DNA of 32,000 bases from Candidatus Korarchaeum cryptofilum OPF8 (lineage in GTDB: Archaea > Korarchaeota > Korarchaeia > Korarchaeales > Korarchaeaceae). The DNA lies in NCBI RefSeq assembly GCF_000019605.1, contig NC_010482.1:600001-632000 (forward strand), in the 5' to 3' direction. Positions 1 through 32,000 of the stretch are shown piece by piece; the stretch's first letter is position 1, and the number at the start of each line of letters is the position of its first letter. The position numbers were made by a program, and so were the translations under genes. Below the pieces are notes generated by a model. It was given only the letters and a program-made list of their open reading frames with translations. It searched no databases and was not told where the DNA came from.

Positions 1-219
1 GGGGAGGAGGTGCTTCACTACTTCTCCGAGAGGCCTCCAGAGGTGCTAGTAGTTGGCACTGGGCAGAGCGGCCTCATGCCCCTGTCCGGCGTTGAGGAAG
101 CTTGTGAGAAGCTGAATATAGAGCTAATAGTTGAGAGGACTCCGGATGCCGTGAGGACTTTCAATAAATTGAGGGAGAGCGGTAGGAGGGTTAACGCGAT
201 ATTTCACGTCACATGCTGA
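1..219 (+). CDS. Mth938-like (DUF498) domain protein, C-terminal part; the 5' end lies outside the window
   Basis: The frame is open from nt 1, so the listed GTG at 10 is probably internal. The segment VLVVGTGQSGLMPLS...NIELIVERTPDAVRTFNKL resembles the Mth938 fold family. Confidence 0.55.
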   Translation, partial: GEEVLHYFSERPPEVLVVGTGQSGLMPLSGVEEACEKLNIELIVERTPDAVRTFNKLRESGRRVNAIFHVTC

Positions 220-1010
220 CCGAACTTCCTCGCTAGCAAGTAGGAGAGGTAGTAGAGTATTAAGAAAGGTACTGAGAGGGCTATCATGGAGACCGGAGTT
301 GGATCCGGAGTAACGATAGCTAGTATGACGAGGACTATGAAGAAGATGTAACCGAACTTCTCCCTGAGGGTCTCGGGCCTCAGGATGTCCAAGTAAGATA
401 GTACCGCTATTATCAATGGGAAGGTGAAGAAGAGTCCCACGATGACCAAGCCCGTTATTATGAATGAGAAGAACTGCTCAATAGAGAATATCAGCTTTAT
501 GCCGCTCGCTATATATATCAGCGAGAGGAAGAATATGGTCAGGGGCATGACGACGAAATAAGCGTAAATCACGCCTGATGAGAAGAGAATGGAAAATCCT
601 AGGACGAATGGAATTATTATCCTCTTCTCCCTCTCCTCCAAACCGGGCTCAACGAAATCGTAGATCTGCTTCGCTATATAGGGAGAGGATATGACCAAGC
701 CGAAGAGGAGGGAGAGCATCAAAATTACTTCTATAGAATCTATCCAGCTGTAAGCTATGAGATCTATATTTACCTCCTTTATCCCGAAGATATTGGCTAG
801 GGGCCTCAGGATCGGGTTATTCAAGTCAGTCATATCCCTCCTCACTCTATCCATTATCGAGAAGATGAGGGGCCTGTAACTATGAGATGAGGGATCTGGG
901 AAAATGGAGACAGCTATCGACGATATTATTACTGAGATCAATGCTCTCCTCAGCCTCTCCAAGAGCTCTATTATATGATCCTGAACTGGGAGCTCTTTAT
1001 CCTTGCTCAT
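204..1010 (-). CDS. tatC: Twin-arginine translocase subunit TatC
   Basis: 268 aa. The N-terminus DHIIELLERLRRALISVIISS is typical of TatC and is followed by multiple hydrophobic helices, consistent with a six-TM protein. Confidence 0.85.
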   Translation of the reverse strand: MSKDKELPVQDHIIELLERLRRALISVIISSIAVSIFPDPSSHSYRPLIFSIMDRVRRDMTDLNNPILRPLANIFGIKEVNIDLIAYSWIDSIEVILMLSLLFGLVISSPYIAKQIYDFVEPGLEEREKRIIIPFVLGFSILFSSGVIYAYFVVMPLTIFFLSLIYIASGIKLIFSIEQFFSFIITGLVIVGLFFTFPLIIAVLSYLDILRPETLREKFGYIFFIVLVILAIVTPDPTPVSMIALSVPFLILYYLSYLLARKFGQHVT

Positions 1011-1785
1011 ATTCTCCCATCAACTCCTCATGCGAAGCTTTAGCTACTACTACCATCTCGGGGCTGCTCCCTGAGAAGGGAACTATCTCATAGTCCGGGT
1101 AGATCTCGCATACTGAGAAGCTGCGGCTTCTCAGTATATACCTTATCTCCCTAGGGGTGAAGAGTCTCAGCCTTATCTTATGATCCATGATATCCACGCT
1201 CCCCCTCGATAGATCTATTATAGACCAGCCTATATCGAGAGCAGCTATCTGATCCTTGAGATCTATCTTCCATGAGCTCTCCTTTATAGCTAGAGAGTTC
1301 CCGGATTTCCTGAGCTCGGGGATCGGCATCTCATAGTAGACCCTCTTCTCTATCACTCCCAAGATATTCCAGGTGTCGAATATGAAGAGACCTCCGTCCA
1401 CTAAGCTCCTCCTCGCAGCTTCTAGGAACTTCACGAGCGATTCATCCTCAGTGAAGTAACTTATCACACCGTACATAGCTATCGCTACATCGAACCCTCT
1501 CAATTCCATGTTAGAGGCATCTCCTACTAAGAATTTTACGTTCTCCATCCCCTTAGCTTTTTCCCTCGCTCTATTAATCATATCCTCAGATACATCTATG
1601 CCTACTACTTCATATCCCCTCCTACCGAACTCTATGCTGTGCATCCCAGTCCCGCATCCCACATCTAGGACTCTCCTCGCCCTCCCCTTGTAAAATTTTT
1701 TAATCACTTCCTCCAAAAAGTCGACCTCTTCACTCACGTTTCTATTCGCATAAAGCAGATCGTAGTATTGAGCGTAACGATCCAT
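997..1785 (-). CDS. Class I SAM-dependent methyltransferase
   Basis: Motif I VLDVGCGTGMHS, followed by acidic GIDVSEDMI and post-I/II elements (FLVGDA, FDVAIAMYG). Overlaps the tatC start by 14 nt, suggesting an operon. Confidence 0.85.
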   Translation of the reverse strand: MDRYAQYYDLLYANRNVSEEVDFLEEVIKKFYKGRARRVLDVGCGTGMHSIEFGRRGYEVVGIDVSEDMINRAREKAKGMENVKFLVGDASNMELRGFDVAIAMYGVISYFTEDESLVKFLEAARRSLVDGGLFIFDTWNILGVIEKRVYYEMPIPELRKSGNSLAIKESSWKIDLKDQIAALDIGWSIIDLSRGSVDIMDHKIRLRLFTPREIRYILRSRSFSVCEIYPDYEIVPFSGSSPEMVVVAKASHEELMGEYEQG

Positions 1786-1836
1786 AAGAGGTCTCGGACT
1801 CGCTGAATCTATCCTTAAAAAATTTTTTGATACATC

Positions 1837-2070
1837 TCAGCCCACCATCATATCGGCTAGCGGATCGTCCCCCCTCAGCATGGTCCTAACGATATCCATG
1901 AAGTCCTCGCTCAGATCAATATTATCTTCCTTGAGCACATCCACTATAGTGGAAGCGACTAGGAGAAGGGCCAGCATTATCCTATGGAGTGGTTGCGATT
2001 TCAGGAGATCGTCCCCCTTTATCAACTCGACTATCCTCTTAGCGACGTCCCCTACCGAGGCCTCTTCCAA
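1837..2070 (-). CDS. Small hypothetical protein (77 aa)
   Basis: ORF with host-like codon usage, divergent from the encapsulin gene. No recognisable motif. Confidence 0.35.
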   Translation of the reverse strand: MEEASVGDVAKRIVELIKGDDLLKSQPLHRIMLALLLVASTIVDVLKEDNIDLSEDFMDIVRTMLRGDDPLADMMVG

Positions 2071-2146
2071 GGGATCACCTCAACGAATAACAGCTTCGAT
2101 AATTAAAATTTTTCCATGGAAAGTCCCCGGCTGAAGTTATGGAACA

Positions 2147-2156
2147 TTTATATTAT
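2147..2156 (+). promoter_or_regulatory. TATA-like box (TTTATATTAT) about 24 nt upstream of ATG 2175
   Basis: A/T-rich box at the spacing expected for a leaderless archaeal mRNA. A second A/T box at 2101-2113 could instead serve ATG 2139. Confidence 0.4.
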
Positions 2157-2174
2157 TTCGCTGCCATTCAGCTC

Positions 2175-3218
2175 ATGCTCAGCAAGAACCCCATAGAGCT
2201 CCCGGAGGGGAGGAAGTTCTCCAAGGATGAGATAGCCCAGGCCCTCAGGCTCGGCATAATAGCTGAGCTAGATGCCATAAATCTCTACCTGCAGTTAGCT
2301 AAGGGCATAGATGATGAGGCAGCTAAGAGGGTCTTTGAGGATATAGCTAAGGAGGAGAAGACCCACGTTGGAGAGTTCCTGGCTTTATTGAAGAGTTTGG
2401 ATGAGGAGCAAGTCTTGGAGCTAGTTAAGGGCGCTGAAGAAGTTTCTAAGCTCACCGGAATAAAGGTGGAGGATCCATCTAGTCCTAGAGAGGATTCTGA
2501 GGGCTGGGAGGAGCTTCAGAATTTAGTCAAGGATTACGCTAATTCTATCAGGAGGGTCAGGCCCAGTCTTCCTGTGACTTCCCTGGGCAGGGGGATCGAT
2601 GCAGTGCCAGTCGAGGAGGTATCCTTAGATGGGAGCATAAAATCGAGGAGGTACATAGTACAACTGAGGGAGATATCCCAGACTTTTGAGATAGCTCAAG
2701 CCTCCCTAGATTATTCGAAATCCATAGGGAAGCTCGAGGTACCTCAGGCCCTTACTGCAGCGAGCAAGCTGATTTTCGAGGAGGAGAAAACAATTTTAGA
2801 TGGAATAAAGGAGAAAGCAGGGATGAAGATGGGAATATCTTCTTGGGATGAGCCCGGATCCGCTGTCAATGAGGTCGCATCAGCCCTATCCAAACTACTC
2901 TCCAACGGGTTCCCCGGGCCCTTTCTACTGTTCCTCAGCCCCTCTAGATACGCGAAATTAGTCTCAGTCCATGAGAGGACCGGTATAATGGAACTTCAGA
3001 GGCTCAAGGCCCTGATAAAGGATGTGATAGCCTCTCCAGCTATCGGTGATGAGGAAGCAGTTCTAATATCATCGAATCAGCAGGTGCTGGACGTAGCCAT
3101 AGGCGCGGATACGGTCCTGGATTACATAGGGCCCATAGATGGATCTCACGCTTTCAGGCTTTGGGAGACTCTAGCAGTCAGGGTGAAGGATCCTAGGGGC
3201 ATTGTTTTAATGAGATGA
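2175..3218 (+). CDS. Family-1 encapsulin shell protein with N-terminal fused ferritin-like (rubrerythrin-like) cargo domain
   Basis: The N-terminus MLSKNP...LRLGIIAELDAINLYLQLA...AKEEKTHVGEF is a ferritin-like four-helix ExxH signature. The C-terminal ~245 aa (GRGIDAVPVEEV...PFLLFLSPSRYAKL...VLDVAIGADTVLDYIGP...LWETLAVRVKDP) resembles the linocin-M18/encapsulin HK97 fold. The architecture matches the Pyrococcus furiosus virus-like-particle protein. The ORF track starts at 2139; I prefer ATG 2175 by comparison with that family. Confidence 0.85.
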   Translation: MLSKNPIELPEGRKFSKDEIAQALRLGIIAELDAINLYLQLAKGIDDEAAKRVFEDIAKEEKTHVGEFLALLKSLDEEQVLELVKGAEEVSKLTGIKVEDPSSPREDSEGWEELQNLVKDYANSIRRVRPSLPVTSLGRGIDAVPVEEVSLDGSIKSRRYIVQLREISQTFEIAQASLDYSKSIGKLEVPQALTAASKLIFEEEKTILDGIKEKAGMKMGISSWDEPGSAVNEVASALSKLLSNGFPGPFLLFLSPSRYAKLVSVHERTGIMELQRLKALIKDVIASPAIGDEEAVLISSNQQVLDVAIGADTVLDYIGPIDGSHAFRLWETLAVRVKDPRGIVLMR

Positions 3219-3509
3219 GGGAGTGGGGGCCATAGTCCGCCTTCTGTACTGGGGGGATTTGGCTAAGCGCCTACCTCCCGCTCGCCCCAGCCCCTCATAG
3301 CGGGAATCGGCTTGCACGCCGCCGGGGCCCCGTTTCACCGGTCCCTCGGGGATTCTCAGCCTCACCGGCATCATCGTCATCCCCCCGAGGACGTGTCGTT
3401 TCTGTGGGCCTTCCCACCCCTCTCGAGGTGCCTCCTTGCGGAGGGGCGGCGCTGGGGGCGTGGGCGGACCTTCCCCAGCTCGAAGCCGTAACCCCCGGCC
3501 CCCTCTCCC
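3219..3509 (-). ncRNA. rnpB: RNase P RNA, archaeal type A
   Basis: Read on the minus strand it shows a P1 pairing (5' GGGAGAGGGGGCC with 3' GGCCCCCACUCCC) and a CR-I-like GGGGAAGGUCCGCCCAC. It also has CCCACAGAAA, GGUGAAACGGGG and a CR-V-like GUACAGAAGGCGGACUAUGG. The P4 strands GGUCCG and CGGACU are complementary. The region is conspicuously G+C-rich with no credible ORF. Confidence 0.85.
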
Positions 3510-3530
3510 ATGATAGAGGAATCACTCATA

Positions 3531-3540
3531 TTAAAAATTA
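3531..3540 (-). promoter_or_regulatory. TATA-like box (minus strand TAATTTTTAA) about 25 nt upstream of the RNase P RNA 5' end
   Basis: Spacing to the predicted P1 5' end at about 3509. It overlaps the stop codon of the upstream HTH gene. Confidence 0.45.
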
Positions 3541-3909
3541 CTTGAATATCTCCGGGCATATATTACAGCTGCGGTCGATCCCATCGATTGAACGATGGAA
3601 CTCGCAAAGGAGCTTCCTCGATAGTAGCTCGGATGCTATCTTATAGATGCTGAAATTTATGCTCACCCTCTCCCCAGCTATTATCGACTCAGCCAGCTCA
3701 TCAGTGAGCTTCGATACCTCTTCCAAATCCTCGAGCCTCAATAAGGCTCCTCTCTTCATATTAAGGTATCTTGAGACGTTTGAAACCGAAATCCCTAAAA
3801 TTTCCGCTATTTCAACCTCCAGAAGGCCCCTCTTCCTCAAGTTCATTACTAGGAGCCTGTAGAGGCCGGGGATTAGGTACCTATCAGCTAAGAAGAAGGG
3901 GCTCTTCAT
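3538..3909 (-). CDS. Helix-turn-helix transcriptional regulator (COG2522-like)
   Basis: HTH segment EVEIAEILGISVSNVSRYLNMKRG; C-terminal Cys-containing tail. It abuts the upstream DUF438 gene (stop/start adjacent), suggesting an operon. Confidence 0.7.
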   Translation of the reverse strand: MKSPFFLADRYLIPGLYRLLVMNLRKRGLLEVEIAEILGISVSNVSRYLNMKRGALLRLEDLEEVSKLTDELAESIIAGERVSINFSIYKIASELLSRKLLCEFHRSIDGIDRSCNICPEIFK

Positions 3910-5184
3910 TCAGAGCACCACTATCCTCTTCTTTATTTCCTCAGGATTCTCCAATATTTCCGTGAGGTCCTCAACTATCTCCAGAGTACCCAGATATTTC
4001 CCCTCATCGTCCCTGATGCCAGCTACTATCACCCTCACTATCCTGTCCCCGACCCTAGTCCAGAACTCCCTGTGGGGGAACTCCCCTTCCTTTATCTTCT
4101 TGACGTTGAGCATCACGTAACCCTCCAACCTGGGCGGGTGGCAGAAGTTCAATCTCCTCCCTATTATAGTCTTAGTCCTCACGAAGCCCGATCTCATGGA
4201 GGATTCAGTGTAGAACCTGACTCTATCATTCTCATCGGCGAAAGTTAGCTCGATGGGCAAGTTCCTCAGGATCCTCTCCAGTTCCTTGACGCTCAAGAAA
4301 CCAGTTTCCATCTCAATATCCCCTTCCTTCCTTATCTCATATTCATCGGGAGTCGCTGATGAAGCTAGATTCCTGAACTCCATGGGCAGCGTCGATAAAT
4401 CCTTAACCTCCGGTACCAATTGATACGGATAGATGGGCTCGGCTTCAGGTGACCACTTCCCCAGCTCAACTCCCATATCCCCGAGGATCTCATATATCGC
4501 TGCCCACTCCCCCTCTGAGAATAGAGTCCAGCAAGCTGGGTAAAGTATCTTATTCTCCCTGAACACAAGATCTATGATCTCCTTCGATATTTCCTCGGAG
4601 AGGGAGGCTACTTTTTCCTTAGCATCTTCTTTCCCACTCTTAAACTCATCTAAAGCTTCTCTCAATTCCCTCATCTTCACTATGATTTGATCCTCCCTCC
4701 CCCAGAGGACCCTTGGGACTGCTGTTATCCCTCTCCTCTCTAAATAGGGGAATATCAGCATCTGATTCTTCCTGTAATGGGATCTCAGCTTCCTCAACTC
4801 ACCTAAGAGCTCCTCTATGGAATTAAGGACATCGCTTCCCTCCTTCAGAGCTCTAGCATACAGCCCCAGGGCCTCAGCGTCCTTGAGTAGCTCATCGTTC
4901 TCCCTCATGAGAATATCTAGCGGATGCCCCTCTGGGACCCCCTTAAGCTCTCTTTTAGCTAGAGAATCCCTGAAGAGTGCTACATGCAGATCGCAGAGGC
5001 TCAGTATCTCCCTTACACTTATCCCCTCCTTGACGAGCTCTTGTTCTATCAGAGGGATCTCAAATGGTGATATATCAGATAATAAATCACCATATTTCTC
5101 CTTAAGCTCCTCAACACTAGATCCGCTGTGGAGGAGCTTTATCGCATTCTTCAAGAGCTCCTTCCTCTCATCGAAACTACTCAT
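3910..5184 (-). CDS. DUF438 / hemerythrin-like / PAS-domain sensor protein
   Basis: N-terminus MSSFDERKELLKNAIKLLHSG...ISPFEIPLIEQELVKEGISVREILSLCDLHVALFRD is DUF438-like. A central HHE/hemerythrin-like helical part follows, then a C-terminal PAS-like part (ELTFADENDRVRFYT...IGRRLNFCHPP). The track's GTG start at 5214 lies inside the TATA box, so ATG 5184 is preferred. Confidence 0.75.
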   Translation of the reverse strand: MSSFDERKELLKNAIKLLHSGSSVEELKEKYGDLLSDISPFEIPLIEQELVKEGISVREILSLCDLHVALFRDSLAKRELKGVPEGHPLDILMRENDELLKDAEALGLYARALKEGSDVLNSIEELLGELRKLRSHYRKNQMLIFPYLERRGITAVPRVLWGREDQIIVKMRELREALDEFKSGKEDAKEKVASLSEEISKEIIDLVFRENKILYPACWTLFSEGEWAAIYEILGDMGVELGKWSPEAEPIYPYQLVPEVKDLSTLPMEFRNLASSATPDEYEIRKEGDIEMETGFLSVKELERILRNLPIELTFADENDRVRFYTESSMRSGFVRTKTIIGRRLNFCHPPRLEGYVMLNVKKIKEGEFPHREFWTRVGDRIVRVIVAGIRDDEGKYLGTLEIVEDLTEILENPEEIKKRIVVL

Positions 5185-5213
5185 CTTATCACCATGGTTA
5201 TAACAAGCTCGCA

Positions 5214-5223
5214 CTTTATAAAT
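5214..5223 (-). promoter_or_regulatory. TATA-like box (minus strand ATTTATAAAG) for the DUF438-HTH operon
   Basis: About 30 nt upstream of ATG 5184. Confidence 0.4.
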
Positions 5224-5239
5224 TTGCCGTGTGGCAAAT
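5222..5239. repeat. Perfect 7-bp inverted repeat ATTTGCC-GTGT-GGCAAAT in the divergent intergenic region
   Basis: Read directly from the sequence. It overlaps or abuts the minus-strand TATA box, which is an operator-like position. Confidence 0.6.
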
Positions 5240-5270
5240 CGCTTATTAAATAAAATAGTTTTACAGGATC

Positions 5271-5299
5271 ATCATCAATATTTGAAAATTATCATCAAT
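5271..5299. repeat. Direct repeat ATCATCAAT x2, 20-bp period, just upstream of the 5303 TATA box
   Basis: Copies at 5271-5279 and 5291-5299. The spacing is about two helical turns. Confidence 0.55.
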
Positions 5300-5302
5300 C
5301 TA

Positions 5303-5310
5303 TTTATAAA
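5303..5310 (+). promoter_or_regulatory. TATA-like box (TTTATAAA) about 23 nt upstream of ATG 5329
   Basis: Spacing fits a leaderless transcript for the 5329-7877 gene pair. Confidence 0.45.
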
Positions 5311-5328
5311 GATTATTGTATTGACGCT

Positions 5329-6102
5329 ATGAAAGAGCATCATAGCTCGACTGAGCATGGTAAACTTTTTCAGTTATCGCTGGGCCTATGGAGGATGCCC
5401 GGAAGTAACTTCTACCCTTTGCCCCTCAAGAACCTCTACAAGCTCGCTACATCCATGAGGGAGCTCGATGTCAACAGCATAATGTCCCTACTGAAGGTCA
5501 GTAAGAGGAAAGCTGAACAGTACGAGAAAACCTTGAACTGGATTTTGGGAAGAGTTAAAGATGCGAAATCCATGGATGAGTTCTTTGAAAGGGTAGCGGA
5601 AGCTCTCCTGAGCGAATATAAGCTGGATAAGGCCTTCGCCCTCCTGATGGATAGGAGCATTCCCCTCTCCCCATCGAGCCTCTCGTCAGCGATCAGGGGG
5701 AACGGCATGAATATCAACGATACTGAGGCAAAAGCCATAATCTCATGGCTCAAGGAAGGCGGATTCCTAAAGGAGAGGAGAGTCCCTATCTTAGCCCTCT
5801 CCTTAGAGGAGAGAGTGCTCGAAGATATAAGGAGCAGGGGCTCCTTGACATACTCAAGCCTCAGGAAGGTCTATGGTGATTCTGCGAGGAGAATAATATT
5901 CTCCTTATGGAAGAAGGGCCTCGTGAATGTCCCATCCTTCGAGAAGTACAGGAAATTGCTTGAGAGCGTCGAGGATATCGATAGGATACCTGGAAACGTT
6001 TCAGGGAAGGTATTCTCGACCTGGCAGGATAGGATAAGCGGAGAAGTTTACAGCGAGCTCGTGATACCTCTGAGGGAGAGGATATCGGCAAGGTGGCATT
6101 GA
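5329..6102 (+). CDS. Hypothetical helical protein with wHTH-like segments (257 aa), partner of the downstream ATPase
   Basis: Long ORF with host codon usage. Segments such as AKAIISWLKEGGFLKERR and LEDIRSRGSLTYSSLRKVYGDSARRIIFSLWKKGLV look winged-helix-like. No catalytic motif. Its stop TGA (6100-6102) overlaps ATG 6102 of the next gene. Confidence 0.6.
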   Translation: MKEHHSSTEHGKLFQLSLGLWRMPGSNFYPLPLKNLYKLATSMRELDVNSIMSLLKVSKRKAEQYEKTLNWILGRVKDAKSMDEFFERVAEALLSEYKLDKAFALLMDRSIPLSPSSLSSAIRGNGMNINDTEAKAIISWLKEGGFLKERRVPILALSLEERVLEDIRSRGSLTYSSLRKVYGDSARRIIFSLWKKGLVNVPSFEKYRKLLESVEDIDRIPGNVSGKVFSTWQDRISGEVYSELVIPLRERISARWH

Positions 6103-7877
6103 TGAGCCTCGAACACTGGGAGGAGATAAGGCAAATTTATGAGAGCTTCAGGAAGCTTGAGAGCTCTTCTATAAGATCGATACTCGAATTATGGTCGGAT
6201 AGGAGGCCCTTAGAAATCAAGCTGAGCTTAATGCATGAGATATTGGTGAACTCGAAGCGCCTGAAGGAGACTATGGAAAGCATAATCAGGTACTTGAGTG
6301 AGAGGGAGTGGAGGGGAGCTATAATAAGCATAGTTGGAGAATATGGATCAGGGAAGACTCAATTTGGCCATATTCTCCTGAGAAGGCTGAGGGAAGAGGG
6401 AGTATTCTCGAAGATAATAACGATAAGTCCTATGAAGGATGTTAGGGAGCTGCTCCTTGAGGAGCTGAGTGATGAGGGGCCCACCGTCCTCATAATAGAT
6501 GAGATAGATCAGCTCCTGGACGAGTTCGAGAGGGGGGAGAGGAGGGATATCGAATACCTAGCTGATCTGATCAGGGGAATAACTGAGGGAAGCTACGGGA
6601 ACCCTCCCAGGGGATCCGTGATAATGCTGCTATCCAAGAGGGCTAGCGATACTATGAAGAGGGATAGAGCCCTGGGGAGCAGGCTAATGGACAGATCCAG
6701 GGAGTTCAGTCTCTCAATGAGCGATGATGAGAGGGAGAGAGCTAGCAAAGAGGCATTAAAGAAGATAATTGCCCTCTGGCTGGCCTATTTTGAGCAAAAC
6801 GATGATATGAGGTATGCTATAAAGAGATCGCTTGATAAGATATATCCTTTCATGGAGAGGTTCGCCTCAGAGCTCTCGAGGACTAGGGAGATAGGTGGCG
6901 TTGTTAAGGGCCTCACAGATCTCTCATCAGAGATAATTAAAAATTTGGGAAGATTCGAGGATATGGGAAGGATAGAGGAGGGGAGATTCGCTGAGGATCT
7001 CCTGAAGAAGTTCTTATTGAGCGAGGTGAGGAACATAAAGTTGGAGGTGAGGATAGGGGACGTCACCAAGGATTACATAGCTGTATTCTCCGATGAGCCC
7101 CTCAGCGTTCCAGGGGCGAGGACGGATGCTCATTTCGATGTTTGGACCTTCGATCCCAGGTTAGGGATGAGGGGGGATGTGCTCGTATCTAGAGTCGGAA
7201 TCGAGATAAAATATGGCGAATACTGGAAGGAGAGGTGCGATCAGCTCCTCAAGATCATGGAGAAGTACCCCCTTCTTCTGATATCGATAGCTGATATAGA
7301 CCCGGATGATATAACGGAGATGAGGATTAAGATGGGCATGGGGTTCGATATCGTGAATTTGAAGCCAGATCTCTTCAGGACCCTTCAAGTGCTAAAGGAA
7401 GAAGCTGCTATGAGTTTCCTGGGGAAGTACTCGACGCTCAGGAGGGACCTGAAGGAGGCCCTGGAGAACCTAATGAGGCTCGCTGTTAAGGTCAAGGAGG
7501 AAGTCAGTGAGCAGGATATTCTATCAGAAGCCTCTGTCAACGTCTTAAGCTCCGTTTTAAGGGAGTTGAGGGGAGCTAAAAGCTCCAAGAGATATGAGAC
7601 TCTCTCGAAACTCATAGCCAGGGCTATAGAGGATACCTTCAGGAAGCACGGAGCTAGCCCTCCGTCCCTCTCGAGTAACGTGATCCTAGGGATAGTTAAA
7701 ATACTTGAGAGGGAGGGAATGGGGAGGATAAGCCAGAGCGGGAAGAGCTTCAACATAGATAAAGATTGCAGGCTCAGGATAGAGGAGATAGAGCAGGATA
7801 TGGAGAGAAGGAGGAGGATAGAGAGGGTGATATTCGATACCATATCGAAGCCCCTGGGTGCCACTCTTGAGCTCTGA
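6102..7877 (+). CDS. AAA+/P-loop ATPase with internal PD-(D/E)xK-like nuclease signature and C-terminal wHTH-like region
   Basis: Walker A GEYGSGKT (6336-6359). Walker B VLIIDEID (6486-6509). A D...ExK pattern occurs in TDAHFDVW...(20 aa)...VGIEIKYG (7125-7211). The C-terminal segment NVILGIVKILEREGMGRISQSGKSF is wHTH-like. The track start GTG 6093 is also possible. Confidence 0.7.
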   Translation: MSLEHWEEIRQIYESFRKLESSSIRSILELWSDRRPLEIKLSLMHEILVNSKRLKETMESIIRYLSEREWRGAIISIVGEYGSGKTQFGHILLRRLREEGVFSKIITISPMKDVRELLLEELSDEGPTVLIIDEIDQLLDEFERGERRDIEYLADLIRGITEGSYGNPPRGSVIMLLSKRASDTMKRDRALGSRLMDRSREFSLSMSDDERERASKEALKKIIALWLAYFEQNDDMRYAIKRSLDKIYPFMERFASELSRTREIGGVVKGLTDLSSEIIKNLGRFEDMGRIEEGRFAEDLLKKFLLSEVRNIKLEVRIGDVTKDYIAVFSDEPLSVPGARTDAHFDVWTFDPRLGMRGDVLVSRVGIEIKYGEYWKERCDQLLKIMEKYPLLLISIADIDPDDITEMRIKMGMGFDIVNLKPDLFRTLQVLKEEAAMSFLGKYSTLRRDLKEALENLMRLAVKVKEEVSEQDILSEASVNVLSSVLRELRGAKSSKRYETLSKLIARAIEDTFRKHGASPPSLSSNVILGIVKILEREGMGRISQSGKSFNIDKDCRLRIEEIEQDMERRRRIERVIFDTISKPLGATLEL

Positions 7878-9171
7878 AAAGTTAGAGGAGCTGAGATCAA
7901 GGGTCCTAATTTCCTGCGCTATAGCTTCCTTCCTAACTCCCTTTTCATCTTCCTCAATAGCCTTCCTCCTCCCCGAGATCTCCTCCTATTTCGGGGTAGA
8001 GGTAGCCCTATCCAACTGGTCAGCTACAGCTTATCTTCTGGCCCTAGCATCCTCGATGGTCCCCTTCGGGAGGATCGCTGACTGGAAAGGTAGAGCGAAG
8101 GTCTTCCGGGCTGGCCTCGTCATATTCACGATATCCTCTATCGCAACTATCTTAGTTAGGGATTTCGGGTCCTTCATAGCCCTGAGGGTCCTGCAGGGCC
8201 TGGGCTCCTCTATGATATCAGCTACGAGCGTGGCTCTCATCTCCTCTATCTTTAGGGAGGGAAGGGGAAAAGCTATAGGGATAAATACAGCTGCAGTTTA
8301 CATAGGACTGAGCTTAGGGCCACTCTCAGCTGGCTTATTATCAGATCTCATATCCTGGATCTCGATATTCCCTCTCATGGGCACATTATCCGGGGTCTCC
8401 CTTCTCCTCTCCGTGAACCTCCCCGAGCTCGGGGAGGGGGGATCGAGGCCCAGTTACTCCTCTTCCCTCCTCTTCTCCGCTTCAATGATCTGTCTGATCT
8501 ACGGAATTTCGAATCTCGATAATATACTGGTCCTAGGATTCATAATAATGATCTCATGGCTCCTCTTGGAGCTGAGAAGGGGAGGGCTCATAGATCCCAA
8601 GCTCCTGAGGAATAGGAGCTACATGGCTTCCTCAACGGCTGCCCTACTGAATTACAGCGCCACCTATGCGATTACCATAATCCTCAGTAACTACCTGCAC
8701 GGCTTCCTCTCGCCGAGTGAGGCGGGGCTCATCCTCACAATCCAGCCAGTCATTCAAGCTGCTCTCTCCCCGATAGCCGGTCAGGCTTCCGATAGGAGGT
8801 CTCCCCACTTGATAGCTTCCCTCGGGATGATCGTGATAGCCCTGGGAATTGCCCTCCTCATCCCCCTCGGGTCCGAGGGCTTATTGAGGGTGGAAATATC
8901 CTTAGTTATCCTCGGAGCGGGATTCGCGCTCTTCGCATCCCCCAATACAGTGGCTGCGCTGAACTCATCCCCTCCAAAGCTTTACGGATCAGCGACAGCG
9001 TTCTTAGGATCGATGAGGTTCATGGGCCAGGCGATAAGCAGCTCCATAATAACGGCTTTAATGATGATAGAGGAGCCCCTTAAAGCCATGAACTCAGCTT
9101 TGATCATATACGTCGCGATAAGTATCTCAGGCGCTATCCTCTCAATTATCGCTAGGTTTTGGAGGGCTTAG
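7858..9171 (+). CDS. Major facilitator superfamily transporter
   Basis: About 12 hydrophobic helices. The loop motif GRIADWKGRAKV matches the MFS GxxxDRxGRR-type loop 2-3. The exact start is uncertain (GTG 7858 overlaps the ATPase gene by 20 nt; TTG 7867 is also possible). Confidence 0.85.
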   Translation: MPLLSSEKLEELRSRVLISCAIASFLTPFSSSSIAFLLPEISSYFGVEVALSNWSATAYLLALASSMVPFGRIADWKGRAKVFRAGLVIFTISSIATILVRDFGSFIALRVLQGLGSSMISATSVALISSIFREGRGKAIGINTAAVYIGLSLGPLSAGLLSDLISWISIFPLMGTLSGVSLLLSVNLPELGEGGSRPSYSSSLLFSASMICLIYGISNLDNILVLGFIIMISWLLLELRRGGLIDPKLLRNRSYMASSTAALLNYSATYAITIILSNYLHGFLSPSEAGLILTIQPVIQAALSPIAGQASDRRSPHLIASLGMIVIALGIALLIPLGSEGLLRVEISLVILGAGFALFASPNTVAALNSSPPKLYGSATAFLGSMRFMGQAISSSIITALMMIEEPLKAMNSALIIYVAISISGAILSIIARFWRA

Positions 9172-9374
9172 GCTAGAAGAAAAAGCGTGAAGATGCTGCA
9201 TCTTCCCGGGGCTATTCTCAATCGACCGGTTGCCTGAGGGAGACGAGTTTAGGCATCTACTAAATCAACTATAATATCCCAAATTTTTTCCACTAGTCCG
9301 GTGTGGTACAAAATTTTTGGAAACGAATCCATCCTCTCATGGCCCCTTAACTCATAATCTTACCGTAAAACTTT

Positions 9375-9384
9375 TTTTATTAAG
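9375..9384 (+). promoter_or_regulatory. TATA-like box (TTTTTATTAA) about 22 nt upstream of ATG 9401
   Basis: Supports ATG 9401 rather than the track's 9317 start. Confidence 0.45.
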
Positions 9385-9400
9385 AGCCCCCGCTACCCCT

Positions 9401-10165
9401 ATGAGTTCCTATCCCCAGATCTCATTATCCGGTAAGGTGGCCCTAATTACAGGAGGCTCCTCCGGCATAGGGAGGGCTATAGCCCTCAAGCTCTCCCAGG
9501 CGGGGGCTAAAATAGCTATTTTGGACATAAAGGAATGTGAAAGCCTGCTGAATGAGATAGGGAGGGATAAGGCTAGATTTTACAGGTGCGATGTCACATC
9601 AGCCGATGAAGTCAGGGAAGTCGTTAGGAGTGTTTATGAGGAATTCGGCAGGATAGATATTGTTGTAAATGCTGCTGGTGTCATAGTCAGGAAGGATGCC
9701 GTTGAAACCAGTGAGGAGGAGTGGGATAAGGTCTTGAACGTCAACCTGAAGGGTCCCTTCCTGGTCTCGAAATACTCGATACCTTACATGATCAGGGGAG
9801 GGGGTGGCAGCATAGTCAACGTAGCCTCGGGGTGGGGGCTGAAGGGAGGCCCCAAGGCAGTGGCTTACTGCGCCTCCAAGGGAGGCCTAATCAACATGAC
9901 TAGGGCCATGGCCATAGATCACGGTAAGGATGGGATAAGGGTCAACTGCGTCGCTCCAGGGGATGTGGATACCCCTATGCTCAGGAGCGAGGCCGAGCAG
10001 CTCGGTATGAAATGGGAGGATTTCCTGAGGGAGGCCGCTAACAGGCCCCTAGCTAGGATAGGGAAGCCTGAGGATATAGCTAATGCTGTCCTCTTCTTAG
10101 TGAGCGATATGGCCAGTTGGATAACTGGAGCTACTTTAGTAGTGGATGGAGGTGGTACTGCATGA
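9401..10165 (+). CDS. Short-chain dehydrogenase/reductase (SDR) family oxidoreductase
   Basis: TGGSSGIGRA cofactor motif, NAAG, catalytic S...YCASK and a PGDVDTPM segment. Confidence 0.9.
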   Translation: MSSYPQISLSGKVALITGGSSGIGRAIALKLSQAGAKIAILDIKECESLLNEIGRDKARFYRCDVTSADEVREVVRSVYEEFGRIDIVVNAAGVIVRKDAVETSEEEWDKVLNVNLKGPFLVSKYSIPYMIRGGGGSIVNVASGWGLKGGPKAVAYCASKGGLINMTRAMAIDHGKDGIRVNCVAPGDVDTPMLRSEAEQLGMKWEDFLREAANRPLARIGKPEDIANAVLFLVSDMASWITGATLVVDGGGTA

Positions 10166-11535
10166 GCCATCCCTACATCCCGAACTCGGTCGAGAGGGTT
10201 AAGAGGGAGATGCTCTCCTACATAGGGGTATCGAGCATAGAGGAGCTCTACGCGAGCATACCTGAGGAGATAAGGTTCAAGGGGAGGATGAACCTGCCAG
10301 AGCCACTCAGATCCGAGTACGAGCTCTACAGGCATATGAGGGAGATCCTCTCCAAAAACGTGAGTTGCGAGGATTATTTATGCTTCAAGGGAGGGGGGAC
10401 TTGGCCCCATTACGTCCCGGCGATATGCGATGAGATAGCTGGAAGGGCCGAGTTCCTCACCGCATATGCTGGGGATCCCTACGAGGACCACGGGAGGTGG
10501 CAGGCCCTCTTCGAGTTCGAGAGCTTGATGGCGGAGCTAGTAGATATGGATGTAGTCACAGTCCCCATTTACTCCTGGGGGCACGCTGCAGGCACGGCGA
10601 TGAGGATGGCCCACAGGATAAACGGGAGGAGGGAAGTTCTTATACCCAGGACTATATCGCCGGAGAGGTTCTTAGTGGTAAATAATTATGTTGACCCCGC
10701 CCTCAAGCTGATCAAAGTGGATTACGATAAGGAGAGAGGGATGATGGATATAGAGGACCTGAAGAGGAAGATATCGAGGGAGACAGCAGCCGTATACTTC
10801 GAGAACCCATCTTACCTAGGGTTCATAGAGACTGGAGGGAAGGAGATTTGCGAGATAGCTCATGAAATGGGGGCTATATGCATAGTAGGTGTGGATCCGA
10901 GTTCCCTGGGCGTGTTGGAGCCCCCTAGCCACTACGGGGCCGATATAACAGTGGGGGATCTTCAGCCGCTGGGGATACATATGAACTTCGGGGGAGGGCT
11001 GGGTGGCTTCCTAGCCACTAGGGATGAGGAGGAGTTCGTTAGGGAGATCCCGTACAGGATATTCGGTCTAGCTAAGACTGTGAAAGAGGGAGAATACGGT
11101 TTCGGAGACGTCTTATTTGAGAGGACATCCTTCGAGAAGAGGGAGAAGGCTAAAGAATTCGTTGGGACAGCTGCAGCTTCTCACGGAATAATTGCAGCCG
11201 TTTACCTATCCCTCCTAGGGCCCAAGGGTATGAGAGAGCTCGGAGAGGCGATACTCCAGAGGTCCGCTTACGCTATGAAAGCCCTCTCGAGCATAGGCCT
11301 CAAGGCTCCTAAGTTCAAGGCCCCTCACTTCAAGGAGTTCGTCGTGGAATTCCCAGGGAGGAAGAGCGTTGAGGAGATAAACAAGGAGCTCCTGAAGGAG
11401 GGGATATTCGGAGGCATAGATCTCAGGAAGCACTTCCCGGAGCTAGGGAACTCAGCCCTTTACTGCTTCACTGAAGTCCACACTAAGGAGGACATAGACA
11501 GACTAGTTGATGCCCTCAGGAGGATCCTGGGGTGA
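10162..11535 (+). CDS. gcvPA: Glycine dehydrogenase (aminomethyl-transferring) subunit 1 (P-protein alpha)
   Basis: N-terminus MSHPYIPNS...EMLSYIGVSSIEELYASIPEEIRF is typical of GcvPA. ATG 10162 overlaps the SDR stop (ATGA). Confidence 0.9.
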   Translation: MSHPYIPNSVERVKREMLSYIGVSSIEELYASIPEEIRFKGRMNLPEPLRSEYELYRHMREILSKNVSCEDYLCFKGGGTWPHYVPAICDEIAGRAEFLTAYAGDPYEDHGRWQALFEFESLMAELVDMDVVTVPIYSWGHAAGTAMRMAHRINGRREVLIPRTISPERFLVVNNYVDPALKLIKVDYDKERGMMDIEDLKRKISRETAAVYFENPSYLGFIETGGKEICEIAHEMGAICIVGVDPSSLGVLEPPSHYGADITVGDLQPLGIHMNFGGGLGGFLATRDEEEFVREIPYRIFGLAKTVKEGEYGFGDVLFERTSFEKREKAKEFVGTAAASHGIIAAVYLSLLGPKGMRELGEAILQRSAYAMKALSSIGLKAPKFKAPHFKEFVVEFPGRKSVEEINKELLKEGIFGGIDLRKHFPELGNSALYCFTEVHTKEDIDRLVDALRRILG

Positions 11536-11539
11536 GAGT

Positions 11540-13096
11540 ATGGGGGTCGTGAAGGTAAGGAGGGGGTTCCACGAGGCGAGATGGGAGGAGCCCATAATAT
11601 TCGAGTTGAGCAATGAGGGGGAGAGGGGCATTTTGATACCCCTCGATGATAAAATAGTGAGGGAAGTTGGCGACGTCCTATCCTCGATACCAGAGCACAT
11701 GAGGAGGAAGGACCCGCCGAAGCTACCCGAGGTATCTCAGATGAGGGTCTTAAAGCACTACCTGAGGTTATCCCAGGAGACCCTGGGGGCCGATCTGAAC
11801 ATAGACATAGGGCAGGGAACTTGCACTATGAAGTACAGCCCTAAAGTGAACGAGAGATTCGTAGCGATGGTGAGGGAGCTTCATCCATATCAAGATGAGG
11901 AAACTGTCCAGGGAGCTCTAGAAATAATGTACAAGCTCGATCTCTTCCTCAGGGAGATATCCGGGCTGGATAGGTTCAGCTTCCAGCCCGGAGGAGGATC
12001 TCAAGCTATATTCGCCATGGCCTCCATAATAAGGGCTTACCACAAGAAGAGGGGTGAGGAGAGGGATGAGATAATAACAACTATATTCTCCCACCCATCT
12101 GATGCAGCAGCTCCGGCTGTGAAGGGATTCAAGGTGATAACAATATATCCAGATCCGGAGACTGGCATACCGGATGTGGAAGCCCTGAAGGCTGCCGTAT
12201 CCAAGAGGACAGCGGGCATGATAGTGGCGAATCCCGAGGACACTGGAATATTCAATCCGAGGATAAAGGAGTTCTGCGATATAGTCCATGAAGCCGGAGG
12301 GCTCTGCGGCTACGATCAAGCGAACGCTAACGGCATAATAGGGATAGTCAGGGCTAAGGAGTGCGGCTTCGACATGGGCTTCTTCAACCTCCATAAGACC
12401 TTCTCATCCCCCCACGGATGCGGAGGACCAGCTGTAGGGGCCCTGGGGGTGAGGAGGGAACTTGAGAACTTCCTACCGGTCCCTGTAGTCGATTACGATC
12501 CAGAGAGGAAGGCCTATTACCTGAATTACGACCTCCCGGATACGATAGGGAAGGTCAGAGAGTTTTACGGTGTATTCCCAGTAGTAGTGAGAGCTTATGC
12601 CTGGATAATGGCTTTGGGAGAGGAGGGACTGAAGGAAGTCGCTAGAGTGGCTGTCCTGAATAATAATTACGTGATGCACAGGATACTGAGGGAGGTCAGG
12701 GGAGCCGATATATCTTATCCAGCTAATAAGAGAAGGATAGAGCAAGTTAGGTATAGCCTCAAGAAGCTGAAGGATGAGACCGGAGTCGGAGCCGAGGATG
12801 TTATAAGGAGGATGGCTGACTTCGGGTTCCATCTATGGACGAGCCACCACCCGTGGATAATACCGGAGCCCTTAACTATAGAGCCGACCGAATCCTACTC
12901 CAAGGAGGAGCTGGATGAATACGTAGAGGCCCTGAAGGAAGTAGTGAGGGAGGCTTACGAGGAGCCGGAGACTGTAATAAATGCCCCGCATAGGAGCGTG
13001 ATCCATAAGATAGAGGATAACAGCTGGTTCTCAGATCCGAAGAAGTGGTCCATAACCTGGAGGCTCTTCCTGAAGAAGCACGGTGGTAAGCTTTGA
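11540..13096 (+). CDS. gcvPB: Glycine dehydrogenase (aminomethyl-transferring) subunit 2 (P-protein beta)
   Basis: Segments IDIGQGTCTMKYSPK, FQPGGGSQA and the PLP-lysine context NLHKTFSSPHGCGGP. GGTGA lies 4 nt upstream of ATG 11540. Confidence 0.9.
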   Translation: MGVVKVRRGFHEARWEEPIIFELSNEGERGILIPLDDKIVREVGDVLSSIPEHMRRKDPPKLPEVSQMRVLKHYLRLSQETLGADLNIDIGQGTCTMKYSPKVNERFVAMVRELHPYQDEETVQGALEIMYKLDLFLREISGLDRFSFQPGGGSQAIFAMASIIRAYHKKRGEERDEIITTIFSHPSDAAAPAVKGFKVITIYPDPETGIPDVEALKAAVSKRTAGMIVANPEDTGIFNPRIKEFCDIVHEAGGLCGYDQANANGIIGIVRAKECGFDMGFFNLHKTFSSPHGCGGPAVGALGVRRELENFLPVPVVDYDPERKAYYLNYDLPDTIGKVREFYGVFPVVVRAYAWIMALGEEGLKEVARVAVLNNNYVMHRILREVRGADISYPANKRRIEQVRYSLKKLKDETGVGAEDVIRRMADFGFHLWTSHHPWIIPEPLTIEPTESYSKEELDEYVEALKEVVREAYEEPETVINAPHRSVIHKIEDNSWFSDPKKWSITWRLFLKKHGGKL

Positions 13097-14220
13097 GATT
13101 GGGGCTCATAGTGAATCCGATAGCTGGAATGGGAGGGAGGGTGGGCCTAAAGGGCACTGACGGGCCTGAGATGCTGAAGAAAGCTATAGAGCTGGGAGCG
13201 AAACCTTGGGCCGAGGATAGAGCTGTGGATGCTTTGAAAGTGCTTCTGCCAATCAGGGATTCCCTCACCATTTACACTTACCCGCATAAGATGGGGGAGA
13301 ATGCCGCTAAGAGGGCTGGCTTCAATCCGGAGGTCCTGGGGAGCGTAGGAGAGGAGACGACTGCCGAGGATACTGTGAGAGCTGCTGAGGATATGAGGAG
13401 GGTGGGAGTCGATATACTGCTCTTCGTGGGCGGGGATGGTACAGCGAGGGATGTCTGTAGAGCTATAGGGACTAGCTTAGTCACACTCGGCATACCCGCT
13501 GGGGTCAAAGTCTACTCCTCAGTATTCTCAGCTAGCCCCAAGGCTGGAGGGGAGCTAGCTCTCAAGTTCCTGAGGGGGGAAGTGAGCGAGGTAATAGAAG
13601 CCGAAGTCCTGGACATAGATGAGGATTCATTCAGAGAGGGAAGATTATCCGTAAAGCTATACGGCTACCTCAAGATACCTTACGATTCCAATTATATCCC
13701 GGGAGGTAAGGTGCCATCATCTCACTCCGAGAGTTACGATAGGGAGGCCATAGCGGCTGAGCTCCTCGAGGTGATGGAGAGAGATGTCATATATCTCATA
13801 GGGCCCGGGAGCACGACTAAGGAAGTGATGAAAGCGCTCAGCTTAGATTTCAGTCCTCTGGGCGTTGATGCAATCCTAAACGGTGAGTTGATTGGGAAGG
13901 ACCTCAATGAGAGGCAGATAATCGAGCTAATTTCGGGGAGGAAGGCCAAAGTAGTAGTCACTCCCATAGGAGGCCAGGGCTATGTGTTCGGGAGGGGGAA
14001 TCAGCAGATAAGCCCAGAAGTCCTGAGGAGGGTGGGGAAGGGCAATATCATAATAGTGGCTACGAGGGGGAAGCTAGAATCCCTAAGGGGGAGACCACTC
14101 CTCGTAGATACGGGAGACGAAGCCCTCGATGTCGAGCTCTCGGGTTACTACAAGGTGATAACTGGATATAGGGAGTATACAGTGTATAAAGTCGTTCCAG
14201 CATCGACCCTCGAGAGCTGA
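13093..14220 (+). CDS. ATP-NAD kinase-like / diacylglycerol-kinase-fold family protein (COG3199-like)
   Basis: N-terminus LGLIVNPIAGMGGRVGLKGTDG and a GGDGT motif (FVGGDGTARDV). The TTG start overlaps the gcvPB stop (TTGA). Confidence 0.7.
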   Translation: MRLGLIVNPIAGMGGRVGLKGTDGPEMLKKAIELGAKPWAEDRAVDALKVLLPIRDSLTIYTYPHKMGENAAKRAGFNPEVLGSVGEETTAEDTVRAAEDMRRVGVDILLFVGGDGTARDVCRAIGTSLVTLGIPAGVKVYSSVFSASPKAGGELALKFLRGEVSEVIEAEVLDIDEDSFREGRLSVKLYGYLKIPYDSNYIPGGKVPSSHSESYDREAIAAELLEVMERDVIYLIGPGSTTKEVMKALSLDFSPLGVDAILNGELIGKDLNERQIIELISGRKAKVVVTPIGGQGYVFGRGNQQISPEVLRRVGKGNIIIVATRGKLESLRGRPLLVDTGDEALDVELSGYYKVITGYREYTVYKVVPASTLES

Positions 14221-14362
14221 CCTCAAAATCCTCTCATTTTTAATTCCCTTTTCCGATCAGCCTCTTAAGGAAAAATATATCTTTGAGCGAGCTTAGGAGA
14301 ATTATTTCAGCTCAGATGAGCGGGAATTTTCACAGCATCTCCCTAGATCAGATCGAGGATAA

Positions 14363-15004
14363 TCAAGACTCACAACTGACTTCAGCTCTCCTGAAGTTAG
14401 CTGATATCGTGACGATCTGCTCCAGCACTTTCGCTGTTCTACCGCTCAATGAACCGGCATCTATCCTAATGATGTTTATAGGACCGCTCTCACCGTAAAG
14501 AGTTATTATAACTCTGACGTCCTCAGCGGTCTCATAGCCAGCGTTGAAGAGGACTATGTGGAACTTAACGTTGGCTGTACCGCAGGGCACGCAGCCGAAA
14601 CTATCGTACCACCAATGAACTACGTAAACTCTAGCCCTCCTGATTGATGAGAGCTCATTCCTGCAGCTCGCTAACTCCCTCTCACATACCGATTCATTCT
14701 CTACCTTAATCTCAACCGGTTGAGTTTCCTTGGAGAGGCATGATGATAGTTCATCCTGCTTCGCTTTCAGTTCCTCCCGCAGCTTCTCTATCTCCTCCTC
14801 AGCCTCGCTCAACTCCTTCCTCAGAGCAGCCGCATTGCTCTCTGCATCGGATAAAAGGATCTCTTTCTCACTAATATTCCTTTTGAGCTCCTCCAAATTC
14901 TTCTCATACTCAGATATCCTTGATTGGAGCTTCTCAGCTTTATTGTAATAATAGGCGAGCCCCAATATCGAGAGGATGAGGAGGGCCAGAAGAACGTACC
15001 TCAC
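14363..15004 (-). CDS. Membrane-anchored coiled-coil protein with Cys-containing C-terminal domain
   Basis: N-terminal TM helix (VLLALLILSILGLAYYY), then a heptad-like E/K/L-rich stretch, then a Cys-containing globular part. Confidence 0.55.
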   Translation of the reverse strand: MRYVLLALLILSILGLAYYYNKAEKLQSRISEYEKNLEELKRNISEKEILLSDAESNAAALRKELSEAEEEIEKLREELKAKQDELSSCLSKETQPVEIKVENESVCERELASCRNELSSIRRARVYVVHWWYDSFGCVPCGTANVKFHIVLFNAGYETAEDVRVIITLYGESGPINIIRIDAGSLSGRTAKVLEQIVTISANFRRAEVSCES

Positions 15005-15089
15005 ATTATATTGTGCCCCGATAGCTTATAAGGCTCAAGGCCTTACCCTCTAATTAATGCCTTAAAAAAGTGAAGTTGAGTTAACCAGA

Positions 15090-16460
15090 TCAGCCCTTCT
15101 CCTTTCCCCTGATCCTCCTCAGCTCCATCATGTACTCCCTCTTGAGCTTCACATAGACGCCTTCAGGTATCTCCCCTCTCCTTCTCATCTCCTCCAGCTT
15201 CGATATCTTCTCCCTTATCCTCTTAACTCTCTCATCCGATGGCTTCTTTTTCCTCCTGTATTTGAGCAGGAGGTAGAATGTAGTGAGCCCGAATATCACA
15301 GCCAGGGATATGCTGAGGATCGTGATCATGTAGAGGGGATTCAGAGTCCTCTCCCACTTCGCTAAAGCTACCTTCGGCTTATCCATCAGTATTGGATCCG
15401 ATATTAGTGAGCTCCCGTTCGCATCCCCTCCCCATCCCTTGAAGACGTAGATCCAGGGGAATTCCTCTATCTTATCTGTCTTGAGCTTCGCCCTCGCGTA
15501 GCTCCCAGCATCGTACCATCCTGAGCCCTCCGCCTCCCCCAGCTCGGATGTGACGTTCAGGTAGTACTGGACCCTGTACTCAGCCACATAGGAGCTTGGC
15601 TCCGCTCTAACTGAGATGGAAGTCGAGTTGCTCATGCCCCTCCATCCCCTGAAGATGTACCTCCTCCCATCCTCAGTCCTCTGGGCATCAGCGGACAGGC
15701 TGTGAATACTCCCCTCCTCCCATTCGAAATCCCCTCCTCCGGGATAGGCCTTCCCATCAACGTAGACAGTCAATCCCGGTGGATCCGTCCTCACGCTCAC
15801 TTTCAACGGACCTTTCGCGACTTCCACATCTATCCAATCGCTTGAGGATCCGGAGAAATCCTTATTCCCACTCCAGAGAGCTCTGAACCTCCAAGTCCCG
15901 CTCACGTTCAGGAGGAGAGATCGGGAGAAGTTCCCATTCTCGACGATAAGCGTCAAGTTCCTCCTAGCTCCATCCGGACTCACTACTTCGAGGCTCAGAT
16001 TAGCTCTCTCAGGTTTCATGGAGCCGAATAACGTGATCTCCTCCCCTACCCTCACTTTCCTCGGGGAAGCGTTCAAGTATATCTGCGAGGCCCCTCTGGT
16101 GACGTTCACCTTGACATCGCCCTTAGCCAGTAGAGTGGTCCCGCAGTACAACTCGACCCTGAAGGTATGGATCCCCGCTCTATCGGCGCTGAAGGTCCTC
16201 CTGATACCCATGGGTCCAGGGGCTTTCAGGGGATCCCCGTATCCCTCAGCCGGATATCTGACTACCTCCCCGCTCGGGTAAGTCCTGTAGATGACCACAT
16301 GATACTCCTTGCAGCCGGTATCTCCCCAGAGGATGTTCAGCTCTATCTCCTCTCCAGCCCCAACGGATCCCTTGGATGCCCATACTTTCAGATCCTCAGC
16401 TGAGGCTGCTTGAACAACTATCAAGAGCACCAAGAGGATCAGCAATTCCTTCCTTCTCAT
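15090..16460 (-). CDS. Secreted, membrane-anchored protein with Ig-like/B-repeat-like ectodomain and SHOCT-like cytoplasmic tail
   Basis: Signal peptide MRRKELLILLVLLIVVQAASA and repeated beta-rich segments (FRGWRG..., FKGWGGDANGS). A C-terminal TM helix is followed by RRGEIPEGVYVKLKREYMMEL. Confidence 0.6.
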   Translation of the reverse strand: MRRKELLILLVLLIVVQAASAEDLKVWASKGSVGAGEEIELNILWGDTGCKEYHVVIYRTYPSGEVVRYPAEGYGDPLKAPGPMGIRRTFSADRAGIHTFRVELYCGTTLLAKGDVKVNVTRGASQIYLNASPRKVRVGEEITLFGSMKPERANLSLEVVSPDGARRNLTLIVENGNFSRSLLLNVSGTWRFRALWSGNKDFSGSSSDWIDVEVAKGPLKVSVRTDPPGLTVYVDGKAYPGGGDFEWEEGSIHSLSADAQRTEDGRRYIFRGWRGMSNSTSISVRAEPSSYVAEYRVQYYLNVTSELGEAEGSGWYDAGSYARAKLKTDKIEEFPWIYVFKGWGGDANGSSLISDPILMDKPKVALAKWERTLNPLYMITILSISLAVIFGLTTFYLLLKYRRKKKPSDERVKRIREKISKLEEMRRRGEIPEGVYVKLKREYMMELRRIRGKEKG

Positions 16461-16558
16461 CCCTCGATCCGGGCCCTTGGATATAATAAACGTTACCTCA
16501 GCACAGCTAGTTGAATTAGGGGATCAGCTTTTTAAGACTCCCAGCGGGGAAGGAGAGG

Positions 16559-17893
16559 ATGAGCAAAGCTGTGAGGATGAGATACGATAGAGGCACTATA
16601 TTAGTGGAGGGCCTCGATAAACTGCCTCACTGTAGATGGGATGGGAGGGTAGGGGCCTTAAGGGCTCCGGCCTTCAGGTACCCAGAGATAAAGGAGCTCC
16701 TCCCCCATGCTATAGATGAGGTCATGGACCCCCTGCCCATGCCAGAGGTTAGGGGGAGGATTGAGCTCAAGCCCTTTCAGATGGAAGCATTCAATTCCTG
16801 GATTGAGAAGGGAAGAGGGATAATAGTGCTGCCCACAGGGGCTGGGAAGACTTACATAGCTCTGAAGGCCATAGAGAGGCTGAGGAAGAGCACCCTCATA
16901 ATAGTACCGACGATACCCCTCCTGAATCAGTGGAGCGATCTCTTGACTAAGCTGGGGATAGAGGCCGGTATCATAGGAGGAGGTAAATCTGAGCTGAGGC
17001 CAGTTACCGTTATAACTTACGATTCAGCTTACCTGAGATCGGATGAGCTCGGGAATAAGTTCGAACTCGTCGTGTTCGATGAGGTCCATCATCTGGCTGC
17101 GGCTGGATATATAGAGATAGGTGAATCCCTGGCCTCCCCATACAGGATGGGGCTCACAGCTACCCTGGAGAGGGAGGACGGGAGGCACAGCTTACTCTTC
17201 CCAATAGTGGGGGGAGTGGTCTACAGGATCGGGCCCAAGGAACTAGCTGGTACTCATCTCTCGGAGTTCGATACAGTAAGGATAGGGGTTGAGCTGAGCG
17301 AGGAGGAGAGGGCCGAATATGATAAATGCCTGAGGGAGTATAGGGAAGCTCTCAGGGATCTCAAGCTCAGGATCACGGGGATGGAGGACTTCATGAAATT
17401 GATAAGGATGAGCTCCTCGAATCCAACAGCTAGGAAGGCCCTACTCGCTTGGCACAGGATGAGGAAGATAGCCCTTAACTCCAGATCGAAACTGGATACC
17501 CTTCAAAGCCTCCTGGAGAGCCATAAGGATGATAAGGTCATAATATTCACGGAGTTCAACGAGATGGCTGAGGAGATAAGCAGGAGGTTCCTGATACCAC
17601 TGATAACACATAGGACGGATAAGAAGGAGAGGAAGGAGGTTCTGGATGCCTTCAGAGTTGGCTCCGTGACGAAGATAGTCACATCCAAGGTGCTGGATGA
17701 GGGCTTGGACGTACCCGATGCGAGGGTGGGGATAATACTCGGAGGCACTGGGAGCAGGAGGGAGTTCGTGCAGAGGCTAGGGAGGATACTGAGGAAGAGG
17801 GAGGGGAAGAGGGCCGTGCTATATGAAGTAATATCGAGGGGGACCAGCGAGGTCAGGGTATCGAGAAGGAGGAGGAAGGCGCTGCAGCGGTGA
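16559..17893 (+). CDS. xpb: XPB/Rad25-type SF2 DNA helicase
   Basis: N-terminal damage-recognition-like domain (YDRGTILVEG...). Motif I LPTGAGKT, motif II DEVHH. RED motif in TATLEREDG (17171-17179). Motif VI QRLGRILR. Confidence 0.9.
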   Translation: MSKAVRMRYDRGTILVEGLDKLPHCRWDGRVGALRAPAFRYPEIKELLPHAIDEVMDPLPMPEVRGRIELKPFQMEAFNSWIEKGRGIIVLPTGAGKTYIALKAIERLRKSTLIIVPTIPLLNQWSDLLTKLGIEAGIIGGGKSELRPVTVITYDSAYLRSDELGNKFELVVFDEVHHLAAAGYIEIGESLASPYRMGLTATLEREDGRHSLLFPIVGGVVYRIGPKELAGTHLSEFDTVRIGVELSEEERAEYDKCLREYREALRDLKLRITGMEDFMKLIRMSSSNPTARKALLAWHRMRKIALNSRSKLDTLQSLLESHKDDKVIIFTEFNEMAEEISRRFLIPLITHRTDKKERKEVLDAFRVGSVTKIVTSKVLDEGLDVPDARVGIILGGTGSRREFVQRLGRILRKREGKRAVLYEVISRGTSEVRVSRRRRKALQR

Positions 17894-17897
17894 TGCG

Positions 17898-19403
17898 ATG
17901 CTCCCATCTCAACTGCTGAGGGGCAAGGTGGTCGGAGGTAAGCTCATATTAAAGTGGGCCTTGGGCAGCGAGCTGGAGCTGGCGGAGGATCTCATAAGGA
18001 TCTTCAAGGTGGGGAGGGAGCTGAAGGAGATAGAAGAGGAAGAAGAGGAGATAGAAGAATATTATTCAGATTACAAGCTCGTGAGGGGTCTATACATCCT
18101 TTTGCTGAGGAAGGGGAGATTTGAGAGACCTAAGAGCTCTCTAGATCCTCTGGAAGCTAGGAGGAGGGTTTACAGGATCGTGAATCGGGATTATCATGGC
18201 TTCGTCAGTTATGAGGAGAGGGCTGATGCAATAAGGAGGGCTGCTGAGGAAATAGGAGTCAATGAGGAGGAGCTGGAGAGAGCATTATGGGCTGATTTTG
18301 AGTTGAAGCTCGTCGAATTCAATGCGCCTGAACCGGAGGAGCTACTGAAGGAGTACAACTTAGCCCTGCTCCAGACAGCTCTGTTCAAATCCTCGAGGAT
18401 GCATCTACTCACCTCCTCCTCGGGAGGGGAGGTCAAGCCCCTGCTCAGGGCCCTCAAGGGCCTGGGCCTGATGTACACGGCTAGCAGGAGGGATAAGCTG
18501 GAGCTCACGATAGATGGTCCAGCGTCGATACTCAAGCTGACGACGAAGTACGGAGTGGCTATGGCTAAGCTAGTCCCCTTCATAGTGAGGATGAGCGATT
18601 GGTATCTGAGGGCCGATATAGTGAGGAGGAAGATTGTAAGGCTGGAGGTCTCCCACAGAATGAGGGATATATTTCCAGAGTACGAGGGGGGCATAGATTA
18701 TGATAGCTCCCTGGAGAGGGAGTTCCCGCAGATGTGCCCGCAGGGATGGAAGGTATATAGGGAACCGGAGCCCCTGGTATCCGGAAGCTCCGTAATAATA
18801 CCTGATTTCATGCTGGAGAAGGGGAGGATCAGGATATATGTGGAGATAATGGGCTTCTGGACCCCTGAGTACGTCGAGAGGAAGATAGAGAAACTGAAGG
18901 ATGTGAAGGAGCCCCTCCTGATAATAGCAAGGAGGGATCTGATGTGCTCCAGGGTTGAGAAGATCAGGAAGGATATCCTTTACTTCGAGAGGAAAATAGA
19001 TCCCGTGGAGCTCGCTAGGAAGCTCAAGGAGATAGAGGAGAGATACTGGTCCGATGAGAGGGATAGGATAAGGGAGGAGCTAGCTGAATTGAGGATAGAT
19101 GGCAAGTTCCTAGAGGTAGATAAACTTAAATCCATTCTGGGGATAAGTGAAGCTCAACTCAGGGAGATCTGCTGCCCGGAGGGCTTCGAGCTGATAGGGA
19201 GCTATCTGATATCTGAGGAGGCAATCTCATCCCTGAGGGAGGAGGTTATGAAGAGGAGGCCATTGAAGGTCCGGGAGCTGAAGGGCATATTAGCTGATAT
19301 GGGGCTCCCTCCTGAAATAGCTACATACGTCCCCGGGAGGATCGGGATCGGGGTATCTTGGAGCTCCCTGGATGAGGATGAAGCCTATCTGGTATACACT
19401 TGA
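17898..19403 (+). CDS. bax1: Bax1 (DUF790) endonuclease, XPB partner
   Basis: N-terminus MLPSQLLRGKVVGGKLI is typical of DUF790. It sits 4 nt after the xpb stop, the canonical archaeal XPB-Bax1 arrangement. Nuclease-like segment IPDFMLEKG...VEIMGFWTPEY. Confidence 0.8.
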   Translation: MLPSQLLRGKVVGGKLILKWALGSELELAEDLIRIFKVGRELKEIEEEEEEIEEYYSDYKLVRGLYILLLRKGRFERPKSSLDPLEARRRVYRIVNRDYHGFVSYEERADAIRRAAEEIGVNEEELERALWADFELKLVEFNAPEPEELLKEYNLALLQTALFKSSRMHLLTSSSGGEVKPLLRALKGLGLMYTASRRDKLELTIDGPASILKLTTKYGVAMAKLVPFIVRMSDWYLRADIVRRKIVRLEVSHRMRDIFPEYEGGIDYDSSLEREFPQMCPQGWKVYREPEPLVSGSSVIIPDFMLEKGRIRIYVEIMGFWTPEYVERKIEKLKDVKEPLLIIARRDLMCSRVEKIRKDILYFERKIDPVELARKLKEIEERYWSDERDRIREELAELRIDGKFLEVDKLKSILGISEAQLREICCPEGFELIGSYLISEEAISSLREEVMKRRPLKVRELKGILADMGLPPEIATYVPGRIGIGVSWSSLDEDEAYLVYT

Positions 19404-19411
19404 GCTAGCGA

Positions 19412-19419
19412 TTTTATAT
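19412..19419 (+). promoter_or_regulatory. TATA-like box (TTTTATAT) about 26 nt upstream of ATG 19442
   Basis: Spacing fits a leaderless transcript. Confidence 0.45.
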
Positions 19420-19441
19420 GATGCTCAGATAATCGCTCCGT

Positions 19442-22129
19442 ATGAAGCTGGCTCCCCTGCTCTTATCCCTGCTTATAGCTGTCCCTATTTTCTCAAGCTA
19501 TCCATTCATGGAAGCTAAGGAGAAAGTGAGTTGCGTCCTAGTATATTATAATCAGGAGCCAATCCCTCCAGAGATCCTCAGAACGCACGATTGGATCATA
19601 GTGGACCCTGACAACCCTTACGTAAAGCCGGGGAGCGGAAAAGCTAAGCTCATAGCCTACATTAGCGTGGGGGAGATAGAGGAATATAGGAGCTACTTCG
19701 ATGAGATAAAGAAGTACGCTATAGGCTATAACCCAGTCTGGGGGTCTTATGTAGCGGATGTGAGGAATCCAGAGTACAGGAACTTCCTGATAGAGAGAGT
19801 GGCCAAATCCATAGTTGAGAGGGGTTTCGATGGCTTCTTCTTAGATACTCTCGATTCATACAAGCTAGTCGCTGATGGAAATGAGAAGAGCTTCGTTGAT
19901 GCTCTAGCCGACTTCGTGATAAAACTGAAGCAGAAGTATCCAGATAAGCTAATAGTGATAAACAGGGGATTCGAGATATTCGATTCCGTCAAGGATTATA
20001 TAGACGGCTTCCTCTTCGAGGACCTCTTCTGGGGGCTGGATGAGAATCTCAACTACGTCCCAGTGAGCGATGAGGAGAGGGCATACTACTTGGAGAAGCT
20101 AAAGCACATAAGTGAGAAGGTCCCTGTCATAGTAGTGGATTATGTAGACCCTAAGGATGTGGAGAAGAGAATTAAGGTGATGAAAGCCATAATTGAGCTC
20201 GGTTTCGTGCCCTACATAGCTGATAAGGAGCTATCGGAGATAGGGGTTAACCCCTGCACAGCTGGAATTTCGAGGGGGCCCGAAGTAATAATATACTTCG
20301 ATCCGAGGTACGGGAGCAATTGGATAAGGAACCCAGAGGAGTACAAGGAATATCTCTCATCGGTCTTCGATAAATATAACGTGAATTACAGGATAGTTGA
20401 TGCGGATTCCCTGGCCAATATATTATCAGCTGGAGAGAGAGCGATATTGGTACCGACTAGCGATGTACTGCCGGATAAAGTGTGGGATGGGACCGAGAGC
20501 AGCTTGATAGTGAGGTGGCTGAGGGGAGGGGGAACCATAGTGTGGACGGGGGATTGGGAGTTCTACTACATAGGGCACGAGGGCTGGATCGAGCACAGGG
20601 ATGGGATAGAGGAAGTCCCGTTCGGGAGGAAGGTGACTTCAGATAAAGCAGTTCAGGTGAGGGTTACTGAGATAGGGAGGAAGTACATACCGAGTTTGAA
20701 GGAGTTCGAGAGCATGAGGCCCTTCATAGCTCGAGAAATTCTGCTGGAGGCTTATGCTAGCTCGGATGGGGCATTCGATCCCGCAGCAATGAAGGTGGGG
20801 GAGGGGACCTTCATAAAGGTAGCTTCATCCACCGATTCCCTCGGGTTCCTCTACGCAGCTGAGCTCATCCTGAACAAATTCTACGGTTTAGGAGTTAAGT
20901 TATCCTCGGAGCCCAGGGTGAGTTTCTGCGGCATAGTCTACATACTCCCGTCTAAAGCATCCTCCCCCAAGTGGCAGAGGGAGTACGGCGACAGGATATA
21001 CTTCTACGTCGAGGAAAGCTTATCGAAATATAAGGGATTGATAGATGAAGATCTAAAAGTTATATCATCAGCCGGTTATAACTTCATAATACTGGTGATA
21101 CCTTTGGATGATGAGCCCACGTTCCTCAGGAACCTCGAGCTGATGGACGAGCTCGCCCGTGAGAGGGGGCTCGGGATACTCTACGCTATATTCCCGAAGG
21201 AGAAGTACGGGAGGGAGTGGGACTACCTATCGAAGGGGAGTAGCGTGAACTCGGCTCTCCTCAAGCTGATGAACTTCCTATCGAATCTTAAGTCAACTCA
21301 GGGAATTGCTGTCTGGTACGGTTGGGAGGGTAGGAAGTTCGACCCCAGTGAGATAAGGGAGTTCTACCTCTCCCTCCCGGAGAGGATGAGGGGCATCTAC
21401 TGGGTATGGCTCGATGAAGCTTACGTTGTAGAGGCCGTGAAGGCTGGGCTCCCTGAGGATACGCCTGTGGTGACTGAGCTCTACGATCCCCTCGAGCTAG
21501 CTCTATACAGCGGAGCTTTCAAGAGGCAGATCGTAGTGACTGGCGTGTGGAACGCCGATAGCTCAGCTTCCTGGTTGGGGAGGATGAGGGAGAAACTGGG
21601 GCTCGGGGCTAGCGGGAGGATAGTGGGCGTGTGGATATTCGATGACACTAACGATGGCTTCGGGGAGAAGTACAGGGCTTACATAAATGGGGAGCTCTCT
21701 AGCCCGATAACGATTGAGAGGATAGGGGACGCACTAGCAATACCATCTTTCAGCGTCGGATCGGATGTGGACCTCAAAATTGTAAGGAAGCACTTCCCTG
21801 ATGCTTTAATATCGAATGGAGGAGTTATAGTAGTCGGAGGGCCTCTCTCAAATAGATATAGCTCTATTAAATGGGTGAAATTCACGAGGGATTCTATGAT
21901 AGTGAACGGGACTGAGTACAAGAGCTCTTGGGGCAAGGTCGACTACTGCTTGGTGAAGTTGAGCGATAAAAGGGTTTACGTAATGGGGACTCACAGGTTC
22001 GGGACCGAGGCTTGCCTGATGATCCTACCGGAAGTGAAGCAGCTTAACTATGCTATAGCTCAGTGGATGGATAGGAACGGGAACGGTATCGTGGATAGGG
22101 ATGAGATAAAGGTTCTGAGAGGAGGGTAG
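19442..22129 (+). CDS. Large secreted multidomain protein with N-terminal GH114/TM1410-like glycoside-hydrolase-like TIM barrel
   Basis: Signal peptide. The segments YISVGEIEEYRSYF, GFDGFFLDTLDSY and VINRGFE resemble the endo-alpha-1,4-polygalactosaminidase-like family. A second TIM-like region lies around GYNFIILVIPLDDE. The C-terminal loop DRNGNGIVDRDE is EF-hand/dockerin-like. Confidence 0.65.
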   Translation: MKLAPLLLSLLIAVPIFSSYPFMEAKEKVSCVLVYYNQEPIPPEILRTHDWIIVDPDNPYVKPGSGKAKLIAYISVGEIEEYRSYFDEIKKYAIGYNPVWGSYVADVRNPEYRNFLIERVAKSIVERGFDGFFLDTLDSYKLVADGNEKSFVDALADFVIKLKQKYPDKLIVINRGFEIFDSVKDYIDGFLFEDLFWGLDENLNYVPVSDEERAYYLEKLKHISEKVPVIVVDYVDPKDVEKRIKVMKAIIELGFVPYIADKELSEIGVNPCTAGISRGPEVIIYFDPRYGSNWIRNPEEYKEYLSSVFDKYNVNYRIVDADSLANILSAGERAILVPTSDVLPDKVWDGTESSLIVRWLRGGGTIVWTGDWEFYYIGHEGWIEHRDGIEEVPFGRKVTSDKAVQVRVTEIGRKYIPSLKEFESMRPFIAREILLEAYASSDGAFDPAAMKVGEGTFIKVASSTDSLGFLYAAELILNKFYGLGVKLSSEPRVSFCGIVYILPSKASSPKWQREYGDRIYFYVEESLSKYKGLIDEDLKVISSAGYNFIILVIPLDDEPTFLRNLELMDELARERGLGILYAIFPKEKYGREWDYLSKGSSVNSALLKLMNFLSNLKSTQGIAVWYGWEGRKFDPSEIREFYLSLPERMRGIYWVWLDEAYVVEAVKAGLPEDTPVVTELYDPLELALYSGAFKRQIVVTGVWNADSSASWLGRMREKLGLGASGRIVGVWIFDDTNDGFGEKYRAYINGELSSPITIERIGDALAIPSFSVGSDVDLKIVRKHFPDALISNGGVIVVGGPLSNRYSSIKWVKFTRDSMIVNGTEYKSSWGKVDYCLVKLSDKRVYVMGTHRFGTEACLMILPEVKQLNYAIAQWMDRNGNGIVDRDEIKVLRGG

Positions 22130-22130
22130 A

Positions 22131-22637
22131 CTACCTCCTCAATCTAAATATTTTCAGCCTGGGCTTCTTCGTCTCTATAGGCTCTAATATCAGCTTCAGG
22201 GGTATCTCCTTCTTCAAAACTAAGTTTATCACCGAGCCGAGTTGGAAGAGCACCTCCTCCTGCTCGCTAGACTCTATCGCTCCAGGCCTCACCCTCCTCA
22301 CTTGATCTATAGCGGCTTTAGGGGTCATCCCCTTGAATATCAAGTAAGCAGCAGCGACGGTACCTGCTCTCCCCACACCGGCGAAGCAGTGGATAGCTAC
22401 AGGCTTCCCCCTAGTAGCTCTAGATGAGATCCAAGTCAGCAAATCTATCAGTTCCCTGATGTCAGGGGCTCCCTTTGGCTCTATAGGCAGGAAATAGAAT
22501 TCCATACCTTCTGAGATCACATTGGCTTCGTAAGTTAGTATGCCTCCCCAGAAAGGATATACTTCCCTCTCAGTCGCCAGGCAGACTATAGCTTTTATCC
22601 CCATAGATTTGATGGCCTTTATGTCCTCCCTCTTCAC
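22131..22637 (-). CDS. Cys-based dual-specificity / protein-tyrosine phosphatase
   Basis: CX5R P-loop HCFAGVGRAGT and PGAIESSEQE. The conserved N-terminal segment appears to continue upstream of the listed GTG (see findings). Confidence 0.85.
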   Translation of the reverse strand: MKREDIKAIKSMGIKAIVCLATEREVYPFWGGILTYEANVISEGMEFYFLPIEPKGAPDIRELIDLLTWISSRATRGKPVAIHCFAGVGRAGTVAAAYLIFKGMTPKAAIDQVRRVRPGAIESSEQEEVLFQLGSVINLVLKKEIPLKLILEPIETKKPRLKIFRLRR

Positions 22638-22697
22638 GGGGATCCTGGATATAGCTATCTCGTTTGGGATGACCCAGGTTATCAGATGGATCCCCTT

Positions 22698-22886
22698 TTA
22701 ATACTCCTCATCCAACGGGTAGAACTGGCTCTTAGGGGCGCCGCAGATGGGACATCTCCAGTCATCGGGGAGCTCCTCGAAGGGAGTGCCCGGCTTAATC
22801 CCCCTACTCTCATCCCCCTTCATTGGATCATATATGTAGCCGCATACGCCACATTTATACCTTATCATAACGTTATATTGCATCAA
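22698..22886 (-). CDS. Rubredoxin
   Basis: Two CxxC pairs ([10 protein letters not shown] and CPICGAPK) with the [11 protein letters not shown] signature. The real start is probably the internal Met ([10 protein letters not shown]) at 22868. Confidence 0.9.
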
Positions 22887-22898
22887 GATATTATAAGT

Positions 22899-23093
22899 TT
22901 ATCTGAAGAGAGCCCTAGAGAGGGCTAACTTCCTCACGAGCTCATTCTGATCATTGGAGAGCTTAGCTAATACTTCGATCGGAGTAGATGTATTCAAAGC
23001 GACTGCCAGTCTTATCTCCTCATCTCTCTCCTCCGCTAGCTTCTCAAGGATCTTAGGGCTAGTATTTGGATCCAGGGCCAATCTCAACTTCAT
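22899..23093 (-). CDS. Small leucine-rich-repeat-variant/HEAT-like repeat protein, possibly a 5'-truncated fragment
   Basis: Two repeats of the type DPNTSPKILEKLAEERDEEIRLAVA / LNTSTPIEVLAKLSNDQNELVRKLA. The ORF begins mid-repeat and directly abuts the TnpB upstream region. Confidence 0.45.
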   Translation of the reverse strand: MKLRLALDPNTSPKILEKLAEERDEEIRLAVALNTSTPIEVLAKLSNDQNELVRKLALSRALFR

Positions 23094-24430
23094 GAGGGGT
23101 TCCCGGATAGTTGACTTTATATACTCTGTGTGTATACTCTACTTGTGGAAGTCTATCTAGGGGTCCCCTTCGGCTACGAACCCAACGCTGAGCTCAAAAA
23201 ACTTCTAGAGGACTTCAGGGACATGGTAAACTTCTGCATAGATTATGCCTACAAAAGAAGGATAACATCTTATGCTAAGCTGAGGGGAGGAGTTTATGAA
23301 GAGTGGAAGAGGAGATGGGATTACTCAACTCATTATTGCCACTCAGCTTGTAAGATAGCTCTAGCTATGCTCAAGAAACACAGGAAGAATAAAAAGGAAG
23401 GGAAACCCGAGGCCAGGAAGTTATTCATGCAGCTGGATCCCCAGCTCTATAGGTTCTACGGAGATAAGATCAGGATATCTGTTAGGCCGAGGCAGTTCCT
23501 GTTCATATATCTGAGATTCGGGGAATATCAGAGGAAGTTCATTGATGCTTGGAGGGAGGGGAAGCTCAAGACTGGTGAGATAACTGTGAATGAGGATAAA
23601 ATTATTATTCCCTTTAAGAGGGAAGTAGATCTTCAGAATCCCTCGGACTGGATAGCCATCGATATAAATGAATCCAATGTAACGGCAGTTAGCTCTAACC
23701 CTCACGTTTTAAGAATAGAGCATGAGCTTAGAACAGTACATACGACTTACTTCATCATAAGGAGGAGAATACAGAAGCTCGCCAGATATAAGCCGAAGAC
23801 CGCTGAAAGGCTCCTGAGGAAGTACTCCGATAGGGAGAAGAATAAAACTAAGGATATATGCCACAAGATATCGAAGCTAATAGTGGAATTCTCCAAGGAA
23901 TATGGCTTCGGAATATTGATGGAGGATCTAAAAGGAATAAGGAAACGCATAAAAAGGGGGAGGAGGATGAACAGGAGGCTTCATTCATGGAACTTCAGGA
24001 GGCTTCAATTCTACATAGAATATAAGGCTAAATTGAACGGATTGCCTGTCGAGTATGTCAATCCGAGGGGGACCTCGAGCCTGTGCCCGGTATGTGGGGG
24101 GAGATTAGCTCCGAATGGGCACAGGCTTCTAAAATGCCCGCGTTGCGGTTACGAGAATGATAGGGACTTGATCGCGGGCATTAATATGCTCAGGATGAGG
24201 GGAGCCCCGTTGCCCCTGAAAGCCATCAATGAGGATAGCAACAGAGCTATCCGAGATGGAACGGGTAGTAAATGTTAACTACCCGACAACGGTAGTCATA
24301 ACGGGGGCTGCGAGCGGTATAGGCCTAGCCGCAGCTCTAGCCTCGAGAGGATTAGCTCTCAATCCCATCTGGATATCGATAGTGCTGGGCCTCCAGCTTG
24401 GAGCGGTGACTCCGATAACTTGACTAATGA
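23094..24430 (+). mobile_element. IS200/IS605-family (IS1341-like) element remnant carrying tnpB only; ends not determinable
   Basis: TnpB ORF without an adjacent TnpA. Direct repeat TATACTCT x2 (23120-23127 and 23133-23140) at the 5' side and nested hairpins at the 3' side. The boundaries are approximate guesses. Confidence 0.35.
23130..24278 (+). CDS. tnpB: TnpB / OrfB RNA-guided endonuclease-like transposon protein
   Basis: Split RuvC residues in WIAIDINESN (D), GILMEDLKGI (E) and NDRDLIAGINM (D). Zinc ribbon CPVCGG...CPRCGY (24084-24146). Confidence 0.9.
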   Translation: MYTLLVEVYLGVPFGYEPNAELKKLLEDFRDMVNFCIDYAYKRRITSYAKLRGGVYEEWKRRWDYSTHYCHSACKIALAMLKKHRKNKKEGKPEARKLFMQLDPQLYRFYGDKIRISVRPRQFLFIYLRFGEYQRKFIDAWREGKLKTGEITVNEDKIIIPFKREVDLQNPSDWIAIDINESNVTAVSSNPHVLRIEHELRTVHTTYFIIRRRIQKLARYKPKTAERLLRKYSDREKNKTKDICHKISKLIVEFSKEYGFGILMEDLKGIRKRIKRGRRMNRRLHSWNFRRLQFYIEYKAKLNGLPVEYVNPRGTSSLCPVCGGRLAPNGHRLLKCPRCGYENDRDLIAGINMLRMRGAPLPLKAINEDSNRAIRDGTGSKC

Positions 24431-24440
24431 AGCGGAATTT
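24200..24440 (+). ncRNA. Candidate TnpB-associated omega/right-end RNA region (structure only)
   Basis: ACTACCC (24278-24284) can pair with GGGTAGT (24263-24269) or with GGTAGT (24091+200, i.e. 24291-24296). GCTGCG (24307-24312) pairs with CGCAGC (24330-24335). CTCCA-GC-TGGAG lies further downstream. The position spans the tnpB stop, as described for omega RNAs. No transcript evidence. Confidence 0.3.
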
Positions 24441-24583
24441 GCAGTTAGTTGCCTGGTTTTTAACATCATTTGCATCTAAATTTCCAATCTCCGCAGAGCA
24501 GTTGCTGAGAGACGCATGAATGAAATCATATGTTCGGTTAACCTGATAAGCCCAGGGAATATTTTGAAAATGATCTTTGCAGC

Positions 24584-25873
24584 TTAAAGCGAGGAAAGTG
24601 CGAGGAAGGGTAGGTAAAGAGCTATATTGGCGATAGTAACTAGAGAGCCGACCTTGAGGAACTCAAGGAATGTTATTGTCGTCCCCATGCGCGATTCCAA
24701 GTATTCGAGCATTATTATGTTCGATGCTGCGCCCAACAATGTGAGGTTCCCCGCTACTGTTGAGGACATAGCGAGGGCTATCCAAGTTATGTCATCCCCA
24801 CTGCCGTAACCTAGGCTCTCCAGATATTTTATGAAGAGCCTCGCGAACGGTACGTTGCTCAGGAGCTGGCTGCCCAGTACGGATGCTGCAGTCACAGCGG
24901 CGAGATTCTTAAGACCTTCTAGCTTCGTCGGGACGAGTGCTTCGAGCATGGGGCTGAGGATACCGCTCCTCCAAACGCCCTCCATTGTTATGAACATAGT
25001 TATGAAGAAGACGATGGTACCCCAATCGATATTCGAGATGGACTTCCTGGGGTTGCTGGAGAGCATGTACATCCCCGCGGCGACTACGAACGGTATGAAA
25101 CCCCTCCTGGAGACGTGAGGGAGGCCCATCAGTTCGAGCAGATCGTTCAGAACTAAGCTAACTATGACCACTATAATACCGACGCCAGCTATTAGAGCAT
25201 CCCTCCTGTTCCTCAGGACTTCGTAAGGCATTAGTAGAGATTCCACTCTCTCGTTTTTGATCTTGTAATACTTGATCAATATGTAGGGGGTCACCATCAG
25301 GTTCAGCAGCGTTGGTACCGAGAGCCACGCAACGAACTTCAAGAATGGCGCAACCATACCTGATCTTCCGACTATCAGCACGTTCTGAGGGTTCCCTATT
25401 GGGGTCATCACGGAGCCTATAGTCAGGGAGAATGCTAGCAGCAGGAACATAGCTCTGGGGTCGATCCTCGCGACCCTGGATATTGCGTATGCGATGGGCG
25501 GGCCCATGAGGGCTACGGTATCGTTCATAGCCACCGCAGCTAGGAGACCGAAGAGCAGCGATGATGCGTATATCAGGGAGTACCTGCTCTTAAACATCGA
25601 TATGAACCAGGAGGGGAGCATTGCCAGGAGCCCTGAGGACTCCGCGAGCCCCACGATAGTGAACATGCCTATGAGGAATAGTATCACATCCAGATCTATT
25701 ACGGATTCGAGCTCATCCAAGCCCACCAAACCCGAGACGATCGTGAGGAATGATGTGAAAGCCATGATGCTCCAAACGGGTATCTGAGGCCTACGGCTCC
25801 TCATGACTAGCGAAACTGTCAGGAATACTGTGATCCCCAGTCCGACCACCGTTTTGTAGTCCACTCCTGGCAC
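24584..25873 (-). CDS. ArsB/NhaD-superfamily (CitMHS-like) ion/anion permease
   Basis: 429 aa, about 10-12 TM helices. The TPIGNPQN motif is characteristic of this permease superfamily. Confidence 0.8.
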   Translation of the reverse strand: MPGVDYKTVVGLGITVFLTVSLVMRSRRPQIPVWSIMAFTSFLTIVSGLVGLDELESVIDLDVILFLIGMFTIVGLAESSGLLAMLPSWFISMFKSRYSLIYASSLLFGLLAAVAMNDTVALMGPPIAYAISRVARIDPRAMFLLLAFSLTIGSVMTPIGNPQNVLIVGRSGMVAPFLKFVAWLSVPTLLNLMVTPYILIKYYKIKNERVESLLMPYEVLRNRRDALIAGVGIIVVIVSLVLNDLLELMGLPHVSRRGFIPFVVAAGMYMLSSNPRKSISNIDWGTIVFFITMFITMEGVWRSGILSPMLEALVPTKLEGLKNLAAVTAASVLGSQLLSNVPFARLFIKYLESLGYGSGDDITWIALAMSSTVAGNLTLLGAASNIIMLEYLESRMGTTITFLEFLKVGSLVTIANIALYLPFLALSSL

Positions 25874-26142
25874 CCCCGAAGGGGCTGAAATGTTAATTTT
25901 TTAAGCTATTGTACGACTCTAGGCCCTCCCATCCAGAAGGTTATGGAGGCAATAGCCGAATTGCAGCTACCTTTAACGCTCCCCTGACGTTGGTGGATAG
26001 CTGTAATATTTCGTGCAGATAATGATAAAAATATACCAAATTAATGCTCTATTTCACCATTAAATAAATTTCGCAGGGATGTCTGAATAATATTTAGATG
26101 GAATACAAGAATATTTTAACTTAACCGTGGGTAAGGCTTTTA

Positions 26143-26176
26143 TTCTGGGGCAGAAGTTAACTTCTGGGGCAGAAGT
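26143..26176 (+). repeat. Tandem direct repeat TTCTGGGGCAGAAGT x2 (period 19); each copy is an inverted repeat (CTTCTG-GGG-CAGAAG)
   Basis: Copies at 26143-26157 and 26162-26176. The second copy has 7-bp arms and ends on the probable GTG start at 26175. Confidence 0.8.
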
Positions 26177-27197
26177 GCTCTTCGATGAAAGACCGAAGGA
26201 GAGGAGGGAGGACCTTTACGATAGGGAGAGGGAGATAGATGAGATAAAGGGGAACGTTGGGAGGTCCATCATCCTCATAACTGGGATAAGGAGGATTGGA
26301 AAGACTTCAGTGCTCAAAGTGGCCCTGAATGAGGTAGATATTCCAGCAGTGATAGTAGATGCTAGGGGGCTCAGGAGGAACTACAGCAGGGCCGATCTCT
26401 ACAGGCTCATAGCTCACGGGCTCACTAGCTCCCTCGATAAGCTGAGGGATCTCATCTCAGGGATAAGGGTCATGGGCCTCGAGGTTGAGCTCTCTTGGAG
26501 GGGGAGGGATTCCCTGAGCCTCATAGAGCTATTCGATAAGCTCAATGAGAGGAAGATTATCATAGCTATTGATGAAGCTCAGAGGCTCAGGGGACCTCAG
26601 TCAAATGAGTTGAAAGATGCTCTCGCTCATTCCTACGATAATAGGAATATAACCTTCATCCTGACTGGATCCGAGGCGGGCCTCCTTCATGATTTCGTAG
26701 GTGTTGAGGACGCCAGCTCACCCCTCTATGGGAGGTTCTACTTTGAGGTGAAGTTGGATAGGCTGAGCAGGGATCAATCGATCGATTTCCTGAGTAAGGG
26801 CTTCGAGCAGTTGAATCTGAGGGTTAGTGAGGAAGTCCTGGAGAGGGCTTACGAGGAGTTCGATGGAATACCGGGATGGCTTACTTTCTTCGGGAACGCT
26901 TACTCGAGTGGAATTAGCTTAGAGAGGATAAAGATCATGGCAGTGAGGACTGCTCTGGAGGAGCTTAAGAACATGATAAGGGATAATCCCAGGAGATATG
27001 GGCTAGTTTTAAGGGCTATAGCAGAGGGGAAGAGGAGCTGGAGCGATATTAAGGAGTACGTTGAGGAGAGGGAGGGATCCATGATTTCAAGCAGCGTCCT
27101 GAGCAATATCATCAGGAATTTGGAGGATATGAGCGTGATAAGCAGATATGAATTCCTCGATCCTGTCTATAGGGAAGCGGCGAAGCTCCTTGAATAG
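26175..27197 (+). CDS. Archaeal ATPase (Arch_ATPase/AAA+ with C-terminal DUF234-like wHTH), paralogue 1
   Basis: N-terminus (V)LFDERPKERREDLYDRE is typical of this family. Walker A GIRRIGKTS, Walker B IIAIDEAQ, then TGSEAGLL and PLYGR. The track start is 26127; GTG 26175 is preferred by alignment with family N-termini and with paralogue 2. Confidence 0.85.
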   Translation: MLFDERPKERREDLYDREREIDEIKGNVGRSIILITGIRRIGKTSVLKVALNEVDIPAVIVDARGLRRNYSRADLYRLIAHGLTSSLDKLRDLISGIRVMGLEVELSWRGRDSLSLIELFDKLNERKIIIAIDEAQRLRGPQSNELKDALAHSYDNRNITFILTGSEAGLLHDFVGVEDASSPLYGRFYFEVKLDRLSRDQSIDFLSKGFEQLNLRVSEEVLERAYEEFDGIPGWLTFFGNAYSSGISLERIKIMAVRTALEELKNMIRDNPRRYGLVLRAIAEGKRSWSDIKEYVEEREGSMISSSVLSNIIRNLEDMSVISRYEFLDPVYREAAKLLE

Positions 27198-27241
27198 CTA
27201 CCCAGGGCTGGAATGCATAGCTTTTAATTCGATGGTGCCTC

Positions 27242-27283
27242 ACTAACGGGGGGAGTTAGTAACTAACGGGGGGAGTTAGTAAC
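27242..27283 (+). repeat. Tandem direct repeat ACTAACGGGGGGAGTTAGTA x2 (period 20); each copy is an inverted repeat (ACTAAC-GGGGGGA-GTTAGT)
   Basis: Copies at 27242-27261 and 27262-27281, plus 2 nt of a third copy. They lie between an A/T box (27221-27230) and GTG 27294. Confidence 0.8.
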
Positions 27284-27293
27284 GTACTTCGAT

Positions 27294-28373
27294 GTGAACC
27301 CGAAGGAGAGGAAGGAGGACTTGTACGATAGGGAGGAGGAGCTCAGGAGTATTTCAGAAGCGTTGAACTTGAGGGAGAGGTTGATCATAGTCTATGGGAT
27401 AAGGAGGATTGGGAAGACGAGTTTAATGAGAGTCTCCCTGGGGGATTATCCTCACGTCCTTCTGGACATGAGGAAGCTTTACTTCAGTGAGAACACTGTG
27501 ACGATGCCCCTCTTGGTCAAGTATATCTTAGAAGGATTCAGGGAGCAAATGAAAGCCAGCGAGAAGCTTTATTTAGGCTTAAGGGATGCTATCAGTAGGA
27601 TAAAGGGACTGAGAATTGGGGAGATCGGTATTGAGATAGAGCCCAATGCCAAGGTGTCCCTCACGGATGTCCTCTCCAGGGTTAACGATTGGTGCGAGGA
27701 GAGAGGTGAGAGGTTCGTCTTCGCGTTCGATGAAGCTCAGTACCTCAGGTTTTCAAACATCAGATACGATGGGATAATCGCGTGGGCAGTTGATAACTTG
27801 GAAAATCTCAGTTTCCTGCTCTCTGGAAGCGAAATTGGTGTTTTAAGGGATTTTCTGAGGATCGATGAGCCTGGAGCACCTCTATTCGGGAGGTACAGGA
27901 GGGAAGTTTATGTCGATAGGTTCACGGAGGAGGAGAGCTTCGACTTCCTCCATAGAGGCTTCAGGGAGTTGGGAGTAGAGCCGAAGGTCGATGAGATAGA
28001 GGATACTTTAAAAACGCTCGATGGTATAGTCGGATGGCTCACTTTATACGGTTACATGAGAGCCGTGAGGAAGCTCCCGCATGAAGATGCGCTGGCTAAA
28101 GTGTTCGAGGAGGGATCGAAGCTAGTGATGGAGGAACTCGATAAAGTGATCTCACCATCTAGAAAAAGATATTTGGCTATAATGAAAGCTGTCGCCCATG
28201 GCTCGAGCTCTTGGAGCGATATAAAAGCCTATGTAACTGCTAGGACAGGGCCAATCCCGGACAGTAGGCTCGATGAACTCTTGGGGAATTTGATCAAGTA
28301 CGGTTATCTGGAGAAGAACGATGAATACAGGATACCCGATCCCATCGTGAAGCGTGCGGTCATCAGTTCATGA
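27294..28373 (+). CDS. Archaeal ATPase (Arch_ATPase/AAA+ with C-terminal DUF234-like wHTH), paralogue 2
   Basis: NPKERKEDLYDREEEL, Walker A GIRRIGKTS, Walker B VFAFDEAQ, then SGSEIGVL and PLFGR. Collinear with paralogue 1 throughout. Confidence 0.85.
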   Translation: MNPKERKEDLYDREEELRSISEALNLRERLIIVYGIRRIGKTSLMRVSLGDYPHVLLDMRKLYFSENTVTMPLLVKYILEGFREQMKASEKLYLGLRDAISRIKGLRIGEIGIEIEPNAKVSLTDVLSRVNDWCEERGERFVFAFDEAQYLRFSNIRYDGIIAWAVDNLENLSFLLSGSEIGVLRDFLRIDEPGAPLFGRYRREVYVDRFTEEESFDFLHRGFRELGVEPKVDEIEDTLKTLDGIVGWLTLYGYMRAVRKLPHEDALAKVFEEGSKLVMEELDKVISPSRKRYLAIMKAVAHGSSSWSDIKAYVTARTGPIPDSRLDELLGNLIKYGYLEKNDEYRIPDPIVKRAVISS

Positions 28374-28863
28374 AGCCTCCGTGCATTATTAAGAGCCCAA
28401 CTAGAGCGGAGAGACTCTGATAATCTATGCTATGCTTAAGAACTCATTGAATCAATGATCCCAGCGAATTGAAACGAGAGCTTGAATTCTCTGAGAATCT
28501 AATGATGGCGCCTCCTTTGAGTGTGAGGTTAACGAGGGAAGGGATACCGATTCCGGAGGAGCTTTTTCAAGGAGGTAATGCTTTCAATAAGTTGAAGCAA
28601 GTCCTAGCTACATTGAGACGCTCGCAGATGAGGATGCCCCAGAGAGCGTAAGGAAGGGCGGAGAGGAGATCGTCAGGGAGATATGTGAAATGTTCGATAG
28701 AGGATCTGGATAATTTTGAAGGGGATCTGAACTCCACTTTTAAGGACGGAGCCTCCAATTGATAATAAGAGATATCAAAGTTTCCGCCGACCTCCAGCTC
28801 TATTTTGAAGGATAATCCGGGATCAACTATCCGGTTTTTATAGGATCTCCCCTCAGTTAGACT

Positions 28864-29622
28864 GTGGAGAGGGGTTACGATCCCATAGCCCTCGCTGAGG
28901 TAACGAGGAGGATCGTCGAGAGGGATGGGGGCAGGAAGTACTACAGGTTCAGAGGGGGCAGGTGGTACGGCGGAATAGCTACTGCTGATTGCGTTGGCTG
29001 CAACCTGAGGTGCATCTTCTGCTGGAGCAACACGCCTAGGGATAATCCGGCCATGGGCTGGGGGTTCTACAGCCCCGAGGAGGTATATCGCAACTTAGTA
29101 AAAATAGCTGAGAGGAGGGGCTACAGGCTGCTCAGAGTATCCGGGAACGAGCCAACGATATGCTGGGATCACTTGATGAAGATCCTCGAGCTAGTAGAGG
29201 AGGATGGACGCTTCAAGTTCATCCTGGAGACGAACGGTACCCTTATAGATGAAGCGAAGGCTTATGACTTATCCATGTTCAGGAGGGTCCACGTGAGGGT
29301 ATCCCTGAAAGGGGCGTGCGAGGAGGAGTTCAGCCTCCTCACCGGAGCTAGGCCAGAGGCCTTCGAGCTGCAGCTCAATGCATTGAAGCATCTAGCTGAT
29401 CAAAATGTCCCAGCCCATCCGGCTGTCATGCTCTCCTTCTCAAGTGAGGAGAGCTTAGGGAAGCTCATAGAGAGGCTGAATGAGATAGATCCAGTTTATG
29501 TGAGGGAGCTGGAGGAGGAGTATGTTTTTCTCTACCCTCACGTCAAGGAGAGGCTGAGAAGAGCTGGGATTATACCAAAAGTGGCATATGAGCCTGATAG
29601 AGTGCCAGAGGACCTCGTATGA
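28864..29622 (+). CDS. Radical SAM domain protein (COG5014-like archaeal family)
   Basis: CxxxCxxC cluster motif CNLRCIFC (28999-29022), preceded by YGGIATADCVG. SGNEPT is a GGEP-like SAM-binding element. FILETNG. GTG start, with a TTTTTATAGG box about 22 nt upstream. Confidence 0.85.
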   Translation: MERGYDPIALAEVTRRIVERDGGRKYYRFRGGRWYGGIATADCVGCNLRCIFCWSNTPRDNPAMGWGFYSPEEVYRNLVKIAERRGYRLLRVSGNEPTICWDHLMKILELVEEDGRFKFILETNGTLIDEAKAYDLSMFRRVHVRVSLKGACEEEFSLLTGARPEAFELQLNALKHLADQNVPAHPAVMLSFSSEESLGKLIERLNEIDPVYVRELEEEYVFLYPHVKERLRRAGIIPKVAYEPDRVPEDLV

Positions 29623-29718
29623 ACCATCAGGGGTAGGGCTCTTTACCTCATACTGTTTCTGGAGAGCCTTAAATGGGTAGAGGAGGATCGACCTTAAATA
29701 TGTGTATAGTGCAAATAT

Positions 29719-30102
29719 GTGATGGATATTCAACTAGTTGTGAGGAAGCTACTCGAGTACGACCCGGAAATAGTGGAGATAGTCCAATTCGGTTCCTCAG
29801 TTTACGCGCCTGAGCACGCCAGGGATCTGGATCTCCTCGTCATAACGGGGAGGATGAAGGAGTACAACGGATATCTGGATGCTGTAGCTGACTTCAACGC
29901 AGATATAATAGTCCTTGAAGTTGGGAAAATCCCCGAGGAGAGCCTCCTCAGGGGGGTGATTGGATCGTTCAAACCCCTCTATGGGGATGGGAGGTTCCTC
30001 CTCAACTACGCGAAGCTCCTAGGGGATCCCTCATTCGAGGAAGCTAGGGCATCTTTAAGAGCAGCACTGGATTATCTCGAACTCTCTAAGAGGACATATT
30101 AG
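29719..30102 (+). CDS. Minimal nucleotidyltransferase (MNT-type) domain protein whose C-terminus runs into the first helix of a HEPN-like domain
   Basis: The motif VQFGSSVYAPEHARDLDLLVI matches the GS...DxD pol-beta NTase signature. The C-terminal segment SFEEARASLRAALDYLELSK looks like HEPN helix 1. Confidence 0.75.
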   Translation: MMDIQLVVRKLLEYDPEIVEIVQFGSSVYAPEHARDLDLLVITGRMKEYNGYLDAVADFNADIIVLEVGKIPEESLLRGVIGSFKPLYGDGRFLLNYAKLLGDPSFEEARASLRAALDYLELSKRTY

Positions 30103-30384
30103 TGAGGGAGAGATACGTAAAAGAAGCATTCGACGCTCTTTTCCATGCAGCGAGGATAGCATCAATGGTCTATCTCTCAACAGAGGTGGGGAGATGGGGG
30201 ACCATCAGAAAGGGACTTGAGGAGCCCTACAGAACGTTTCAATGATTTCTTGGAGGTGCTTCACATAAAGTACTTTTATAATGGGGAGTATCCGAGAGAG
30301 GGGCTTGAGGAGGAGTTCCATAAATGGTTCAGGAGAGTTGAGGATTATATCTCGAGCTTAGAATCGAAAGTTAAATCTAGATGA
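30102..30384 (+). pseudogene. HEPN-like domain remnant, interrupted by a frameshift near 30235-30245
   Basis: Frame A (30102-30245) reads VRERYVKEAFDALFHAARIASMVYLSTEVGRWGTIRKGLEEPYRTFQ*. Frame B (30235-30384) reads RFNDFLEVLHIKYFYNGEYPREGLEEEFHKWFRRVEDYISSLESKVKSR*. Together they resemble the remaining HEPN helices. Both pieces fall below the ORF-track length cut-off. Confidence 0.5.
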
Positions 30385-30421
30385 CCTCTAGCACCTCAGA
30401 ATGTTTTTAGGAGGTTCATAA

Positions 30422-31272
30422 ATGGTGGCATGCTTTTACGCATTCATTGAGAGGATAAGTGGTGGCTTGGAGCCTCGGGAGTATTCTTCGATCCACGGAT
30501 TATATTGGGCCTGTGACACGCGCATTAAAGTAGCGGGATCTCATATTGAAGCTACTAGCTGCTGGGATGAGCTGTGGAGGTACTTCCTCTCAGCTTTCCG
30601 GAATATGCGAGGGTGAGAGAGGTTGAATTGAGGATCAGTGAGTACAGCAGAATTCTCTCGGCTTTTGATGAATATCTCGAGACCGGAGGATTTCCCAGGA
30701 GCATAAATGGAGATGAAAGATTTCCGGAGGATCTAATTGCCAGCATCGAGATGGACTCCGTTAAGTCGGGAAGAAATCCCAGGATTCTGAGGCTTATAGC
30801 TAAATCGATAATAGAGAAGGCTCCTAGTGCCATCAGCTTCAACTCAATCGCTGGAGATCTTGGGATATCGCACAACACTGTCCATGATTATGTAAGGCTG
30901 ATGGAGGACATGTTCCTCCTTGGAGTAGCTTACTTAAAGGAAGATGGGAAGATCATCTACAGAAGGGAGAAGAAGATCTTCATCAGGGATCCATTCATTG
31001 CAATATCTCTCTCAAAGCTCCTCGGGGCGGATCTCTCAAGAGCAGCTCTCCTTGAGTGGGTCGTTCAGGAGCACGTCCTAAGGGCATTCGGGGAAGTTTA
31101 CTTCTGGAGGAATGGACTCGAGGTGGATGTCATTTCTGGAAAGCTGAAAGTCGAGGTTAAGGCTGGAAAGCCTCACAGGAGATATCCCAGAGGTGTCACA
31201 GTCCTTTCCGAAGAGGATATACCGGCTTTCCTCCTGAACTTAGAAGATAGGGAAATCAGACTTCCTAACTAG
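30422..31272 (+). pseudogene. COG1373-type AAA+ ATPase (AAA_14 + DUF4143), 5'-truncated and frameshifted
   Basis: 30574-31272 encodes the conserved post-ATPase part (LPLSFPEY...ETGGFPRS...) and a DUF4143-like end with EVDVISGKLKVEVKAGK. 30422-30573 in another frame retains IKVAGSHIE (compare vtGSs). The Walker A region is absent. Confidence 0.6.
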
Positions 31273-31279
31273 GAAACGG

Positions 31280-31891
31280 TCATCTGCTCTCCAGGATCTT
31301 CCTTATCTCAGCAGGTCTCCTCACTATCTTGACCCCCATCCTATCAGCGAAATCAGCGACTCTCTTTGGTATAATCCCTGATCTCGAGTATATTATCAGG
31401 AGATCCGGTTTCCTTCCCCAATCCTCCTCTATAACGCCGATCCCATCCTTCAGCTGCCTTACGTCCTCTATCTTAGGCTTTATCGCTATATCTATGGATG
31501 CTAAGATTCCCCTTCCCTCTATCACGATATCCGCCCCCGCTCCATCCCAGATGAAGACCTCGTAATCCGGGGCATTCTTCCTGAACCATCCCTGAAGCAT
31601 CAATCCAGTTCTGAACTCCACATCCCTTCCCCTCAGCCTCCCAGTTTCCCCGAGAAGTCTTTTCACGTTTTCAGTCAGTTTATCTATGTTTTCAGTACTC
31701 TTATCAACTTTCTCCGTCAATTTTGCTATATTCTCAGTATTTCTATCAATTTCCCTCTCTATATGGAATATTAAATCTAGGAGAGGCTTGAACACATCTC
31801 TGAACACTATCCTTCCCGCTTCCTCGTATTTTCCTCTCCTTATAGCCTCTAGCACGACATCCTCAGCCTTCTTCAATGCTTCTTCCATCAT
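31280..31891 (-). CDS. DUF3782-like protein: N-terminal coiled coil with TENI-type repeats plus a C-terminal restriction-endonuclease-like domain
   Basis: Repeats NTENIAKLTEKVDKSTENIDKLTENVKRL. The C-terminal segments GADIVIEG...ASIDIAIKPK...PDLLIIYS are compatible with a PD-(D/E)xK-like core. Confidence 0.55.
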   Translation of the reverse strand: MMEEALKKAEDVVLEAIRRGKYEEAGRIVFRDVFKPLLDLIFHIEREIDRNTENIAKLTEKVDKSTENIDKLTENVKRLLGETGRLRGRDVEFRTGLMLQGWFRKNAPDYEVFIWDGAGADIVIEGRGILASIDIAIKPKIEDVRQLKDGIGVIEEDWGRKPDLLIIYSRSGIIPKRVADFADRMGVKIVRRPAEIRKILESR

Positions 31892-32000
31892 GGCAATACC
31901 TTAAGATGATCTTAAAAAGATTACAAAGGTCATCCAATCCATTAAGATGCGCTGCGATGGCCTATGTGCCTGTCAGCCTCTCCTTCAACAAGTTTATTAT

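Follow-up and report, generated by a model that had tools for sequence, protein, structure and literature searches.

Genes A and B constitute a two-gene operon that is conserved in Korarchaeum and in a few other archaea, and on balance they probably encode a two-subunit, ATP-gated DNA endonuclease, most likely serving DNA surveillance or restriction. Both proteins are labeled in the source databases only as 'hypothetical protein' or with the generic 'ATP-binding protein'. The features that define the pair are listed in Table 1, with positions given in the window, the whole 32,000-nt stretch of DNA that was analyzed.

Table 1. Coordinates of the gene pair, its promoter-like element and the segments and motifs of protein B
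Feature	Position	Strand	Basis
Promoter-like element AAACTTTTTCAG (BRE/TATA-type)	5362..5373	+	22-33 nt 5' of the gene A ATG
Gene A, 235 aa, winged-helix protein (most likely start)	5395..6102	+	Homologs, conserved start, AF2 model
Stop/start overlap TGATG, gene A / gene B	6100..6104	+	Sequence
Gene B, 591 aa, AAA+ ATPase + nuclease-like domain + winged helix	6102..7877	+	Database calls, AF2 model
B residues 1-67, predicted N-terminal helical domain with conserved W31-x-x-R-R-P	6102..6302	+	AF2 model
B residues 68-285, AAA+ core and helical lid	6303..6956	+	AF2 model, Foldseek, conservation
Walker A, G79-x-x-GSGK85-T-Q (GEYGSGKT)	6336-6359	+	Motif in B
Walker B, hhhhDExD (VLIIDEID)	6486-6509	+	Motif in B
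B residues 286-430, predicted PD-(D/E)xK-like nuclease domain	6957..7391	+	AF2 secondary-structure order, conservation
B residues 431-591, predicted helical linker, C-terminal winged helix and terminal helix	7392..7874	+	AF2 model

A conserved and coupled gene pair

The two long open reading frames singled out in the earlier note are present in the window, and they overlap as it had described: the stop codon of gene A (TGA 6100-6102) shares a nucleotide with the start codon of gene B (ATG 6102-6104), which implies translational coupling. Elsewhere the junction consists of 4-nt ATGA overlaps or of longer ones. Adjacency in other archaea, on which the earlier note had staked its proposal, was found at 18 of 18 distinct loci, each with an A homolog directly upstream of a B homolog on the same strand (Korarchaeia, Thermofilaceae, Wolframiiraptor, an uncultured archaeon and one Promethearchaeati (Asgard) genome). 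The arrangement holds even where B and A are each ~20% identical to their counterparts, and the upstream genes at the distant loci are homologs of gene A. The same order on the same strand in unrelated genomes identifies a conserved two-gene module.

Outside Korarchaeia the distribution is patchy (Thermofilaceae, Wolframiiraptor, one Asgard genome), and an exhaustive search of cluster representatives recovered 57 related clusters among 1.84 billion proteins. Scans of IMG/VR viral contigs with two alignments returned no relatives; the metagenome matches L022-L024 were discarded as P-loop false positives. In a remote B-like branch, the single locus with long flanks carries no A homolog, which suggests that A is not universally required.

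For gene A the most likely start is the ATG at 5395 (MPGSNFYPL...). The earlier note had opened the reading frame at 5329, a start that the homologs contradict: all those in the databases (235-241 aa) begin at the position of ATG 5395, 66 nt downstream. Relatives with ~89% protein identity carry indels totaling 5 nt between the ATG aligned with 5329 and the conserved ATG, so the former is out of frame in them, and 5329 was rejected as the start. The GGAGG at 5390-5394 was rejected as a ribosome-binding site because it abuts the gene A ATG. The promoter-like element is kept in position and sequence at six Korarchaeal loci and is identical in four close relatives, and its location favors a leaderless transcript from 5395 over one from 5329. 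In kind this agrees with the leaderless-type promoter of the earlier note, whose position needs to move 66 nt downstream. Further genes of the window are preceded by the motif as well (6 matches versus 0.88 expected), which points to the organism's general promoter consensus rather than to a module-specific signal.

Protein B is an Orc1/Cdc6-like AAA+ ATPase

Database gene calls give B the same 591 residues (100% identity), with GTG 6093 as a possible alternative start, and its AF2 model is of high quality (pLDDT 89.4, pTM 0.86). Membership in the AAA+ class is supported by the model, by Pfam and by conservation, through an alpha/beta core with a lid, the two Walker motifs and an arginine that follows sensor 1; S178 is the sensor-1 candidate, and R194 lies in a box VII-like SRL. 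The earlier note had located Walker A (6336-6359) and Walker B (6486-6509) exactly, and its view of B as a P-loop AAA+ ATPase agrees with the closest solved structures, ORC1, ORC4 and Cdc6. In full-length Foldseek searches the best matches were human and Drosophila ORC1/ORC4/Cdc6 (E 3e-6 to 1e-4), with probability 1.0 for ORC1/ORC4/Cdc6, RuvB and the clamp loader; EfAvs5 was also among the matches. PHROG profiles matched as a DnaC-like loader (4.7e-5) and a clamp loader, and Pfam AAA matched B at 7.4e-5 (23.6 bits vs a cut-off of 21.2) and 25 of 30 B-family members. The C-terminal segment, previously read as wHTH-like, folds as a winged helix in the AF2 model, with LEREGMGRISQSGKSF as its wing region.

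Protein B carries a predicted PD-(D/E)xK nuclease domain

Residues 286-430 are predicted to adopt the PD-(D/E)xK core order alpha-beta-beta-beta-alpha-beta, a fold call that rests on the predicted order of elements together with the motifs. The AF2 elements of residues 290-420 are H290-307, E311-318, E321-330, E343-351, E356-371, H374-386, E391-396, H401-411 and E415-420, with block pLDDT values mostly of 86-95. Four motifs run through the family (GxxxE, DxxY/F, ExK/T and QLxxF/Y). In the model, helix 1 contains G294xxxE298 and helix 2 Q381-LxxI, the I being replaced by F/Y in most of the family; D342 opens strand 2, and strand 3 holds E368-I-K370. The D...ExK signature that the earlier note had assigned to 7125-7211 does lie there; the interval reads DAHFDVW...VGIEIK, beginning one codon after the T and ending before the YG that had been quoted with it. 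Its placement in a restriction-endonuclease-like domain is in keeping with the predicted topology and with putative catalytic residues that occupy canonical positions and are conserved family-wide.

Conservation was assessed across 30 B-family members with identity down to 16%, throughout which the acidic residue and the (D/E)xK element of the PD-(D/E)xK signature are conserved. No more than 7 columns never vary. Two of them belong to the nuclease-like domain (E298, D342), and the others are the start Met and, in the ATPase, K85, Q87, D133 and D136; E134, R194, E368 and Q381 are nearly invariant. Conservation of this kind, at identities down to 16%, exceeds chance. Among the putative nuclease residues, D342 and E298 are each found in 30/30 members, E368 in 29/30 and K370 in 14/30. 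Members with ExT have a lysine three residues before the conserved Gln (Q381) in 14/15 cases, against 1/13 of the members with ExK, apparently the pattern expected of a relocated active-site lysine; this covariation may represent one ancestral event, and its p-value would then be inflated. One member, P0080, has lost both the ExK and the Gln.

Sequence searches did not link this domain to an established nuclease. Pfam scans of 21 excised nuclease domains, at E up to 10, returned no nuclease family; a PDB profile search with the excised domain gave only spurious designed-repeat matches; and hhalign against a DUF234 domain gave a probability of 0.5%. Full-length Foldseek of B (PDB, BFVD) listed AAA+ matches only among its best 50, and since these dominate, that search is uninformative on the nuclease domain.

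Protein A is a winged-helix protein

The AF2 model of A (pLDDT 88.8) is mainly helical with two clear winged-helix units (~residues 93-133 and 137-178), in accordance with the wHTH-like helices that the earlier note had seen in the first protein. The C-terminus forms a conserved three-stranded beta-meander carrying WQDRxSGE...ELVIP...ARW. Fold matches in Foldseek were weak (ScaR/MntR, ScpB, Rpc82, MarR) and none was significant, the best being ScaR at E 0.03 and TM ~0.2. Scans of A against Pfam, NCBIfam, PADLOC and PHROGs yielded nothing credible, and a PDB sequence-profile search gave only noise or P-loop-type matches.

The pair matches no described family

By sequence comparison, the A-B pair corresponds to no described family, and no description of it was found in the literature. 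Sequence searches of Pfam, NCBIfam, PADLOC and the PDB produced matches solely to B, in its ATP-binding (P-loop) region. PADLOC-DB 2.0 gave no match to A and no full-length match to B; the best match of B was mad8 (2.5e-4, residues 75-233), followed by weaker matches to PifA, BrxD and SspC over a short stretch around the P-loop, and all others had E above 0.01. No Cdc6/ORC-specific model of Pfam or NCBIfam matched B, which was met by generic AAA and, below the cut-off, AAA_22. PF01637 and PF03008 failed to match the window protein, even at E=1, or the 30 members, and the remote standalone B-like branch showed weak, sub-threshold PF01637 matches. PF13173 (AAA_14) matched 2 of 30 members weakly (7.4e-4), PF13635 never matched the family, and some members had weak Pfam matches to nSTAND3 or nSTAND_NTPase5 in the P-loop region only. 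These profile and structure searches, which the earlier note had named as a way to refute its proposal, thus place B in no well-characterized family, and its judgment that the arrangement is not a named system stands, as no named family or defense system was matched.

Genomic context and evolution

The MFS gene downstream does overlap gene B, as previously noted, with its start at GTG 7858 or TTG 7867 and the B stop at 7877. An MFS gene also directly follows B at L013 and is absent downstream at L001, L002, L014 and L015, which marks it as a neighbor rather than a part of the module; it was rejected as a third component, since the window lineage and L013 are the only places where it lies downstream. 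The window and L013 have in common the order A-B-MFS-encapsulin-SDR-GcvP1-GcvP2-NADK, with B 49% identical, and this retained downstream synteny indicates vertical inheritance in Korarchaeum, unlike most defense systems. Between these two loci A is 58% and B 49% identical, versus 81-89% for the housekeeping neighbors GcvP1, GcvP2, SDR and NAD kinase, and A and B are the fastest-evolving of the eight syntenic genes. Within B, the recognition-type ends, namely the N-terminal domain and the C-terminal part (431-591), vary most and the ATPase core least.

The surroundings in the window are housekeeping genes, with an XPB-Bax1 repair pair 9 kb away. The upstream flank varies among loci and often carries VapBC, HEPN-MNT, PF01637 ATPases or HerA-NurA. 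HerA-NurA adjoins the module at L013, PF01637/DUF234-type genes lie near it at L012, L013 and L015, type III CRISPR genes are close by at one locus and a type IIG restriction-modification gene at one locus, and a transposase adjoins it at L004. VapBC-type neighbors are abundant in thermophilic archaea and weigh little as evidence.

Proposed function and alternatives

In the mechanism proposed here, B would follow the Orc1/Cdc6 plan with a PD-(D/E)xK domain (RecB-like, QxxxY/F) inserted between lid and winged helix, and A would be a winged-helix subunit of its own, kept at a fixed ratio to B by the stop/start coupling. A would dock on B through its conserved C-terminal beta-meander and most likely supply or modulate DNA or target recognition. 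ATP bound at subunit interfaces (K85, D133/E134, R194) would cause B to assemble on DNA, which in turn would permit the E298/D342/E368/K370 site to cleave. The role would be DNA surveillance or restriction, of a defense type now fixed in the Korarchaeum chromosome.

The defense role is put forward as a hypothesis. The family's fast evolution, the defense-type genes in its flanks and its patchy distribution count for it; the housekeeping context, vertical inheritance, lack of a PADLOC model match and lack of relatives on viral contigs count against it. Much of the latter would equally suit an enzyme of lineage-specific housekeeping DNA metabolism acting on stalled forks, recombination intermediates or damaged DNA, in which the ORC-like ATPase recognizes the DNA structure and the nuclease cuts. 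This is a serious but doubtful reading: besides the conserved synteny and the absence of defense models and viral copies, it draws on the housekeeping neighbors, the XPB-Bax1 repair pair and the HerA-NurA genes beside the module at L013, as well as on a putative catalytic set of E, D and ExK that is the same as in archaeal junction resolvases of the Hjc type. Against it, A and B evolve faster than the other syntenic genes, the family is very rare at 57 clusters in 1.84 billion representatives, and its occurrence outside Korarchaeia is patchy, whereas one would expect a core repair factor to occur more widely and to evolve more slowly.

Two further explanations appear improbable. The pair might be a remnant or domesticated replication-maintenance module of an integrated extrachromosomal element, with B as initiator, A as its partner and a site-specific action. 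The ORC/Cdc6-like fold of B with its Walker B DExD and SRL motif, the PHROG match to a DnaC-like loader (4.7e-5), the winged-helix partner and the transposase beside the module at L004 would suit such an origin; however, an initiator does not need the nuclease catalytic residues that are invariant here, the pair is accompanied by no integrase, repeats or other genes of such an element and its flanks differ among loci, no viral contigs carry it, and its chromosomal position in Korarchaeum is stable. Just as unlikely is that the D...ExK domain is non-catalytic, serving DNA binding or oligomerization in an ATP-dependent transcription or chromatin regulator. The abundance of winged helices in both proteins, the lack of a sequence match to any nuclease family and the loss of ExK and Gln in P0080 are compatible with this, but among members with 16-20% overall identity E298 and D342 never vary, E368 and Q381 hardly do, and the lysine is kept or apparently relocated; such conservation is typical of an active site, not of a scaffold.

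An ATP-gated endonuclease for DNA surveillance or restriction thus is the preferred reading. A more ambitious version of it can be offered only tentatively: an Orc1/Cdc6-type ATPase turned into an ATP-gated endonuclease by a RecB-like insert, with a winged-helix partner, might constitute an unrecognized archaeal DNA-surveillance or immune system, fixed in Korarchaeia and sporadically spread to other Thermoproteati and Asgard archaea. Far more is known of bacterial defense and DNA-maintenance systems than of archaeal ones, and most archaeal AAA+-nuclease fusions, such as DUF234 and DUF4143 proteins, are not known to have been studied experimentally. The A-B family joins an ORC-like switch, a nuclease domain with a predicted active site and a winged-helix partner, and is of a size amenable to biochemical and structural work. 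Restriction of foreign DNA would make it an ORC-derived branch of prokaryotic immunity, and a role in repair would make it a lineage-specific factor of a deep-branching archaeal class. Either way, both proteins gain a domain-level annotation.

Comparison with known systems

The earlier note's description of the arrangement as undescribed holds for the family, to which no described family corresponds, and less so for the general design, since fusions of AAA+, PD-(D/E)xK and winged-helix domains already exist among DUF234 and DUF4143 proteins. A published listing of PD-(D/E)xK families (PMC3424549) includes DUF234, joined to an AAA+ ATPase, and DUF4143, of unknown function. Like B, proteins with PF01637 (ATPase_2, 'Arch_ATPase') and DUF234 (PF03008), grouped in COG1672, combine an archaeal ORC/Cdc6-related AAA+ module, a winged helix and a restriction-endonuclease-fold domain, and their function is likewise uncharacterized. 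Whereas their DUF234 domain is C-terminal, the nuclease-like domain of B lies between lid and winged helix; B is also ~130-230 aa longer and has the partner gene A. COG1373 proteins (AAA_14 PF13173 with DUF4143 PF13635) share with B an ATPase, a PD-(D/E)xK-like domain and a small C-terminal DNA-binding region, in that order. Unlike the rare, archaeal B family paired with A, they are single genes of ~400 aa, widespread in bacteria and archaea.

Orc1/Cdc6 initiators provide the best structural matches of B, with the AAA+ core, lid and C-terminal winged helix in common, together with their characteristic pattern of a DE(I/V)D Walker B and an SRL-type box VII. B differs in the 145-residue nuclease-like insert before the winged helix, an extra N-terminal helical domain, the lack of a significant Cdc6 HMM match, fast evolution and a partner protein. 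STAND/Avs-type NTPases also couple an NTPase switch to a nuclease, but B has no repeat-type sensor domain, and its conserved R194 suits an AAA+ interface better than a STAND switch. McrB and McrC families are absent from the Pfam and PADLOC matches; McrBC nonetheless resembles A-B as a two-gene operon with an AAA+ NTPase, a PD-(D/E)xK nuclease and a DNA-recognition domain, in which NTP-driven assembly licenses cleavage, the logic proposed for A-B. The parts are distributed differently: in McrBC the nuclease is a subunit of its own (McrC) and the motor carries the DNA reader, whereas here the motor carries the nuclease-like domain and the candidate reader stands alone as a subunit.

Linkage and distribution of the gene pair

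The earlier note proposed genes A and B, encoding a winged-helix protein and an AAA+ ATPase with a nuclease-like domain, as an undescribed two-gene module. Both ORFs are present in the window, and the adjacency in other archaea that it made a test of the module is borne out. The best database matches to both proteins are 99-100% identical, pointing to a Candidatus Korarchaeum cryptofilum-like genome; for gene A, one source gives that species for the match. When profile models of both proteins were run against all retrieved loci, in 18/18 distinct loci an A homologue shared the strand of B and lay directly 5' of it, either overlapping or adjoining it. At one distant locus (L003), the upstream gene is homologous to A with an hhalign probability of 99.3%.

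With B, word-seeded searches returned 27 clusters, and with A 18-21; the minority with informative names are all Korarchaeal (Candidatus Korarchaeum or Korarchaeota), and one further cluster is labelled Thermoproteota only. Searching 1.84 billion representatives exhaustively with an HMM yielded only 57 clusters at E <=0.001 and 34 at E <=1e-10, mostly 560-650 aa long and aligned over most of the profile. A genome scan assigned the distant clade to Candidatus Wolframiiraptor, two Thermofilaceae, an uncultured archaeon and a Promethearchaeati (Asgard) genome, and IMG/VR viral contigs contained no relatives. In one metagenomic relative (L018 2805-4603, 89% identity), the B gene is broken into two ORFs near 3917-3938; this copy is a pseudogene or has been misassembled.

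A more remote B-like branch (P0083, P0089, P0091 and P0096, loci L025-L029) comprises standalone proteins of 630-690 aa with the motifs GEYGQGKSQ, FDEVDK, GxxxE, SDGHF and VEIKY, in which GxxxE, D and ExK are kept. PF01637 or AAA_16 is matched weakly, and at the single locus with long flanks no A homologue occurs within 6 kb. Small SLFN_AlbA_2, Smr and zinc-finger genes lie near these genes in L027 and L028/L029.

Gene starts and promoter

For gene A, the most likely start is ATG 5395 and not 5329, as had been assumed. Its homologues are 235-241 aa long, every one with the N-terminus MP/R-x-S-x-F-Y-P, and in relatives sharing ~89% of protein residues, indels totalling 5 nt between the conserved start and the counterpart of ATG 5329 put the latter out of frame. 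The ATG of gene B shares one base with the gene A stop (TGATG), giving 591 aa as in database gene calls; GTG 6093 is a possible alternative start.

The promoter-like element AAACTTTTTCAG keeps its position relative to the gene A start in six Korarchaeal loci. The motif AAACTTTTTYW has 6 matches in the window against 0.88 expected, lying 5' of several genes (5362-5372, 9368-9378, 5251-5261 minus and 1816-1826 minus), and a minus-strand copy precedes the divergent gene. Since the motif recurs ahead of other genes, AAACTTTTTCAG looks like the organism's general BRE/TATA-type promoter, apparently a Korarchaeal consensus. Its placement points to a leaderless mRNA from 5395, and the spacing of ~23-33 nt 5' of the ATG, at gene A and at a probable internal SDR start (ATG near 9401), would imply that many transcripts of the organism are leaderless. 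The leaderless-type promoter of the earlier note was right in kind but located 66 nt too far upstream. The divergent intergenic region also holds a perfect 10-nt inverted pair and a 21-nt unit that occurs twice in direct orientation, which could be operator or second-promoter elements; the TTTATA part is only partially conserved among close relatives.

Features of the window and of proteins A and B (protein domains from AlphaFold2 models)
Feature	Position	Strand	Details
Gene A	5395-6102	+	235 aa
Gene B	6102-7877	+	591 aa
Promoter-like element	5362-5373	+	AAACTTTTTCAG; 22-33 nt 5' of ATG 5395
Inverted pair	5214-5223 / 5302-5311		CTTTATAAAT / ATTTATAAAG
Direct 21-nt copies	5254-5297		unit ending ATCATCA; spacing 23 nt
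B N-terminal helical domain	residues 1-67
B AAA+ core	residues 68-205		Walker A GEYGSGK85TQ; Walker B LIIDEID (D133, E134, D136)
B helical lid	residues 206-285
B mixed alpha/beta domain	residues 286-430
B helices and winged helix	residues 431-591		LEREGMGRISQSGKSF
A winged-helix units	residues ~93-133, ~137-178
A three-stranded beta-meander	residues 207-232		C-terminal
Encapsulin shell protein (Linocin_M18)	2139-3218	+	fused N-terminal rubrerythrin-like domain; adjoins pair in L013 too
Archaeal RNase P RNA (Rfam RF00373)	3221-3507	-	175.6 bits, full length; between encapsulin-rubrerythrin and HTH genes; overlapped by several spurious ORFs of the ORF list
ORFs of 213 and 456 aa	14363-15004, 15090-16460	-	no Pfam match at E 1e-5
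XPB helicase, Bax1 (DUF790) nuclease	16559-17893, 17898-19403	+	9 kb downstream of pair; known archaeal repair-type helicase-nuclease couple
ORF with Cas12f1-like TNB domain	23130-24278	+	1e-20; TnpB-type transposon-associated nuclease

Architecture of protein B

Family libraries match protein B only in its nucleotide-binding part. Pfam returned AAA at 7e-5, with weak AAA_22, KAP, BrxC/D, nSTAND3 and TniB matches; the best PADLOC model was mad8 (2.5e-4, residues 75-233), with PifA and BrxD weaker and confined to a short stretch round the P-loop, and an NCBIfam scan gave nothing meaningful. The AlphaFold2 model, with 19 homologues as input, is confident (pLDDT 89.4, pTM 0.86). Its top Foldseek matches in the PDB are ORC1, ORC4 and Cdc6 (3e-6 to 1e-4), followed by RuvB, clamp loaders, p97-type ATPases and an Avs5 STAND protein, and the PHROGs matches are a DnaC-like loader and a clamp loader. 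Typical of Orc1/Cdc6 proteins are a DE(I/V)D Walker B and an SRL motif; in protein B, S178 ends strand 4 and is followed by DRALGSR194LMDR198. Given these fold matches, loader matches and motifs, protein B is an ORC/Cdc6-like AAA+ protein of the usual core-lid-winged-helix plan, except that an additional domain is inserted between lid and winged helix. Both the P-loop ATPase and the C-terminal wHTH of the earlier reading are thereby recovered.

The predicted element order of the inserted domain (helix 290-307, strands 311-318, 321-330, 343-351 and 356-371, helix 374-386, strand 391-396, helix 401-411, strand 415-420) very probably corresponds to a restriction-endonuclease (PD-(D/E)xK) fold. 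In the model, G294xxxE298 lies in the first helix, D342 directly ahead of the second core strand, E368-I-K370 in the third core strand and Q381 in the next helix; the conserved residues are predicted to occupy the positions that the fold requires. Across 30 aligned family members, whose identity to the window protein falls as low as 16%, E298 and D342 never vary, while 29/30 have E368 and 28/30 have Q381, with an aromatic at +3 from D342 in 28/30 and Phe/Tyr at +4 from Q381 in 22/30. This Q-x-x-x-F/Y recalls motif IV of RecB/Cas4-type nucleases. At the ExK lysine position, 14 members have K and 15 have T, and a Lys at -3 from the Gln occurs in 14/15 ExT members vs 1/13 ExK members (Fisher p = 8e-6, which overstates independence, as all ExT members may belong to a single clade). 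From this pattern, the active-site lysine looks relocated in ExT members, a change known in the PD-(D/E)xK superfamily. In one member, P0080, D342 and E298 persist but the ExK motif and conserved Gln are gone; this may be an inactivated copy.

Sequence searches speak against the assignment: neither Pfam, run on 21 excised domains, nor a PDB profile search with the domain returned a nuclease family, and hhalign against a DUF234 domain gave a probability of 0.5%. The D...ExK signature first noticed in the sequence is conserved and fold-consistent in the predicted model, without a sequence match to nuclease families. The motif coordinates reported for protein B are all correct, except that 7125-7211 begins at the Asp, one codon past the quoted Thr, and stops at the Lys before Tyr-Gly.

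Protein A

Protein A has no match in Pfam, PADLOC, NCBIfam, PHROGs or PDB profiles. Its AlphaFold2 model (pLDDT 88.8) is helical, and the wHTH-like helices suspected from the sequence appear there as two clear winged-helix units. The most conserved motif, F-x-x-W-Q-D-R-x-S/T-G-E...E-L-V-I-P...A-R-W, falls in the beta-meander. Foldseek gave weak matches only, to ScaR/MntR repressors, ScpB, Rpc82 and MarR, consistent with tandem winged helices in the model and nothing more.

Genomic context and proposed function

In the window, the pair is flanked by housekeeping or unrelated genes. Upstream lie genes for TatC, a methyltransferase, an encapsulin-rubrerythrin fusion, RNase P RNA, an HTH protein and a DUF438-hemerythrin-PAS protein; downstream come those for MFS, SDR, both P subunits of the glycine-cleavage system and NAD kinase. 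Locus L013 (B 49% identical) retains the downstream order A-B-MFS-encapsulin-SDR-GcvP1-GcvP2-NADK; in this lineage, the pair has therefore been passed on vertically and its site is stable. A different conserved context is common to L002 and L014. The upstream flank is variable, often with VapBC, HEPN-MNT, PF01637 ATPases or HerA-NurA; type III CRISPR genes lie nearby in L003 and a type IIG restriction-modification gene in L001. Classical archaeal ATPases (one DUF234-containing fragment, two PF01637 proteins) lie within a few kb upstream at three unrelated loci (L012 17-1033, L013 197-1264, L015 4524-5615), that of L013 grouped with HerA-NurA and HEPN-MNT. Between the window and L013, A (58%) and B (49%) have the lowest identities among eight syntenic genes, vs 81-89% for housekeeping genes. 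Conservation along B is highest in the ATPase core and lowest in the N-terminal domain and the C-terminal winged helix.

The pair probably constitutes a two-subunit, ATP-gated DNA endonuclease. Protein B would assemble on DNA via ORC-like AAA+ interfaces, with R194 as candidate arginine finger, and its inserted domain would cut DNA; protein A would be produced in step with B and serve as a subunit that recognizes DNA or a target, or as a regulatory one. For such an enzyme, defence or surveillance is the likelier role, given the fast evolution of both proteins, the variable recognition-type ends, the patchy spread outside Korarchaeia and the variable, toxin-antitoxin-rich upstream flank. Vertical inheritance, the housekeeping context, the absence from viral contigs and the lack of matches to known defence models speak instead for lineage-specific DNA maintenance, which we rate as the less likely of the two.

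Comparison with known systems

Proteins that combine an AAA+ ATPase with a PD-(D/E)xK domain and a winged helix are a known kind. PF01637-DUF234 (COG1672) and AAA_14-DUF4143 (COG1373) proteins, both uncharacterised, share this composition, and DUF234 and DUF4143 are both listed as PD-(D/E)xK families (PMC3424549). The claim of an unnamed arrangement holds insofar as every sequence-based test of B for membership in the COG1672 and COG1373 families failed, but not for this joining of domains as such. McrBC is a functional analogue whose parts are distributed differently. Unlike COG1672 and COG1373, the B family has its predicted nuclease inserted into an ORC-like scaffold, between lid and winged helix, and, outside the remote branch, has a winged-helix partner gene at every distinct locus.
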